Made by a program: the position numbers and the translations under genes
The notes under the pieces: generated by a model
Told to the model about the DNA's origin: nothing
The model's database searches: none
Seen by the model: the letters and a program-made list of their open reading frames with translations, nothing else
From: Candidatus Jorgensenbacteria bacterium
GTDB taxonomy: Bacteria; Patescibacteriota; Minisyncoccia; UBA6257; GWB1-50-10
Assembly (NCBI GenBank): GCA_043797305.1
Contig: JAZDPW010000034.1
Location: forward strand, 1-52,700
Length of the DNA stretch: 52,700 nucleotides
Reading direction: 5' to 3'
Part shown: positions 1 to 52,700 of the stretch, piece by piece
Layout of the letters: each line of letters begins with the position of its first letter
Position numbering within the stretch: the first letter of the stretch is position 1

Positions 1-68
1 GGTGTAGTATACCGGCAGTACGCATGCATGGGGTGCATGTAGACCGGGTTCAATTCCCGGCACCCCGA
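1..68 (+). tRNA. tRNA-Pro(GGG), 5' end cut by the window edge
   Basis: Anticodon stem CATGC/GCATG with loop ATGGGGT; T-arm CCGGG-TTCAATT-CCCGG; acceptor 3' strand CACCCCG-A; no encoded CCA. Confidence 0.9.
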
Positions 69-75
69 CATTTAA

Positions 76-1191
76 TTATTTCATCTTCTCTTCCACTCGC
101 TCCGCCGCGATCCTTAAAGCGACGCTTCTGGGATTTTCACCCTTCTCCAAGCTTCCTTTCAGCACTTCCAGCGCCGCTTTGGTGATTTTTTCTTCTACCA
201 TCTCAAACATTTTCTCCGGGCTGTAACCGCAATATTCGGCGTAAGAAGATGTAACTCCGCCGCCGTTGGCGATAAAATCGGGGACGACAAGAATTCCCTT
301 TTTCCAAAGCTCCTCTTCGATGTTCTCCCTCATCGGGATGTTCGCTCCCTCAACCACGATTTTGGCTTTTATCGTGTTTTTGTTCGCATCGTTTATGACA
401 TCGGTAATCGAAGCCGGAATAAGAACGTCAGCTTCAATGCCGAAAACATCGTCGTGGGAAATATGCTTGCCTTGTTTCGAATCCCCGACCGACTTCCCCT
501 CTTTTTTGAGATTAACGAGTTCTTCTCCCTCCAAACCGTTCTCGTTGTAGACGCCGCCCCGGCTGTCGGCAACGGCAATGATTTTTGCGCCCATTTTTTT
601 CAGGAATTTGAAAGTGAAAGTGCCGACGTTGCCAAAACCTTCTATGGCTACGGTCGTTTTTTTGACGTCCATTCCCTTCAACTCAACCGCAACCCGGGCG
701 GCGTGAGCCACACCGAAACCGGTGCTCCCCAGTTCGTGAGGCAAACCGCCGAGAGCCGCGGGTTTGCCGGTTGCCGATTTTCGGTCGCTGGTTGCTTCAA
801 CGAACCACTGCATTTCCCGTTCGCCACTCGAGACATCGGGCCCGGCAATATAATATTTCGGCACAAGAAAGGCTATTTTGCGCGCGAAACTTTGAACGAA
901 TTGTTTTTTCAGCTCCGGAGAAGCTCCCTGCTTGCCCACCGAAGAGGGGGGCCAAACGATTCCGGCTTTCGCGCCGCCAAAAGGCAAACCGCAGACGGCG
1001 TTCTTCCAAGTCATTGCCCGGGCAAGCCGGGAGACTTCCTCCACGGTGACCGACGGCGTCATCCTGATGCCGCCCTTCCCCGGTCCCAGAGCGGTGTTGT
1101 CAACAACTAAAAAACCCTCCATACCGAGCTTGGGGTCGTAAACCTCGAGAATATATTCCGGACCGAATTTGTCTTTTTTAATTTCGAACAT
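76..1191 (-). CDS. gdhA: Glu/Leu/Phe/Val dehydrogenase (glutamate dehydrogenase)
   Basis: GPGKGGIR, MTWK, GGAKAG, Rossmann GFGNVG, EGAN, PDFIANGGGV motifs. Confidence 0.9.
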   Translation of the reverse strand: MFEIKKDKFGPEYILEVYDPKLGMEGFLVVDNTALGPGKGGIRMTPSVTVEEVSRLARAMTWKNAVCGLPFGGAKAGIVWPPSSVGKQGASPELKKQFVQSFARKIAFLVPKYYIAGPDVSSGEREMQWFVEATSDRKSATGKPAALGGLPHELGSTGFGVAHAARVAVELKGMDVKKTTVAIEGFGNVGTFTFKFLKKMGAKIIAVADSRGGVYNENGLEGEELVNLKKEGKSVGDSKQGKHISHDDVFGIEADVLIPASITDVINDANKNTIKAKIVVEGANIPMRENIEEELWKKGILVVPDFIANGGGVTSSYAEYCGYSPEKMFEMVEEKITKAALEVLKGSLEKGENPRSVALRIAAERVEEKMK

Positions 1192-1231
1192 ACCGGTTGA
1201 TTATAACCGAAATCTATGATACAATAAAATC

Positions 1232-1495
1232 ATGAAATTTGGAATGCCAAAATTTGGGAACATGCCAAAACCGGAAGATAAATCGGAACTTATCGAGTTC
1301 GTCGGTAAGGACGGTAAAAAATACAAAATAACGGCGGAAGAATTTGCCGCCCACGCTGCAGCGGAAGAAAGAGGAAAAGAACTCGAAAGAAGAAGACAAG
1401 AAGGAGATGGTCTTAAGGATTTAATTGAGTCCCTCAAAAGAGGTGAAGTACCTAAGAAGCCGGAAGAAGGAGGAGAAGAGGAGAAATTAGCTTAA
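1232..1495 (+). CDS. Small charged hypothetical protein
   Basis: 87-aa ORF filling the gap; TACAAT -10 box 6 nt upstream of ATG; Glu/Lys-rich. Confidence 0.6.
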   Translation: MKFGMPKFGNMPKPEDKSELIEFVGKDGKKYKITAEEFAAHAAAEERGKELERRRQEGDGLKDLIESLKRGEVPKKPEEGGEEEKLA

Positions 1496-3177
1496 GAGCG
1501 AATTTTCGCTTTTTCTTTTTCCACCACGCTTTCGTCAATCCGCTCAAAGAGCGGTTTTATTTTTTTAATACTTACTCTTCTTAAAAGTTCTCTTAAGAGT
1601 TGTTTCTCATCACCGCTCCACTCGTCAACGCCGACGGAGAGCATTTCCTCCATCTTTTCGTAAGTTCCTGGCAAGAGAGGTTTTATAAGTAGAAAGAGGC
1701 CAAGAACGACATATAAGGCGTTTGCCATAACTTCCTTAAATTTTTCCGGTTCTTTGCCTTTAAGAAACCAGGGCTCCTCTTTGCTTAAATATTTATTGCC
1801 GAAATCCGAGAGTTCCAGCACTGTTGAAGCATGCTTTTTGAACTCGTAACTTTCCAGGTCTTTCTTCCCCTGATTTACGAGCTTCAAAACGACGGATTCA
1901 ACGCTTTTATCAATTTCCGCATCGCCGAAATCCAGACCCCGGGCAAGCGTTAGGGTGCGATTCACAAAATTTCCGAAATTACCGATGAATAAACTGTTGT
2001 TTTTGCCGACAAAGTCCTCCCAGCTGAAATTGGCATCGGCGGCTTCGGGGCCTATAAGCGCAAGATAAAACCGCAAGCTATCGAGGCCGTAGGTATCGGC
2101 AACATAGGCGGGGTCAAGCGTCACCCCCCGGGATTTAGAGAACTTTTTGCCCTCAAGGGTAAGAAACTGGTTTATAGCCGGATAGTCGGGCAGGTGAATT
2201 TTCTCGTCGTACCCGTAAAGCTCGCCCGGCCAGAAAAGAGTGTGAAATATCAGGTTATCCTTGCCCATAAAGTAAGCGTGTTCGAGTTCTTTGCCATACC
2301 ACCAATCTTTCCAATCTTTCCCGTTTTTTTCGGCCCACTCCCTCGAAGCGGAGAGATAGCCTATTACCGCCTCGAACCAAACGTAAATCGTTTTGTGCTC
2401 CGCGCCTTCAATCTGCAATTTTTCGGGAATTTTATCCGTCGGGATTTCTATCCCCCAATCCAAGTCTCTCGTAATCGCTCTCGGCTTTAATCCCTTTTTC
2501 AGCCAGCCCTCCGTTTCTTTTAAAACCCAGGTGCGCCATTTCCTGCCGGAGCTTTTTACGTAATCATCGAGAAAATTTTGAAGCTTCGGCCAATCCAGAA
2601 AATAATGTTCTGTTTGTTTTATCAGAACCGCGCCGCCGGAGAGTTTGCTTTTGGGATTTATGAGTTCGCCGACCGAAAAAACCGTGCCGCAATTGTCGCA
2701 CTGGTCGGAACGAGACTCCTCGTAACCGCATTGCGGGCACTTTCCTTCCACGTACCTGTCCGGCAAAAATCTTTTATCTTCCTCCGAGTAATATTGGTCG
2801 GTTTTGTCTTTAAAGATATATCCCTTATCCAGCAATTTCACGAAAAAGTCCTGAACTACTTTTTTGTGATTGGCGGTAGTCGTTTTCGTGTAAATTCCAT
2901 TTTCGGAAAAACCGATGTTCAATTTTTCGAAAAGTTTTACTATCTGCGGGTGATATTTATCCACCACTTCCTGCGGGGAAATGCCGAGTTTTTCCGCCTC
3001 AATCGTAATCGGCGTGCCGAAACAATCGGAACCGGATACCATCAGCACCTCGTTTCCGCGAAGACGATGGAAACGGGCAAAAATATCAGCCGGCAGAAGA
3101 TAGCCGGCCAAATGCCCGACGTGAATGTCGCCGCTTGCATACGGCCAAGCCACCGCAATTAAAATCTTTCTCGGCAT
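1492..3177 (-). CDS. metG: Methionyl-tRNA synthetase
   Basis: WPYASGDIHVGH (HIGH), zinc knuckle CPQC/CDNC, YVWFEA, KFSKS. Confidence 0.97.
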   Translation of the reverse strand: MPRKILIAVAWPYASGDIHVGHLAGYLLPADIFARFHRLRGNEVLMVSGSDCFGTPITIEAEKLGISPQEVVDKYHPQIVKLFEKLNIGFSENGIYTKTTTANHKKVVQDFFVKLLDKGYIFKDKTDQYYSEEDKRFLPDRYVEGKCPQCGYEESRSDQCDNCGTVFSVGELINPKSKLSGGAVLIKQTEHYFLDWPKLQNFLDDYVKSSGRKWRTWVLKETEGWLKKGLKPRAITRDLDWGIEIPTDKIPEKLQIEGAEHKTIYVWFEAVIGYLSASREWAEKNGKDWKDWWYGKELEHAYFMGKDNLIFHTLFWPGELYGYDEKIHLPDYPAINQFLTLEGKKFSKSRGVTLDPAYVADTYGLDSLRFYLALIGPEAADANFSWEDFVGKNNSLFIGNFGNFVNRTLTLARGLDFGDAEIDKSVESVVLKLVNQGKKDLESYEFKKHASTVLELSDFGNKYLSKEEPWFLKGKEPEKFKEVMANALYVVLGLFLLIKPLLPGTYEKMEEMLSVGVDEWSGDEKQLLRELLRRVSIKKIKPLFERIDESVVEKEKAKIRS

Positions 3178-3196
3178 TTAAGGACATAATAACACA

Positions 3197-3339
3197 AAAC
3201 AAAAATCCCACATTCTTCAAATTTCCCCCGACCCCCGGCTTAAGAAACCCTCGGTTTCTTACGTCGCTTTGCTCCTATTTTCCGACACGGGGGAAATTTC
3301 CACGGGATTTCTGTTTGCTAAAGCAAACAAAAATCCCGT
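3197..3339. repeat. Nested inverted-repeat structured element upstream of metG
   Basis: AAATTTCCCCCG...CGGGGGAAATTT (3219-3299) enclosing TAAGAAACC-CTC-GGTTTCTTA; ACGGGATTTCTGTTTGC/GCAAACAAAAATCCCGT hairpin; AAACAAAAATCCC present twice. Confidence 0.75.
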
Positions 3340-3468
3340 TCTATTGATTCCCGGCTATATATTAGGTGGGTTTCCTTGAATCCCTGACCCACGGGTCGGG
3401 ATAATTTCGGAATCCCTGAAAAAAATCACTTGATCCGGAATCTAAAGAACGGGACTATAATTATTATA

Positions 3469-3969
3469 TCACGAGCGGCGACTCTTCAAAATACCGTCCA
3501 CCTCGATTATTTCGTCCAGGATGCCGGGGATGATTTCATACCCCTTCCCCTCCTCGGGCGTAATCCAGGCAAAATCGTCTATGTCCTTGCCAAGCTTCAC
3601 TTCGCCCGCCTTGTGGCGGCAAAAATACGACAAAACCAAGACCGGAATACTATCGGGCCGGATGAAAGTCATATCGGTAAGATAAGTAACGCCTTCCACC
3701 TCCAATCCCGCCTCTTCCATAATTTCCTTTTCCAAAGTCCGATTGACAATGTTATACCAGGCATCGGTATTGGGAGTACGCGGCAGGTTTTCGTATTCGT
3801 GCAGCACCAGCTTCCCGCCGGGCACGGTCCAAGAGCCGGGATAAGCCACTTCCCGCATAGAGCGCTTTAAAATCAAGTATTTACCGGTTTTCTCGATGAT
3901 TCCGGTTATAGACACGATGTGGAGTCGGGGGTCTTTTTTATCCACAGTTTTGGGGTTGACTCCCCGCAT
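3469..3969 (-). CDS. NUDIX hydrolase
   Basis: WTVPGGK...EKEIMEEAG Nudix box with an insertion; start uncertain (the ATG at 3969 lies in the palindrome arm; in-frame GTG at 3945). Confidence 0.85.
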   Translation of the reverse strand: MRGVNPKTVDKKDPRLHIVSITGIIEKTGKYLILKRSMREVAYPGSWTVPGGKLVLHEYENLPRTPNTDAWYNIVNRTLEKEIMEEAGLEVEGVTYLTDMTFIRPDSIPVLVLSYFCRHKAGEVKLGKDIDDFAWITPEEGKGYEIIPGILDEIIEVDGILKSRRS

Positions 3970-3994
3970 AGAATTAACTTGTTTATGCGGGAAG
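3960..3994. mobile_element. Minimal inverted-repeat element (CCCCRCATA family)
   Basis: CTCCCCGCATA...TATGCGGGAAG flanked by TTGA / TCGA (near-duplicated 4-mer). Confidence 0.55.
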
Positions 3995-4012
3995 TCGACT
4001 GAATAAAACGGT

Positions 4013-5089
4013 TTATAAATTCAAAACTTTAGCGACTTGTTTTATTAAAGCGACGGCAACCGGCGCCGAGAAAAGACTGTAAGACGGTACGCCATCATCG
4101 TCTTTTACGATCCACGGCTTCTCGATGATTTTAACGCCTCCGCTTCCGTCAAGTTCAAAGTGGTAAGCGGGGGTTATTTCGTAATCGTCTACATAATCAC
4201 CGGCGCTATCAACCGGAACCGAATTTCTAAGATAAATTTTGGGTATACCCTGTACATTCAAAAGATGTTTAAAGATTTCCTTGTCGGTTTCCAACCGTTC
4301 GCGAATAGGCTCTATACCCAAAGCGTCGCCTTCCTTGGCAATCATTCTTGCTTTGTTACAATCGGGATTGTCACACATTAAGTAGAACTCTTTCTTGTCT
4401 TTGTCGTAACCGACAAATTTAGTCAGCAACAACTTCATGCTCCGCGGCACTTTACAGCGAGGGCAAACAACCCGATATTTGATTCTTTCGTCCACAATAT
4501 TTTCCGGCACGTCGATAAAAATCAAAAAGTCGGGGTCATCGCGGTAACCAACCAATTCTTTGAGGAACAAGGAATAGTTTACTTGGTCTTTGGCTCTCGG
4601 AAAACCGTCAATGAAAATAGCTTTCTTCTTGTATTGGCTGATTTCGAACTTGATAAGAGCAACAATCAGTTCTGAAGTTATAAGATTAGTCGTGTCCCTT
4701 CCCAAAATAATTTTTTCCAATCCTTCAACGGAGTTGGTACCGCGATAATTATTGTTCAAGAACTCCAGAACTTCCTCTCTTGTTTTGCCGCCCTTCTCCA
4801 AACGAGCATGAACATCCCGAACCAAGTCGCCTACCGATAAATGCCCAACCTTATCGCCTCCAATCGCTTCCATAAAAAGCTTGGAATAAGTGCCCTTACC
4901 GGAATTTTTAATGCCAATAAGGTAGGCAATAAATGTTTTGCCGCTATCCAGATAATCGCGTAATTTTTTTATCTCCTTGCCGGCTTTCGCCTCAAAGTAT
5001 TTTCTTCTTCCGTCAACATCGTTCAAATCAAATTTTTTATCCAAGCCGTCTACTTTCGTTTTGAAAATGGGGGGGGTTAAACCTTTCAT
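4013..5089 (-). CDS. adk: Adenylate kinase-like nucleoside monophosphate kinase (extended form)
   Basis: P-loop GIKNSGKGT, HLSVGDLVR, IDGFPR, LID with CPRC...CDNPDC. Confidence 0.75.
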   Translation of the reverse strand: MKGLTPPIFKTKVDGLDKKFDLNDVDGRRKYFEAKAGKEIKKLRDYLDSGKTFIAYLIGIKNSGKGTYSKLFMEAIGGDKVGHLSVGDLVRDVHARLEKGGKTREEVLEFLNNNYRGTNSVEGLEKIILGRDTTNLITSELIVALIKFEISQYKKKAIFIDGFPRAKDQVNYSLFLKELVGYRDDPDFLIFIDVPENIVDERIKYRVVCPRCKVPRSMKLLLTKFVGYDKDKKEFYLMCDNPDCNKARMIAKEGDALGIEPIRERLETDKEIFKHLLNVQGIPKIYLRNSVPVDSAGDYVDDYEITPAYHFELDGSGGVKIIEKPWIVKDDDGVPSYSLFSAPVAVALIKQVAKVLNL

Positions 5090-6499
5090 TTATTTTTTCT
5101 TTTTCTTGATTTCCAAGCCTAACTCATTAAGCTGTTCTTTGTCCACCTCGGACGGTGCGCCCATTAGGAGGTCACGGCCATCGCCGGTCTTGGGAAATGC
5201 GATTACTTCCCGGATATTCGGCTCATTCTCCAAAATCATTATGAGCCGGTCGAGGCCGGGGGCGATGCCGCCATGGGGCGGCACGCCGTATTCGAACGCC
5301 TCGAGTATGTGGCCGAAGTCTTTCCGAATCTTCTCCGGCTCGTTCCCGAGCGCCTCAAAAACCGCCTGTAAAAGCGCGGGGTCGTGAGTCCGAATCGAGC
5401 CGCCGCCGACTTCAGAGCCGTTCAAAACCAGGTCGTATTGGTGGGCTAAAATCCCGAGCGGGTTTTTTTTGAACGATTTTTTCAACTCATCCGCGCTCTT
5501 AACCTGCGGCTGAGTAAAGGGATGATGAACGACTCCGTAGGTCCCGTCGTCTTTTTTCTCGAACATCGGAAAGTCAACGACGAAAGCGAAAGCGAGTTCG
5601 TTCGGGTCGTTCTTGTCTTTCCGCAAATCCGGTCGGTCGGAACCGTATTTTTCCATCACTTCTTTGTAGGTTATCCGCGGGAACGGCTTCTTGGTTATTT
5701 TCTTCGCCGGATAAAGTTCTTCCACGAGAGAGGTAAATAATTCTTCCGTAAGACCGAGAATTTCTTCCTGATCGGTAAAACTCATCTCCAGGTCAAGCTG
5801 AGTAAATTCCGGCTGGCGGTCGCCTCTCGTGTCTTCGTCCCGGAAACACCTCGCAATCTGGAAATAACGCTCGAGACCGGCAACCATCAGAAGCTGCTTG
5901 TACTGCTGGGGCGACTGCGGCAGGGCGTAAAAACTGCCCGGATAAATCCGCGAGGGCACGAGGTAATCCCTCGCTCCCTCCGGTGTCGATTTCCCCAAAA
6001 CCGGCGTTTCGATTTCCGTAAAATCTCTTTGAGTAAGCCACTGCCGGATGAAATTAATAACCCGGGCCCGATTCTTAAGATTTTTCCGAAGACGGGGACG
6101 ACGCAAGTCCAAATAGCGGTATTTCATCCGCGTTTCCTCGCCGATGTCGTAACCGTCGTCGTCGGTGGAAAGAGGCGGCGTTTCCGCTTCGTTTATTATT
6201 TCAAGTTCCTTTGCCGAAACTTCCCAGTCACCGCTCGGTATTTTCGGATTCTCCATTCCTTTCGGCCGCTTTCCCACTTCGCCCGTGATTTTCACCACGT
6301 ATGCGGTTCTCAAGCTCTCGGCCGTCCGGTGCGCTTCGGGATGCTTTTTCGGATTGAAAACAATTTGGGCAATGCCGCTCCGGTCGCGCAAATCGATAAA
6401 AATAAGGCCGCCGTGGTCGCGCCGGCCGTCCACCCAGCCCTTGAGGGTTACTCCTTTGCCTTCCGATTTGCCGATATCGCCGCAAAGCGTTCTTTCCAT
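5090..6499 (-). CDS. aspS: Aspartyl-tRNA synthetase (no GAD domain, probably non-discriminating)
   Basis: RDHGGLIFIDLRDR, STPEGARDY, LPQSPQ, RQPEFTQLD, PPHGGIAPGLDR. Confidence 0.97.
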   Translation of the reverse strand: MERTLCGDIGKSEGKGVTLKGWVDGRRDHGGLIFIDLRDRSGIAQIVFNPKKHPEAHRTAESLRTAYVVKITGEVGKRPKGMENPKIPSGDWEVSAKELEIINEAETPPLSTDDDGYDIGEETRMKYRYLDLRRPRLRKNLKNRARVINFIRQWLTQRDFTEIETPVLGKSTPEGARDYLVPSRIYPGSFYALPQSPQQYKQLLMVAGLERYFQIARCFRDEDTRGDRQPEFTQLDLEMSFTDQEEILGLTEELFTSLVEELYPAKKITKKPFPRITYKEVMEKYGSDRPDLRKDKNDPNELAFAFVVDFPMFEKKDDGTYGVVHHPFTQPQVKSADELKKSFKKNPLGILAHQYDLVLNGSEVGGGSIRTHDPALLQAVFEALGNEPEKIRKDFGHILEAFEYGVPPHGGIAPGLDRLIMILENEPNIREVIAFPKTGDGRDLLMGAPSEVDKEQLNELGLEIKKKKK

Positions 6500-6511
6500 A
6501 ACAGATTCAAT

Positions 6512-7384
6512 CTACCACAAATCCTTAAAAACTTTAATATCATTCCCGTCAATCGCAAATTTAAGAGTTCCGTCGGAATCGGTCCTGAAAATTTGCGCCC
6601 CTATTCTTTTTAATCCCTCCAGGGTCTGAAAAGTGGGATGGCCGTAGCTGTTCCGGCCGACTTCTATCACCGCCATTTCCGGCTTTACGGCCTCGAGAAA
6701 ATCGGCCGAGGAGGAAAACTTGGAGCCATGATGGGCTACTTTCAATATATCCACGTCTTCGCGACTGATGGCGCCCTCAACCGCCGCGCTTATATCGCCG
6801 GTGAAAAGTGTGGTGGAGTCTTTGGCTTTAAGTTCCAAAACCAGAGAAGTGTCGTTCGAGTCCTTCGCCTTAACGAGACTTTCGTCGGGCGAAACAACGA
6901 AAATTTCGCTGTCGCGGTTTGTTATCTTATCCCCCGCTCCCAAAATCACTTCTCGAACGTTTCTTTCCCGAAGCACCTTTTCCAGTTCGGGAAATTCACT
7001 CGCAGCCGTTTCCGCTCCGTTCCAAATAAAAGCGCCGACATTATAACGCTTCAACACTTCAATGAGGCCGCCGAAGTGGTCGAGTTGCGGATGGGAAAGT
7101 ATTACGATGTCAATGTAACGGTCGCCTAACTCGAAAACCATGCCCAGCTCATCGAGAACCCGGCCGTTCGGCGGACCGCCGTCTATCAATACTTTCACTT
7201 CCCCCGGCAGGACGATAAGCTCGCTGTCTCCCTGGCCGACGTCAAGAAAATACATTTCCAAATCGCCGCCCGTAGCATTGGTAATTTGAAACCAAATCAA
7301 AAAATCGAGCACCACCAAAGCCATGGAGATGATAATGACTTTGTTTTTATGCTCTTTTAGATTTGTAAACAGGTCCTCCGACAT
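6512..7384 (-). CDS. ComEC-type MBL-fold metallo-hydrolase (C-terminal ComEC module)
   Basis: FLDVGQGD, IDGG, SHPQLDHFGG, TGD, KVAHHGS, NSYGHP; N-terminal TM segment. Confidence 0.9.
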   Translation of the reverse strand: MSEDLFTNLKEHKNKVIIISMALVVLDFLIWFQITNATGGDLEMYFLDVGQGDSELIVLPGEVKVLIDGGPPNGRVLDELGMVFELGDRYIDIVILSHPQLDHFGGLIEVLKRYNVGAFIWNGAETAASEFPELEKVLRERNVREVILGAGDKITNRDSEIFVVSPDESLVKAKDSNDTSLVLELKAKDSTTLFTGDISAAVEGAISREDVDILKVAHHGSKFSSSADFLEAVKPEMAVIEVGRNSYGHPTFQTLEGLKRIGAQIFRTDSDGTLKFAIDGNDIKVFKDLW

Positions 7385-8828
7385 ACCTCCCTACATAATA
7401 AATGAAACCGACGAGAATGAGGTAATAAACGATAAAGGACGCAAGGCCGGCACTCGGACTGAAAAAAACGCCTATTTTCGCAAAGAATTCAATGACAAAA
7501 ATTTCAAACTTAAGGAGAACTTGCGCGAGCAGGCTTAAGGCCAGCGCCAGGTTGTAAGAAACGAAGGAAAGAGCCGTCATCACGAATCCTAAACCCATCG
7601 TCACCGGGATAAATTCCAAAATGACGACATTGGCGACAAACGACGTCAGGGAGAAATTGCCGAAATTGGAAACGAGAAGCGGCGCGACCATAAGCTGAGC
7701 CGAGGCGGTCGTAAGAAGGTTCTCCCGCCAGGACAGAAATCCTTTCTCCTCGGAAATCCGGAAAAACTTTACGGCCGCGGGCCTTAAATAAATTATTCCC
7801 AAAAGCGCAAGGAAAGAAAGCTGGAAACCGACGTCGAAAACCAGAACCTTCGGGTTATGGAAAACCATCGTGAGGCCGGCTAAAATTATCGCGTTCCGGA
7901 AATCGAAAAACCGGCCGATTTCATTGGCGAGGATCACTAAAATTCCCATGATCGCTGCCCGCACGACTGAAGCCTCGGCCCCGGTCATAAAAACGAATCC
8001 TAAAATCACGAGGACGGTGAAAAAGAAAGTTAACCGCCTTTTTATCGAAAACCAAAGAAAAAGCGCCGCGAGCGTCGAGGCGATAATCGTAATGTTGTAA
8101 CCGGAAAGAGCGACGAGATGAGTGGTGCCGCTTTTCGACATTGCTTCCTTGAAACTTTCCGAAAACTCTCCCCGCTCGCCGAGCGTCAGACCAGCAAGAA
8201 GCGCCGACTCCTTGGGCGGCAAAACCGCTTGGAAAGATTCAACCATTTTATTTTTAACGGCAAAGAGCGATGCTTTGATTCCGCTGCCATGCCCCGAACC
8301 GGTTTTTTCAGCCTCGGCAAAAGAAATAACGCCGCTTATCCCTTCTTTGGAAAGATAGCGGCCGTAACTTTCGGAAAAAGGAAGTTCGATTGTTCCCTTG
8401 ATTTTCAGCTCGTCGCCGTAGCCGAATTGCGGATAACGGGCGGTCTTAACGAGAATATTGCCCCGAAGGGGCCCCTTCGGGGCCGCTAAATAAGAATCTA
8501 GCTCCAGTTTGAATTCCTGCGAGGAGCTTTTCAAAATCGGATTTGAAACAATGATTCCGGAAAAAACTGTTTTTTCACCGAAGGGTATTGTGGTTTTCTC
8601 CCGAAAACGCATATCGTCCCGGGTGTAATAAAAGGCGCCGGCGAACACGAGAAAAACCAGGCCGGCAAGCCAAAAGAATCGCTTATTCCGCTTTAAGCCC
8701 ATGAACAAAAAAGCGGCTGCCGCCGCAAACGTAATTATCAGTATCCACACCCCCACCCCGAAACTCGCAAGAAACACACCTACGAGAAAAAAGAGCGCCC
8801 CGAAGAAGAAAATATCATAAGAAGGCAT
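7347..8828 (-). CDS. comEC: ComEC/Rec2 competence membrane protein
   Basis: GTTHLVALSGYNI, SVVRAAIMG, DVGFQLSF; start at MPSYDIFF (ATG 8828) preferred. Confidence 0.92.
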   Translation of the reverse strand: MPSYDIFFFGALFFLVGVFLASFGVGVWILIITFAAAAAFLFMGLKRNKRFFWLAGLVFLVFAGAFYYTRDDMRFREKTTIPFGEKTVFSGIIVSNPILKSSSQEFKLELDSYLAAPKGPLRGNILVKTARYPQFGYGDELKIKGTIELPFSESYGRYLSKEGISGVISFAEAEKTGSGHGSGIKASLFAVKNKMVESFQAVLPPKESALLAGLTLGERGEFSESFKEAMSKSGTTHLVALSGYNITIIASTLAALFLWFSIKRRLTFFFTVLVILGFVFMTGAEASVVRAAIMGILVILANEIGRFFDFRNAIILAGLTMVFHNPKVLVFDVGFQLSFLALLGIIYLRPAAVKFFRISEEKGFLSWRENLLTTASAQLMVAPLLVSNFGNFSLTSFVANVVILEFIPVTMGLGFVMTALSFVSYNLALALSLLAQVLLKFEIFVIEFFAKIGVFFSPSAGLASFIVYYLILVGFIYYVGRYVGGPVYKSKRA

Positions 8829-8829
8829 A

Positions 8830-10566
8830 TCAAACCACCTCAGTGTTGTAGCAGCTTTCGCAATAAACAATCTCTTTTCTTTCCGGAGAATAGGAGGTTT
8901 CGAATTCGTTGGAACAGCCCGGCTTCATGCACCTGCGGTGCCAGAGTTTGAAAGGCGTTATATTCCGAAGACGTTCAAAATGTCGACAGTTAGGACATAT
9001 TCTGGGGATTGGTATTTTCTTGCTCCTGTAAAACTGAAGCTCCAATGGCATAATTTTGAATGCCGTGGTGCAATTCGCTTCGCAGGAAGCGCCATGCTTG
9101 TTTTTTTCGTGATGCTCGCAGGCGATGGTTTCTTTTAGGATCGAATCCTGAACATCGTTAATGTCATCGGGCAAGTCATCAGAACCGATCGTTGCGCTGT
9201 ATTGCGGTTTTTCTTTTTTCCGCCAACGGTAACCTTTTTTCTCCGCCGTTTTCTCGTCGAGTGGGAAATGTTCCTGAGCAATCGTTTCGTTGTAGCCGAA
9301 AGGTGATAAATCAATTGGGAAAAACTCACCATAAGAGTAATATCTGCCCCCGGAATCAACGTAGGGCGAATCACTCATTTGCTTAATTATCTTTGCCCGC
9401 AACGATTTATATTCTTCCTCACTATATTCTCTGTTCAAAATACAACACTTCTTATTTCTCAAACCAATACAACCGAAAAGATCGGAACTCGAACCACAAT
9501 GGTCGGTATAATCCGTGTCCCTTAATGCGTCGAGCCCGGCCATTGTGAACCGTATTCTCTGCGAATCCTTTCCGCCGGTTATGTACTCGTAGATAAGTTC
9601 GGAGTTAATGTGATAACTCACGTCATATGAATCCTTAAGATTGAAAACCCGTTGGCAATACTTTATATCCTCGACGTTATAAACGTTGAAACAATCGACC
9701 GCCTGTTTGGCATTGCTGTCGTAATTACCCGTTGTCCCTACCGATTTCACGATATCGGCATACTTGTGAAGCGCTTTCATGATTAGGTTATCGAACTCTT
9801 TTTTGAACTTCTCCCGTTCTAAGTAACTCCCAAGATTCAGTTCCTTGAGTTTCTTAAAGTAATCCTCCTTACCATATTGTTCGTTGCGAATCACATACTT
9901 CGCATTGCGGAGATTGGTCGAAAGAATACAGTTCTGGCAATTTCGGCAGTCAAATAGAAACCAGGAATCAATGTCATTCCGAGACTCGACGCAATAATGG
10001 GAATTGGCGTTTCCGGCTCCGTGAATGTTTTCATAGCAGTTTTCACAGCCATTAACGCTCAGGCAGTCGAAAATATTGGAGGACGCATCCACGCTCTTGG
10101 AATAAAACACGTTCTCGCCGCCGTCGCCGACCAAAGAATAAGAGAGGTAAGCGTTTTTCGTAGTCCGGGCGATGTTCGAGTAGAGAGAATCGACCATATC
10201 GAGCTGCCAAAGATTCAGCCGGGGAACGCGGTTGAAAAACTCTTTCCATTGAACGAAAAACGGTTTGGAAAAGTCGTAAGGAACACCGTAAGCGAGTGGA
10301 TCCCATTTGTCGGAATACCAGCAATCGTGGCAATACACCGGGAACGGGTTATCTTTGTGATACATGGAGATGATGTCTTTATTACAAAGACCGCATGTCC
10401 GCTTATACAAAGATCTCTCGTTCCGCCAAGCAAATCGGCGAATAAGCCGGCACTCCGGACACCAGGTTGGTGCCGGGACGTCTATTTTCTTGTAGAAATC
10501 AAAATCCTCCGATTCAATCGCGAACTGGTTTTCACAGTTTTGACAGATTTTAGTTTCGCTATTCAT
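8830..10566 (-). CDS. Cys-rich CPR-type protein with zinc-ribbon modules (paralog 1)
   Basis: CQNC...PTWCPECR, VYCHDCWYSDKWDP, central Cys/Asn/Asp repeats, YGEFFP, C-terminal VYCESCY. Confidence 0.85.
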   Translation of the reverse strand: MNSETKICQNCENQFAIESEDFDFYKKIDVPAPTWCPECRLIRRFAWRNERSLYKRTCGLCNKDIISMYHKDNPFPVYCHDCWYSDKWDPLAYGVPYDFSKPFFVQWKEFFNRVPRLNLWQLDMVDSLYSNIARTTKNAYLSYSLVGDGGENVFYSKSVDASSNIFDCLSVNGCENCYENIHGAGNANSHYCVESRNDIDSWFLFDCRNCQNCILSTNLRNAKYVIRNEQYGKEDYFKKLKELNLGSYLEREKFKKEFDNLIMKALHKYADIVKSVGTTGNYDSNAKQAVDCFNVYNVEDIKYCQRVFNLKDSYDVSYHINSELIYEYITGGKDSQRIRFTMAGLDALRDTDYTDHCGSSSDLFGCIGLRNKKCCILNREYSEEEYKSLRAKIIKQMSDSPYVDSGGRYYSYGEFFPIDLSPFGYNETIAQEHFPLDEKTAEKKGYRWRKKEKPQYSATIGSDDLPDDINDVQDSILKETIACEHHEKNKHGASCEANCTTAFKIMPLELQFYRSKKIPIPRICPNCRHFERLRNITPFKLWHRRCMKPGCSNEFETSYSPERKEIVYCESCYNTEVV

Positions 10567-10579
10567 TGTCTTGTTTTTA

Positions 10580-10603
10580 GGTGTTATGACATGTCATAAC
10601 ACC
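10580..10603. repeat. Perfect 24-bp palindrome (REP-like)
   Basis: GGTGTTATGACA|TGTCATAACACC. Confidence 0.8.
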
Positions 10604-10607
10604 ATCC

Positions 10608-12326
10608 TTAGACTACTTCGGCGTTATAGCAAATTTCACAGTAAACAATCTCCTTGCGATCAGGCGCATAGGATGTTTCGAACTCGTTGGGACATTTCCC
10701 TACTCCGTGAAAATGAGCGGCAGTGTTTTGGTAGACGCCGTTCTCCGACTTTCCGCCGGCGCACTCACAGGCCCGGTGCCAGAGCTCCCTCGGATTGCGT
10801 CTCGCGAGTCTTTCTTTGTGCCGGCAATCGGGACAACGGCGCGGGAGAAGTATCCGCATTTTCTTATAAAAGTTGAGCTCTTGAAGAAGAACACGAAAAT
10901 TCTTCCTGCACTTTTCGCAAGTTAAAATCTCTTTCGTAATCGATTCGTCAACTTTCTCTATTTGCTGCGGCACCTTGTCCCACGCCATCGTTTCTTTCCC
11001 AAAAAGACCCGAAGTGCGGCCCGCCCACTTAAATCCATTTTTTACCGCCTCCTCTTTTGTGAGTGGAAAATAATCGGGTGCTGTGGACTCATCGTAACCA
11101 AAGGGAGACAATTTGACTGGGAAAAATTCCCCCCACTCGCCGGTAGATTTCATATGACCGATAATTTTCTCAAACAGCTCGTTGTACTCCTCCGGCTTGT
11201 ATTGCTTGTTGAGAATACAGTAAGAAGATCTCCTCATCCCTATACAGCCAAATAAGTTATTGGAGTCAAAACAATGGTCGGAGTAGTACACGTCCCGATT
11301 GTCCCAACATACGATTGAAAAGAAGGTATTATACGAATTCGGCAAAGAAAGCCCCTCGTAACAACGCTCGCTTTTTATGAAAAAGTTTACGTCATAAGAG
11401 TCCTTGATAAAATCGGAGTTGGTAATGTAACGACAGTCCTCCAAGTTGGTCGCGTCGTAACAATATCTTGAGTTTTTGGAGTTTAGGAGACGATCGCCGA
11501 TACAATTCGTGCACTTAATCGTATAGGCGAATCGCTGGGGTAAAGACGAACGCAAGCGCTGCAAATGACTGTTAATTTCCGGAAGATTATCGGATAAATT
11601 ACTTTTCAGTTTCTCTACCTCCTTTTCCCATTCTTCTTTCAAAAGAGGTTTGTTGAATAAATAATGTTCTTTGTTTCTTAAACCAACGCAACCGAAACAA
11701 TTAGTACAATTTACACACTGTTCGGAAAACCACGTATTCGAACAGGAAACACATTGCGTGCACCAGGCGGAACCGTATAAATTCTTGCAATCTGTGCATT
11801 CATAACATAATTCGGCGTCTTCGGTATAGGCGGAGTCGAAAACATCTTTGGAACGAATAACGAAAAAGTCATAATAGCAGTCCTCTGAGGTGTTGCCGGA
11901 AACGCAAAGAAACGAATTTTTGTAGTAAATGCTCCACGGACAATAATCGCTCTGGACGCAGTGTCTGTTCATAAGCGACAAGCGCGGCACTGCTTTAAAT
12001 AGCTCGGCAAATTGTTCGAAGAAAGAACGTGAAAAATTAAATTCCCTGCCGTATGCTTTAGGATCCCACTTGTCGCTCCACCAGTTCTTCTGAGAATAAA
12101 CCGGAAACGGCGCATCTTCCGGATAGAGACTCACGATGGATTCTCCCGTAAGACTGCACGGCCGTCTGTATAAGGCACGTTCCACCCGAAATGCCAACCT
12201 TCTTTGTAGTCTACACTTCGGACAAAAAGTCGGCGGCGGAACATTAATCTTTTTATAGAAATCAAAATCTTCCGGTTCGATAACGAACCGGTTTTTGCAA
12301 TTCTGACAAGTCCTGGTTTCAGACAT
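10608..12326 (-). CDS. Cys-rich CPR-type protein with zinc-ribbon modules (paralog 2)
   Basis: Same architecture as 8830..10566 (CQNC, PTFCPKCR, WSDKWDP, WGEFFP, VYCEICY). Confidence 0.85.
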   Translation of the reverse strand: MSETRTCQNCKNRFVIEPEDFDFYKKINVPPPTFCPKCRLQRRLAFRVERALYRRPCSLTGESIVSLYPEDAPFPVYSQKNWWSDKWDPKAYGREFNFSRSFFEQFAELFKAVPRLSLMNRHCVQSDYCPWSIYYKNSFLCVSGNTSEDCYYDFFVIRSKDVFDSAYTEDAELCYECTDCKNLYGSAWCTQCVSCSNTWFSEQCVNCTNCFGCVGLRNKEHYLFNKPLLKEEWEKEVEKLKSNLSDNLPEINSHLQRLRSSLPQRFAYTIKCTNCIGDRLLNSKNSRYCYDATNLEDCRYITNSDFIKDSYDVNFFIKSERCYEGLSLPNSYNTFFSIVCWDNRDVYYSDHCFDSNNLFGCIGMRRSSYCILNKQYKPEEYNELFEKIIGHMKSTGEWGEFFPVKLSPFGYDESTAPDYFPLTKEEAVKNGFKWAGRTSGLFGKETMAWDKVPQQIEKVDESITKEILTCEKCRKNFRVLLQELNFYKKMRILLPRRCPDCRHKERLARRNPRELWHRACECAGGKSENGVYQNTAAHFHGVGKCPNEFETSYAPDRKEIVYCEICYNAEVV

Positions 12327-13496
12327 TTATTTAATTATAACTCCGCCTCCCAATAATTCTCCTTCCTTCGAGTAAAACACCGCCGATTGGCCGGGAGCGA
12401 CGAATTTGACTGGTTGGTCGAATTTCAGGTTATAGGTTTCGGGTGATGGGTTGTAGAGCATTGCTTTCACAAGCGGTTGGCGATAGCGCACCCGCACCAA
12501 GACATCCATTCGCCGATTCGCGCCAGAGGTCCCGAGCAATGCCGAGGGACGAATTGTTCCAGCGGTAGCCGGGTTGGTAAAATTCAAACCTCCAAGTTCA
12601 AGCTCTTTCTTGTAAAGCGCAGGGTTGTCGCTGCCCTCGGCGACAACGACTGTGTTTGCCGCAACGTCTTTCTCCACCACGTAATGCGGTTTTGTTTCGT
12701 GGCGTCCCTTAATTCGCGATTCATAATTCATAATCCCGATATGGCGCTGACCGATGGTGTAAAATTCCGCTCCTTCATGCTCGCCTATTCTCTCGCCGGT
12801 CGTGGTCAAAACCTTCCCCTTCGTCGAGGGAATGCGTTTTTTCAAAAAATCATGCAAGCTGACTTTCCCCAAAAAACAAATCCCCTGCGAATCTTTCTTC
12901 TCGGCCGTCGGTAACCCGGCCCGCCTTGCCATCTCTCTCACCTCGCCCTTCAAATAATCACCGATTGGGAAAAGACAATGTTTTAATTGTTCTTGGGTTA
13001 AAGTCCAGAGAAAATAGCTTTGGTCTTTATTTTTGTCCTTCGCGGCAAAAAGAGACAGTGGCTCGGATATTCCGTTCCGAGGGGCAGAATATCCGAGCTG
13101 CACGTAGTGCCCCGTCGCGACATAATCCGCGCCCAAAGACAGCGCCTTTTCCAAAAACAGGCCGAATTTTATCTCCTTATTGCACATCACGTCCGGATTG
13201 GGCGTTATTCCCCGTTTGTAGCCGTCAATCATATACTCCACCACTCTTTTTTTGTACTCTTTTTCAAAATTAAAAACATAAAAAGGAATATTAAGCTCGG
13301 CAGCCACCCGACGGGCGTCCGTTGCGTCGCGCTCGGCACAACCGTCAAGATTGTAGCAACGCATAAAAACGCCGGTTACGTCGTATCCGGCATCACGCAA
13401 GAGAAGAGCGGCAACGGAAGAATCCACGCCGCCCGACATCGCTACAAAAACCCTTCGACTCTGCTTGGGGTAAACTTTCTCCTTGTTTCTTGACAT
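12327..13496 (-). CDS. mnmA: tRNA 2-thiouridine synthase MnmA
   Basis: SGGVDSS, TPNPDVMCNKEIKFG, ATGHY, KDQSYFL, DSQGICF, APGQ. Confidence 0.97.
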   Translation of the reverse strand: MSRNKEKVYPKQSRRVFVAMSGGVDSSVAALLLRDAGYDVTGVFMRCYNLDGCAERDATDARRVAAELNIPFYVFNFEKEYKKRVVEYMIDGYKRGITPNPDVMCNKEIKFGLFLEKALSLGADYVATGHYVQLGYSAPRNGISEPLSLFAAKDKNKDQSYFLWTLTQEQLKHCLFPIGDYLKGEVREMARRAGLPTAEKKDSQGICFLGKVSLHDFLKKRIPSTKGKVLTTTGERIGEHEGAEFYTIGQRHIGIMNYESRIKGRHETKPHYVVEKDVAANTVVVAEGSDNPALYKKELELGGLNFTNPATAGTIRPSALLGTSGANRRMDVLVRVRYRQPLVKAMLYNPSPETYNLKFDQPVKFVAPGQSAVFYSKEGELLGGGVIIK

Positions 13497-13543
13497 TCAA
13501 TAGCATTATTATTTAAACTTCCTAGTGCGTCAATTATAAATTC

Positions 13544-14113
13544 ATGCTTTCGTACAACGAACTAAAAGTTGGAATGCTTTTCATCAAAGACGGAGAACCG
13601 TACGAGGTTTTGGAGTACTCGTTCGTAAGAATGCAGCAACGCAAACCCGTTGCCCAGCTTAAAATTAAAAACCTGATATCGGGCAAGGTCCTGCCCTATA
13701 CCGCCCATCAGAACGAAAGTTTTGGGGAAGCGGAAATCGAAATAACACCGATTCAATTCATCTACCACAACCGCGACCAATATTGGTTTCATGAAATCGG
13801 CAAACCGGGCGCCCGGTTTTTTTTGACGGACGAAGTAATGGGCGAAACCGGTCAATTTATCAAACCAAACACCGAAGTCAAGGCGTTCAGGTTCGGCGAC
13901 AGAATCATCAACATCGAACCGCCAATCAAAGTTGAATTGAAGGTCACCGAAGCACCGCCTTCGGTGCGAGGCAACACCGCCCAAGGCGGCAGCAAAACCG
14001 TTGTGCTCGAAACCGGCGCCAAAGTAAACGTCCCTCTTTTCATAAACACCGGGGACGTTGTAAGAATAAATACGAAAACGGGAGAATACGTCGAGCGAGT
14101 GGAGAAAAATTGA
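13544..14113 (+). CDS. efp: Elongation factor P
   Basis: RGNTAQGGSK, LETG, VPLFINTGD, TGEYVER; atypical tip loop MQQRKP. Confidence 0.93.
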   Translation: MLSYNELKVGMLFIKDGEPYEVLEYSFVRMQQRKPVAQLKIKNLISGKVLPYTAHQNESFGEAEIEITPIQFIYHNRDQYWFHEIGKPGARFFLTDEVMGETGQFIKPNTEVKAFRFGDRIINIEPPIKVELKVTEAPPSVRGNTAQGGSKTVVLETGAKVNVPLFINTGDVVRINTKTGEYVERVEKN

Positions 14114-14117
14114 TTTT

Positions 14118-15959
14118 TTAGTCGCCGGCCGGTTTCTTGAGGGCTTCTTCGAGAGCGCTCCGAAGACCTTCGATATCCACCTGAGCTCTGGACTCGAAGT
14201 GATGTTGTTTCTGTTTTTCTTCTACCGGTTTCAACTCGCTTAAGCTCACCTCTTTCTCAACCTCCTTAATACCCGCTTCGCCACCTCTTACAATCGAACC
14301 GAAGTGGCCTTGCTCCCTTGCCGGCGGCCTCTCTCCGCCTCTTCCCCTATCCCTGTCCCTATTTCTGCGCCCTCTGTCCCTTCCCGCCGGGGCAGCGCTC
14401 TGTTCTTTTTTGATTTCCGTTTTTGAATCGAATTCGATTCCAAGCCCGGACAAATCCGTCATGTATTCCCCTTTTGTCTTACCGCGAAAACTTGATTCAG
14501 TGGGCAGAGGTTTTAGTTCTCCTTCTTCGATTTTCGCGTAACAGTTGCTGCAGTAAACGGGCCGGCCGGGCGTCGGCTCAAACGGCACCTCCGCCTCCTT
14601 GCCGCAAATCGAACAAATGGTTTTGAATTTGTCCTGGGGCATTCCCGATTCGGTCCATTTGATAATTTCGTCCTCCACCACCTGCTGGGGTCTTCCGTAC
14701 CGCTTGCGGGAATTTTTGATGATTTCTTCTTGGGTAACAAAAGAGGCGTTGACGTTGAAAGGTGGCAGAGTCAGTGCCGAAAACGGCCGACAAGTCACGC
14801 CGTTTACCATCAGCTTCAGGTAAATGTGGTAATTGGGGAGATTCACCAAATCCTGCTGAGTCAGCTCGGGCGTAAACTCGGTTTCCAAAAATTCGGCATC
14901 AGCCGCTCCTATCCGGAAAATAATCATAGTGCCTACGTTGCCGAAAACGGCGTCCCTTACTTTCGTGGAAACGCTTGTGGAGAAATCGGTTACAAGCTGG
15001 CCTATATACTGGTGGGCAATGGTAAGGTTCAAGCGATATTTTCTCGCTTCGGAAAGAATTCCCGCAAAGCTGTCGGTCGCGAAGTTTTGAAACTCGTCGA
15101 CATAAAGATAAAAATCCACCCGTTCCTCTTCCGTAATCCTGACCCGCTCCATTGCCGCAAGCTGGATTTTGGTGATAATCATCGCTCCCAGAAGGGCGGA
15201 GTTATCCTCGCCGATTCTTCCTTTGGAAACGTTAACGAGGAATATCTTCCCCTGGTTCATAATGTCGAAAATATCAATCGTGCTTTTCGATTGACCGACG
15301 ATATTTCTGATTAGGGCGGTGGAAAGAAACTGACCGACTTTGTTCTGAATTGGCGCAATGGCTTCGTTCCGGAACTGGTCCCGCCATTCTTCGAATTCGT
15401 GAATCCAAAACGCTTTGATAACCGGGTCTTTGACGTTCGCAATAACCTTCTGCCGATATTCCTTGTCAACCAGAATTCTCGTAACGCCCAAAAGAGTGCT
15501 GCCCGGAGTATCCAAGAGAGCGAGAATAGCGTTGTTCAAAATGTATTCCATTCTGGCCGACCAGACGTTCGCCCAGATTTTCGTGAAAATTCCCATCAGT
15601 CCTGAAGCGACCAAATGCTTGTACTTCGGGTCGGGCAACTCGAGGATATTGAAGCCGATATGATACTCGGTATCGGCCGGATTAAAGTAAATGACATCGT
15701 CAATTCTCTCTTTGGGAATCTTGGTGATGATTTCCTCAACGAGCTCGCCGTGCGGGTCAACAACGCAAACGCCTTCGCCGTTGGCGATGTCCTGAATAAT
15801 CATATTGTGAAGAAGGGCTGATTTACCGGTACCGGTTTTACCCATTACGTAAGTGTGCTGTCTCCGGTCCTTGCGTTTCACGCCAAAAAGCCGGTTGGAG
15901 TTCCGGAAATTCGTCCGGCCGAGATAAATAACATCTTTTTCGTCCCCCAAAAGCGCCAT
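14118..15959 (-). CDS. TraG/TraD/VirD4-like (HerA/FtsK superfamily) ATPase with CxxC-x17-CxxC domain
   Basis: Walker A GKTGTGKS, DPHG, Walker B LYVDEFQNF, SEARKY, AHQY; CSICG...VYCSNCY. Confidence 0.85.
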   Translation of the reverse strand: MALLGDEKDVIYLGRTNFRNSNRLFGVKRKDRRQHTYVMGKTGTGKSALLHNMIIQDIANGEGVCVVDPHGELVEEIITKIPKERIDDVIYFNPADTEYHIGFNILELPDPKYKHLVASGLMGIFTKIWANVWSARMEYILNNAILALLDTPGSTLLGVTRILVDKEYRQKVIANVKDPVIKAFWIHEFEEWRDQFRNEAIAPIQNKVGQFLSTALIRNIVGQSKSTIDIFDIMNQGKIFLVNVSKGRIGEDNSALLGAMIITKIQLAAMERVRITEEERVDFYLYVDEFQNFATDSFAGILSEARKYRLNLTIAHQYIGQLVTDFSTSVSTKVRDAVFGNVGTMIIFRIGAADAEFLETEFTPELTQQDLVNLPNYHIYLKLMVNGVTCRPFSALTLPPFNVNASFVTQEEIIKNSRKRYGRPQQVVEDEIIKWTESGMPQDKFKTICSICGKEAEVPFEPTPGRPVYCSNCYAKIEEGELKPLPTESSFRGKTKGEYMTDLSGLGIEFDSKTEIKKEQSAAPAGRDRGRRNRDRDRGRGGERPPAREQGHFGSIVRGGEAGIKEVEKEVSLSELKPVEEKQKQHHFESRAQVDIEGLRSALEEALKKPAGD

Positions 15960-15985
15960 CTTGACTGTATTTTACATTTTATTCC

Positions 15986-17026
15986 CTAATCTATCAATCG
16001 GCTAATATCCTGAACGGTTATCAAGACCATGAGAACTAAAAGAAGAATGAAGCCAAAAGCGTTAATGGCAGTTTGAACTCTCCGGGAAATCGGTTTCATC
16101 CTGATTTTCTCGATGATAAGGAGGAGAAACCGGCCGCCGTCCAAAGCCGGAAAAGGAATGAGGTTCAAAACAGCGAGGTTCACTGAAATAAAAGCCATGA
16201 GTTCCAGGAGATAAACGAATCCCAGGGAACCGGCCTGAGAGGCGAGAGCAACGATGCCGACCGGTCCGGCGACAGTCTTAAGGACTTCCGGTTCGACTAC
16301 AAGTTTGAGAAAGAAATCGACAAAGCCCACCGCCACGAGCTTTAAAGTGGAAACCGTCGTTTCAAAACCTTTGATAAAACTTTTTCCCAATGACTCCCCC
16401 GCAAAGCCGACATCAACCAGACTTATTCCCAAGGGGCCCTGGCCTTCCGGAGGAATTTCCCTGCCTTCCAAACTTACGTTGAAAACGCTTTTCCCCCGCA
16501 TTATTTTTAGCTCCAGTGCTTCGGCGGGATTGGCGTTAACCAAACCGATGAATTCTCCGCTTGGAACCGGGTCAGCAAGAACAGTCTCCCCGCTTCTTGC
16601 TTCGAGAATCACATCGCCTTCCTTAATGTCGGCGGCATAAGCCGGCGAGTCGACTGATACCTGAGCGATAAAGAGGTGGTTGGGGGCGCCGGCGAAAAAA
16701 ACGGCGCTAAAAACAAGCCACCCCAAAACAACATTCATAAGAACTCCGGCGAGAACGATAACCGACCGGCGCCAAGCCGGCTCGGCCGAAAAACTGTCCG
16801 GCTCAGGCTCATCGCTGTCCTCGCCGAAAATTTTCACAAAACCGCCGAAAGGCAGGAGGTTCAAACTGTAAAGCGTCTCCCCGAATTTTCGGCCGAAAAG
16901 CCGCGGCGGGAAACCGAGCCCGAACTCTTCGACTTTCACGCCGAAAATTTTGGCGGCGGCAAAATGGCCGAACTCGTGGACAAGAATAAGAACCGACAAA
17001 CTGATTATGACGGCAACGACAATCAT
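15986..17026 (-). CDS. rseP: RseP/RasP site-2 protease (M50) with PDZ domain
   Basis: HEFGH, LLPFGGFV, NLIPFPALDGG. Confidence 0.93.
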   Translation of the reverse strand: MIVVAVIISLSVLILVHEFGHFAAAKIFGVKVEEFGLGFPPRLFGRKFGETLYSLNLLPFGGFVKIFGEDSDEPEPDSFSAEPAWRRSVIVLAGVLMNVVLGWLVFSAVFFAGAPNHLFIAQVSVDSPAYAADIKEGDVILEARSGETVLADPVPSGEFIGLVNANPAEALELKIMRGKSVFNVSLEGREIPPEGQGPLGISLVDVGFAGESLGKSFIKGFETTVSTLKLVAVGFVDFFLKLVVEPEVLKTVAGPVGIVALASQAGSLGFVYLLELMAFISVNLAVLNLIPFPALDGGRFLLLIIEKIRMKPISRRVQTAINAFGFILLLVLMVLITVQDISRLID

Positions 17027-17580
17027 CCCCTTATTTCGCCCAGCTTTGCCTCAACGGATTTTTCGATATCTTCGTTTGCTCCGTCGGTTTCCTCCTGAAC
17101 TTTGCTTTTCAACTTGAATTTCCCGTCTTCGTCCAGATCACCTTCCGCCTCCACTTTTTGAATCGCTTTATTGGCCTCATCCCGAAAGTGACGAATTTGA
17201 ATGCGATAATTTTCGGCCACCTTTCTCACGTGCCTCACTAATTCTTCGCGTCTTTCTTCGGACAATTCCGGCAAACTGACTCTTACAATCATTCCGTCCG
17301 CCGAAGCGGATACTCCCAAGTCCGAGGCTTCAATGGCCTTCAAGATACCAACAATGGCTTCCTTGTCCCAAACCTGGACAACGATGTTCCGCGGCGGTTC
17401 AACACTCGTCGCTCCCACCTGCTTTAAGGGAACGGGTTGGCCGTAATAATTCACCTTCAAACCCTCAAGAATAGCCGGGTTGGGCCGGTTTGTCCTTACG
17501 CCTTGGAGTTCTTTCCGGAACGTTTCAAGAACGCTCACCTTTTTCTTTTTAAAATCCTCTAGGATAGTGTTTTCGTTCAT
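17023..17580 (-). CDS. frr: Ribosome recycling factor
   Basis: VRTNR, YYG, VQVWDK, PELSEERR, IRHFR. Confidence 0.93.
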   Translation of the reverse strand: MNENTILEDFKKKKVSVLETFRKELQGVRTNRPNPAILEGLKVNYYGQPVPLKQVGATSVEPPRNIVVQVWDKEAIVGILKAIEASDLGVSASADGMIVRVSLPELSEERREELVRHVRKVAENYRIQIRHFRDEANKAIQKVEAEGDLDEDGKFKLKSKVQEETDGANEDIEKSVEAKLGEIRG

Positions 17581-18347
17581 CTCAAGATATATTCTATCGC
17601 TTTTCGCTGAAGGTTTTGATTCAAATTATAGCGCTGAATCGCCAGCTCTCGTTCCATAAGTATACTCAAAATCCTCGAGTTCTTTAAAACCCCCTTGAAA
17701 TAGAGGGAAATTATCTCGTTGGAAAGGTCCGTCAAAAGCTCGTCGTCCTTTTCTTCATTGGTTTTTCCGACAAGGTTCACCGCCCTTCCGATCCGGTTAA
17801 AAGACATGCGGGCGATTTCTTCGGCTTTCGATTCGGATATTTTGTAGCGTTCCATCAAAAACTTTTTGATTTCGGAAGCGGAGAAGGACCGGAAATAAAC
17901 CTGGGTTAGGCGGGAACGGAGAGGAGCGAAAAGAACCCGAACGTCCTGGGCGATAAAAATTATCATCGCATTCTCGGGCGGTTCCTCAACGATTTTGAGG
18001 AAAGCGCTCTCAGCCTCGGGTGTAAGCGTTTCAGCGTCCCTTATAATAGCGAGCCGCTTCGGCGATTTGAAAGGTTTGCCGAAAAGAAACGATTTTACTT
18101 CCCTTGCGGCATCGACGCCGATTTTCCCTTTCTCGTCGGGCAGAAAAATCCGCGAATCGATAAGCGGCGCTTCCTCACCGAGCGGCGAAAAGTCGAATTT
18201 ACCGGATTCGAGAAAAGAAGCGAGAGCGCGAGCGAATTGAAATTTGCCTATTCCGGAGTAACCGTAAAAAAGATAAGCGTGGCTCAAGCTGTCCGACTCG
18301 GCGAGCCGGCAAAACAGTTTTCTTTTATCCTCATGGCCGTAGAACAT
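17577..18347 (-). CDS. holB: DNA polymerase III delta'-like clamp-loader subunit
   Basis: SHAYLFYG..GIGK, AFLKIVEEPP, LRSR; start MFYGHE overlaps the mreB stop (TGATG). Confidence 0.8.
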   Translation of the reverse strand: MFYGHEDKRKLFCRLAESDSLSHAYLFYGYSGIGKFQFARALASFLESGKFDFSPLGEEAPLIDSRIFLPDEKGKIGVDAAREVKSFLFGKPFKSPKRLAIIRDAETLTPEAESAFLKIVEEPPENAMIIFIAQDVRVLFAPLRSRLTQVYFRSFSASEIKKFLMERYKISESKAEEIARMSFNRIGRAVNLVGKTNEEKDDELLTDLSNEIISLYFKGVLKNSRILSILMERELAIQRYNLNQNLQRKAIEYILR

Positions 18348-19354
18348 CAGTGTTTGCTGAGCAACGTCCGCTTGTAAACGTCCAAATGCCCCAGGACGGT
18401 GGCGGTGCCGCGACTCACGCAAAAAATCGCATCCGCCGCGGTGTAGGCGCTCACTCCCAAGGAGCGCTTGAAAAAATCTTCCATATTCCGGAGCTGGGCA
18501 CTGCCGCCCGAAAGAATCATTCCCTTTTCCATAATGTCGGCGGCAAGTTCCGGCGGCGTAACGTTGAAAACGGACTGGACCGTATCCATGATTTCAAGAA
18601 GATGGGGATTTATGGCTTCGGCTACTTCGGTCGAAGAAACAACAAGGTCGCGAGGAAGACCGGAAGGCAAGTCCCGGCCTCTTATTTTCATTTCAAGCTT
18701 ATTGCGATTAGGCAGAGCGGTACCAACGCCGATTTTTATGTTCTCGGCCGTTCCTTCGCCTATGGCGAGCCCGTATTTCTTCTTGATGTATTCGGTAATA
18801 GCCTGGTCAAAACGATTGCCGGCCACCCGTAAACTCGCCCAAGTCACTATGCCGCCTAATGAAATCACCGCCACCTCGGTGGTGCCGCCGCCGATATTTA
18901 CCACCATGTTCCCTTCGGAAGAATGGATGGGGATACCCGCTCCCAAGGCGGCAAGAAGCGGCTCTTTGACAAGATAAACCTCTTTCGCTCCGGCTTCCCG
19001 GGCAGCGTTGTAAACCGCCCGGTATTCGGTCGAGGTGATGCCGGCCGGCACGGAAATAACCACTTCGGGCTTGAAAAAGTTAAAAGGACCGACGCTCTTG
19101 CCGATGAAATATTTCAGCATTGCCTGAGTGACGTAATACTCGGCAATGACGCCGTCTTTTAAAGGCTTGTAAGTTACGATATTGTCGGGCGTCCGGCCAA
19201 CCATTTCTTTCGCCTCCTGTCCGACCGCCAAAACGGTGTTGTCGGGTTTCCGGAGAGCGACAACAGTCGGTTCATTGATTACTATCCCCTTATCGGGAAG
19301 GAAAACCAACGTGTTGGTCGTACCCAAATCAATTCCTATTTTCCTGATAAACAT
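18347..19354 (-). CDS. mreB: Rod shape-determining protein MreB
   Basis: IGIDLGTTNT, NEPTVVA, PLKDGVIA, IGGGTTEVAVISLGG. Confidence 0.95.
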   Translation of the reverse strand: MFIRKIGIDLGTTNTLVFLPDKGIVINEPTVVALRKPDNTVLAVGQEAKEMVGRTPDNIVTYKPLKDGVIAEYYVTQAMLKYFIGKSVGPFNFFKPEVVISVPAGITSTEYRAVYNAAREAGAKEVYLVKEPLLAALGAGIPIHSSEGNMVVNIGGGTTEVAVISLGGIVTWASLRVAGNRFDQAITEYIKKKYGLAIGEGTAENIKIGVGTALPNRNKLEMKIRGRDLPSGLPRDLVVSSTEVAEAINPHLLEIMDTVQSVFNVTPPELAADIMEKGMILSGGSAQLRNMEDFFKRSLGVSAYTAADAIFCVSRGTATVLGHLDVYKRTLLSKH

Positions 19355-19360
19355 TTTAAA

Positions 19361-20650
19361 TTATTCAACTCGTTTAATACTTGCTCCCAAATATTTCAAT
19401 CTTTCGTCAATTCTCTCGTAACCGCGGTCTATTTCCTCCACGCCCGAAATTTCGGATTCTCCTTCGGCAATCAAAGCCGCCGTAAGATGAGCCATCCCCG
19501 CTCTCAAGTCCGGCACCTCAAGACGGGCTCCCCGAAGAGGCGTCGGTCCCTGAATTTCGGCTCGATGGGGAAACTTGCCGGCAAAACGGCAATTCGAACC
19601 AAGACAATCTTTTGTTACTTTAATATTTGCTCCCATCAAATTCAAGTCCTTGGTGTAACCTAAACGGTCTTCGTAAATCGTCTCGTGAATTTCCGAAAGG
19701 CCGTCAGCTTGAGTGAGAAGAATGGCAAGCGGCTGTTGCCAGTCGGTCATAAATCCGGGATGGGTATCGGTTTCGATTTTGGTTGACTTCAATTTGCCGG
19801 CCCGCCAAAACCTGATGCCGTCATCCCTGACTTCATAGTCGCCGCCAACCCGCCGGAGGGTATTTAAGAAAGTTATGAGGTGCTCTTGGATCGCGTCTTT
19901 TACGAAAATGTCGCCGTCGGTCGCGATGGCAAGAACGGCAAAAGAAACCGCCTCGTTCCGGTCGGGCATTATCCTGTGCTTCACCCCCCGCAAGTGGCTT
20001 ACGCCATCTATCCGGATTATCCGGTCGGCGCCGAGCTCGATGATTCCCCCCATTTTCTGCAAAAACTTGATTAAATCCATGATTTCCGGTTCAAGAGCCG
20101 CGTTTCTAATCACGGTTTTCCCCTTGGCCAAAACCGAGGCCAGAAGCGCGTTTTCGGTGGCACCAACCGAAGGAAAACGCAGGGTGATTTCCGAACCGTG
20201 CAGGCCGTTCGGAGCCGATGCCTTATAGGAATTTTCCGAAACGGTAATTTCGGCGCCGAGAAGTTTCAGTGCCTCAAGGTGAATGTCAACGGGCCGGGCG
20301 CCAATTTTGTCGCCGCCTACCACCGGCACTTCGGCCATCCCCTTGCGGGCAAGAAGCGGACCTAAAGCCAAAATAGGCAGCCGATTGCGGCGGGTAAGAG
20401 ACCGGACTTCGGTACTTTTAATGACCGGCGTTTTGATGGAAACGGTGTTGCCGTCTTTTAAAACTTCGCTGCCGAGTTCTTCGCAAAGACCGATGGTGAT
20501 TGCCGTATCGCCTATCAGCGGAAAGTTTTCCAAAATCGAGGTTTCGTCGGAAAGAATCGAAGCAACCAAAAGCTTGGTCGCGGCGTTCTTCGCGCCGGCG
20601 AGCTTTATCTCGCCCTTCAACGGTTGCTTGCCCCTGACAATAAAGTTCAC
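19361..20650 (-). CDS. murA: UDP-N-acetylglucosamine 1-carboxyvinyltransferase (Asp in place of the catalytic Cys)
   Basis: GAKNA, GGDKIGARPVDIH, SVGATEN, HPGFMTD, DLRAG, IDRGYE; GTG start formed by the MITE end. Confidence 0.96.
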   Translation of the reverse strand: MNFIVRGKQPLKGEIKLAGAKNAATKLLVASILSDETSILENFPLIGDTAITIGLCEELGSEVLKDGNTVSIKTPVIKSTEVRSLTRRNRLPILALGPLLARKGMAEVPVVGGDKIGARPVDIHLEALKLLGAEITVSENSYKASAPNGLHGSEITLRFPSVGATENALLASVLAKGKTVIRNAALEPEIMDLIKFLQKMGGIIELGADRIIRIDGVSHLRGVKHRIMPDRNEAVSFAVLAIATDGDIFVKDAIQEHLITFLNTLRRVGGDYEVRDDGIRFWRAGKLKSTKIETDTHPGFMTDWQQPLAILLTQADGLSEIHETIYEDRLGYTKDLNLMGANIKVTKDCLGSNCRFAGKFPHRAEIQGPTPLRGARLEVPDLRAGMAHLTAALIAEGESEISGVEEIDRGYERIDERLKYLGASIKRVE

Positions 20651-20781
20651 CCCGTTAGAAGTCTGTTTTTAATATTTGACCTTGTCATATTGGTGAATAT
20701 ATTAACTTGTTTGATTTTTTCCGTCAGCGCCGCGCATAAAAATTTCGTTGAAATTTTTAGTGCCTTGGACTTCTAACGGGG
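20650..20781. mobile_element. MITE-like element, 132 bp
   Basis: Perfect 14-bp TIR CCCCGTTAGAAGTC/GACTTCTAACGGGG; TTCA duplicated at 20646-20649 and 20782-20785; sister copy at 49709. Confidence 0.85.
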
Positions 20782-20828
20782 TTCATTGTTATTACCTCGT
20801 TCCTCCAGTATACTATTCGGAAACCTTC

Positions 20829-22187
20829 ATGAAAAGACGCCTCCGGAACATCTTATTCGCGACCTTTGTTTTGCTCTTCGTGCTTGTCGGAGGTTATCTC
20901 ATTTTTATCGCCCAGGGCTTTGTCGTGAATTTCGACGATTTCAGGATTGAAAAAACCGGCGCCATTTTCCTGAAATTTACGCCCCGGGATGCGGTCCTCT
21001 CGATAAACGGCGAGGAAACCGATTACAGCCAGGGTGGTTTCTTGGAATCGTCCGGCGTCATTATAAAAAACCTCGCTCCCGGTTCATACCGCCTCAATCT
21101 TTCCAAAAACGATTATCACGCCTGGGAAAAAAACCTGGAAGTTCAGTCGGGGCTCATCACCTCCGAAAGCCACGTTAATTTGTGGCCGAAAAATCTGCCC
21201 GAGGAAACGGTGATAGAACAAAACGTCAAAGATTTCTGGCTTACCGGAGAGGGTGTTATCCATAAAAACGGCGATAATCGGCTGATTTTCAACGATCTTA
21301 TGATAAGAGGAGAAAATGTTTTTCTCTCCGCCCCCGAATCGAAAATTCTGATTACGGAAGAGGGAGAAGAACATTTCCTCGTTGACCTCAAGGATCCACG
21401 CTCGGCCGTAAATCTCTCCCATCTTTTCAATTCCCTCAAACAACGGCAGCTTGCCCTTGCCGGCGCCGTCCCCATAACCGACGTTCTCTTTCACCCTTTC
21501 AGCCCGAATAAAATAGTAATCGTCAGTAAGACTTCTCTCTACACGATTGACGTCGAAAAAGTCCAAATCGAGAAACTTGTCACTCTGGAAGAGATAAAAT
21601 CGGTGGCTTTGAGCACAAGCGACGCCTTTATCATCGACGGAAACGACAATCTGGCGATTATAAACCTTCTTTTAAAAACTTCGCTCCACGAGACGACAAA
21701 GATAGGGCCGACAAGGGGTTTTACGACCAATTCCGACGGCACAAGCGTCTTTATCCTCACCCCGGAGAACGAGCTTAAGATTTACAGGCGTTCTTCCGGC
21801 AAAATCGACACTCTCGCCACCAACGTCAGAGAATTTGAAATTTCTCCCGAAGAGAAAAGAGTTGCCGTTATAACATACGGCAACGAACTCGAGATTGCCT
21901 ATTCCGAAAACTTCGAAGGAGACATAAAAAACGAAGCCGGGACAATCGTTAAAATCCCGGATGCGTTTCAGGGAAATATCAAAAGTGTCGGCTGGTTTGC
22001 CGACTTGCCGAACTATTTAATATTTCTCGAGAACGGCAACCTGACCGTTCAGGAAATCGACACGAGGGTTCCCGTAAACCGCCACCTTCTTATCACTGGA
22101 GTCCTTAACTACGAAACGGAAGATAAAAATATATATATCCTGAAAGACAGCGGCGAGCTTACCGTTTCCGCCATCCCGACGTCTTAG
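20829..22187 (+). CDS. PEGA-domain membrane-anchored protein with beta-propeller-like C-terminus
   Basis: Basic N-terminus plus TM helix, KTGAIF...P.DA...ING...L.PG.Y...K..Y..W.K PEGA pattern; the upstream in-frame extension runs through the MITE and is rejected. Confidence 0.8.
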   Translation: MKRRLRNILFATFVLLFVLVGGYLIFIAQGFVVNFDDFRIEKTGAIFLKFTPRDAVLSINGEETDYSQGGFLESSGVIIKNLAPGSYRLNLSKNDYHAWEKNLEVQSGLITSESHVNLWPKNLPEETVIEQNVKDFWLTGEGVIHKNGDNRLIFNDLMIRGENVFLSAPESKILITEEGEEHFLVDLKDPRSAVNLSHLFNSLKQRQLALAGAVPITDVLFHPFSPNKIVIVSKTSLYTIDVEKVQIEKLVTLEEIKSVALSTSDAFIIDGNDNLAIINLLLKTSLHETTKIGPTRGFTTNSDGTSVFILTPENELKIYRRSSGKIDTLATNVREFEISPEEKRVAVITYGNELEIAYSENFEGDIKNEAGTIVKIPDAFQGNIKSVGWFADLPNYLIFLENGNLTVQEIDTRVPVNRHLLITGVLNYETEDKNIYILKDSGELTVSAIPTS

Positions 22188-22222
22188 TCGGGACTCGCGA
22201 CCTCGCGAAGCGAGCGTCGGAG
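22172..22222. repeat. REP-like palindrome cluster between convergent genes
   Basis: TCCCGAC-GTCTTA-GTCGGGA, TCGCGA-CC-TCGCGA, AGCGTCGGAG; similar to 37148-37201. Confidence 0.6.
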
Positions 22223-22229
22223 CTGCTGC

Positions 22230-22691
22230 TCATCTTTTTCTCCACTGCTGTGGACGGCGGGCCTTGCGAAGGCCGGGTTTCTTTCTCTCAACCATCCGCG
22301 GGTCGCGGGTAAGATATCCAAAAGCCTTGAGACGAGGTCTTAAACTCGAGTCAAACAAAATAAGAGCCCGAGAAATTCCCAAACGTATTGCTTCGGCTTG
22401 AGACGGGAGGCCGCCGCCACCAACCTTAGCGGTCGTTTTGATACCAACAAGGGTCAGTTTTTCAAAAGGAGATACAATGACCCCCTGTTCTTTTTTCATC
22501 GGAAAATACTTTTCAAGCTCCTTACCGTTTACCGAAATATCATTTTTACCGCTCTTTACCGCGGGAAAAATTCTCACTCTTGCCACGGCGGTCTTTCTCC
22601 GACCTACGGCTTCGAAATAACGCTCGGTCTTTGCTCCCGGCACCTTTACGGTTTTCGCCGGCTTTTTTGTTTTGATTGTTTTTGGAGGCAT
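22230..22691 (-). CDS. rpsI: 30S ribosomal protein S9
   Basis: GRRKTAVARV, GGG..SQAEAIR, LTRDPRMVERKK, QWRKR. Confidence 0.98.
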   Translation of the reverse strand: MPPKTIKTKKPAKTVKVPGAKTERYFEAVGRRKTAVARVRIFPAVKSGKNDISVNGKELEKYFPMKKEQGVIVSPFEKLTLVGIKTTAKVGGGGLPSQAEAIRLGISRALILFDSSLRPRLKAFGYLTRDPRMVERKKPGLRKARRPQQWRKR

Positions 22692-22693
22692 GT

Positions 22694-23032
22694 TTATTCA
22701 ATAACCAATTTTTTCATCCTTTTCTTCAGCAATCTGTTTTTTGGAAGCATAAGCCGCACCGCGTTTTGAAGAACCCAATTCGGTTTTTTCTCAAAAACTT
22801 CTTCGTAGGTTCTTTTCTTAAGGTGGCCTAAGGGACCGGTGTGGCGATAATAAACTTTTTCTTCGGACTTCCGGCCGCTTATCACCATGCTCTTTATGTT
22901 TTTCACGACAACTTCGTCGTTACCTTCAAGACGCGGCTCGTAAGCCGGACTTTTCTTGCCCTGAAGAATCACCGCTATTTCCGATGCCAGCCGACCCAAT
23001 TTTTTTCCTTTGGCGTCAATTGTGTATTTCAT
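22694..23032 (-). CDS. rplM: 50S ribosomal protein L13
   Basis: IDA..LGRLAS, YYRHTG, AVRLMLPKN. Confidence 0.97.
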   Translation of the reverse strand: MKYTIDAKGKKLGRLASEIAVILQGKKSPAYEPRLEGNDEVVVKNIKSMVISGRKSEEKVYYRHTGPLGHLKKRTYEEVFEKKPNWVLQNAVRLMLPKNRLLKKRMKKLVIE

Positions 23033-23037
23033 GTTGT

Positions 23038-23388
23038 CTAAACAAATTCTATAACGGCCATTTTCGCCCCATCGCTCTTTCTGGTTTTCAAATGTTTTAA
23101 AATCCGGGTATAACCGCCTTTTCTTTCCTTATAGCGCGGAGCGATATCGTTGTAGAGTTTGTAAGCCATGGACTTCGGAAGGTTTTTGAGAAGCAGGCGC
23201 AAACCGGCGAGATCCTGGCTCTTGCCGTAAGTCACCAAACGGTCAACGAACATCTTGATTTCCTTTGCCCGTGCTTCGGTAGTAAAAATCCGCCCGTCCC
23301 GCACGAGATTATTGGCGAGCACTTTTAAAAAAGAGCGACGGGCGCTCTTTTTGCGGCCAAACTTCCTTCCCTTCTTTTGGTGCCTCAT
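23038..23388 (-). CDS. rplQ: 50S ribosomal protein L17
   Basis: MRHQKKGRK, TTEARAKE, GGYTRI, DGA.MA.IEFV. Confidence 0.97.
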   Translation of the reverse strand: MRHQKKGRKFGRKKSARRSFLKVLANNLVRDGRIFTTEARAKEIKMFVDRLVTYGKSQDLAGLRLLLKNLPKSMAYKLYNDIAPRYKERKGGYTRILKHLKTRKSDGAKMAVIEFV

Positions 23389-23395
23389 ACGCGAC

Positions 23396-24172
23396 TTAGG
23401 AACTTTTCTTGGACCTTCCTCTTTTCTTTTTCTCGGTCTCTTTCTTGCCTTTCGACTCGTCCATAACCTCGACTTTCGTCACCTCCACCAAGGAAACCTT
23501 TTCAAAGTGGTCCTTCAAGATGTTGGCTGCTTTGTGAATCGCCTCCGAGGGACTGATGGACCCGTCGGTTTCAATCCTGATTTTCAGACAATTGTAATCG
23601 GTGCGATCGCCGACTCTCATGTTCTCAACCGAAAATTCAACTTGCTCCACCGGAGAAAAAATGGCGTCGAGAACAATAGTGCCGATGTTAAGCCGTTCCA
23701 GGCGCCTCGATTCGGCCGGAACATAACCCAAGCCCTTTTCAACGATAAGCTCCATGTCGAGCTCGGCGTTTTTCTTGGTAAGTGTGGCTAAGTGCAAATC
23801 GGGGTTCACCACTTTTACGAGGGTGGTGGACTCGATGTCGCTCGCTTTCACTTCCCGCTCGCCTTTTACCGTTAATTTCAGCGTTTGGGGCTCGTCGGCG
23901 AGAAAATGAAACCTTACTTTTTTGAGATTCAAAATGAACTCAACCACATCCTCCGTCATTCCGGGAATGGTTGAAAACTCGTGGTCGGCACCTTTTACCT
24001 TAATTTGAGTAATGGCGGCGCCGGGCAGCGACGAAAGCAAAACCCGCCTCAGAGCGTTAACCAGGGTTACGCCGTAACCGGTGTAGAGACCCTCGATGTG
24101 AAAAACTCCGGACTTTTCGTCCTCGGAAACTTTCTTGACTTTTAACGTTTCGCTGAAATAAGAATATTTCAT
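23396..24172 (-). CDS. rpoA: RNA polymerase alpha subunit (NTD only)
   Basis: GYGVTLVNALRRVLLSSLPGAA, HEFSTI, GLGYVPA, DAIFSPV, IETDGS; ends after the NTD. Confidence 0.96.
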   Translation of the reverse strand: MKYSYFSETLKVKKVSEDEKSGVFHIEGLYTGYGVTLVNALRRVLLSSLPGAAITQIKVKGADHEFSTIPGMTEDVVEFILNLKKVRFHFLADEPQTLKLTVKGEREVKASDIESTTLVKVVNPDLHLATLTKKNAELDMELIVEKGLGYVPAESRRLERLNIGTIVLDAIFSPVEQVEFSVENMRVGDRTDYNCLKIRIETDGSISPSEAIHKAANILKDHFEKVSLVEVTKVEVMDESKGKKETEKKKRGRSKKSS

Positions 24173-24178
24173 GAAATT

Positions 24179-24787
24179 TTATCTCGCGTAAAACTGACCG
24201 ACCAAGTTGAGATTAAAAGAAGCGTTGATTTCTCCGAGTTTCGGATTTTCTATACATTCGCCTTTCAAGTTCTCCTTGTCAAGCTTCAACCAGGAAGGCG
24301 GTTCATACTGCTTAAGCTTCATTCCCAGTTCCTCGAACATTTTCCCGCCTCGCGACTCGGTGCGAATCGAAATTACGTCTCCAATTTTAACACTATAGGA
24401 AGGAATTGTCACTTTGCGGCCGTTAACGGTGATGTGGCCGTGCGAAATAATCTGCCTCGCCACTCTCGGCGACGCCGCCAAACCCAACAGATACGTAACT
24501 CTATCAAGCCGTTTTTCGAGAATAACAAGCGCCTTCTCGAGCGGCCCCTGGAAAAGGTTTCTCATCTGCCTGTTGTTGAGGCCGTAAGTTATCTGAATTT
24601 TCTGCTTTTCCTGAAGCTGTCTCCCAAACTCGGAAATGCTGCGCCGGCGGCGGGACTGACCGTGAACGCCCGGCCGGTAAGGACGGCGAATCATCACGCA
24701 CTTAGGGCTCGAACACCGCTCCGCTTTTATGAAAAGCCGTGTCCCAAGCGATCTTTCTTTTTTTTCTTTAATTCTTTTCATGTTCAA
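24179..24787 (-). CDS. rpsD: 30S ribosomal protein S4
   Basis: PGVHG, QLQEKQK, LEKRLD, ARQIISHGH, IPSY. Confidence 0.97.
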   Translation of the reverse strand: MNMKRIKEKKERSLGTRLFIKAERCSSPKCVMIRRPYRPGVHGQSRRRRSISEFGRQLQEKQKIQITYGLNNRQMRNLFQGPLEKALVILEKRLDRVTYLLGLAASPRVARQIISHGHITVNGRKVTIPSYSVKIGDVISIRTESRGGKMFEELGMKLKQYEPPSWLKLDKENLKGECIENPKLGEINASFNLNLVGQFYAR

Positions 24788-24794
24788 ATATTTT

Positions 24795-25247
24795 CTAAAC
24801 TCTTCTTGCCTTTTTGGATCTTGGACCGTTATGCGGAATCGGGGTCATGTCTTTGATGGATAAAATGTTCAATCCTTTGGCAGCAAGGGAACGAAGGGCG
24901 GAGTCGCGGCCGGCGCCGACTCCTTTCACAAAAACTTCGATTTTGAACGGGCCGGAACGGCTAAGCTTCTCTGAAATGGCTTCCGCCACTTTGGAAGCGG
25001 CGAAAGGCGTAGATTTTTTGGGACCGGAAAATCCCAAACTGCCGGCCGACATCCAGGCAATAACATTGCCCTTTTCATCGGTCGCGGTAATCATCGTGTT
25101 GTTGTACGAGGCCTGGATGTAAATCCGGCCGCTCTCATATTTCCCCTTCGGCGCAACGCTCTTTTTTTCGGCAACCGCTCCTTCGGACGCTTGGGGTTCC
25201 TTTACAACCTCCTCTTTTGTTTTTTCGATGACTTTTTTCTTTCCCAT
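24795..25247 (-). CDS. rpsK: 30S ribosomal protein S11
   Basis: [21 protein letters not shown]. Confidence 0.98.
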
Positions 25248-25256
25248 AATCAGGTT

Positions 25257-25640
25257 TTATCTGAGTTCAACTTTTCTCTTTCCGCTTCCGGCGGTTTTTC
25301 TGACATTCCCGCGCACCGTTCTGGAATTGCTTTTGGTTCTCTGACCCCGCACCGGCAACTTTCTCGTATGCCTCATGCCCCGATAGGCCTTGATGTCTTT
25401 CAGGCGGTTAATGTTCTGCTTTACGACTTGTCGCAACTCACCCTCGATTTTGTAATTTTTCTCGATGACGGACTGGATTCTGTTCGTGTCTTCTCCGGTC
25501 AAGTCCTTGGTCCGCTTATCGGGGTCGATTTTTGCCTCGGCCAAAATCCGCAAAGCCGAAATCCGACCGACGCCATAAAGGTAAGTCAGGGCAATGCCTA
25601 TCTTTTTTTCATCGGGTATGTTTATTCCAGTGATTCTCAT
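25257..25640 (-). CDS. rpsM: 30S ribosomal protein S13
   Basis: ALTYLYGVG, EGELR, YRGMRH, LPVRGQRTKSN. Confidence 0.98.
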   Translation of the reverse strand: MRITGINIPDEKKIGIALTYLYGVGRISALRILAEAKIDPDKRTKDLTGEDTNRIQSVIEKNYKIEGELRQVVKQNINRLKDIKAYRGMRHTRKLPVRGQRTKSNSRTVRGNVRKTAGSGKRKVELR

Positions 25641-25648
25641 GATTCAAA

Positions 25649-25762
25649 TTAACCTTGTCTTTGCTTGTGTTTGGGGTTTTTGCAAATGACATAAATACAC
25701 CCGTGACGGCGGACAATCTTGCAACTATTGCAGATTTTTTTAACTGAAGCTCTTACCTTCAT
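25649..25762 (-). CDS. rpmJ: 50S ribosomal protein L36 (missed by ORF track)
   Basis: Manual translation [37 protein letters not shown]. Confidence 0.98.
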
Positions 25763-25824
25763 GCCAATGTTGTTAAAATTTACAAGCCCAACGCGCAGTA
25801 AATTTTACCACAACATTGAGCACT

Positions 25825-26020
25825 TCTTCGAGCTCATCGAGTCTGAAGACTCATCAGACGTTCGTCCCGAGGACTCAGTCCCGAGGGAGTCTGAACGACC
25901 TGAGAATCTCTCAGAACCGAAAGTCTGAGTCAAACCGAAGAGTTACTTTCCTCAAATTCAAAAGGTAATCCTTCGACAAGCTCAGGTCTTCGACTCCGAG
26001 AGTCTCAGACTCGAGGAGAT
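25825..26020. repeat. Cluster of REP-like palindromic units between infA and rpmJ
   Basis: GAGTC-TGAA-GACTC, GTCCCGAGGACTCAGTCCCGAGGG, CTGAGA-ATC-TCTCAG, CCTTCGACAAGCTCAGG, CTCCGAGAGTCTCAGACTCGAGGAG. Confidence 0.7.
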
Positions 26021-26077
26021 AAGGTTTGCTGACTAAATTTTCTGCGTCCTCCGAACTTGAAAATTTAGAGCAAGCCC

Positions 26078-26293
26078 TTACATCCTTCTTATAATCCGGC
26101 CTCGCCTGTCGTTCAACGCCGGCATTTCAATTACGACTCTGTCACCGGGAATTACCCGAATGTAATTGATTTTCATCTTACCGGCCAAGTGGGCTAAAAC
26201 CTCGCCGCCATCGGCAAGCTTTACTCTAAAGAGCAAGCCCGGTAATGCTTCCTCCACGACGCCTTCTTTTTGTATGCCTTTGTCTTGTTTCAT
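26078..26293 (-). CDS. infA: Translation initiation factor IF-1
   Basis: EGVVEEALP, FRVKL, AHLAGKMK, IRVIPGDRV, RGRIIRR. Confidence 0.97.
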   Translation of the reverse strand: MKQDKGIQKEGVVEEALPGLLFRVKLADGGEVLAHLAGKMKINYIRVIPGDRVVIEMPALNDRRGRIIRRM

Positions 26294-26337
26294 CAGGCGA
26301 TGTCAGTTTGAAATCTTAACAAAATAGGCAAAATAAG

Positions 26338-28008
26338 TCAATTGAGGATTATTTTCACCTTGTCGGGATTTGCCGGCACCTCTTGAACCCAAAAGGGCCA
26401 AAGAGAGATATTCGCCCGTTCCAGGCCGGAGAGAAAAAAGACGGTTTTCCTCAATTCTTCCTCGTTCTGCCCGGCAAATTCCCGTTTCAGTTCTTCAACG
26501 TCGAGATTCGGCTCAAAGACCACTTTGCCCTCAACCGGGAAAACCATCGAAGTTTTTTCGAAATCTATTCGCGGTTCGCCGTAACTCATCACAAACTCTT
26601 TTACCCTGGTATTGGAATCAACGGTCTTCACAGCGTCGGAAACAACGGCTTCTTCGAGCATTTTTTCCTCAAAAACGAGGTAACGAAGCTCCGCCTCGGC
26701 AAAAACGCGGAAACTGCCCGCTTCGCCCGCGGAGCGAGGCAAGTCCTCACTCCCGGCTGTTTCGATTTTTTCGTTCAAAACCTCAAACTCCCGGGCGTCG
26801 GGAAAAACCTTGAACTTGTCGGAGAGCAAAATAAGGACTTGAGCCTCGAGAACGCCTTCCAAATCCGAAAGCAGTTTTGCTTTTCCTTTACTGATGTCCT
26901 CTTCCGTCGGCACGGCCTCTTCTCCCACAAATCCGCCGCTCATCGCCTCTTCGGAATCGGCATAAAAACCTTCGTACCGCGGGTCGCCTTTAAACCCCGG
27001 AATCCGCCAGTGCTTTTCCGGTCCGATGTTGTAATCATTTCCGGCTTCGTCGGCCGTAACCCTGACATTGATTTTGAAAGGAACGATTTTTCCGTTTTCA
27101 ATCTTCGCGCCGGGAATGGTTACACGCTCGGCAAGACGGAAAATTTTCCCGCTCGGAGAAACAAACCGGGTCGTCGCAACGAGGACCTGAGATTCGGAGC
27201 TGTAAGCGTTGTAAACCGTAAGGATGCCTCCCGCTTTTCTTTCAACTTTTTCCCGGCCGGAAGCGGGAAAACTCAAGCTCAGATTCCCCTTCGCCTTCAG
27301 GAGCTCGGCGGGAAGAATCACTTCCGTTCCTTCGGCCGAAGCGACTTGGTGCTTACTCGTCGCCTCCACTTCGTAAGCGAAGGTGACTGGAACTTTTTTA
27401 AGAATCATCTCCACGGTTGCTTTGGGCAAAACGCGGTTCGCGACAAACATACCGCCCAAAACAACAAGAACCAAGAGAGCGAAAGAAAAGGTTCTTTTCA
27501 AAACCCGGTGCCTTTTGTTGTTTCGGAAAGCCTTTTTCGCCTCAACCGGCATAACTATTTTCTTCGGCTCAATGTATATTTCTTCGTTCCGCCCCAAAAA
27601 TTCTTTGGGGCGAGGCTCGCCTCCTCCGGAGGCGGCAACCCTTTCTTCTACTTCCTCTTCCTCCACTATCTTTTCCTCAACGCTTGCCGCCGGCATCTTT
27701 TTGAACACTGGCCTCGGTAAAATGTCGGAAATAATTCTTTCTCTTTGCCTGAAAACCGGGTTAAAAGCCTTGATTTTGGCAAGGGACGCGAGCTCGAGAA
27801 TCCTATCGTCAACCGATTCAACGTGGAGCTCCTTATCGGCCGTCGAACTCTCTCTTTTCAGAACGTGGAAATTACTGACCGACGAAGCCAAAACCGAATC
27901 GCGGGGAATGTTCAAAACAACGATATGGCTCCTGGCTTCAATGAGCCGATGGACGGCAACATCGAGATCTTCGTTTTTATCGAGAAAGAATTTCTTTTCT
28001 GTTTTCAT
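26338..28008 (-). CDS. Membrane-anchored CPR protein with baseplate J/gp47-like domain
   Basis: Single TM helix, then KAGG.L.VYN...L...TRF...G..F...V.IPG...V.A...G..YNI...IPG pattern; true start MKTEKK at 28008. Confidence 0.7.
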   Translation of the reverse strand: MKTEKKFFLDKNEDLDVAVHRLIEARSHIVVLNIPRDSVLASSVSNFHVLKRESSTADKELHVESVDDRILELASLAKIKAFNPVFRQRERIISDILPRPVFKKMPAASVEEKIVEEEEVEERVAASGGGEPRPKEFLGRNEEIYIEPKKIVMPVEAKKAFRNNKRHRVLKRTFSFALLVLVVLGGMFVANRVLPKATVEMILKKVPVTFAYEVEATSKHQVASAEGTEVILPAELLKAKGNLSLSFPASGREKVERKAGGILTVYNAYSSESQVLVATTRFVSPSGKIFRLAERVTIPGAKIENGKIVPFKINVRVTADEAGNDYNIGPEKHWRIPGFKGDPRYEGFYADSEEAMSGGFVGEEAVPTEEDISKGKAKLLSDLEGVLEAQVLILLSDKFKVFPDAREFEVLNEKIETAGSEDLPRSAGEAGSFRVFAEAELRYLVFEEKMLEEAVVSDAVKTVDSNTRVKEFVMSYGEPRIDFEKTSMVFPVEGKVVFEPNLDVEELKREFAGQNEEELRKTVFFLSGLERANISLWPFWVQEVPANPDKVKIILN

Positions 28009-28302
28009 CCCCCACATAATTTACACAGACAGAGAGTGACTCAATCTCTCTTTGAGTCGGCGCAGACCTTGTTTGTGCAATTTAAGCTGATGCTCTCGAC
28101 GAAAAGCATCTTGTTTTGAGGTATAACCCTCGAAATAGATAAGTTTCCAAGGTAGATACTTCTTGGTGTGGTAGGATTTTTCCTGATTATGTTCTTTCAC
28201 TCTCTTCTCCAGGTTAGAGGTACATCCTACATATAGGGTTTTGTTTTCCATTGATTGCAACATATATACGTAGAACATAATCAGTGTAAGTTATGTGGGG
28301 GA
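28008..28302. mobile_element. 295-bp TIR element carrying only a GIY-YIG nuclease gene
   Basis: TIR TCCCCCACATAATTTACAC / GTGTAAGTTATGTGGGGGA (18/19); TTCA duplicated at 28004-28007 and 28303-28306. Confidence 0.85.
28021..28278 (-). CDS. Stand-alone GIY-YIG nuclease
   Basis: FYVY...LYVGCT..L..R..EHN...T....PWKL.YFE......A..RE..LK; AT-richer than its neighbours. Confidence 0.93.
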   Translation of the reverse strand: MFYVYMLQSMENKTLYVGCTSNLEKRVKEHNQEKSYHTKKYLPWKLIYFEGYTSKQDAFRREHQLKLHKQGLRRLKERLSHSLSV

Positions 28303-28316
28303 TTCATGGCTTGTGA

Positions 28317-29456
28317 TTAGGGTTTTGCGGTGAGCCACCTCGCCCGGCGGGCAAGAAGGTCGTTCAAAAATCCGTACTGGGGCGGGAAATAAACGTGAGT
28401 GACAAAAGCGAGAACGTTGTCAGTGTTCAAAAACGGCGCGCTTTCCCGATTTATTATAACACCATAACCCTGCCCCGTAAGCAAATCCCTGAAATTGATG
28501 AGCCTAATCCGGGACCCAAAGAATCTGCCAAGAAACCTGGACGGTAGGTTCAGGCTAAGACACGGGCCGGCTTGCCGACTCCGCTCCCTTGATTTGGGAA
28601 GAAGCTTCAACAAATCCTCGATTTCTTCCTTAATCATTCCTTCTATCGCTTTCTTAATCTTGCCGGCGGGAGGTTCTTTGTCGAAAGAGAGGAGAATTTC
28701 GAGGGCGGTATCGGCGGAAACACCGAAAAAGGCGGCTATTTTCCTCAAAATCAAGCCGCTCCCCCACGGCAGGGCCTTGAAATGAATCCAATCCTCTTCA
28801 CCGTTTGCGAAAACGTGAGTAACTTTGTCGCCGACAAAGGCAAAATAATCGGAGGGCGAGGGAATCGAGAGCCCGAGAACCGCGCCGCCTTCAACGAGAA
28901 TTTTTTCCCGCCCCCAATTTTCCATTTTTTCGATGAGCGCTTTCTGGTTCCGATGGATGAAAGTCCCCCGGTAGCGAAAACAAAGATTCGCGCCTTTAAA
29001 GCCCTGCGGATTGAAAACCCGGTAAGAGCCCAAGGAAACTTCTCTTATTTCGGCGTCGGCGAGAATCAAATCCATGTCACCACACCCTAGTTTTTTCGAA
29101 ACCGTGCTCCGGTAACGACTCAAAAATTCCCAAAGACCCCGAAAAACGAGACTATCGATCTCGGTTTCGTTTATCGGCTCGTCCGGCTCGTTCCTTTTGA
29201 GATGAATCACGCTCTCGACCGTAACGGCTTTTTCCGAACCGACGGCCAAAATCACCTTGTCGACCGGGAAAAGAGGTTTTTTGATTTCTTCAAAGTTTTT
29301 TACGAAGTCGGTGCCGTAAACTTTTATTTTTTTATCCTTGCTTCTGATTTTCGCCCTGGTCACGCCAAAACCGGAGACAAGCTCCTCGACAACCAAAAAA
29401 GACTCCTGCTCGCTTTTTGGCAGTTTCTTCAACTTATCGAAAAGCTCGCCAATCAC
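28317..29456 (-). CDS. Degenerate FtsA/actin-like-fold protein (CPR type)
   Basis: R..P...I...E, I.EV.L..Y.V.NP.GF.G, LPWGS..I...IA..FGVS...A..I patterns; no clear ATP-binding loops. Confidence 0.55.
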   Translation of the reverse strand: MIGELFDKLKKLPKSEQESFLVVEELVSGFGVTRAKIRSKDKKIKVYGTDFVKNFEEIKKPLFPVDKVILAVGSEKAVTVESVIHLKRNEPDEPINETEIDSLVFRGLWEFLSRYRSTVSKKLGCGDMDLILADAEIREVSLGSYRVFNPQGFKGANLCFRYRGTFIHRNQKALIEKMENWGREKILVEGGAVLGLSIPSPSDYFAFVGDKVTHVFANGEEDWIHFKALPWGSGLILRKIAAFFGVSADTALEILLSFDKEPPAGKIKKAIEGMIKEEIEDLLKLLPKSRERSRQAGPCLSLNLPSRFLGRFFGSRIRLINFRDLLTGQGYGVIINRESAPFLNTDNVLAFVTHVYFPPQYGFLNDLLARRARWLTAKP

Positions 29457-29472
29457 TATTTAGAGTATAACC

Positions 29473-30018
29473 CTAACGTATTAGCGCCACAATGCTTGAA
29501 GGCTTTTTGTTCCGTTTCCCCCCATCGAGATAAAAATCGACTTTGGGGCCGAAATATTTTTTCGCTTCGGCGATTGTTTTTGCCGGCGACTTGCCCGAGG
29601 GGTTGGCTGAAGGAGCAATAAGCGGACCGGTCTTCTTCAGGAGTTCGCGAAGCCGTTTACTTTTCGGCAGACGAAAGGCAATTGAATTCTTGCCGCGGTG
29701 AAGGTAGGAAAATTTTTTGCTCTCACACGGCAGAATCACACTCACGGGTCCCGTCCCCTTGACGCGGCTCGGGGTAAACCAAAGCGCTTTTAGGATTTTT
29801 AAGTGTTCCTGGCTTGCCTTCACGCCGAATTTTTTCAAATCATAAGGAGATGCGATTAAAACGATAAACGGCTTGTTTTTCTCGCGTTTCCTTACCAGAT
29901 AAATTCTCTCCACTGCCGGACGGGAGAGAGCTAACCCGACCAGACCGTAAAGGGTATCGGTCGGCATCACTCCAATACCGCCTTTTTCAAGGATTTTTGC
30001 GATTTCTCCGGTTGTCAT
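29473..30018 (-). CDS. tsaC: L-threonylcarbamoyladenylate synthase (Sua5/YrdC)
   Basis: PTDTLYGL, K.R...KP, GPVSVI, AFRLP, APSANPSG. Confidence 0.93.
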   Translation of the reverse strand: MTTGEIAKILEKGGIGVMPTDTLYGLVGLALSRPAVERIYLVRKREKNKPFIVLIASPYDLKKFGVKASQEHLKILKALWFTPSRVKGTGPVSVILPCESKKFSYLHRGKNSIAFRLPKSKRLRELLKKTGPLIAPSANPSGKSPAKTIAEAKKYFGPKVDFYLDGGKRNKKPSSIVALIR

Positions 30019-30057
30019 TTATCCATTATACCCTCGTATCTTAACTTTCAACAACGG

Positions 30058-30083
30058 GGGTGGTATACTTTAGTATACCACCC
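30058..30083. promoter_or_regulatory. 26-bp palindrome overlapping a -10-like TATACT; candidate operator
   Basis: GGGTGGTATACT-TT-AGTATACCACCC directly before the ATG of the TrpR-like gene. Confidence 0.55.
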
Positions 30084-30365
30084 ATGTCGAGAACCAGCAG
30101 GAAAAATTTCGGCAAGGACCTGAAGAACAAGATTTGGAAGACTTTCTGGGCGGAAGCGGAAAAGTCAAAAAAAACCGGCCCGGCGGATTTTCTTTTAAAA
30201 TTCCTCACCGAAGAAGAAAAAACGATTCTGGAAAAGAGACTGGCGGCGGTTTATTTCCTGAAACAGGGCGAGAGTTTGAGAGAAACGAGCAAGAAAGCCG
30301 ATGTCGCCAAAAAAACCGTGATTTTCATCAAGCGCGGTTTGAAGAAAACGAACTACAAAAAATAG
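30084..30365 (+). CDS. TrpR/YerC-like helix-turn-helix protein
   Basis: FL..FLT.EE...LEKRL....L..G.S.RE....A.V...TV. Confidence 0.75.
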   Translation: MSRTSRKNFGKDLKNKIWKTFWAEAEKSKKTGPADFLLKFLTEEEKTILEKRLAAVYFLKQGESLRETSKKADVAKKTVIFIKRGLKKTNYKK

Positions 30366-30373
30366 CCCGTTTT

Positions 30374-32080
30374 CTATTCCACAGTGGCGCGGAGGCGGCG
30401 GACTCCGGCCGATGAGGCCTCTTCTTTGACGATTTTGAACCTGCCGATTTCGCCGGTGCGGGTAACGTGCGGTCCGCCGCAAAACTCCTTGCTCCAGGCG
30501 TTATCGAGCGACTTGCCGATGTAATAAACCTTCACCTTATCCGGATACTTGCCTTTGAAAAAGTGGAGAGCGCCGGTTTTTTCCGCCTCTTCTTTCGGCA
30601 TTTCCCTGAAACTTACCGGTATATCCTCCTTTATTTTGGCGTTTACGATTTCTTCGGCTTTTTCGATTTCTTCCTTCGTCATCTTCTGTGGAAAGGTGAA
30701 ATCGAAACGCGTCCGCTCGGTGGTGATATCCGAGCCGCGCTGGGCGACCTCGGGACCCAGTACTTCCCGAAGCGCCTGATTCAGTAAGTGAGTCGCGGTA
30801 TGAAGCCGGGTTACCTTTTTCAATTCTTCCTCGCTCCCGGCCTTGAGCTCGCCGGTGTCCAAAACGAGACCGTGACCACCGAATTTCTTTTCCTGACCGG
30901 CCCGGGAAACTTCCTGGTGCTTTTCGAACTCCCTGTCAAAATCCTCGCGATTCAATTTCTTGGCTTTATCCCCACCCAATTCTTTTATAATTTCGTAAGG
31001 TAAGCCATAGCTCGAAAAAATATTGAAAGCCTTTTTGGCGTCCAGATTCTCAATCTTATTCAGTTCCCTCAATCCGGTCTGAAGCGTCTTTCCGAAACGT
31101 TCCCTTTCGGCATTGAACTCTTCAAGAACTACTTCGCCGTTCAGCTCGGGATAAAAACTTTCGTAATTCTCGAAAATTTCCTCAAAAACATGCTGGGGGT
31201 CAATCTTATTACCGGCAAGATAAAAATGAGTAACGAGGCGGCGAATCAGCCGGCGCAATATATAACCCGCTTCCTTGTTGGAAGGACGGACGCCGTCGGA
31301 GATGAGAAAAGCGATGCCTCGGCTGTGGTCGGCCAAAATCCGCTTCGTTCTCTCGCTCAACTCTTCCGGCAAAAATTTCATAAGCGGCTTAAATAAATCC
31401 GTCTCGAAAATCGTCGGTACTTTTTGCGAGACCATCGCAAGCCGTTCCAGACCCATTCCCGTATCCACGCCCAGCGTTTTCAACTTTTCCAGCTTGCCGC
31501 CCGGTCGGCTGTAGTACTCGTTGAAAACTATGTTCCAAATCTCCACGCCCCTTACGTAAACCTCGGTGGTGGGACCGCAAGGCCCTTCCGAACCGGTCGG
31601 CCCCCAAAAATTGTCTTCCCGGCCGAATCTTCTCACGTCGGTAACGCCCAAACTCCTCCAGACTTTTTCCGATTCCTCGTCGGGCGGCACTTCCTTGTCT
31701 CCCTCAAAAACGCTCACGTAATCAATCTTCAGTTTCATTTCCCCGGTGATGAATTCGTGAGCGTACCTTATCGCCTTTTCTTTGAAATATCCGCCAAAAG
31801 AAAAATTGCCGAGCATTTCGAAAAAGGTGAGGTGCGACTCGTCACCGACTTCGTCGATATCCGAGGTTCGAAAAGATTTTTGAATTGAAGCCGTGTTGCG
31901 GCTTCCAAAATCCTTCATCGGGTCGAGCTCGCCGGTAAAGTGCCGCTTGAACTGCTGCATACCGGCGGTGGTGATAAGTACCGAGGGGTCGTCGGAAACG
32001 AGGGACGACGAGGGCACAATCGCATGGCCTCTTTCCCTGAAAAATTCCAAAAACAGTTTTCTTATTTTTTCCGAACTCAT
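30374..32080 (-). CDS. alaS: Alanyl-tRNA synthetase (no C-Ala domain)
   Basis: TAGMQQFK, HLTFFEMLGNFS, VDTGMGLER, editing HTATH and EFCGGPHV. Confidence 0.97.
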   Translation of the reverse strand: MSSEKIRKLFLEFFRERGHAIVPSSSLVSDDPSVLITTAGMQQFKRHFTGELDPMKDFGSRNTASIQKSFRTSDIDEVGDESHLTFFEMLGNFSFGGYFKEKAIRYAHEFITGEMKLKIDYVSVFEGDKEVPPDEESEKVWRSLGVTDVRRFGREDNFWGPTGSEGPCGPTTEVYVRGVEIWNIVFNEYYSRPGGKLEKLKTLGVDTGMGLERLAMVSQKVPTIFETDLFKPLMKFLPEELSERTKRILADHSRGIAFLISDGVRPSNKEAGYILRRLIRRLVTHFYLAGNKIDPQHVFEEIFENYESFYPELNGEVVLEEFNAERERFGKTLQTGLRELNKIENLDAKKAFNIFSSYGLPYEIIKELGGDKAKKLNREDFDREFEKHQEVSRAGQEKKFGGHGLVLDTGELKAGSEEELKKVTRLHTATHLLNQALREVLGPEVAQRGSDITTERTRFDFTFPQKMTKEEIEKAEEIVNAKIKEDIPVSFREMPKEEAEKTGALHFFKGKYPDKVKVYYIGKSLDNAWSKEFCGGPHVTRTGEIGRFKIVKEEASSAGVRRLRATVE

Positions 32081-32160
32081 GCCAAATTTATTAAAATTTG
32101 CGAACCTTTGGTGAAGTAAATTTTACCATAAATTTGAGCACTCTGAGGCGCATCGAAGAG

Positions 32161-33531
32161 TTACCTGTTATTCACTATAAGCACCTCAAGCTCGGCAAGC
32201 ATTATTTTGGCGTTCTTGATTTCGGAGGCGGTGTCCGCTTCAAGAATGGTTCTCTCGGCCCTGTCGAAAAACTCGTAAATTTCCGGCGCCGCTTCCCGGA
32301 TAAGATTCTTGGTTTTTGCGACATTTACGAGGTCGTCAAACTGGATTCTCAAAGAAAGATTGTCTTCCTTGATTTCTTCCTTCAGACGAAGCTGGCTCAA
32401 GCCGTTCTCGGCGGCGGCTTGAGCGGCCGTGGCCTGGCCAAAAGCCGTTGCGAGCTGCCCCTCGCCCAAAAGACTGCCGGCTTGGGTGAGATGAAATTCC
32501 GCTCTTTCCAAAATCTCGGCAACCGTTTTTGAAGAAATATATTCGTCCGACGAAATTCTCGTTTTCAATTCCGCCGTCACCTTTTCGGCCTCGTAAATCA
32601 GATTGGTGAGCGATTCTTCCTCCACCATATCGCCATTGCTGTCCCGCAGGGCGTTCTGCCGGATGATATTCAATTCACTCTTCAGGTCGCCGTCGGATAT
32701 TCTTTCCCTTATTTGGTCGAAAATACCAAGATCGGTGGCGTTTTTTACCGGCAGAAAATCAAGGTGGGGCACCACTTCCCCCGGTTCCGCCTTAAAGCGC
32801 CCCTCGAAACCGGTAGTTAAATCGGTTTCCAATTCCCGAATTTTATTCCGGATATCTTCCGGCACTTTCTCCTCGATATAATTCAAAACATAGATGACAC
32901 GAAGCTCCTTTAAGGGGTTGTCTTTAAGGCCGGACAAAATGCCCTCCACCCGGGTTTTGAAATTGTCGGCCGAATCAAGCTTGGTTACCGCTTCCCCCAC
33001 CGCCATCTCCAGCTCCGTTTTGGCGGAGGAAAGTTCTTCCTTTACTCCGGTGATGCCCTCGAGTTCGCCGAAAATTTCTTCGTGTTTGATGATTCGGTCC
33101 ATAAGGGAGTTGAGAAGGCGCTCCACGTTCTCATTCCCGCTCGTCTCATTGAGAGAGGAAATCTTCTGCCGCAACCGCTCGGCGTTTTCTTTGTAATTTT
33201 GAAGAGCGAGGGTCAAACCCTTTTCGCTGCCTTTTTCTTCCAGGGCTTTAATCTCGGCGGCAAGTTCGTTCATGATCTCCGTCTCAAGATAAGCATCCTT
33301 CGAAGCGCCGAAGGAGAAAAGCCGGCGGATTCCCCGCTGCCAATTTTTCAGGAAGTAAAGCGGCTCGCCCGGCAGAAGCTTCGGCTCGTTGAGACCCAAA
33401 TCTTCAAAAGTTATTTCGAGTCCGGTTTCGTCTTCGACTCCTTCGTGAGCTTTAACAACCAGAGAAACCGCTCCGAAAAGAAGGCTTAGCACTAAAACGA
33501 CTATGGCGATTTTCCCGAAGTTATTTGTCAT
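32161..33531 (-). CDS. Secreted helical protein, DUF5667-like
   Basis: Signal peptide; P.LLP..PLYFLK.W.R.I...F.F motif. Confidence 0.75.
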   Translation of the reverse strand: MTNNFGKIAIVVLVLSLLFGAVSLVVKAHEGVEDETGLEITFEDLGLNEPKLLPGEPLYFLKNWQRGIRRLFSFGASKDAYLETEIMNELAAEIKALEEKGSEKGLTLALQNYKENAERLRQKISSLNETSGNENVERLLNSLMDRIIKHEEIFGELEGITGVKEELSSAKTELEMAVGEAVTKLDSADNFKTRVEGILSGLKDNPLKELRVIYVLNYIEEKVPEDIRNKIRELETDLTTGFEGRFKAEPGEVVPHLDFLPVKNATDLGIFDQIRERISDGDLKSELNIIRQNALRDSNGDMVEEESLTNLIYEAEKVTAELKTRISSDEYISSKTVAEILERAEFHLTQAGSLLGEGQLATAFGQATAAQAAAENGLSQLRLKEEIKEDNLSLRIQFDDLVNVAKTKNLIREAAPEIYEFFDRAERTILEADTASEIKNAKIMLAELEVLIVNNR

Positions 33532-33553
33532 CAGTCATTTGTCATCGGTCAGC

Positions 33554-34768
33554 TCAGTACCCTTCGAGCTTCTTGGCTTCTTGGTGCTGCCTGATTCTTT
33601 CAAGCGACTTGGCTTCAATTTGGCGAATCCGTTCGCGAGTAACGCCAAAAACCTTGCCGACTTCCTCCAGGGTGTGGGTAATGTTGTCCTCGAGACCGAA
33701 CCTCATTGAAAGTATTTTTTGCTCGCGCTCGGTAAGGTCGTTCAAAATTCCCCGGATTTGGTCCCGAAGAAGAGCCTGGCTCGCCAGTTGATCGGGGCTC
33801 AGACTCGATTCGTCTTTGATAAAGTCCGACAACGTCGAATCCTCGCCGTCGTCTCCGACCGGCGACTCGAGGGATATCACTTCCTGGGAAATTTTCTGGA
33901 TGTAGCGGATTTTTTCGACATCGAGACTCATTTCGGTGGCGACTTCTTCAGGCAGCGGTTCGCGGCCCAATTCCTGCATAAGGCGCCGTTTGGCTTGGGT
34001 ATATTTGGTAATCGTCTCAACCATATGAACCGGAATCCTGATGGTCCGGGAATAATCGGCAAGAGCCCGGGTTATCGCCTGCCGAATCCACCAGGTGGCG
34101 TAAGTGGAAAATTTGAAGCCTTTTTTGTAATCAAACTTATCGACTGCCCGGGAAAGACCGATGTTTCCCTCCTGAATCAAATCGAGAATGGAAAGATGGG
34201 GACTGCGGTTCACGTAGCGTTTGGCAAGCGACACCACCAGCCGCAGGTTTGCCTGCACGAGCTTTTTCCTTGCCATCTCGTCTCCTCTTTCGATTCTTTT
34301 GGCAAGCTCCTTTTCCTCTTTGGAAGTAAGAAGCGGGGTACGGCCTATTTCTTTCAAATACATCTGGACGGCATCGGGCAAGTCCGGTTCAAGCCGGGTC
34401 GCATCCGTAAGTTCCTTGGCGCTTATATCTTCAACGCCGCTTTCCATAATCGAGCCCGATTCCCTTACTTTAATGCCCTCCCTATCGAGCCGGTCGTAAA
34501 CCTTCTCGAGAAACGAAAGGTTCTTCTCGATGTTGGGAAAATAATTCAGCACTTCCGCATCGGTTAGAAAACCCCTCACCCGTCCCCGTTCGACGAGGTA
34601 CTGGAGAGATTCTTCGAATTCTTCCGGCGGTTTCTTGGGAACCCTCCCCGATTTTACGGCTTTCTTCAATCGCTTCCTGTTTTTGGCAGCGGCTTTTTTT
34701 CTATTTACCACTTTCCTTTCCATTATTTTCTTTTTCCTTCTTTTCAAGGCTTTTTTCTTTTTCTTCAT
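33554..34768 (-). CDS. rpoD: Primary sigma-70 factor
   Basis: [51 protein letters not shown]. Confidence 0.97.
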
Positions 34769-34773
34769 TGTTT

Positions 34774-36456
34774 TTATTTAAGCTCGTTTATTTTTCTTGC
34801 GACGACGTTGAATCTGACTATAATATCGGAAAGTTTTCCACTCTCGCCCTTCTCTTCGGCCAGACGAATCTCTCCCCGCAATTCGTCCAGCTCGCGCTTC
34901 AGGGATTCTATCTGGAGCTGGCGCACCAGGTCGTTAAATTCTCCGTTTAACGCCTCCTCGTCTTTATCGGCAAATTCGTAACTGCCCCGAAGCTCCAAGA
35001 GTCCCACCTCTTCCGCTCCGGGATCGGCTAAAATCTTGCGATACCTTACAGGCAGCCACTCCTCGTAGGGAGAAAGGTTGGAGCGGAAAGTCGGATTGGA
35101 AAAAGCCAGAGACAAAAGGCGGGCGGAAATCAAATCCACTCTTTCTCTCGGGAGCGGAGCGCCGACCGCTATCGGCTCGGTTTCGCTCTTTTCGACGAGA
35201 GGAAGGTTTTCGAGTTCGCCCGTTAAAGCCACTTCCGAAATGCCGGAGAAACGGGAAAGTTCTTTCAGCCATTCGCTTGCCTCCACCCGGCTTTTGAGGC
35301 CCCGGACTTTCAAAAGCATTTTCCGGAGAACTCTTTTCTTCTCCGCGATGTCTTTGCCCAATCCGGCAAAGTAATGTTCGAAAACGCTTCTTAACGCGGG
35401 GCTCGCATCCCCGATCGCCCGGCTGAGATACTTTTCGTCGGCGGCGGCGGCCTCCGCCGGGTCTTTGAACTTGCCCAAGCTTATCACTTTGGTGTGAAAA
35501 TCGTAATTGTTGAAAATGTCGAGCGCCCGCTCGAGAGCGCGTTCCCCGGCATCGTCGTTGTCAAAGCTCAAAATTACCGTGTCGGCCACGCGCTTCAACC
35601 TCGTAAGGTGGTCGCTGGTGAGTCCCGTGCCGGAAACGGCAACCACGTTTTTTACTCCTGTCTGCCAGGCCATCAAAAAATCCATCTGACCCTCAACGAT
35701 GAAGACCGTGCGGCTTCCGGCAATCTCGCCTTTCGATTTGTCGAAACCGTAGAGAATCCGTGACTTCGAAAAAATCGGCGTCTCCGGCGAATTAAGGTAT
35801 TTCGGCATTTTTGACCCTTCTTCTTGCAGGAGCCGGCCGGTGAAAGCGACTGTTTTACCAAGCGAATTGGAAATGGGGAAAATAAGGCGCCTTTGAAACC
35901 GGTCGCGGTAGAGTCCGTCCAAATTTTTATTGGCAAGACCGGCTTTGACGATATCCAAAACGTCAAACCCCTGTTTAATAAGGTGAAGGGCAAGCGATTC
36001 GCCGCCGGGAGCAAAACCGAGTCCGAACTCCCCGATTGTCTCCGGGACGAGCCCCCGGCTTTTAAAATATTTTAGGGCTTCTTCGTTTTTCGAAAGCTCG
36101 CCCGCATAAAAAGATTTTGCCGATTCGTGAATTCGGTAGAGAATCCCGAATTGTTTCTCCAGAGCGGGATTTAGGGTAGCAATCGCCACGCCGGCCTTCT
36201 CGGCCAGGAACCGGATAGCTTCGGGAAACTCCAGGTTTTCGTGGCGCATCACGAAAGTTATCAAATCGCCGCCCAAGCCGCAGCCGAAGCAGTGCCACAT
36301 CTTCCGCTCGGGTGAAACGATGAAAGACGGCGTCTTCTCGGCGTGGAAGGGACAAAGCGCTTTGAAATTCTTGCCGGCGGGCGAGAGCTGGAGATAAGAG
36401 CGCAGGAAGTCAACCAAATCCAACCTCTCTTTAATTAGGTCGGTCTCTCGAGTCAT
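34774..36456 (-). CDS. dnaG: DNA primase
   Basis: CPFH.EKTPSF...[23 protein letters not shown]. Confidence 0.97.
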
Positions 36457-36512
36457 TATTTGGAAGTTTACCTGTTTTGGCGCCCGAAATCAAACCGCGG
36501 GGCGCAAAAAAC

Positions 36513-36908
36513 CTATTCCACTATAATCTTGCCGAAGTTTTTAGCGTCTAAGTGGTCGTGGTAATCCCAGCTGCCGGCCTCGTTAAAAGTAAAGAACCAG
36601 GAACCGCCGGCGGGAATGGCCCGGCAAGCGTCAAATATTTTCGACTCCTCGGCCGTGCCGCACTTTTCGATATCCGAACCCGGATAAACTTTATGAGTAG
36701 GATGCATCGCCGAAGTCGGCCAAAAGTCCGTCGAGCTCCGGTTTTCGAAAACAACCGTGTCGCCGACCCGAACCGAAAGCGAAACCGGTGAAAAACCGCT
36801 GTCGGTAAGAACGACCGTTTTCGTCACGGACGCTCCTTGAGGAATTGAGGTTTCGGCCGGCGATTTGTCCGATTGGCCCGCAACCAGAAACACAACGACA
36901 ATAACCAA
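36513..36908 (-). CDS. Cupredoxin/plastocyanin-like protein (start uncertain, possibly 5'-truncated)
   Basis: GFSP..L.V.VGDTV.F.N, HPTH, F.F...G.W.YHDHL; only a TTG start, inside the TM segment. Confidence 0.75.
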   Translation of the reverse strand: MVIVVVFLVAGQSDKSPAETSIPQGASVTKTVVLTDSGFSPVSLSVRVGDTVVFENRSSTDFWPTSAMHPTHKVYPGSDIEKCGTAEESKIFDACRAIPAGGSWFFTFNEAGSWDYHDHLDAKNFGKIIVE

Positions 36909-36922
36909 GATAACGTTTGAAA

Positions 36923-36951
36923 AAAATCCCGCCCTCGAAGGGCGGGATTTT
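36923..36951. terminator. Bidirectional intrinsic terminator
   Basis: AAAATCCCGCCCT-CGA-AGGGCGGGATTTT. Confidence 0.8.
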
Positions 36952-36966
36952 AAAACAAGCGCAGAG

Positions 36967-37035
36967 TTATCTTCTCCTTCTCTTCTTCGCTGTCTTTCTC
37001 TTCTTCGGCGCTGTCTTTCTTCTTTTTCCTGCCAT
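36967..37035 (-). CDS. 22-aa Lys/Arg-rich peptide (protamine/histone-tail-like)
   Basis: MAGKRRKTAPKKRKTAKKRRRR; upstream TATAAT (37103-37108), downstream terminator. Confidence 0.7.
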   Translation of the reverse strand: MAGKRRKTAPKKRKTAKKRRRR

Positions 37036-37138
37036 TTTCTTTTATATATTTGCGACAGTCGACCAAGTTGCCGCCAAGTTCTAAAAATCGTCTTACATCT
37101 TAATTATATACCTTTAGGTTACGTGCTTTATAAAATTC

Positions 37139-37255
37139 TGTGGATAACTCCGACGCTCCGTCCAAAGTATTGGAAGTCGGAGTCCGACTGAAGCGTCGGA
37201 CTTCGCGAAAATTTTAAAAACGGAATTTCTCGCGGGATTTTTCCGCGAGATTGGC
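37139..37255. repeat. Single DnaA box followed by REP-like palindromes
   Basis: TGTGGATAA (37139-37147); TCCGACGCT...AGCGTCGGA; TCTCGCGG...CCGCGAGA. Confidence 0.55.
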
Positions 37256-37398
37256 AATAATTCCTCGATTTAGTTCGATTATTTAGGAGTAAAGAGAATA
37301 TCTTTCTCGTTTATCGCGCCCTCATCCCGATTAAAAACGACGCGGGTCCCGGAGTTGAAAAACTCACGGGACCCGTTGCTTGGCGCGGACACGTCTCG

Positions 37399-37821
37399 TC
37401 ACCCGACGATGCCAAGGACCGCTGCGTTTTCACGGAGCCCGGCACGCCCCTTGTCGTCTACCTCGAGGCCGTCCCGGTCGAAGAGACGGGCGGGTATCTT
37501 CGCCGCCCGGAACTCATCCACCCTCTTTGAAGCGAGGAGAAGGCCTTGAAGCTTTCTGCGCGCCCTGTGGTCTTGCACCGCCAGCCCTCCGCGCTGTTCG
37601 GGAACCCGCTCGCGACGGACGATCATCCTGCCGCGCGGCAGCCGGATCAAGAACACAACCTCGCACAGGACGACGGTGGTGCTGCCCAACATACCCTTCT
37701 CGGTCTTGGAGCTGAGCTCCACCCTCAGTTCCACCGTCGTGGGAGAACCAGCACCCTTCGCGAGCTTAAGAATCTCGCTGAAACTCGCTGGCTTTCGCCG
37801 GAAGAAATCCACGATGCTCAT
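37399..37821 (-). CDS. High-GC hypothetical protein
   Basis: ORF from MSIVDFFRRK with GC-rich codons; downstream hairpin CGGGTCCCG...CGGGACCCG. Confidence 0.55.
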   Translation of the reverse strand: MSIVDFFRRKPASFSEILKLAKGAGSPTTVELRVELSSKTEKGMLGSTTVVLCEVVFLIRLPRGRMIVRRERVPEQRGGLAVQDHRARRKLQGLLLASKRVDEFRAAKIPARLFDRDGLEVDDKGRAGLRENAAVLGIVG

Positions 37822-37926
37822 ATACCCGCCTTGTTGAAAGTCGCTTGGACCACACGCCCAAGCTCTGCTCATAGGAAAGCACTTCACGCCATAAAAATCA
37901 AGGCACGGCAAGCCCCGCGCCAAAAA

Positions 37927-38367
37927 TCAGGAAGCGAATCTGATGATGATAAACGAACCGAGGAAAACCAGAATACCCCCGATAAAGAAATAAATATTCG
38001 GAGTAGAACGGAAAAGAATGTAGCTGAACAACACGACGAAAAACGGATACGATATTTCGATTATCGAGGCGATGGAGGCGTTTAAACCTCTGATGCTGGA
38101 GAGAATAAAAAAATTAGCGAGGGTTGCTAAGGCAACGGTAAAAATGATTAAGAGCCAGTTTGTCTTTCCAACAGCGAGAATGTTGTTCGTCAAACCGTTA
38201 CTGAAAAATATGAGTGGCAGAACGATTATTGTGGCAACTATTGCATGGATAAACAAAAGAGTCATCGGTGCAACATCGGAAAGAACTTTTTGGTCTATCG
38301 TGTAAATAAATCCCCAAAGAACCGCCGCGCCTATTGCATAAATAAAACCTGTTTCCATTTTTTTCAT
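37927..38367 (-). CDS. EamA/DMT family transporter (single domain)
   Basis: Five TM segments, AAVLWG, ASIASIIEISYP, GGILVFLG. Confidence 0.88.
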   Translation of the reverse strand: MKKMETGFIYAIGAAVLWGFIYTIDQKVLSDVAPMTLLFIHAIVATIIVLPLIFFSNGLTNNILAVGKTNWLLIIFTVALATLANFFILSSIRGLNASIASIIEISYPFFVVLFSYILFRSTPNIYFFIGGILVFLGSFIIIRFAS

Positions 38368-38393
38368 CTAGTTAATTTACCGACAAATTCTTT

Positions 38394-39380
38394 TTAATGT
38401 TTGGTTAATTCTAATTTTATACTTTTACCTTCAACAATTAGACTGGCCTCGCCTCCAATAGGAAAGGTAATCTTGGGGTCGGTGTGTCCAAAATCAATGT
38501 TTGCAATAACAGGCAATTTATCCAAATCATTTTTCGTTTTGATTATTTTAACCAGAAGTTCGTTCGTTATTCCGCTTGCCTTCTGAAATCTACCTATCAC
38601 AATGCCCTTAACACCGCCAAAACTCGGAAGATGAACAAGCGACTGTAAATCTCGGTCAAACGTATGCGGCAACAATTCTTCGTCATCCTCAATAAACAAA
38701 ATCGAATCTTGTAAGTTGGGGAAATACTCGGTGCCCTGCAATAGGTTGAAAGTGCAAAGATTCGCTCCGAGAATAGTGCCCGAAGCCGTACCTTCATTGA
38801 TGACGAAGAAACCGCCGTTCTTGATGAGGTTTCTCTCTCTTTGGTTTTTATACCAGGAATCATCACTCCATTGTTCGCTGGGAATAATCGCAAGCTGGTT
38901 TTCTGAAAAAAGACACTTCTTGAAATATTCTAAAGTGTAATCGAAATAAAGTTCTTGACCGAAGGTTGAATAGTGAGGTCCAGAATATGAAATCAATCCT
39001 GTTTTAGCAAAAATCGCATTATTTAAGGCGGTTATGTCGGAGTAACCGCAAAATATTTTTGGGTTATTTTTTATTAAATCCCAATCCAGGTATTTTAATA
39101 ACTGGTTGCTGTTAAAACCCCCGATAACCGTAATAATAGCTTTAACGTTTTTATCACGGAATGCGTCGTGTAAATCCTCCACGCGGGATTTCACATTAGA
39201 AGACGAAAATTCGTCTTTCTCTTCTGAATGTTTCCCAAAACTGAGTTTTAGTCCTAAACTCAAGAACCTATCGTTGGCAATTTTTCTCGATTCTTCTGAT
39301 ATAATCGCCAAAGAACGGGAGGGGGCAATAACCCTTACTTCGTCACCGGCTTTTAATTTTGTTGGATAAATTTTTCTCAC
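38394..39380 (-). CDS. S66 LD-carboxypeptidase / MccF-like peptidase
   Basis: VIAPS, IGGFNSN, GYSDITAL, LFIED, DFGHT. Confidence 0.93.
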   Translation of the reverse strand: MRKIYPTKLKAGDEVRVIAPSRSLAIISEESRKIANDRFLSLGLKLSFGKHSEEKDEFSSSNVKSRVEDLHDAFRDKNVKAIITVIGGFNSNQLLKYLDWDLIKNNPKIFCGYSDITALNNAIFAKTGLISYSGPHYSTFGQELYFDYTLEYFKKCLFSENQLAIIPSEQWSDDSWYKNQRERNLIKNGGFFVINEGTASGTILGANLCTFNLLQGTEYFPNLQDSILFIEDDEELLPHTFDRDLQSLVHLPSFGGVKGIVIGRFQKASGITNELLVKIIKTKNDLDKLPVIANIDFGHTDPKITFPIGGEASLIVEGKSIKLELTKH

Positions 39381-39384
39381 AAGT

Positions 39385-39468
39385 TTTTATCAATTCTTAA
39401 ATTGGAACATCCAATGCTTTGGCAATCCTGACGACCATGTGTATTGACGGTGTCTGTTTGAAAATATC
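39385..39468 (-). pseudogene. Remnant of an XRE/Cro-C1 HTH regulator
   Basis: Manual translation ...QTPSIHMVVRIAKALDVPI*ELIK matches an XRE C-terminus, with an internal stop; N-terminal part absent. Confidence 0.6.
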
Positions 39469-39499
39469 CGAACCGAACCGGAGCGGAAAGGACGATTTT

Positions 39500-39564
39500 C
39501 CTTCAACTTCGTTCAGGATGGTGAGCTTGGACTTCGACCGAGCTCAGTCGAGGTCTCGAATCCA
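39500..39564. repeat. Nested REP-like palindrome (CTTCGAC..GCTCAG family)
   Basis: CCTTCAACTTCGTTCAGGATGGTGAGCTTG[GACTTCGACCGAGCTCAGTCGAGGTC]TCGAATCCA; shares CTTCGAC-nn-GCTCAG with 25970. Confidence 0.65.
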
Positions 39565-39630
39565 CAAGTTTTTCGCGGGCGGTAGCCCGCTAACAAAATC
39601 ATAAATAACCCTGTTTTTTGGCGACAACAA

Positions 39631-40695
39631 TTAAATCACCACTTGCGGTTCCCACTGATGTTTCGCAGGGTCAAAGCCCTGACCACAAATAGTTTCCAGG
39701 AGTGCGGTAAAAACCTGATACGGATCGAGGTTTGCCGCCGGCCGACGATCTTCCAGGTAGCCGCGTTTTTGTTGTGCAGTCATCGCCGGGATGCGAATCG
39801 AGGCCCCACGATCAGAAACCCCATAACGGAACTGACGAATGCTGCATGTTTCGTGCTTACCGGTAAGTCTTTTATCGTTGTCTGCCCCATAAACAGCAAT
39901 GTGTTGCTTATGGAATTTACCCAATTTCTTGCATGCTGCTTCGATCGCCTTGATCCCTCCTTTCTTCCGCATGGCCTTGGTAGAGAAATTCGTATGACCG
40001 CCCGCTCCATTCCAATCTCCCGGCATGGGTTTTGGATCAAGTTTTGCATAAACCTTATGGTTCTCTCCTAAACGATAGAGCAACCACCGCGCCAGCCACA
40101 GCTGATCGGCTGCTTCCAATGGTGGAAGTGGTCCAATTTGAAATTCCCACTGTGACGGCATGACTTCCGCATTCACTCCAGAAATTACAATCCCTGCAGC
40201 AAGGCATGCCTGTATATGCTCTTCAACCACCGGCCGGCCGTACACTTCATCGACACCAATACCGCAATAATAACGACCTTGCGGATGTGGAAAACCATGC
40301 TCTGGCCAGCCAGTCGGATGGTTATTGTGATACAACGTATACTCCTGCTCGATCCCCGCCCATGGTTCTTCCTTGGCGAATTTTGCTGCGACTTTTTTGA
40401 GTACTGCACGTGTATTTGTAGGGTGCGGCGTACCGTCAGCTTGGAGCACCTCACACATGACAAGTGCGTGTGGTTTACCTCGGACAGGATCGGATACGAA
40501 GTACACCGGTTGCAAGAGACAATCGGAAAAATGCCCCTCGGCCTGCTCTGTGCTTGACCCATCAAAGCTCCACAAAGGGATATCTGAAAGTCGCTCTATT
40601 GGGCCGTCTATAATCTTCGTCTTAGAACGCAACTTCGCGGTTGGTTTTCTACCATCCATCCAAATATACTCTGCCATGATATTGTTTTTTTGCAT
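39631..40695 (-). CDS. glnII: Glutamine synthetase type II
   Basis: AEYIWMDG, LRSKTK, WSFDGSST.QA, GIEQEY, NAEVMPSQWEFQIGP, DWNGAG.HTNFST, RLTGKHET, RGASIRIP, YLEDRRP. Confidence 0.95.
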   Translation of the reverse strand: MQKNNIMAEYIWMDGRKPTAKLRSKTKIIDGPIERLSDIPLWSFDGSSTEQAEGHFSDCLLQPVYFVSDPVRGKPHALVMCEVLQADGTPHPTNTRAVLKKVAAKFAKEEPWAGIEQEYTLYHNNHPTGWPEHGFPHPQGRYYCGIGVDEVYGRPVVEEHIQACLAAGIVISGVNAEVMPSQWEFQIGPLPPLEAADQLWLARWLLYRLGENHKVYAKLDPKPMPGDWNGAGGHTNFSTKAMRKKGGIKAIEAACKKLGKFHKQHIAVYGADNDKRLTGKHETCSIRQFRYGVSDRGASIRIPAMTAQQKRGYLEDRRPAANLDPYQVFTALLETICGQGFDPAKHQWEPQVVI

Positions 40696-40786
40696 AACAA
40701 TTGAAAATAAAGTTTTTATACGTTCCCTTAACTAATTAACTCCTCAATTATAACACCTAATCTCTTTGCAATTTTTGCCATAGTTA

Positions 40787-40963
40787 GCGGAAGGGGCGAG
40801 GAATCGAACAAAATTTTGTATTCACAAAATTTTCTAAAACCCAGCGGTTTTAGTATTTCCGCTACGGGAAAACTCCTCCTTCGATCCCGAGGGTCTCAGG
40901 ACCGAGGGGCGTTTTCCCGACCCCTGCCTGCCGGCAGGCAGGCCTTTCCCGTTTGAATCTCGC
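40787..40963 (-). repeat. tRNA-Ser-linked structured element ending in a duplicate of the tRNA 3' end
   Basis: GCGGAAGGGGCGAG at 40787 is identical to 41013; several hairpins; inserted CCTGCCTGCC|GGCAGGCAGG (40923-40942). Confidence 0.75.
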
Positions 40964-40969
40964 CTGAAG

Positions 40970-41010
40970 ATATACAAAAAGCATATCACAAGGATATGCT
41001 TTTTGTATAT
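40970..41010. terminator. Terminator-like hairpin after tRNA-Ser
   Basis: ATATACAAAAAGCATATC-ACAAG-GATATGCTTTTTGTATAT. Confidence 0.7.
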
Positions 41011-41100
41011 TGGCGGAAGGGGCGAGATTCGAACTCGCGGTGCCATTTCTGACACACAGTCTTTCCAGGACTGCCATTTAAACCACTCATGCACCCTTCC
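41011..41100 (-). tRNA. tRNA-Ser(GGA)
   Basis: GGAAGGG...CCTTCCGCCA; anticodon arm CAGTC-CTGGAAA-GACTG; long variable arm; GTTCGAATC. Confidence 0.96.
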
Positions 41101-41151
41101 CCTAGCGGGATTGCGATTTGTAGCTTCGTTTCACTCAGACAAATCGGGAAC

Positions 41152-41832
41152 CTATTTAATAATAGTGCCTTTGAAATCTTTATTGTTCAATAGCGCCTCC
41201 AAATTTTTCAAATCCTTGCCGGAGAGCACAACCGAAACAAGTTTGTTTTTTTCGGCGAAGCGGGCGGCCACCGGGTCAACGGGCGCATGCGAACTCGGCT
41301 TCCATTTTGCCGGAATCAACTTTCGGTAACGGCGCCAGGTGATTTCGGGAATGTGTTCGGCGTCATCGTGCTTCATGAAATCTTTGGTGTAAACTCCGTC
41401 CGGTTTTCCGACAATGACGAATTCCTCCACGCCGAAGTCGTGGGCGAGCACTGATGCCACATAATCGGTGGACCAGCCCGGCCGCCAGCCCGAGGCAATG
41501 GTTACGGGAAACCTGAGCTTCCCGATTCTGTGACGACCGTCAATCACCACCGGGTCGGCGATGTCCCGAAAAATGGTTCGCAAAAGATGGGCGTTCGAGC
41601 GAGTGGCGTGAATGCCCAGCCAATCCTTGTCTTCGTTTTTGACGGTCGTTACTTTTGCCGCCGCTTCAACATACATCCGGCTGAGGCGCCCGCCGCCCAC
41701 CACGATTACGAACTTTCTTCCTTTCTTTATCTGCCGCAAGACAAACGAACGAAATTGCCTCAAAAAACCCCAATCAATGTGATCGGGGAAAACAACGGAG
41801 CCGCCGAGGGCTATGACTATGGTTTTTTTCAT
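41152..41832 (-). CDS. pyrH: UMP kinase (archaeal-type)
   Basis: LGGSV, VVGGG, D.LGI.ATR.NA, PGWSTD, PVDPVA. Confidence 0.92.
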   Translation of the reverse strand: MKKTIVIALGGSVVFPDHIDWGFLRQFRSFVLRQIKKGRKFVIVVGGGRLSRMYVEAAAKVTTVKNEDKDWLGIHATRSNAHLLRTIFRDIADPVVIDGRHRIGKLRFPVTIASGWRPGWSTDYVASVLAHDFGVEEFVIVGKPDGVYTKDFMKHDDAEHIPEITWRRYRKLIPAKWKPSSHAPVDPVAARFAEKNKLVSVVLSGKDLKNLEALLNNKDFKGTIIK

Positions 41833-41841
41833 TTTAGATTC

Positions 41842-42417
41842 TTAGAGACTGTAGGTTATAAGACTTATTAAAGCAAGCCCGACCGCCGCGTAAAGAATGT
41901 ATTCAGCCGCCAAAATCAAAAAACCGAAGGGGAGAATGGAATAAAGAAGCACAAGCGAGACGCCCACCGACTGCGTGAGCATTTTTGACTTCCCCCACCA
42001 ATTCGACAAAACTTGTTTTTGCCCGAAATTCCTGAAGTAGTAACCCGCGCCTATCATAAACATTTCGAGAAAAATAATCGTGAAGGCGAGCCGCGGGTCC
42101 AAAAACTTCGGCAAAATAAGAAAGATGGAAAAGCCGATGAGCAGCTTGTCGGCCACGGGGTCGTAAACCGTACCCCATTCGGTAACCCGATCGGTGGTGC
42201 GGGCAAGCGCGCCGTCTAAAGCGTCCGAGAAAGCGGAAATCACGAAAAGAATAAAAGCCCATTTGTATTCGCCGATCGAAATAAAAAAAGCGACGAAAGG
42301 AACGGTGAAAAAACGGAAAATCGTGATTTGGTTGGGCGTGACCTGCGGCGGGAAAAGCTTAAGAACGGTTGCGACAAACAACTTATCCAGCTTTGTTACT
42401 TTAAAAGGGTCTGTCAT
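41842..42417 (-). CDS. CDP-alcohol phosphatidyltransferase (PgsA-like)
   Basis: TPNQIT.FR, DALDGALAR...G...DPVADK; start MTDPF overlaps the htpX stop (ATGA). Confidence 0.9.
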   Translation of the reverse strand: MTDPFKVTKLDKLFVATVLKLFPPQVTPNQITIFRFFTVPFVAFFISIGEYKWAFILFVISAFSDALDGALARTTDRVTEWGTVYDPVADKLLIGFSIFLILPKFLDPRLAFTIIFLEMFMIGAGYYFRNFGQKQVLSNWWGKSKMLTQSVGVSLVLLYSILPFGFLILAAEYILYAAVGLALISLITYSL

Positions 42418-43331
42418 TTTAAAACGGACATTCCCCGCAAAGCCATGACTCTTTCTTCGACCGGCGGATGCGTCATGAATAATTTGTGGAGCCACGGCGT
42501 TTTTTTACGACCGTCAATACCGTGAGTGAACGGGTCGTCAAACCAAAGATGGGCGTTTGAGTTTGCCGCCCCGGGTAAAGGCCGCGGGTCTTTTGAAATT
42601 TTCGTAAGAGCGCTAGCTAGTCCTTCCGGGTAACGGGTCAAAAGCGCGCCCGAGGCGTCGGCCAAGAACTCGCGCTTGCGGGAAATCGCAAGTTGGATCA
42701 GCATCGCCGAAATCGGCGCAAGAATTGAAAAAGCAATCCCTATAAGAAGCATAATACCGCCCGCGCTATCCCGCCGACCTCTTCCAAAACTACGCCAGAA
42801 CATTGAACGCAAAAATATGTCGGACAAAATTGCTATAAACCCGACCAAAATCACGGCCACGGTGGAAACGAGCATATCGCGGTTGCCGATATGAGAAAGT
42901 TCGTGAGCGATAACTCCTTCAAGCTCTGAACGGTCAAGCCGTTCCAAAAGTCCCCGCGTGACGGCTACCACCGCATGTTCGGGATCGCGGCCGGTCGCAA
43001 AAGCGTTCGGCGCCGCCTCGTCTATCAAATACACTTTGGGCATCGGAAGACCGGCCGTAATGGAAAGATTTTCCACGATGTTCCAGAGTTCGCGGGCGTT
43101 CTCTCGGGTAACGGGCCGGGCTCTGGTCATCCGGAGCACGATTTTGTCGGAATGCCAATAGCTTATAAAACTCATAAGAACCGAAAAAATCACCGCAACG
43201 TATAAAATTACCGGACTGCCGTAAGCCTGCGAGAAAATCCAGCCCAGACCGATAACTACGGCGAAAAATAACATGAACAAAAGCCACGTTTTCCTGATAT
43301 TGGAAGATTTGTTAGCGTATAGATCGGCCAT
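42414..43331 (-). CDS. htpX: Zinc metalloprotease HtpX
   Basis: PNAFATGR, HELSH, SRKREFLAD, THPPVEER. Confidence 0.95.
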   Translation of the reverse strand: MADLYANKSSNIRKTWLLFMLFFAVVIGLGWIFSQAYGSPVILYVAVIFSVLMSFISYWHSDKIVLRMTRARPVTRENARELWNIVENLSITAGLPMPKVYLIDEAAPNAFATGRDPEHAVVAVTRGLLERLDRSELEGVIAHELSHIGNRDMLVSTVAVILVGFIAILSDIFLRSMFWRSFGRGRRDSAGGIMLLIGIAFSILAPISAMLIQLAISRKREFLADASGALLTRYPEGLASALTKISKDPRPLPGAANSNAHLWFDDPFTHGIDGRKKTPWLHKLFMTHPPVEERVMALRGMSVLK

Positions 43332-43332
43332 T

Positions 43333-43887
43333 CTAGAACCTGACTTTCACCGGTTCTTTTTCGAGCTCTTCTTTAGTTTCAAAAAATTCCTCCTTGCCGA
43401 ATTTAAACATCCGGGCAATGAGGTTAGAAGGGAAAGACTCGGTTTTGGTATTTAGGTCGCGCACCTGACCGTTGTAAAAACGGCGCGCCGCCTGAATTTT
43501 GTTCTCGGTGTCGGAGAGCTCCCGCTGAAGATCAAGAAAGTTGGCGTTCGCTTTCAGGTCCGGGTAATTTTCCGAAAGGGCGAAAAGGGTTTTCAAGGTA
43601 TCGGTGAGCATGTTCTCGGCGCCGGCCTTCTCGCGCAAATTCCCGGCCCCCATCGCTCTCGTTCTTGCCTCCGTCACTTTTTCCAAAGTTCCCCGCTCAT
43701 GTTTTACATAACCCTTCACGGCTTCCACCACGTTCGGAATCAAATCGTAGCGACGCTTCAGTTGAACCTCGATGTCCGAGAGCGCCTCTTTCACTCTGTA
43801 GCGCAAACGAACGAAACCGTTGAAAATGAAAACCGCCCAAAGAAGAATAACTCCGACGATTATTAAAATAATGGTGGTCGTGCTCAT
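43333..43887 (-). CDS. lemA: LemA family protein
   Basis: IEVQLKRRYDLIPN, ENYPDLKAN, ENKIQAARRFYN, FPSN. Confidence 0.95.
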   Translation of the reverse strand: MSTTTIILIIVGVILLWAVFIFNGFVRLRYRVKEALSDIEVQLKRRYDLIPNVVEAVKGYVKHERGTLEKVTEARTRAMGAGNLREKAGAENMLTDTLKTLFALSENYPDLKANANFLDLQRELSDTENKIQAARRFYNGQVRDLNTKTESFPSNLIARMFKFGKEEFFETKEELEKEPVKVRF

Positions 43888-43921
43888 GGCTTAATTATAC
43901 ACCATTCCGCGCCGAAAGACC

Positions 43922-44395
43922 TTAATCGAAAATTAACATCTCCGTTCCCCGAGTAATACCGAATTCCTCGGCTTCTTGTTTGGAAGGGTACCAAACATCA
44001 ACCCAGTTGCAACTGTAGCGGGAGTGTTTTCTGTCTTGAACGATAAAAATTTTGTCGCCGAAAAGCTCGGGAATCTGAACTTCCGTGCCGTAAGACAAGC
44101 AGTTGTTGGCTATTATCCCATCCTCTACCGTTGCCCCGGAGGCGGTAATGAAAGGCGTATTGTCGGTTTCGTCAACGCTTGAGGAATAAGCCGTTAAAAT
44201 CACTTCTGCCGTCTGGTAAGGCGGCCGGTCGTCGGCAACGGCTATCATCGGAAAAAGACCCCTTACGGGGGTAATGATGCCTACTGCCACAAGCACAACC
44301 GAAATACAGCTTGAAATTATCTTCTTTTCCACCCAGTGAAAGGCCTTCCTTACCCAGGCAGAATCTTTTGTTCCAAAAAAAATAGCCCGTTTCAT
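43922..44395 (-). CDS. 3D-domain (MltA-like) protein
   Basis: TAYSS...TD.TPFITASG, IANN.L..GT.V, VQDR, VDVW; GGAGG SD before ATG 44395. Confidence 0.85.
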   Translation of the reverse strand: MKRAIFFGTKDSAWVRKAFHWVEKKIISSCISVVLVAVGIITPVRGLFPMIAVADDRPPYQTAEVILTAYSSSVDETDNTPFITASGATVEDGIIANNCLSYGTEVQIPELFGDKIFIVQDRKHSRYSCNWVDVWYPSKQEAEEFGITRGTEMLIFD

Positions 44396-44409
44396 AGGCT
44401 TATCCTCCC

Positions 44410-44437
44410 ATTGTACCACCCTCACCCCGAAAGTCAA
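44410..44437 (-). promoter_or_regulatory. Sigma-70 promoter of the 3D-domain gene
   Basis: TTGACT-16 nt-TACAAT with extended -10 TGn. Confidence 0.65.
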
Positions 44438-44465
44438 CCCCCCACATAAGTATTTATGTGGGGGG
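44438..44465. mobile_element. 28-bp empty derivative of the GIY-YIG element
   Basis: CCCCCCACATAA-GTAT-TTATGTGGGGGG flanked by TCAA / TTAA; arms match the 28008 TIR core CCCCCACATAA. Confidence 0.7.
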
Positions 44466-44477
44466 TTAACCCCCCAT

Positions 44478-44508
44478 CCAAAAACCCTCATTTTATGAGG
44501 GTTTTTGG
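44478..44508. terminator. Intrinsic terminator after groL
   Basis: CCAAAAACCCTCAT-TTT-ATGAGGGTTTTTGG. Confidence 0.7.
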
Positions 44509-44552
44509 GGTTTTATATTCGCATGTGCCTTTTCGCGGGGGCTATTCGCATA

Positions 44553-46166
44553 CTAGTACATCGGCGACACTCCTCCTTCCTTTTCTTTCTTCTCCGGAAT
44601 CTCGGTAATGGCCACCCCGATCGTAAGGTAGGTGGCAGCCACCGATATGGCGTTCAAAAAGGCGGTTTTGGTGACTTTCAAGGGGTCAATAATGCCTACC
44701 TCCTTCAGGTTGGTGATTTTATTGGTTATGGCGTTAAACCCGACCCAGACGTCCTTCTCACCGGCCAGTTTCCCGATGATTTCATCGGGCGTTACGCCGC
44801 TGTTTGCGATGATGGCCCGAAGCGGCGCCTCTCTCGCTTTGTTCAAAATCAGGTTGACGGCCCCGCCAACCGATGACGACTCCGAGGGGCCGTCCGGCAC
44901 GGCGTGGAAAAGAGCCATCCCGCCACCCGGCACGATGCCTTCTTCCATAGCCGCTCGAGTGGCGTGGACCGCGTCTTCCACCCGCTGCTTCAATTCCTTC
45001 TGAGCCGATTCGGTCGGCGCTCCGACTTTTATCACCGCTACTCCTCCCGAAATCTTGCCCAACCGCTCCTGCAGCTTCTCCTTGTCAAAATCCGAATCGG
45101 TTGCCTTAATTTGGGACTTTAACCGGTGAATCCTTTCATCAATAATTTTCTTGTCGCCGCCGCCGTCAACGATAGTGGTGGTGTCTTTGTCGGCAACGAC
45201 GCGGCGGGCGCGGCCCAAGTCGGCCACTTCCGCACTCTCCAATTTTTTCCCCAAATCTTCGGAAATGAAAGTGGCGCCGGTTACAATCGCGATGTCTTCG
45301 AGCATTTCTTTCTTCCGGTCGCCGAAACCGGGGGCTTTTACCGCCAAAACGTTAAAGGTGCCGCGAAGTTTGTTTACGACTAAAGTGGCGAGCGCTTCGC
45401 CGTCAATGTCTTCGGCAACGATTAAGAGTTCTTTCTTGCCCGACTGAACCACTTTTTCCAAAAGCGGCAAAAGGTCGCTTATCGCGGAAATCTTCCTGTC
45501 GGTTACGAGGACGTAGGGTTCGTCAAGCGCCGCTTCCATCCGTTCCGGATTGCTGATCATGTAACCCGAGATATAACCGCGGTCGAACTGAAGGCCCTCA
45601 ACCATCTCGTAGGAATTGCCGATGGTATTTGAATCCTCAACCGTAACCACGCCCTCTTTGCCGATTTTCCCCATCACTTCGGCGATAAGCTTGCCGATGC
45701 CGGCGTCCTTGGCCGAAAGAGAAGCTACTTCCTCCACTTTTTTGTTGTCGTTTATGAGTTCTTTCTGATTTTCCAGCTTTTTGACGATACCTTCGCTCTT
45801 TCTCCTGAGCTCTTCGGCAAGCTGAATGACGTTGAAGCCCTTCTCGCGAATGGCTTTTTCGCCTTCTTCAATCATGGCGTGGGCCAAAACTACCGAAGTG
45901 GTTGTGCCGTCGCCGACGTTGTCGTTGGTTTTGTCGGCCGCCTGCTTTATGAAGTCGGCGCCGAGATTTTCGAATTTATCCTCAAGTTCTATCTCTTTGG
46001 CAACGGAAACGCCGTCAAAAGTAACCTGCGGTGTTCCGTAGCTTTTTTCGATGACCGCCGCCCGTCCCCGGGGACCGAGCGTCATTCTCACCGCTTCGGA
46101 GAGTTTATCGATGCCTTTTTTAATGGCACTTCGCGCCTCTTCGTTGAATAAAATTTTCTTTGCCAT
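44553..46166 (-). CDS. groL: Chaperonin GroEL
   Basis: [44 protein letters not shown]. Confidence 0.98.
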
Positions 46167-46171
46167 GTGTT

Positions 46172-46236
46172 TAACTGATAACTTATGACTAATGACTTAT
46201 GACCGTCGCGGGTCATGAGTTATCCGTCATTAGTCA
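46172..46236. repeat. Inverted array of degenerate heptamers
   Basis: TAACTGA TAACTTA TGACTAA TGACTTA TGACC...GGTCA TGAGTTA TCCGTCA TTAGTCA. Confidence 0.7.
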
Positions 46237-46520
46237 ATTATTGCTAAGATGTCGTCTTCGTCGCCGACCAAATATTTCTTGCTATCGAGCTCAATCTCGT
46301 CCGGTCCGTATTTCTTGAACAAAACGATATCGCCGACCTTAACCGACATCGGCGCCCGTTCGTTCTTTTCGTTCAATTTGCCGGGACCGACGGCCAGGAT
46401 TTTTCCCTTCATTGGTTTTTCTTTCTCGGCCGTTTCCGGAAGAACGATTCCCGACTTCGATATTTTCTCTTCCTCGATCGGTTCTATGAAAACGTGATTC
46501 GATAATGGTTTAAAATTCAT
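46230..46520 (-). CDS. groS: Co-chaperonin GroES
   Basis: KPL, SGIVLP..A..EKP, AVGPG, VKVGD.V; ATG at 46520 preferred. Confidence 0.97.
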   Translation of the reverse strand: MNFKPLSNHVFIEPIEEEKISKSGIVLPETAEKEKPMKGKILAVGPGKLNEKNERAPMSVKVGDIVLFKKYGPDEIELDSKKYLVGDEDDILAIID

Positions 46521-46534
46521 AGGTTTGTCTTTTA

Positions 46535-46561
46535 TTGGCACTCACGACCTTTTATTGCCAA
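46535..46561. promoter_or_regulatory. CIRCE element (HrcA operator)
   Basis: Minus strand TTGGCAATA-N9-GAGTGCCAA vs consensus TTAGCACTC-N9-GAGTGCTAA, directly upstream of groS. Confidence 0.8.
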
Positions 46562-46634
46562 TCCAGTTATGATATTTTAGCGGAGCTCCGAAGGTTGTCA
46601 AGAGAACCCGTAAAAGGTAAAATTAAAATTCCCA

Positions 46635-48329
46635 ATGGATACCGGTTGGCTTCAAAAATATCCGCAAAAAAGCCCCGTTTACGAGGCTTATAACTTCGCG
46701 AAAGAGGCTCACAAAGACAAAGAACGCGAGAGCGGCGAACCTTACTTTTCCCATTGCGAAGCGGTTGCCAAAACCGTAAGCGGGTGGGGCCTCGACCAGG
46801 AATCGGTGGCCGCCGCCTTTCTCCATGACGTCATCGAAGACACGGGTTATACTCTCCGCGACATCGAAAAACGGTTCGGTAAAGAAATAGCTTCCATCGT
46901 TGACGGCCTCACAAAACTCGACAAAGTCCAGTACCCGGAAAAAAATCAGGACATAGAAACCCTCCGAAAATTCATCATTTCCTTCAGCCGCGACTTGAGG
47001 GTGGTTATCATCAAGCTCGCCGACCGCCATCACAATATGCTGACTTTAAAGTTTCTGCCGCCCGAGCGGCAGAAACTTTTTGCCTGGGAAACAAGTGAAA
47101 TTTATGCGCCTCTCGCTTACCGGCTCGGCATGCAGCGCCTCTCCGGCGAACTGGAAGATTTGGCTTTCCCGTACCTTCACCCCGACGAATACAAATGGCT
47201 TTTGAAGAACGTGAAGGAAAAATACGAAGAAAGGGAAAAATACGCGGAGAAAATGAAACCGGTTGTGAGAAGGCTGCTTGTGAAAAACGGTATAAAACCG
47301 ATTACCATTGATTCCCGAGCCAAGCACTATTCCAGTTTGTACAAAAAACTTCACCGCCACGATATGGACTTCGAAAAGATTTACGACCTGATGGCTCTTC
47401 GAATTATCGTCAAAACCGTTGAAGATTGCTACACCGTACTCGGGATAATCCATAAAGTTTGGCCGCCCTTACCGGGCCGAATAAAGGACTACATCGCAAG
47501 ACCCAAGTCCAACGGTTACCGAAGTTTGCACACCACTGTTTTTGCCGAAGACAATAAAATCACCGAATTTCAAATCCGCACCGAAGAAATGCACAAAAAA
47601 GATGAATTCGGCATTGCCGCCCATTGGGCCTACGAGCAGGTAAAAGGCTCCAGGCGGCTTAGCCGGAACTGGCGGGGCGTGCGGAACCATAAGGAACTTC
47701 TCTGGGTGGAACAGCTCCGCCACTGGCAGCAGAACATTTCCGACAAGAACTTCGTCGATTCTCTCGCTGGTGATTTCTTCAAGGACCGGATTTTCGTAAT
47801 CACGCCTCATAACGACGTTATTGACTTGCCGCTCGGAGCGACGCCGGTTGATTTTGCCTACCATATCCACAGTGAAATCGGTAATCAATGCGTCGGAGCG
47901 AAAGTAAACGGAAAAATAGTGCCGCTTGACTACCAGCTTCACTCCAGCGACGTGGTGGAAATTATGACTCAGCGGGGTAAAAAACCTTCGGGAGACTGGC
48001 TGCGATTCATTAAAACCTCACTCGCCAGAGACCAGGTTAAAGAAATAATAAGAAAAGTCACCTGCCCTCCGGCTGGCCGAGAACCCAAAAGCACGGAATT
48101 CAAAATCGTAAATCATGACCGCCCCGGATTTTTAAAAGACATCACCGCCGAATTCGGGGCAAGGAAAATAAACATCATTTATCTCCAGAGCACCACCGAC
48201 AAGCGCGGGGTACTGGCAACCGTCACCATAAAAACCGAACCGCTCTCAAAATCGCGAATCGAAAAACTTATCGTAAAAATTAAAAGCGTGGAAGGCGTAA
48301 AGGAAGTAAGCTCCAAACTCAACCGCTAA
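46635..48329 (+). CDS. relA: RelA/SpoT (p)ppGpp synthetase/hydrolase
   Basis: R.SGEPY..H, LHDVIED, KLADR.HNM, DYIA.PK.NGY.SLHT, EFQIRT, TGS TPVDFAY, ACT-like C-terminus. Confidence 0.95.
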   Translation: MDTGWLQKYPQKSPVYEAYNFAKEAHKDKERESGEPYFSHCEAVAKTVSGWGLDQESVAAAFLHDVIEDTGYTLRDIEKRFGKEIASIVDGLTKLDKVQYPEKNQDIETLRKFIISFSRDLRVVIIKLADRHHNMLTLKFLPPERQKLFAWETSEIYAPLAYRLGMQRLSGELEDLAFPYLHPDEYKWLLKNVKEKYEEREKYAEKMKPVVRRLLVKNGIKPITIDSRAKHYSSLYKKLHRHDMDFEKIYDLMALRIIVKTVEDCYTVLGIIHKVWPPLPGRIKDYIARPKSNGYRSLHTTVFAEDNKITEFQIRTEEMHKKDEFGIAAHWAYEQVKGSRRLSRNWRGVRNHKELLWVEQLRHWQQNISDKNFVDSLAGDFFKDRIFVITPHNDVIDLPLGATPVDFAYHIHSEIGNQCVGAKVNGKIVPLDYQLHSSDVVEIMTQRGKKPSGDWLRFIKTSLARDQVKEIIRKVTCPPAGREPKSTEFKIVNHDRPGFLKDITAEFGARKINIIYLQSTTDKRGVLATVTIKTEPLSKSRIEKLIVKIKSVEGVKEVSSKLNR

Positions 48330-48331
48330 CA

Positions 48332-49363
48332 CTACTCCGTCTCGGAGCCCATCACCTTGTCGAGTAGGTTCCGCCACTCCGCTTCGGAGTGGAATCTGAC
48401 TATTATTCTGCCCCGGCCTTCTTTTCTTTGAACCTCAACCGGGTTCCCCAGTTTCTCTTCAAGGCGCTTCTCCCAATACTTCGACTCCGGGTCAACAACT
48501 TTTGGAAGTTCGCTTTTCGTTCGGGCAACGGTTTTGCCGCTCAAAAATTTTTCGAACAGTTCGTTCTGCATTACCGGGTCGGCGGAAGTAAGAATCAACC
48601 GGGCCTGGGACTCGTTTATCTTACCCTCCGAAAGAGCGTCCTGAATGTTGCCGGGAAGGCCGAGAAGCCGGACGGCGTTTGCGACTGTCTCCCGACTCCT
48701 ACCGATTTTTGCGGCTATTTCCCGTTGGGTGAGATTGAACTCGTCCTGAAGTCTGGCGTAAGCCCGGGCGGCTTCAATCGGATTCAAGTTGCTCCGCTGG
48801 ATGTTCTCGACGAGCGCCACCTCCAGTTTGTTCCGGTGAACGTCAAAGCGCTTCACAATTACCGGCACCCTCGGCAGACCGATAAGTTTTGCGGCCATAA
48901 GCCGGCGCTCCCCGGCAATAAGCTGGTATGAAACTTCGGTGCCCCCTAAGGGGGCTCCTTCGGGGCCGGTCGGCGTCTCGCTTTCCACTTTGGTAACGAC
49001 AAGCGGCTGGATGATTCCGAACTCACGGATTGACTGAGCAAGCTCGGCTAAATCCTCTTGATTGAAAGCCCGGCGCGGCTGAAAAGGATTTGGTTGTATT
49101 TTTTCAACTTCAATATGAAAAATTGCTTCTTGAGCGGCCGGCTTCATTTTCGAAAAGACGGGGTCTCGCGTCCCAGCGTGCCGCTCGCCCACTTGCCTCT
49201 CACCCTCGCTCTCTCGCTTCGCTTCGAACCGTGCCCGCTCGGGCTCCGAGACACTTTTCTCAAAAAAAGCCGGTCGCTCTGCACTTTGCGGTGAATTTGA
49301 AAATGTTTGGGACGCTTTGTTGTCCTTTTTCGGAATTAATGATTCCAGTCCTTTTCCAAGCAT
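48332..49363 (-). CDS. parB: Chromosome partitioning protein ParB
   Basis: LGKGL.SLI, NPFQPR, GIIQP, IAGERR, ENIQR. Confidence 0.95.
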   Translation of the reverse strand: MLGKGLESLIPKKDNKASQTFSNSPQSAERPAFFEKSVSEPERARFEAKRESEGERQVGERHAGTRDPVFSKMKPAAQEAIFHIEVEKIQPNPFQPRRAFNQEDLAELAQSIREFGIIQPLVVTKVESETPTGPEGAPLGGTEVSYQLIAGERRLMAAKLIGLPRVPVIVKRFDVHRNKLEVALVENIQRSNLNPIEAARAYARLQDEFNLTQREIAAKIGRSRETVANAVRLLGLPGNIQDALSEGKINESQARLILTSADPVMQNELFEKFLSGKTVARTKSELPKVVDPESKYWEKRLEEKLGNPVEVQRKEGRGRIIVRFHSEAEWRNLLDKVMGSETE

Positions 49364-49424
49364 TACTTCTATATTATTACGTCTAAAATCCGCGTCAATC
49401 GGCTTTTATAAAACCAAAACAGAG

Positions 49425-49672
49425 GTGGCCTGACCAAGCTCCGCAGAAAGTTTTCTCCAAGTGAGATTTCGAGTCTTAATAATAATTAATTAAAGAACAC
49501 CTCGAAATTTATGAAGTACTCGTTTCCGCAGATTTCAGCCGTACCTCCCTCTGCTTCGGTTTGCATGCACGCGCATGAGTCCGTAGACATCCGAAATGAA
49601 TGAGCGGCCCTAAATTCAGGACCGTACGCTCCCTTCCTTAAGGGCGCCCGAGACACCCCGAAAGCCACGAAC
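49425..49672 (-). ncRNA. Candidate structured RNA between parA and parB
   Basis: Terminal helix GUGGCUU/AGGCCAC; internal hairpins with G-U pairs only on the minus strand; upstream TTGACA-16-TATCAT. Confidence 0.4.
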
Positions 49673-49708
49673 TGATAAAAATGATAAAAGATAGGCCTTT
49701 TATGTCAA

Positions 49709-49837
49709 CCCCGTTAGAAGTCTGTATATCTGGGGATAAATTCAGCTAATAAAAAGGACATTTTATTGCTCATTCTTCTCATTATCACAGAGCAAAAAAT
49801 TTCGCCCGAAATTTTTTGCCGAGGACTTCTAACGGGG
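49709..49837. mobile_element. MITE-like element, 129 bp
   Basis: 14-bp TIR CCCCGTTAGAAGTC/GACTTCTAACGGGG; TCAA duplicated at 49705-49708 and 49838-49841; subterminal AAAAATTTC..GAAATTTTT hairpin as in the 20650 copy. Confidence 0.85.
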
Positions 49838-49860
49838 TCAAATGCGGAAAAGGGGATACT

Positions 49861-50676
49861 TTAGAGTCCGTTTTGCGGGCCGCGACCGGAGCCAAAATTG
49901 TCCGGCGGGAGAAAAGGAGCCTCCACGCCGATAACTTCCCGTGCCAGGAGTTCGTAGGCCCGGGCGCCGGACGATTGGGGAGCGTAGAGCACGACGGGTT
50001 TCTGGAAACTCGGCGCTTCAGCAAGAGCAATTGAACGGGGAATTTCCACCTCATAGACGCGGTAAGGAAACCTACGGCGCACTTCCCGGGCAATCTCGCG
50101 GGAAAGTTTTTCCCGCTTGTCGTACATCGTAAGGAGCGCCCCGGCCACTTTGATGTCGTGGCCGAGATTGGTTTTTACCAAATCAATCGTCTGCAAAAGC
50201 TGGCTCAATCCTTCCAAACTGTAGTACTCGCACTGGATGGGAACGATAACTTCATCGGAAGCCACGAGGCCGTTAATGGTGAGGAGATTCAAACTCGGAC
50301 CCAAGTCAATGAGGATAAAATCGTAATTACCGCGAAGGCGGCTTACAAAATTTTTAAGATAGTTTTCCCGGTCGGGAAGATTCACGAGTTCAATAAGGCT
50401 CCCAGCCAAATCGGCCGAAGCCGGCACAATGTCGAAGTTCGCGAGAAATGTTTGTTTTATCACCCGCTCGGGAGCCGCTCCGGCAAGCAAGGCGTGGTAG
50501 ATGGTCTCGTCCGCCCCGTAGCGCACGCCGCAGCCGACGGTGGCGTTAAATTGCGGGTCGAAATCAATCAAAAGAACTCTCTTGCCGGTCATCGCAAGAT
50601 AAGCCGAGAGATTCATCGCCGTGGTGGTTTTCCCAACTCCCCCCTTTTGATTGCAGATTGAAATAACCCTGGCCAT
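49861..50676 (-). CDS. parA: Chromosome partitioning ATPase ParA/Soj
   Basis: NQKGGVGKTTT, IDFDPQ.NAT, PIQCEYY.LEG, LAEAPS; true start MARVIS. Confidence 0.96.
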   Translation of the reverse strand: MARVISICNQKGGVGKTTTAMNLSAYLAMTGKRVLLIDFDPQFNATVGCGVRYGADETIYHALLAGAAPERVIKQTFLANFDIVPASADLAGSLIELVNLPDRENYLKNFVSRLRGNYDFILIDLGPSLNLLTINGLVASDEVIVPIQCEYYSLEGLSQLLQTIDLVKTNLGHDIKVAGALLTMYDKREKLSREIAREVRRRFPYRVYEVEIPRSIALAEAPSFQKPVVLYAPQSSGARAYELLAREVIGVEAPFLPPDNFGSGRGPQNGL

Positions 50677-50731
50677 GTTTTGCTGATTACTATTTACTGT
50701 AACTTTTTTTTGTGTCATTATCAATGAAAAT

Positions 50732-50754
50732 GCCGAGGTGGCGGAACTGGCAGA
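50732..50754 (+). pseudogene. Isolated 5' fragment of tRNA-Leu
   Basis: GCCGAGGTGGCGGAACTGGCAGA; GCCGAGG pairs perfectly with the downstream tRNA 3' strand CCTCGGC. Confidence 0.75.
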
Positions 50755-50801
50755 TTTACCCCGTAGCAAATTTTCTTCGGTTTTTACAATCGTTATAATA
50801 T

Positions 50802-50885
50802 GGCCAGGTGGTGGAATTGGCAGACACACAGGACTCAAAATCCTGTGCTCGAAAGGGCGTGAGGGTTCAAGTCCCTCCCTCGGCA
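50802..50885 (+). tRNA. tRNA-Leu(CAA) with mismatched acceptor stem
   Basis: Anticodon arm CAGGA-CTCAAAA-TCCTG, variable arm, GAGGG-TTCAAGT-CCCTC; 5' GGCCAGG pairs only 5/7 with CCTCGGC. Confidence 0.85.
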
Positions 50886-50887
50886 CA

Positions 50888-50925
50888 AAGCAAAATCCCT
50901 CATCTTGTGATGAGGGATTTTGCTT
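50888..50925. terminator. Terminator after tRNA-Leu
   Basis: AAGCAAAATCCCTCATC-TTGT-GATGAGGGATTTTGCTT. Confidence 0.75.
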
Positions 50926-51002
50926 CTATTTACAGCGCAATTGAACTGCGACATAGTAAAAGCACCTCAGGACTGACCACTTTTCCCGAAAGGAGGTGTA
51001 CC

Positions 51003-51374
51003 TTGAAACAGGTGGAGAAAGGATTGTTCCTGATCGAGGAGCAGATGCCTTGCCCCCCGGGAGCAATCGACACCCGCCGCCAGGCTCTCCTCTCCACACT
51101 CGGCAAGGCGGAATGTGAGGAGGCCGCCGCGCTTCTCATCACCTGCTCGCAGGAAGCCGGCCCGTGGGTCGGCGCGACATGGCAAGCTCTCGGCGAGAGG
51201 GCGAAGAAGAATGGGTACCCCGTCGGCAAGCTCTTCGTCGGCGTTCGCGGCCTTGTCAAGATGGGCCTCACGCGCCGCGTCCGACCGGGTGGCAACGTCA
51301 TGCACCATCTCGTCTTCTTCCCGGTCCCCGAACTCGCCCTGCGTCTCATGAAAGCGCAGGGCATCGCGAACTAG
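51003..51374 (+). CDS. High-GC hypothetical protein (possibly winged-helix-like)
   Basis: AGGAGG SD before TTG; GC-rich codons; downstream hairpin at 51411-51440. Confidence 0.6.
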   Translation: MKQVEKGLFLIEEQMPCPPGAIDTRRQALLSTLGKAECEEAAALLITCSQEAGPWVGATWQALGERAKKNGYPVGKLFVGVRGLVKMGLTRRVRPGGNVMHHLVFFPVPELALRLMKAQGIAN

Positions 51375-51464
51375 GAGCCGGTGATGGTGAAGCTCCGCAA
51401 CAGCAAGGATAAGGCGCACGATCTCCGGGTCGCGCGCCTTTCCCCTTTTTAAAACTTGCCCTAT

Positions 51465-51493
51465 TTGACATTTTTCATAATATGTGGTAGCGT
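51465..51493 (+). promoter_or_regulatory. Sigma-70 promoter
   Basis: TTGACA-17 nt-TAGCGT with TGn extension. Confidence 0.6.
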
Positions 51494-51553
51494 TAAAGAA
51501 GCTATTCCCACGCGCAGAGGGTAACCCCCTCTCGCCTCACACGGAGGTGAACC

Positions 51554-52096
51554 ATGAAGTTGAGCAAGATTGCAGTCTGGTGCCTCGCGCTCATCGCGCT
51601 CGTAGTCGCTGCCGCCTGCAACGACAGCGACACCCTCACCGAGCCGGTGGTGTCGTGCGAAGTGCACGCCTACCTCGAGCCGGGCGAGACGGTCCGGCCG
51701 AACGCGTGGACGCCCTGGCTCAACCTTATCGTGACGAACGAGGGGAAGGAGAACGAGACGGTCGAGATGATCGTCATGAAGCTCAAGGGCCAGGCCATGA
51801 TGTCGGACGTCACCATGGTGACCGGCACGACGGCCATCACACCCTTCATCAGCTTCGTGCCGGTGAACCCGCCCGGCGTGACACTGCCCTTTGGATTCAT
51901 CTCCCCCATCACGATCATGCCCGGGGGAGCAAAGGTGTTCCAGCTCAGGGCGACGCTCATCGACGGCTCGTGGATCTCTGGCTTCACCGTCACGGTGGAA
52001 GAGGTACGGCTCAAAAGCGGCTGTACCGTCCACGGACTCCCCTTCGTCTACTCGGTCCCGATGGGACCGTGGGTCGGGATCATCGAGAAGGGCTGA
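51554..52096 (+). CDS. High-GC putative lipoprotein, beta-rich
   Basis: GGAGGTGA SD; signal peptide ending VAAAC; downstream hairpin GCGCCCCCGG...CCGGGGGCGC (52119-52151). Confidence 0.75.
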   Translation: MKLSKIAVWCLALIALVVAAACNDSDTLTEPVVSCEVHAYLEPGETVRPNAWTPWLNLIVTNEGKENETVEMIVMKLKGQAMMSDVTMVTGTTAITPFISFVPVNPPGVTLPFGFISPITIMPGGAKVFQLRATLIDGSWISGFTVTVEEVRLKSGCTVHGLPFVYSVPMGPWVGIIEKG

Positions 52097-52234
52097 ACCA
52101 GCCCACCCCAACGCAACCGCGCCCCCGGCTTCTACGGAAGTCCGGGGGCGCACTACGTTATAGGTTAGGTGATTCTTTCCAAATTTTTCTCAACCTGCCG
52201 CCAATTCACCACATTCCACCAAGCATTTAAAAAC

Positions 52235-52516
52235 CTATGCTGTTTTTTCTTGTTTTTCTTTTTGTTCTTTTTTAAACGCTTCAAGACGAGCCAGAGCCTC
52301 CTCAAAATTACCCTCTCTTATAAGCCGTCTGAATTCCGGGTCTTCTTCCAACTTCCGAAATGGACCCGAGCTTTCCTCCATCCAATCCTCTCGTTCCTTC
52401 TCGGTTGGCTTCCCTAAAATTTCCAATAGTTTCGCTTGGGCAAGAATCCGCTCCGGCACGGATAGAGGCGAGTCGGGTTCTCCTTCGTGGGGCGGCATTT
52501 TAATGGCTTCGTGCAT
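52235..52516 (-). CDS. Small charged hypothetical protein
   Basis: TATAAT 7 nt upstream of ATG 52516; helical Glu/Lys-rich sequence. Confidence 0.55.
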   Translation of the reverse strand: MHEAIKMPPHEGEPDSPLSVPERILAQAKLLEILGKPTEKEREDWMEESSGPFRKLEEDPEFRRLIREGNFEEALARLEAFKKEQKEKQEKTA

Positions 52517-52543
52517 CTCGTTAATTATAAACAAAAATTCCCG

Positions 52544-52699
52544 TTAAACGAACAAATTCCCGAAATTCAGGGCAAGAAAATTGAAAACAATATTGCCGGC
52601 GAAAGTAATTAGAATCGTTTTTAAAAACCCGTAGCGGATGAGACCGGCCGGAATCACGAAAATCTCGTTAGGTATCGGAACCAGGGAAATCCAGGCAAA
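52544..52699 (-). CDS. C-terminal fragment of a VTT/DedA-like membrane protein (runs off the window)
   Basis: Manual translation FAWISLVPIPNEIFVIPAGLIRYGFLKTILITFAGNIVFNFLALNFGNLFV*. Confidence 0.65.
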   Translation of the reverse strand, partial: FAWISLVPIPNEIFVIPAGLIRYGFLKTILITFAGNIVFNFLALNFGNLFV

Positions 52700-52700
52700 A

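Follow-up and report, generated by a model that had tools for sequence, protein, structure and literature searches.

The Correia (CREE) elements of Neisseria and the RPEs of Rickettsia are MITEs of 100–150 bp, with inverted ends and a short target duplication, that occur in many copies. They are co-transcribed with neighbouring genes, and RPEs lie inside reading frames without breaking them. For these families, DDE-type insertion sequences are the source or presumed source, or the parent is not known. To our knowledge, none of these elements targets or rebuilds start codons or shares its ends with a GIY-YIG gene. The IS200/IS605 and REP/RAYT systems are very small, recognize hairpins, insert in a strand- and orientation-specific manner by a fixed tetranucleotide and have spawned short hairpin repeats. 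They employ a Y1 HUH transposase and possess neither terminal inverted repeats nor target duplications. GIY-YIG nucleases are the only gene of further selfish insertions such as I-TevI and the Seg genes of phage T4. Homing endonucleases of this type possess additional DNA-binding domains and use recombination to reach a single allelic site, and their genes lack inverted ends, a duplication and MITEs.

Among published systems, the Ssn nucleases and their NTS/SRM hairpin repeats come closest, judged from the main text of their description (Chenal et al., Nat Commun 2025, PMC11893778). According to this text, SsnA has about 94 aa, consists of a single GIY-YIG domain and stands alone; its residues Y6, Y17, and E64 were mutated. 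It cleaves only single-stranded DNA, a few nucleotides upstream of the hairpin, and does so as well if the hairpin is assembled from two half-oligonucleotides. The arrangement NTS-ssnA-NTS resembles an insertion sequence, as its authors remark. The terms ‘start codon’, ‘Patescibacteria’ and ‘Candidate Phyla’ are absent from the main text, while the supplementary homologue lists may include CPR proteins. From CPR bacteria, the organism group dealt with here, GIY-YIG proteins were reported in non-intron insertions, but these lie in rRNA genes, and a term search of that article found neither ‘inverted repeats’ nor ‘start codons’ (J Bacteriol 2024, PMC11270868). Our literature search, with subscription journals and supplements outside its scope, returned no GIY-YIG elements with inverted ends, target duplications or start-codon location; a nuclease-bearing start-codon element is apparently undescribed in print.

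The locus studied here belongs to a 669-kb, CPR-like genome (Candidatus Jorgensenbacteria bacterium, hereafter G000) with an assembly that is 97% complete and about 88% coding. The window, i.e., the whole stretch of DNA that was analyzed, comprises 52,700 nt, and its relevant features are listed in Table 1. An earlier note on this DNA had described a 132-bp element with perfect 14-bp terminal inverted repeats and a TTCA duplication on the start codon of murA. This description is confirmed, including the inverted ends, the duplicated target and the classification as a MITE. On the minus strand its junctions read ...ggtaataacaATGAA|CCCCGTTAGAAGTCCAAGGCACTAA...CTTCTAACGGGG|TGAACTTTATT. The further claim that the old ATG now opens nothing but MNPVRSPRH was verified by translating the frame, the stop of which lies 106 nt before the new murA start. 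Likewise, the terminal G of the element and the duplicated TG do supply a GTG that keeps MurA intact as an ORF of 429 aa. Within the window the 14-mer end occurs exactly four times, forming two pairs. If up to three mismatches are allowed, seven occurrences are found, which is within the expectation from shuffled sequence (mean 4.66); support for the ends therefore rests on the exact pairs.

Table 1. Features of the murA element and of related elements in the window (G002, G003, and G012 are relatives, see text).
Feature	Position	Strand	Remark
MITE of 132 bp, gene-less family member, on murA start codon	20650..20781	-	Site empty in G002, G003, and G012
Gene-upstream inverted end, CCCCGTTAGAAGTC on murA strand	20768..20781	-	0 mismatches; codes PVRS of the short upstream ORF
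Gene-proximal inverted end, GACTTCTAACGGGG on murA strand	20650..20663	-	CCCCGTTAGAAGTC on + strand, 0 mismatches; TAA inside; last G is base 1 of the new start
Upstream 4-bp target duplication, TGAA on murA strand (TTCA on +)	20782..20785	-	
Downstream 4-bp target duplication, TGAA on murA strand (TTCA on +)	20646..20649	-	
Old murA ATG	20786-20784	-	A at 20786 plus upstream duplication copy
Relic upstream ORF, MNPVRSPRH and stop	20757..20786	-	Begins at old ATG
murA, 429 aa	19361..20650	-	Start is the regenerated GTG (20650-20648)
Subterminal MITE hairpin, GCAC-TAAAAATTTC / GAAATTTTTA-TGC	20734..20763	-	Conserved family-wide, compensatory changes
Promoter-like site 5' of MITE: TTTTCA, 17-nt spacer, TATACT	20807..20835	-	Consensus match only
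Second MITE of the same family	49709..49837	-	Duplication TCAA on + (TTGA in family orientation); intergenic, off start codon
Diverged GIY-YIG mini-element, 295 bp, ends TCCCCCACATAA..	28008..28302	-	On start codon of gene 26338-28008
TGAA duplication of the 295-bp element	28303-28306 and 28004-28007	-	
85-aa GIY-YIG ORF of the 295-bp element, own ATG	28021..28278	-	Stop 12 nt before regenerated host ATG

Comparison with relatives revealed the corresponding empty sites. The flanks of murA in G000 are collinear with them, and G000 differs by exactly one extra TGAA plus the element, so that a single TGAA copy in the empty sites faces two in the occupied one. The murA site is empty in the congeners G002 (gataataacaATGAAGTTTATC, start context ATGAAG) and G003 (...ATGAGATTT, ATGAGA) and in G012, a member of another genus (ATGAAATTC, ATGAAA). 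The orthologous empty sites hence hold ATGAA or ATGAG, in agreement with the ATGAA expected by the earlier note. At all four loci for which both flanks were found in G002 (murA, C7:6221, C17:39371, and C17:40614), only one copy of the duplicated tetramer is present. Another congener, G001, carries an element at this murA position. It is 76% identical to the murA copy of G000, and the two lie apart in an element tree, each grouping with other copies; this tree is based on ~130 nt and weakly resolved, and the two copies may go back either to independent insertions or to one old insertion that G002 has precisely lost. As for the MITEs of relatives, three were counted in G003 and two in G001.

Genome-wide, 57 matches to the end with up to two mismatches pair into 28 elements. 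Three of 31 end pairings, spanning 1428–2697 bp, had been considered as larger autonomous elements and were rejected as spurious, given their poor end matches and lack of a duplication. Twenty-six copies are 129–136 bp long and contain only relic ORFs of 9–45 codons. The copies share 52–84% identity with the murA copy and thus give no sign of very recent activity. Start codons carry 24 of the 28 copies, and the 24 occupied genes are different and non-homologous, with host ORFs of 73–695 aa. Among them are murA, ssb, rpmE, atpA, atpC, grpE, and secDF; some of the hosts are essential housekeeping genes. Host ORFs match Pfam profiles (SSB, L31, ATP synthase epsilon, NUDIX, epimerase) from residue 1–4 onward. 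If only the first start of ORFs of at least 70 aa is counted, 22/28 copies compare with 323/3659 ATGAA/ATGGA/ATGAG sites of the genome (binomial P about 1e-18); the enrichment of the ends at start codons, on which the earlier note had made its idea depend, is hence present.

The tetramers flanking the copies co-vary (TGAA 17, TGGA 4, TGAG 2), and non-start copies show TTTA or TCAA, again the same on both sides. Consequently, the 4-bp duplication is real. The family thus inserts into TGAA-like tetranucleotides and duplicates them, and its persisting copies are found overwhelmingly at A|TG(A/G)(A/G) on gene starts, in one orientation relative to the gene. The pairing of both ends is kept at every position in 20–21 of 21 aligned copies and is compensatory: pair 1/137 is U-A in 16 copies and C-G in five, and pairs 12–14 covary as well. 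In only eight of the 24 start-codon copies is the new start accompanied by a stop no more than 4 nt away, so that coupling cannot explain host translation in most MITE copies, including the one at murA.

Two longer copies of 282 bp (C6:2409-2690 and C7:6221-6502) share the 14-nt ends and the TGAA duplication with the MITEs and likely link the murA MITE to its parent. Beyond about 14 nt of each end nothing is in common, and the interiors are unrelated. Both 282-bp copies contain an ORF of 93 aa which runs from the host ATG through the left end (CCC GTT AGA AGT in frame, i.e., PVRS) and terminates in the right end, its stop preceding the regenerated host start by 4 nt. The host ATG is the sole start-capable in-frame codon before Tyr12. 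Public homologues begin with MNPVRS, MSPVRS or VNPVRS, as expected from TGAA, TGAG, and GTGAA targets. The protein matches the GIY-YIG model of Pfam (PF01541) with E 3e-16 and 59.9 bits against a cut-off of 22.6. Y12, Y23, R33, H37, N38, and E69 are invariant among 17 sequences; from knowledge of the fold, we take the two Tyr, the Arg, His, Glu, and Asn to have catalytic roles. Between the two 282-bp copies dN/dS is 0.11 at a dS of 0.76. The group I intron endonuclease model TIGR01453 matched weakly (E 2.9e-8, below its cut-off), and among solved structures the best match, weak as well, was UPF0213 BH0048 (E 1e-4). A tblastn search of the 93-aa protein against plasmids gave no match at E up to 1e-6.

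Nuclease-bearing elements are not restricted to this family. The window harbors a diverged one of 295 bp, the ORF of which scores 63 bits against PF01541. Its ends differ from those of the murA family while its target is the same: the site reads caagccA|TGAA, and owing to the terminal A of the element, the gene ending at 26338 begins with ATG AAA ACA again. Target and rescue of the murA element and of the GIY-YIG element in the window therefore agree, as had been claimed. A gene call (MWGM...) at window position 28017 begins inside an element end, an example of a wrong N-terminus. Full-length GIY-YIG elements are widespread in CPR genomes. Among those of other genera with clear ends and perfect duplication, 9/12 lie on start codons, and in six of these nine the stop falls +4 or -4 nt from the new start. 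Applied to 80 sampled genomes, the same two features gave 33 elements, 22 of them on start codons, and one 700-kb relative has up to 15 small GIY-YIG matches.

How does this family relate to the described systems? It has the attributes of MITEs, namely terminal inverted repeats, a duplication as judged against empty sites, small multicopy members devoid of a transposase gene and ends in common with a protein-coding partner. The protein belongs to the GIY-YIG superfamily, as it matches PF01541 above the cut-off and keeps the conserved residues. Assignment to the DDE insertion sequences (IS4/IS5, IS3/IS481, IS630) fails: searches for DDE_Tnp_1 (PF01609), rve (PF00665), and DDE_3 (PF13358) gave no match in the 97%-complete assembly, from which, as from assemblies in general, repeats can drop out. 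In contrast to IS200/IS605, there is no Y1_Tnp match, whereas inverted ends and a co-varying duplication are present. Nor does the family resemble a homing endonuclease gene or mobile intron, given 24 target genes, each with a duplication, and no intron in an Rfam search of positions 20400-21000.

The likeness to Ssn, as far as the main text of its description allows the comparison, extends over several levels. Tyr-Tyr spacing is 11 in both, Tyr-Glu spacing is 46 here and 47 in SsnA, and the length of 86–93 aa and the single domain fit the ~94-aa Ssn proteins, the family of cd10448. In both cases inverted-repeat DNA borders the gene on either side and is scattered through the genome as well. 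The stem-proximal NTS GTCATTCCCG resembles the antisense strand here, TTCATCCCG, by inspection and without statistics. The cleavage of hairpins assembled from two half-oligonucleotides would be compatible with a stem formed between two ends that lie far apart. However, here both repeats are halves of one stem that closes the element, whereas those of Ssn are separate hairpins of 20–50 nt. The 4-bp duplications, the gene-less MITEs, the start-codon location, and an ORF that uses the host start codon further set the present family apart from Ssn as described in that text. The dRS3 core ATTCCC[N8]GGGAAT has 0 occurrences in this genome.

Several observations bear on the translation of murA. Read from the GTG, the MurA N-terminus aligns residue for residue with its orthologues, and the protein is 93% identical to that of G002. 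In G001 the old ATG has decayed to ATA, and codons 2–10 after the GTG are conserved with synonymous changes; the rebuilt GTG is thus probably the murA start in use. The promoter-like site upstream of the MITE, if active, would place the element in the murA 5' leader. A scan for a sense-strand promoter within the MITE, which would give a short leader, detected none; its single hit, a promoter-like site, is on the antisense strand. A 22-bp stem is predicted, with the rebuilt GTG at its base. An Rfam search of positions 20400-21000 (E up to 1) returned no family. ATGAA is the commonest start context of this genome (61/258 well-defined starts), and GGAG/GAGG precedes 4.3% of these 258 starts compared with 7% in the background. 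The idea that the element hijacks a Shine-Dalgarno sequence, brought near the GTG by the stem, was dropped as a general mechanism, since the genome shows no Shine-Dalgarno enrichment at starts. In an RNA library, a contig of 217 nt corresponds to both ends of a family copy, with DNA carry-over as a possible source. Assembled contigs of four public runs break inside the repeat, and their apparent joints are other copies that match the ends only; none of them bridges an empty murA site, and given these breaks they have no bearing on mobility or transcription.

We regard it as quite probable that the murA element is a non-autonomous miniature of a tiny family, the full form of which measures about 280 bp, bears one GIY-YIG gene of 86–93 aa and is moved by this nuclease. 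As the sequences show, the frame of the element begins, after insertion, at the upstream start-codon copy, which consists of the host A and the duplicated TG; it crosses the left end (PVRS) and terminates at a TAA that forms part of the right end. The last base of the element (A or G), located 4 nt downstream, and the duplicated TG form an ATG or GTG for the host, and because the start is rebuilt in this way, the host protein stays unchanged. At murA, the internal frame has decayed to nine codons, and the gene depends on its rebuilt GTG. That the GIY-YIG nuclease is the mobility enzyme we infer from its association with the elements, and the stem formed by the two ends is what it probably recognizes, much as Ssn nucleases recognize their hairpins. 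Host genes behind full-length copies may be translated by termination-reinitiation coupling. For decayed copies such as that of murA, the GTG would rather be used by independent initiation without Shine-Dalgarno sequence, assisted perhaps by ribosomes that translate the short upstream ORF and thereby melt the end-to-end stem. The bias toward start codons could stem from two factors in combination, ATGAA being the commonest start context and the start codon being the only position within a gene that tolerates such an insertion without harm. We know of no route by which a hydrolytic 93-aa GIY-YIG nuclease would achieve strand transfer. Furthermore, the 4-bp duplication implies a staggered cut of a double-stranded target; this counts against an Ssn-like nuclease as mover, the published enzymes being restricted to single-stranded substrates (PMC11893778).

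Alternatively, selection only might have shaped the pattern: insertion would occur at any TGAA-like site, and the copies seen today would be survivors, tolerated between genes or where the start is rebuilt. We give this explanation somewhat less than an even chance. The frequency of the ATGAA start context speaks for it, and so does the complete absence of copies from gene bodies, although 2801/3659 candidate sites fall there, as well as the intergenic position of all four copies off start codons. In addition, comparison with 118 background starts revealed no target conservation beyond (A)TG[AG]A, for which reason active recognition of gene starts stays putative. However, outside the crudely called genes starts make up 38–50% of the sites, yet 21/24 ATG-type copies (23/24 with near-starts) are located at them. 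The P-value of this ‘tolerated sites’ null (about 7e-7 to 1e-6) depends on crude ORF calls. The base before TGAA is A in 21/22 sites and G in one, which fits a 5-nt preference or start-codon selection. Furthermore, orientation relative to the gene is collinear in 23/23 oriented copies, and for gene-less MITEs selection does not obviously demand this. The GIY-YIG gene might also be a passenger or a domesticated host function, e.g., an Ssn-like limitation of transformation, with the MITEs being moved by an unrecognized transposase, by host recombination or repair acting on hairpins, or by an enzyme from another genome. The main text on Neisseria SsnA describes a host-level role in transformation, with domestication proposed (PMC11893778), and the unrelated MITE interiors and the MITEs of G003 and G001 would be in line with such a role for the nuclease gene. 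Nevertheless, we consider it unlikely. There is no room for another gene in 282 bp, and both ends form part of the ORF, which begins in the left junction and terminates in the right end. Many genera show this architecture again, combined with other end sequences, dN/dS is low, and searches for four transposase families gave no match. The number of small GIY-YIG matches in the 700-kb relative is moreover typical of selfish spread and not of a single host gene.

GIY-YIG enzymes being classic homing endonucleases, one might think of a nuclease that cuts the empty ATGAA start of the same gene in DNA that is incoming or of sister origin, whereupon the element is copied by recombination and reaches new genes only rarely and illegitimately. 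The weak TIGR01453 match, below the cut-off as it is, and the occupation of the murA site in the two congeners G000 and G001 point in this direction. Yet the occupied genes of this one genome number 24, all of them different and non-homologous, a co-varying 4-bp duplication, which homing does not make, surrounds every copy, MITEs lack the nuclease gene, and the two murA copies group apart in the weakly resolved tree, all of which renders homing improbable. Still far less credible is a host-encoded leader cassette, i.e., a structured 5' regulatory element before many genes that is not mobile DNA. Position in the 5' leader, uniform orientation, and the conserved hairpin would suit it, but close relatives possess precise empty sites with exactly one copy of the tetramer, the flanking duplications co-vary, the ends are those of the nuclease-bearing copies, Rfam has no match, and some copies are located away from genes.

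Returning to the nuclease-moved family, a bolder version appears to us evenly balanced between right and wrong: the elements would form a new class of prokaryotic DNA transposons that, at ~280 bp, would be the smallest autonomous elements known, with an Ssn-type GIY-YIG protein of 86–93 aa as sole protein, which recognizes the stem of its own ends, and evolved for start codons. They would target A|TGAA and T|ATG, use host initiation in some lineages in which they have no start codon of their own, return the start codon to the host and couple both frames by a stop within 4 nt. Gene-less MITEs would persist on essential CPR genes and may set their translation level.

If the nuclease is the mobility enzyme, the family would represent a new type of transposase, a stand-alone GIY-YIG protein, and a size record for prokaryotic mobile DNA, and the recently described Ssn nucleases would gain a natural history as selfish elements. 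The logic of insertion is unusual, too: the parasite sits at the one position within a gene where an insertion of 130–280 bp is harmless, uses the translation start of its host to make its protein and mends the damage by means of its terminal base. For annotation, such elements account for many CPR genes that seem to start at a GTG behind a hairpin or have wrong N-termini, and for many small proteins labeled ‘GIY-YIG nuclease family protein’ or ‘excinuclease ABC subunit C’ in these genomes. Finally, with murA, ssb, atpA, rpmE, and grpE translated across inserts, this 669-kb genome offers a concrete, testable case for Shine-Dalgarno-independent initiation and reinitiation.

The element on the murA start codon is a gene-less member of a family of start-codon-dwelling mini-elements with a likely GIY-YIG parent. 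Its position, inverted ends and TTCA duplication are all as the earlier note had described them (see table), and on the murA strand the insertion reads ...GGTAATAACA ATG AA/CCCCGTTAGAAGTC...GACTTCTAACGGGG/TGAACTTTATT, slashes marking the element's boundaries. Translation bears out that the old ATG opens only a short peptide and that MurA stays intact from the element-supplied GTG; both the observation and the reading of that note stand. Within the window, the exact 14-mer end forms two pairs. With up to 3 mismatches it occurs 7 times, a count within shuffle expectation (mean 4.66); the weight is therefore carried by the exact pairs together with the family found across the genome.

Coordinates of the features discussed in the window
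Feature	Position	Strand	Description
murA	19361..20650	-	from the ORF list; 429 aa; GTG start combining the element's last G with the duplication's TG
MITE	20650-20781		132 bp
MITE end	20650-20663	+	CCCCGTTAGAAGTC
MITE end	20768-20781	+	exact reverse complement of the other end
Duplication	20646-20649 and 20782-20785	+	TTCA on either side of the MITE
Old ATG	20786-20784	-	opens MNPVRSPRH, then stop
Promoter-like site inside MITE	20676-20703	+	TTGACC, 16-nt spacer, TATATT; 10/12 matches
murA/divergent-gene gap	20787-20828		about 42 bp
Divergent gene	from 20829	+	453 aa
Second element	28008-28302	-	other ends, same A/TGAA target, ATG-regenerating A
Mechanical ORF call behind second element	28006-28017 (beginning)	-	begins at ATG within element end (MWGMKTEKK...)
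ParB-like gene	48332-49363
Stretch before second MITE	49364-49708		about 340 bp without convincing ORF

In the G000 assembly to which the window belongs as contig C34 (669 kb, 35 contigs, 97% complete), BLAST with the murA element gave 25 matches, while end motifs with at most 2 mismatches occur 57 times. The motifs pair into 31 candidates, of which 28 were kept as elements (26 of 129-136 bp and 2 of 282 bp); 3 long pairings were rejected, their ends matching poorly. The flanking tetramers co-vary among the copies (TGAA 17, TGGA 4, TGAG 2, one decayed), thus the duplication is genuine rather than a constant piece of the element.

The two 282-bp copies have 14-nt ends and a TGAA duplication identical to those of the MITEs and carry a 93-aa ORF that is read from the host ATG and matches the Pfam GIY-YIG profile (E 3e-16). 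This frame traverses the left end (PVRS) and terminates at a TAA within the right end, which is followed by CGGG and then the rebuilt GTG. In the C6 copy, no in-frame codon ahead of the invariant Tyr12 could serve as a start except the host-derived ATG, the next such codon being codon 30; in the C7 copy the next is codon 15. Compared with each other, the copies gave a dS of 0.76 and a dN/dS of 0.11, and Y12, Y23, R33, H37, N38 and E69 are invariant among 17 sequences. At least 920 clusters of homologues (E <=1e-5) exist in a public protein collection, their names indicating Patescibacteria/CPR. Among 28 fetched homologues, the N-termini MNPVRS (12), MSPVRS (3), MNPVRN (two) and, in single sequences each, VNPVRS, MNSVRS and MSSVRS were found, matching what TGAA, TGAG and GTGAA targets would encode. 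Six are 86-aa forms with their own ATG start (MWYVYVL), and fusions to upstream frames occur in a few. Elsewhere in the genome, C24:50388-50933 holds three adjacent GIY-YIG matches, two of them fragments, which resemble nested or decayed copies of another subfamily with ends starting AATCCTTCGCTAAAGC.

The suggestion that such ends are enriched at start codons is confirmed. With the elements removed in silico, all 3659 ATGAA, ATGGA and ATGAG sites of the genome were classified on crude ORF calls: 323 are the first start of an ORF >=70 aa, 107 lie near a start, 428 are intergenic or other and 2801 fall inside crude genes. Among the 28 copies, 22 sit on a first start, one is near a start, and one each lies at the start of a DHH-family ORF having an in-frame upstream start codon (C16) and at a stop/start junction 6 nt upstream of an ATG (C10); the three intergenic copies are flanked by TTTA, TCAA and TCAA. 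The enrichment is significant against all sites (binomial P about 1e-18) and against sites outside crude genes (P about 7e-7, the null being built on crude ORF calls and with C14 and C25:7192, apparently two versions of one locus, counted once). By Pfam, the host genes comprise SSB, SecD/F, L31, an epimerase, DivIC, GrpE, NUDIX, SIMPL, a GT2 glycosyltransferase, DHH, ATP synthase epsilon and alpha, T2SS-F/PilC-like, M50 peptidase, RNase H-like and M16 peptidase, while four host ORFs gave no Pfam match; the scan covered the host ORFs other than murA and those of C30 and C35:7377. Several profiles start at residue 1-4, which confirms the rebuilt codon as the true N-terminus. Comparing 22 sites, leaving out C1:17347 (decayed duplication) and the duplicate C25:7192, with 118 ordinary starts revealed no site preference beyond (A)TG[AG]A. 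All 23 copies orientable by gene align collinearly, the two 282-bp copies standing outside that alignment.

A protein search found MurA orthologues in 22 of 26 genomes, and four genus members are collinear over the murA 5' region. As anticipated, orthologous empty sites contain ATGAA or ATGAG: the congeners G002 (gataataacaATGAAGTTT, MurA 93% identical) and G003 (...ATGAGATTT) and G012 from another genus (ATGAAATTC) lack the element. The congener G001 (locus L068/L088) carries a family copy in the same place, also with GTG, and its old start has decayed to ATA. Since codons 2-10 after the GTG are conserved between these two occupied genomes, with synonymous differences, the rebuilt GTG is probably the working murA start, a TTG at codon 11 being the remaining alternative. 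The G001 copy is only 76% identical to that of G000, and the closest relative, G002, is empty there; occupation in G000 and G001 would mean that the site was either entered more than once or vacated by a precise loss. Four further G000 insertions were compared with G002. For C7:5618 the upstream flank is too diverged to be located, while the other three loci each consist of flank, exactly one tetramer and flank (94 nt). The empty sites read ATGGAT at C7:6221 (a 282-bp copy), ATGAA at C17:39371 and GTGAA at C17:40614, where the element's terminal A converted the start to ATG. Within G000, a near-identical locus with a 489-aa GT2-like gene occurs on two contigs (C14:4440-4572 and C25:7192-7323), with a family copy on an ATGAG start in both and differing MITE sequences. 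This likeness stems either from a duplicated region or from two strains in the bin, whose contamination is 3.6%.

Translation initiation in G000 appears to be Shine-Dalgarno-independent: no such signal was detected genome-wide, GGAG/GAGG occurring at -18..-4 in 4.3% of 258 well-defined ATG starts vs 7% inside genes. The leaders are rich in A/T and poor in G (e.g., window 20787-20830), and ATGAA is the commonest start context (61/258). A stop within a few nucleotides of a new start is the classic arrangement for reinitiation, and such a spacing (at most 4 nt between the stop of the upstream frame and the new start) is found in the full-length copies as well as 6 MITEs; it is absent in 16 of 24 copies, the distance at murA being 106 nt. 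The murA GTG lies at the foot of a predicted 22-bp stem (z -2.7). Our best guess is that ribosomes initiate independently at the GTG, aided by others that open up the stem while translating the 9-codon ORF. Since the MITE is preceded by a promoter-like site, the element would belong to the murA leader. The site inside the MITE, its TTGACC falling in a family-conserved block, faces away from murA towards the divergent gene. In the gap, both genes share a palindromic AGTATACT, which is scored as a -10 box whichever strand is read. The ORF-poor stretch before the second MITE lies upstream of a ParA-like gene, the ParA/ParB names coming from reading translations.

Among 21 aligned MITEs (the 5 most divergent left out), the ends stay complementary by compensatory changes: pair 1/137 is U-A in 16 and C-G in 5, pair 12/126 G-C in 19 and A-U in 2, pair 13/125 U-A in 16, C-G in 3 and U-G in 2, and pair 14/124 C-G in 17 and U-A in 3 with one mismatch. 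Covariation is also seen in a subterminal hairpin on the gene-upstream side. This fits the idea that the stem formed by the two ends may be what is recognised, one reason for comparison with the Ssn nucleases. As DDE_Tnp_1, rve, Y1_Tnp and DDE_3 gave no match in the 97%-complete assembly and the 282 bp hold no other gene, the nuclease is the only mobility candidate; that it moves the elements is an association, not proof. The co-varying duplication would imply that duplex target DNA is cut with a 4-nt stagger, and the fixed orientation that the ends are told apart and an asymmetric target is read in one sense.

According to Chenal et al. (2025; PMC11893778), Ssn enzymes (cd10448) are small, stand-alone nucleases of GIY-YIG type encoded between hairpin repeats, an arrangement the authors liken to an insertion sequence. 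Bound to a hairpin in single-stranded DNA, they cut on its upstream side and leave duplex DNA uncut, in contrast to the duplex cut implied here. 'Start codon', 'Patescibacteria' and 'Candidate Phyla' do not occur in the text, and sections 6, 7, 8, 10 and 12 mention neither target duplications nor MITE derivatives. For CPR rRNA genes, a 2024 paper noted GIY-YIG genes within non-intron insertions but did not analyse them further (PMC11270868); the literature searched held nothing closer than these two. The family combines known kinds, the MITE and an Ssn-type nuclease with flanking repeats, and we rate the chance of its being a new transposon class as even.

Of 41 genomes of the order, 37 contain small GIY-YIG matches, with up to 15 in one genome. 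Among 38 hits examined, 12 have ends >=11 nt and a perfect 4-bp duplication; 9 of these, three from G000, sit on A/TG(A or G)(A or G) with a downstream ORF >=126 aa, and among the 9, 6 have a nuclease ORF whose end either precedes the rebuilt start by 4 nt or overlaps with it in an ATGA. A second sample comprised 80 loci taken from a collection of species-level genomes, with many CPR lineages and a few non-CPR-labelled records; at least 2 of the loci duplicate ones of the first sample. Of these 80, 57 have such ends and 33 a perfect duplication, and in 22 of the latter the right-junction start codon opens an ORF >=60 aa (TGAA 11/11, TGAG 1/1, TGGA 1/1, TATG 9/10). As the naive end-finder mis-registered some elements, the counts are minimum values. 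A sister class of full-length elements (L145, L160, L161, L168, L169, L173, L188, L190, L199) duplicates TATG instead of TGAA, so the entire ATG is copied; 9 of 10 sit on the start of an ORF >=60 aa, with the nuclease ORF out of frame with that ATG.

The window's own GIY-YIG element does share target and rescue with the murA MITE, as had been claimed: a terminal base rebuilds the start. Its nuclease ORF has its own start codon and stops 12 nt upstream of the host ATG. The mechanical ORF call behind it begins within the element end, while the rebuilt ATG at 28008 is likely the true start. Automatic annotation of genes behind such elements will tend towards spurious extra N-terminal residues.

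What the first reader, a model, noticed from the sequence alone, without database searches (positions are those of the whole stretch)
28004..28306. 295-bp mobile-like element encoding only a GIY-YIG nuclease, inserted into a start codon that it rebuilds
Seen: an 85-aa GIY-YIG ORF with intact YVY/YVG, Arg, His and Glu motifs is tightly bracketed by 19-bp inverted repeats (TCCCCCACATAATTTACAC / GTGTAAGTTATGTGGGGGA). Its stop codon lies inside one repeat, and TTCA is duplicated on both sides. Removing the element plus one TTCA restores gccATGAAAACAGAA on the minus strand, the original ATG of the downstream 556-aa gene. With the element in place, its terminal A plus the duplicated TG recreate ATG, so the host protein is unchanged. 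The junction can equally be read as A...T termini with a 2-bp duplication (TC). Known: GIY-YIG enzymes such as I-TevI and Eco29kI leave 2-nt 3' overhangs, which would give 2-bp duplications; TIR elements normally encode DDE transposases. Inference: this is a minimal element mobilised by, or carrying, a GIY-YIG nuclease, i.e. a candidate new class of transposon. No transposase is present in the window.
Basis: partly seen in the sequence, partly recalled or inferred. Interest (0 to 1): 0.9.

Follow-up and report, generated by a model that had tools for sequence, protein, structure and literature searches.

The report
Tiny nuclease-only transposon at start codons
A 295-base jumping element whose only gene is a very small DNA-cutting enzyme sits exactly in a gene's start codon and rebuilds that codon, and it belongs to a widespread, apparently undescribed family of such elements in ultra-small bacteria.

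Summary
Window 28008-28302 is a 295-bp element with 19-23-nt terminal inverted repeats (TIRs) and a 4-bp duplication (TGAA on the gene strand). It holds one 85-aa GIY-YIG ORF, and its last base rebuilds the host ATG.

It is mobile. Two same-genus genomes and a 7.4-kb groundwater-metagenome contig carry the exact empty site.

It is not alone. The 669-kb genome holds two 282-bp GIY-YIG elements with a different TIR and 27 ORF-less 106-136-bp MITEs sharing that TIR. Of these 29, 24 rebuild an ATG/GTG that opens a long ORF. Three of the MITE sites and one GIY-element site are precisely empty in a sister species.

Among 80 homologous loci from other genomes, 49 have tight TIRs, against 1 of 287 displaced controls. 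Four of the 80 lie inside RNase P RNA genes.

The protein is closest to UPF0213 and Slx1 structure-specific nucleases. It is under purifying selection (dN/dS about 0.1). The genome has no match to the four transposase Pfam families searched (three DDE families and the HUH Y1 family).

Best reading: a new class of minimal transposon driven by a GIY-YIG nuclease and expressed from the host's start codon. The enzymology is untested. Six literature searches found no description.

The parts
28008..28302 (-). The mobile element proper (295 bp): TIR, GIY-YIG ORF, TIR
   Evidence: Exactly this stretch plus one 4-bp duplicate (299 nt) is skipped by a metagenome contig.
28284..28302 (-). Upstream TIR arm in gene orientation (TCCCCCACATAACTTACAC). 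The host's original ATG reads into it.
   Evidence: 1 mismatch to the other arm.
28008..28026 (-). Downstream TIR arm. It contains the nuclease's TAA stop (28021-28023). Its last base (28008) is the A of the rebuilt ATG.
28021..28278 (-). 85-aa GIY-YIG nuclease ORF (stop included), of the UPF0213/Slx1-like clade
   Evidence: Pfam PF01541 E=1.9e-17. PDB profile hits: 1zg2 at 1.1e-11, then SLX1. Fold matches. The GIY/YIG tyrosines, Arg, His and Glu are invariant in alignment A1.
28303..28306 (-). Upstream copy of the 4-bp target-site duplication (TGAA on the gene strand). Its TG belongs to the host's original ATG at 28305-28307.
   Evidence: The empty sites in G002 and G003 have a single copy.
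28004..28007 (-). Downstream copy of the duplication (TGAA). Its TG completes the rebuilt ATG (28006-28008).
28281..28307 (-). Leader mini-ORF of 8 codons (MNPPHNLH*), opened by the host's original ATG. It ends at a TGA 2 nt before the nuclease's ATG (TGATTATG).
   Evidence: The same layout, or an in-frame fusion, occurs in relatives.
26338..28008 (-). Host gene (556 aa, GlxA beta-barrel domain) whose start codon is rebuilt
   Evidence: Orthologs were found in 41 of 41 genomes searched. The N-terminus is identical to the G002 ortholog.
28183..28195 (.). One arm of a perfect 13-bp internal inverted repeat. The partner, 28272-28284, covers the nuclease's start codon. It may mask that start in the RNA.
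   Evidence: I2; the pair appears in the RNA minimum-free-energy fold. The function is inferred.
20650..20781 (-). ORF-less 132-bp MITE of the CCCGTTAGAAGTC-TIR family, inserted in ATGAA of a 429-codon ORF. Duplication TGAA; GTG rebuilt.
49709..49837 (+). 129-bp MITE with the same TIR and duplication TCAA. It is not in a start codon by my test.
44438..44465 (.). 28-nt palindrome made of this element's TIR alone (CCCCCCACATAAG..CTTATGTGGGGGG), flanked by TCAA / TTAA
   Evidence: Three similar palindromes lie on other contigs.

Best explanation
The feature is one copy of a family of minimal autonomous DNA transposons. Each is about 280-320 bp and consists of two 14-25-bp terminal inverted repeats, starting (A/T)CCC..CAC.., around a single gene for an 85-94-aa GIY-YIG nuclease of the UPF0213/Slx1 type.

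Shown: the element and its ORF-less MITE derivatives occupy many non-homologous sites. They are precisely absent from the same sites in close relatives. They make a 4-bp duplication that begins with T, mostly TGAA. In this lineage they land in A|TGAA of start codons, always co-oriented with the host gene.

Shown from the anatomy: the element has no promoter or ribosome-binding site of its own by the scans run. The host's original ATG either is the nuclease's start codon (in-frame fusion) or opens a 4-9-codon leader that stops at the nuclease's ATG. The nuclease's stop lies in the far TIR, 5-14 nt before a start codon that is rebuilt from the element's terminal purine plus the duplicated TG. 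The host protein is therefore unchanged.

Inferred: the nuclease is the mobilising enzyme. It makes 4-nt staggered cuts at the TIR/flank boundaries and at A^TGAA targets, perhaps recognising the TIRs as a hairpin or branched structure as Slx1 recognises branched DNA. Host ligase or repair enzymes then join the ends. The same enzyme mobilises MITEs that carry its TIR.

Inferred: host-gene translation continues by termination-reinitiation in the autonomous copies. It may also continue because the TIR stem brings the host's upstream signals next to the rebuilt AUG.
For: Anatomy and significance.

Empty sites for this copy: same-genus G002 and G003, and a 7403-nt contig joining 28003 to 28303.

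Same architecture elsewhere in G000: C6 and C7 carry 282-bp elements with perfect 16-bp TIRs, both in ATGAA start codons; C20 has a 13-bp TIR.

MITEs: 29 elements with the CCCGTTAGA TIR (27 ORF-less, 2 with the nuclease). 24 of 29 rebuild an ATG/GTG that opens an ORF of at least 73 codons. 23 of 29 also keep the host's ATG/GTG at the other junction. A 120-bp MITE with this window element's own TIR sits in ATGAA at C26:6451.

Mobility:
- Three MITE sites and the C7 nuclease-element site are exactly empty in G002, with a single TTCA or TCCA.
- The same nuclease element (92% and 81% nt identity) lies at different loci in G001 and G003.
- Exact-TIR MITE counts are 21 in G000 against 1, 0 and 4 in the three congeners.
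- MITE copies are up to 98% identical.
- G022 has two copies at two loci whose printed first 80 nt are identical.

Generality: TIR score of 12 or more in 49 of 80 homolog loci against 1 of 287 displaced controls, p=2e-38. A start codon rebuilt at the junction and co-oriented with the nuclease occurs in 22 of 56 TIR-positive loci, against 1 of 56 mirrored and 115 of 1348 random positions. All 9 closest relatives of this copy rebuild an ATG.

Target: information lies only in A-T-G-A-A. 21 of 22 TGAA insertions are at starts, against 27% expected among tolerated sites, p=2.5e-11. 18 of 18 orientable MITEs, the seed copy excluded, are co-oriented with the host gene, p=8e-6.

Expression layout. No co-oriented promoter and no terminator.

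Protein: closest to UPF0213 and Slx1 by sequence and fold. dN/dS is 0.075-0.113 between copies at different loci.

No other candidate enzyme: rve, DDE_Tnp_1, Y1_Tnp and DDE_3 are not found in G000, which is 97% complete. No larger TIR-bounded unit exists for the abundant family. MITE presence goes with a cognate nuclease element: 5 of 7 against 5 of 34 genomes, Fisher p=0.0055, with related genomes not independent.
Against: - No experiment exists. The nuclease's role is correlative.
- The protein is a bare catalytic domain with no separate DNA-binding domain.
- GIY-YIG enzymes as I recall them are hydrolytic and leave 3' overhangs of 1-2 nt. No strand-transfer activity is known, so joining must be left to the host.
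- 31 of 80 homolog loci score below 12 in my TIR scan and 24 of 80 below 10. Among them are all the Gammaproteobacteria, Bacteroidales and Bacteroidota-labelled loci except Balneolaceae L040.
- G006 and G036 hold MITEs with this TIR but only near-cognate nuclease elements.
- 5 of 29 family members in G000 are not at usable start codons: duplications TCAA twice, TTTA once, and two unclear.
- The four RNase P insertions show no duplication.
- Symmetric TIRs do not by themselves explain the fixed orientation.
- A test of whether the duplication is inherited with the element, as a pure cohesive-end model predicts, was not supportive: C19 (TGGA) is closest to C18 (TGAA) at 92% identity.
- Many MITE copies have an early stop in the frame opened by the host ATG. 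Read-through coupling therefore cannot explain host translation in the MITE-bearing genes.
Confidence: 0.62

Rival explanations
1. The TIR elements and MITEs are mobile, but the GIY-YIG gene is a passenger. It could be a selfish or useful nuclease riding in the loop. Movement would then be catalysed by an unrecognised host or trans-acting enzyme, or by replication and repair acting on hairpins.
For: The protein is only a catalytic domain of 85-94 aa. MITEs share only the TIRs with the nuclease elements (few shared k-mers). G006 and G036 have MITEs with this TIR but no exact cognate nuclease element. Palindromes made of the TIR alone exist. Only four transposase Pfam families were searched.
Against: Across phyla the unit is always TIR + GIY-YIG + TIR and nothing else, 279-322 bp. 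Each protein clade has its own TIR. The ORF is under strong purifying selection while it changes loci. No DDE or HUH enzyme was found in a 97%-complete 669-kb genome that has undergone a recent MITE burst.
Confidence: 0.2
2. The element is a free-standing homing-endonuclease gene. The nuclease cuts empty alleles or short target motifs, and the element is copied in by break repair (homology or microhomology at the repeated TGAA). The inverted repeats would serve the RNA, for stability, RNase III processing or start-codon presentation, rather than transposition.
For: GIY-YIG is a classical homing-endonuclease fold (weak, below-threshold matches to the group I intron endonuclease family). Four unrelated genomes carry the element at the same position of the conserved RNase P RNA gene with no duplication, which looks like homing. 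The fixed orientation relative to the asymmetric TGAA fits templated copying. Two copies have mixed duplicates, TGAA upstream and TGAG downstream. GIY-YIG proteins occur in non-intron insertions of CPR rRNA genes (PMC11270868, passages read).
Against: About 30 unrelated host genes share only ATGAA, so there is no flanking homology to copy from. The duplicates co-vary with the target (TGGA/TGGA, TGAG/TGAG, TCAA/TCAA, TTTA/TTTA), as in true staggered-cut duplication. ORF-less MITEs multiply. The protein lacks the DNA-binding domains of known homing enzymes and is closer to Slx1 than to I-TevI (ranks 1-11 against rank 14).
Confidence: 0.12
3. The feature is not a mobile element. It would be a chance palindrome around a resident repair-nuclease gene, or an assembly artefact.
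For: Prokaryotic Slx1-like GIY-YIG proteins have been read as vertically inherited repair enzymes (PMC1564403, passages read). The genomes are metagenome assemblies.
Against: The TIR is significant. Precise empty sites exist in three independent sources. The same architecture recurs at dozens of loci and in dozens of genomes.
Confidence: 0.01

Closest known systems
Prokaryotic Slx1-like / UPF0213 stand-alone GIY-YIG proteins (solved: BH0048 1zg2, EF2693 1ywl) and eukaryotic Slx1 structure-specific endonuclease
   Same: They are the best sequence and fold matches. They share the minimal about 90-aa GIY-YIG domain without auxiliary domains.
   Different: These proteins were interpreted as cellular repair enzymes of mostly vertical descent, and the selfish GIY-YIG enzymes were derived from the other (UvrC-like) lineage (PMC1564403, passages read). 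Here the gene is bounded by TIRs and duplications, changes locus between sister species and has MITE satellites.
GIY-YIG homing endonuclease genes (I-TevI in group I introns; free-standing Seg-type genes of T4-like phages)
   Same: A mobile unit whose only protein is a GIY-YIG nuclease, compactly inserted between or in genes. Some family members sit at one conserved position of a structured-RNA gene (rnpB).
   Different: The window region has no intron or ribozyme. The protein has no DNA-binding domain. TIRs, 4-bp duplications, tens of non-homologous sites and non-autonomous derivatives are present, none of which is a homing feature. I-TevI is a weaker fold match than Slx1.
Bacterial IS elements with cognate MITEs (for example the IS630/Tc1-mariner type with TA duplication; Correia elements of Neisseria)
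   Same: TIRs, a short fixed-length duplication, a target motif, autonomous and miniature partners sharing TIRs, lineage-specific bursts, and TIR hairpins in the mRNA. RNase III cleavage of Correia TIRs is reported in the MITE review PMC10969869 (passages read).
   Different: No DDE transposase is present; the only gene is a GIY-YIG nuclease. The target is asymmetric and insertion is directional. Start codons are hit and rebuilt. The review has no occurrence of 'start codon' or 'endonuclease'.
RAYT / REPIN systems and IS200/IS605 (HUH Y1 transposases acting on hairpins)
   Same: A very small nuclease gene flanked by inverted palindromic repeats, with many short palindromic non-autonomous copies dispersed in the genome and strand- or orientation-specific insertion. 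A hairpin substrate is plausible.
   Different: There is no Y1/HUH domain. A true target duplication is made, whereas IS200/IS605 make none (recalled). The nuclease elements themselves move between loci, unlike the largely fixed RAYT genes (recalled).
GIY-YIG-encoding insertion sequences in CPR rRNA genes (PMC11270868)
   Same: The same bacterial group, with GIY-YIG ORFs in insertions that are neither group I nor group II introns. [quoted passage not shown] They are probably the same element family in another kind of target.
   Different: The passages read describe no TIRs, duplications, MITEs, protein-gene targets or start-codon rebuilding. I did not examine rRNA genes here.
Penelope-like retroelements (reverse transcriptase plus GIY-YIG endonuclease)
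   Same: A GIY-YIG nuclease used for chromosomal integration of a mobile element.
   Different: Those are eukaryotic retroelements with a reverse transcriptase. Here there is no reverse transcriptase and the element is DNA-only and bounded by TIRs.

Membership tests
GIY-YIG nuclease superfamily (Pfam PF01541) | Domain match above the curated cut-off | tested here: met
   63.7 bits against a cut-off of 22.6, E=1.9e-17.
GIY-YIG nuclease superfamily (Pfam PF01541) | Catalytic residues present (the two motif tyrosines, Arg, His, Glu) | tested here: met
   Y5, Y16, G18, R26, H30 and E62 are invariant in A1. Their assignment to catalytic roles is recalled and was not tested.
Slx1-like / UPF0213 clade | Closest to UPF0213 and Slx1 rather than to UvrC or I-TevI, as a minimal stand-alone domain | tested here: met
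   Profile against PDB: 1zg2 at 1.1e-11, 1ywl at 3.4e-7, SLX1 at 5e-5 to 2e-3. Foldseek ranks 1-11 are UPF0213, Slx1 and At-HIGLE; I-TevI is rank 14 and UvrC rank 20.
Homing endonuclease gene | Spreads to the cognate empty allele of one locus through flanking homology | tested here: not met
   Copies lie in about 30 unrelated genes that share only ATGAA. The same element is at different loci in G000, G001 and G003.
Homing endonuclease gene | Nuclease joined to a sequence-specific DNA-binding module | tested here: not met
   85 aa, with a single GIY-YIG-type fold and no other Pfam domain type (T5orf172 and MUG113 overlap the same stretch).
Group I / II intron | Ribozyme core around the ORF | tested here: not met
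   No Rfam match at E up to 1 in window 27800-28500.
TIR DNA transposon / insertion sequence | Terminal inverted repeats | tested here: met
   49 of 80 homolog loci against 1 of 287 controls.
TIR DNA transposon / insertion sequence | Target-site duplication of fixed length that varies with the target | tested here: met
   4 bp: TGAA, TGGA, TGAG, TCAA and TTTA, each on both sides. Not seen at the four rnpB sites.
TIR DNA transposon / insertion sequence | Presence/absence polymorphism with precise empty sites; copies at non-homologous sites | tested here: met
TIR DNA transposon / insertion sequence | Encodes a known transposase (DDE, HUH, serine or tyrosine recombinase) | tested here: not met
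   The only ORF is GIY-YIG. rve, DDE_Tnp_1, DDE_3 and Y1_Tnp have no match in G000. Serine and tyrosine recombinase families were not searched.
TIR DNA transposon / insertion sequence | Demonstrated transposition catalysed by the encoded protein | not testable with these tools
   Needs biochemistry and genetics.
MITE (for the ORF-less relatives) | Small, no ORF, TIRs shared with an autonomous partner, duplication, many copies | tested here: met
   27 ORF-less copies of 106-136 bp share the first 15 bp of the 16-bp TIR of the C6/C7 nuclease elements.
RAYT/REPIN and IS200/IS605 | HUH Y1 nuclease | tested here: not met
   No Y1_Tnp match in G000.

The most novel reading that the evidence does not exclude
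Stand-alone Slx1-like GIY-YIG nucleases are a previously unrecognised transposase superfamily. A 280-320-bp element encoding nothing but a 90-aa hydrolytic nuclease moves, and moves its MITEs, by nuclease-only cut-and-rejoin with 4-nt staggered ends. It aims at the ATG of genes so that it borrows the host's translation start and hands back a rebuilt one.

Sister lineages of the same element aim at RNase P RNA (the P3 position), tRNA ends and rRNA helices. The family would then account for many of the thousands of small 'GIY-YIG nuclease family protein' genes in CPR bacteria and beyond. The profile search found 24,362 clusters at 50% identity.
Probability: 0.4. Interest if true: 0.95.

Novelty: categorically new. 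Interest (0 to 1): 0.9.

Why it matters
If the nuclease drives the movement, this adds a new enzyme class to the short list of ways DNA transposes: DDE, HUH, serine and tyrosine recombinases, Cas1, and reverse transcriptase with an endonuclease. The autonomous element, under 300 bp, would be the smallest I know of.

It also shows a new way for a parasite to be harmless and still expressed. It inserts in the start codon, takes over the host's initiation signals and returns a rebuilt ATG or GTG. That matters most in the most gene-dense genomes known.

It would reinterpret a very large family of 'hypothetical GIY-YIG nuclease' genes. It would help explain odd insertions in CPR rRNA, RNase P and tRNA genes. 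It should also warn annotators that many CPR gene starts are split by 130-300-bp inserts.

A tiny nuclease with a defined short target and directional insertion could be of practical interest as a tool. All of this rests on comparative evidence only.

Tried and rejected
Rejected: the copies at C14:4440, C25:7192 and G001:C6 have TGAG on both sides, which fits only a 4-bp duplication.

- Read-through coupling as the general way MITE-bearing host genes are translated. Rejected as general: many MITE copies have an early stop (MNPVRSPRH*) in the frame opened by the host ATG. It remains plausible for the nuclease-bearing copies.

- Inheritance of the duplication with the element, predicted by a pure cohesive-end cut-and-ligate model. 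Not supported. C8:1150 and C17:44610 (98% identical) share TGGA, but C19 (TGGA) is closest to C18 (TGAA), and the two TCAA copies are not nearest neighbours.

- TIR complementarity as proof of a hairpin function. Own arms match at 14.9 of 16 positions, against 7.1 of 16 with arms of other elements. Any transposase that binds both ends predicts the same, so this does not discriminate.

- An outward promoter in the MITE as the reason for fixed orientation. No co-oriented sigma-70-like site was found. None was found in the window element, and no terminator either.

- NCBIfam: only below-threshold matches.

- Viral contigs: 1 relative only, so this is not mainly a phage element.

- Expression: no RNA holder was listed by the look-up of sequencing runs. 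Contigs of runs X2 and X3 covered almost nothing of the stretch.

- Of the four loci with an AGGAAAGTCCG right flank, only 2 (L040, L085) reached the Rfam RNase P gathering score. For all four I relied on a scripted search for P1-like pairing between the left flank and a segment 250-420 nt downstream.

- Literature. Searches found no paper describing a prokaryotic TIR element or MITE linked to GIY-YIG or aimed at start codons. One search (four exact phrases such as 'GIY-YIG transposase') found 0 papers. One search was wasted on a prefix that matched surnames.

- Complex prediction (a dimer) was not attempted, because no binding claim is made.


Full report
**1.

On the gene (minus) strand the region reads gccATGAA | TCCCCCACATAACTTACAC ... 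GTGTAAATTATGTGGGGGA | TGAAAACAGAA.
- The 19-nt arms occur twice in the window, with 0 and 1 mismatches, against 0.02 expected; 0 of 100 shuffles gave two. The repeat finder extends them to 23 nt at 91%.
- Between them lies one ORF, 28021-28278(-), 85 aa. It matches Pfam GIY-YIG at E=1.9e-17 and 63.7 bits, cut-off 22.6. Its TAA lies inside the downstream arm.
- TGAA is present on both sides. The element's last base plus the duplicated TG make the ATG of the 556-aa gene at 26338-28008. The N-terminus of that gene is identical to the uninterrupted ortholog of a same-genus genome.
- No Rfam family, and so no intron, matches the region.

**2. The predicted empty site exists**

I examined eight relatives' loci for the orthologous gene, and none carries this element.
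- The same-genus genomes G002 and G003 read ...ATGAAAAC... directly after the upstream gene.
- In a groundwater-metagenome run (X1), a 7403-nt contig at depth 17.7 joins window 28003 to 28303. It skips exactly 299 nt, which is the 295-bp element plus one TGAA.
- A second, 420-nt contig of that run carries an element end (62 nt, 6 differences) next to a different flank. This suggests a copy elsewhere; it is weak evidence.
- At the same gene junction, G001 and G008 carry unrelated ORF-less TIR elements, so the junction is a repeated landing site.

**3. It is one of a family within its own genome**

The window lies in a 669-kb, 35-contig, 97%-complete genome (G000) with eight GIY-YIG paralogs.
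- Two paralogs (C6, C7; 94 aa; about 45% identical to the window protein) are 282-bp elements with perfect 16-bp TIRs (ACCCCGTTAGAAGTCA). Both sit in ATGAA start codons, and a GTG is rebuilt for the host gene. A fourth (C20) has a 13-bp TIR.
- A genome-wide scan found a swarm of short ORF-less elements with the same TIR.
- A loose paired-end scan gave 41 pairs. I kept the 29 that carry the TIR at both ends (27 ORF-less, 106-136 bp, plus the two nuclease elements). I dropped the other 12, the ten chance pairs of a 2-mismatch 10-mer and two duplicate pairings of kept right ends.
- Of the 29, 24 rebuild an ATG or GTG that opens an ORF of at least 73 codons. Of these, 23 also keep the host's ATG or GTG at the other junction.
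- C14:4440 and C25:7192 have nearly identical flanks and may be one locus assembled twice.
- A 120-bp MITE with the window element's own TIR sits in ATGAA at C26:6451. Four palindromes of 26-37 nt consist of that TIR alone.

**4. The family is mobile**

- Three MITE sites on contig C17 are precisely empty in G002, with a single TTCA, TTCA and TCCA. One of them is also empty in G001 and G003. The C7 nuclease-element site is empty in G002.
- The same nuclease element lies at other loci in G001 and G003. In G001 it is 92% identical in nucleotides, with duplication TGAG, a host ATG and a rebuilt GTG. In G003 it is 81% identical, with duplication TTTA, three codons into a host ORF and fused in frame.
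- G002 in turn has a GIY-YIG gene at a spot where the G000 alignment lacks about 260 bp.
- Exact-TIR MITE counts are 21 in G000 against 1, 0 and 4 in the three congeners.
- The youngest MITE copies are 98% identical.
- G022 has two nuclease-element copies at two loci; their printed first 80 nt are identical.

**5. The architecture is general**

A scan of one genome per species found 342 relatives, of which the best 80 loci were kept.
- A TIR score of 12 or more tightly bracketing the ORF occurs in 49 of 80 loci, against 1 of 287 displaced controls (p=2e-38). At a score of 10 or more it is 56 of 80 against 7 of 287. Elements are 279-322 bp.
- TIRs start (A/T)CCC..CAC.. but differ between clades, while the two arms of each element stay complementary. 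Own arms match at 14.9 of 16 positions, against 7.1 of 16 with other elements' arms, over 52 elements.
- TIR-positive loci are mostly Patescibacteria. They also include Balneolaceae, Bdellovibrionales, Omnitrophota, Nitrospira and Stahlbacteria MAGs. All the Gammaproteobacteria, Bacteroidales and Bacteroidota-labelled loci except Balneolaceae L040 had no TIR by my scan.
- Of the 56 TIR-positive loci, 22 have a start codon at the downstream junction that opens an ORF of at least 60 codons and is co-oriented with the nuclease. The mirrored test gives 1 of 56, and random positions give 115 of 1348.
- All nine closest relatives of the window copy (59-71% identity, same TIR) rebuild an ATG in front of different genes.
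- A subfamily with TIR CC.GGTAGTG duplicates (T)ATG itself. Two lineages with different cut registers thus converge on start codons.
- Among 41 relatives, 10 genomes hold nuclease-length elements with the CCCGTTAGA TIR. 6 of the 9 loci examined outside G000 rebuild an ATG or GTG with an ORF of at least 126 codons.

**6. Other targets**

Four loci (L040, L067, L082, L085) have the right flank AGGAAAGTCCG.
- Two of them reach the Rfam RNase P class A gathering score.
- In all four, the left flank contains 8-11 nt complementary to a segment about 250-335 nt downstream of the element, as expected for helix P1.
- The element therefore lies inside rnpB. From my recollection of the RNase P fold, this is where helix P3 belongs. 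No duplication is seen there.
- In G000, three other paralogs adjoin tRNA genes, with 12-13-nt direct repeats of the tRNA end on the far side of the ORF.

**7. Target, duplication and orientation**

- The duplication is 4 bp and always starts with T: TGAA mostly, then TGGA, TGAG, TCAA and TTTA, each on both sides.
- Information at 31 reconstructed sites lies only in A-T-G-A-A.
- In the 'emptied' genome, oriented TGAA sites number 6312 inside ORFs, 724 intergenic and 273 at candidate starts (crude ORF calls).
- 21 of 22 TGAA insertions are at starts, against 27% expected if only intergenic and start sites are tolerated (p=2.5e-11). Intergenic insertions may also be harmful, so this overstates targeting.
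- 18 of 18 orientable MITEs (the seed copy excluded) are co-oriented with the host gene (p=8e-6). Symmetric TIRs do not explain this.

**8. How it is expressed and why the host survives**

- No co-oriented promoter-like or terminator-like site is found.
- The host's original ATG either is the nuclease's start (C6, C7, L031, L044, L056, L107; protein begins MNPVRS... or MSPTHNLH...) or opens a 4-9-codon leader. That leader ends at or next to the nuclease ATG (window: MNPPHNLH*, TGATTATG; also L032, L034, L037, L045 and others).
- The nuclease's stop lies in the far TIR, 5-14 nt before the rebuilt start.
- This layout fits translation of the nuclease from the host's initiation region, followed by reinitiation on the host gene. 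That reading is inference.
- In RNA folds, the TIR stem closes the whole insert (z = -6.4 for the window element and -6.0 for a MITE). This would bring the host's upstream leader next to the rebuilt AUG. Many MITEs have early stops in the host-ATG frame, so reinitiation cannot be the general answer for them.

**9. The protein**

- Profile search of solved structures: UPF0213 BH0048 (1.1e-11), EF2693 (3.4e-7), then SLX1.
- The AlphaFold model has mean pLDDT 81. It matches UPF0213, Slx1-Slx4 and At-HIGLE ahead of I-TevI (rank 14) and UvrC (rank 20).
- The motif residues are invariant.
- dN/dS between copies at different loci is 0.075-0.113.
- Sources name the 105 close clusters only as 'GIY-YIG nuclease family protein' or 'putative endonuclease'.
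- A profile search of 1.84 billion representatives gives 24,362 proteins at E up to 1e-3 and 5,103 at E up to 1e-10.

**10. What moves it**

- G000 has no match to rve, DDE_Tnp_1, DDE_3 or Y1_Tnp. Recombinase families were not searched.
- No larger unit is bounded by the abundant TIR.
- Genomes with the MITE more often hold a cognate nuclease element: 5 of 7 against 5 of 34, p=0.0055, with kin not independent. The two exceptions hold near-cognate elements.

I therefore commit to the nuclease as the mobilising enzyme, at about 0.6. The mechanism I think most likely has three steps. Paired nicks 4 nt apart are made at the TIR-flank boundaries and at A^TGAA. The TIRs are perhaps recognised as a hairpin or branched structure, as in Slx1. 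Host enzymes then join the ends.

Against this: the protein has no DNA-binding domain, known GIY-YIG enzymes are hydrolytic with short 3' overhangs (recalled), and the duplication is not inherited with the element.

The rivals are a passenger gene moved by an unknown enzyme (0.2) and a homing-type gene copied in by break repair, with the repeats serving the RNA (0.12). The rnpB lineage looks most like homing.

**11. Comparison and novelty**

The nearest known things are these:
- stand-alone Slx1-like GIY-YIG proteins, so far read as repair enzymes of vertical descent (PMC1564403, passages read);
- GIY-YIG homing endonuclease genes;
- IS/MITE pairs and Correia elements;
- RAYT/REPIN and IS200/IS605.

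Each shares some features and fails on a defining one (see the membership table). Six searches of the paper library and one exact-phrase search with 0 hits found no description. I looked for a prokaryotic TIR element or MITE tied to a GIY-YIG nuclease, or a MITE aimed at start codons. A 2024 review of prokaryotic MITEs never uses 'start codon' or 'endonuclease'. The library is incomplete and supplements were closed.

I rate it categorically new as a kind of transposable element. The plain caveat is that mobility is shown by comparison, while the catalytic role of the nuclease is inferred.

Noticed in passing
L040:1170-1473, L085:1165-1466, L067:1184-1475, L082:1184-1480: In four unrelated MAGs (one Balneolaceae, three Patescibacteria) a TIR-bounded GIY-YIG element lies inside the RNase P RNA gene, immediately before AGGAAAGTCCG. 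This is where helix P3 should be, so the TIR stem would stand in for P3. No target duplication is seen.
   Followed up: partly
G000 C24:50700-50900, C23:16218-16412, C12:10520-10720 (loci L004, L006, L008): Three other GIY-YIG paralogs of the same genome adjoin tRNA genes. A 12-13-nt direct repeat of the tRNA's 3' end (C24, C23) or 5' end (C12) lies on the far side of the ORF, as if the element integrated into the tRNA gene end and restored it.
   Followed up: partly
window 44438-44465; G000 C24:7923-7950, C25:29389-29416, C35:8539-8575: Palindromes of 26-37 nt consist only of the window element's TIR (CCCCCACATAA...TTATGTGGGGG), flanked by TCAA-like repeats. They may be fully deleted remnants or REP-like minimal mobile hairpins.
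   Followed up: partly
L013 (G001) and L016 (G008), the junction upstream of the orthologous 556-aa gene: The same gene junction that holds the window element holds a different ORF-less TIR element in each of two relatives. G001 has one of about 110 bp with TIR ACCCCGTTAGAT. G008 has one of about 150 bp with TIR TCCCTCACCCTTCAAAGAT, which rebuilds an ATG. The junction is a repeatedly hit site.
   Followed up: partly
G000 MITE copies, e.g. L115:1135-1163 (C18:4634-4662): The MITEs carry a conserved subterminal hairpin of about 29 nt (GCATAAAAATTCC..GGAATTTTTATGC) near the upstream end. Variant copies keep the pairing. The C6/C7 nuclease elements have a 15-18-bp internal inverted repeat with a similar AAAATTC core. 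The function is unknown; it might mark the ends as different.
   Followed up: no
G000 MITE downstream ends (..GACTTCTAACGGGATGAA): In the CCCGTTAGA family, two reading frames through the downstream TIR end in stops. One is a TAA 5 nt before the rebuilt start, and the other is a TGA overlapping it as ATGA. The third frame runs in frame into the host ORF.
   Followed up: no
G006 (700 kb) and G002: G006 has 13 matches to the GIY-YIG protein in a 0.7-Mb genome, some with internal stops. G002:C7:4503-4748 holds a GIY-YIG gene at a place where the G000 alignment lacks about 260 bp; my scan found no TIR around it.
   Followed up: partly
G000 contig ends C1:1-122 and C26:25300-25377: Two contigs of the assembly end inside MITE copies. 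The repeat family probably breaks the assembly, so the copy number is a lower bound.
   Followed up: no
L044, L057, L099: Three elements with TIR ACCCC(G/T)CAC.. have (G)TTGA(C) on both sides. They may target TTG starts or TTGAC-like motifs. My test did not find a long downstream ORF.
   Followed up: no
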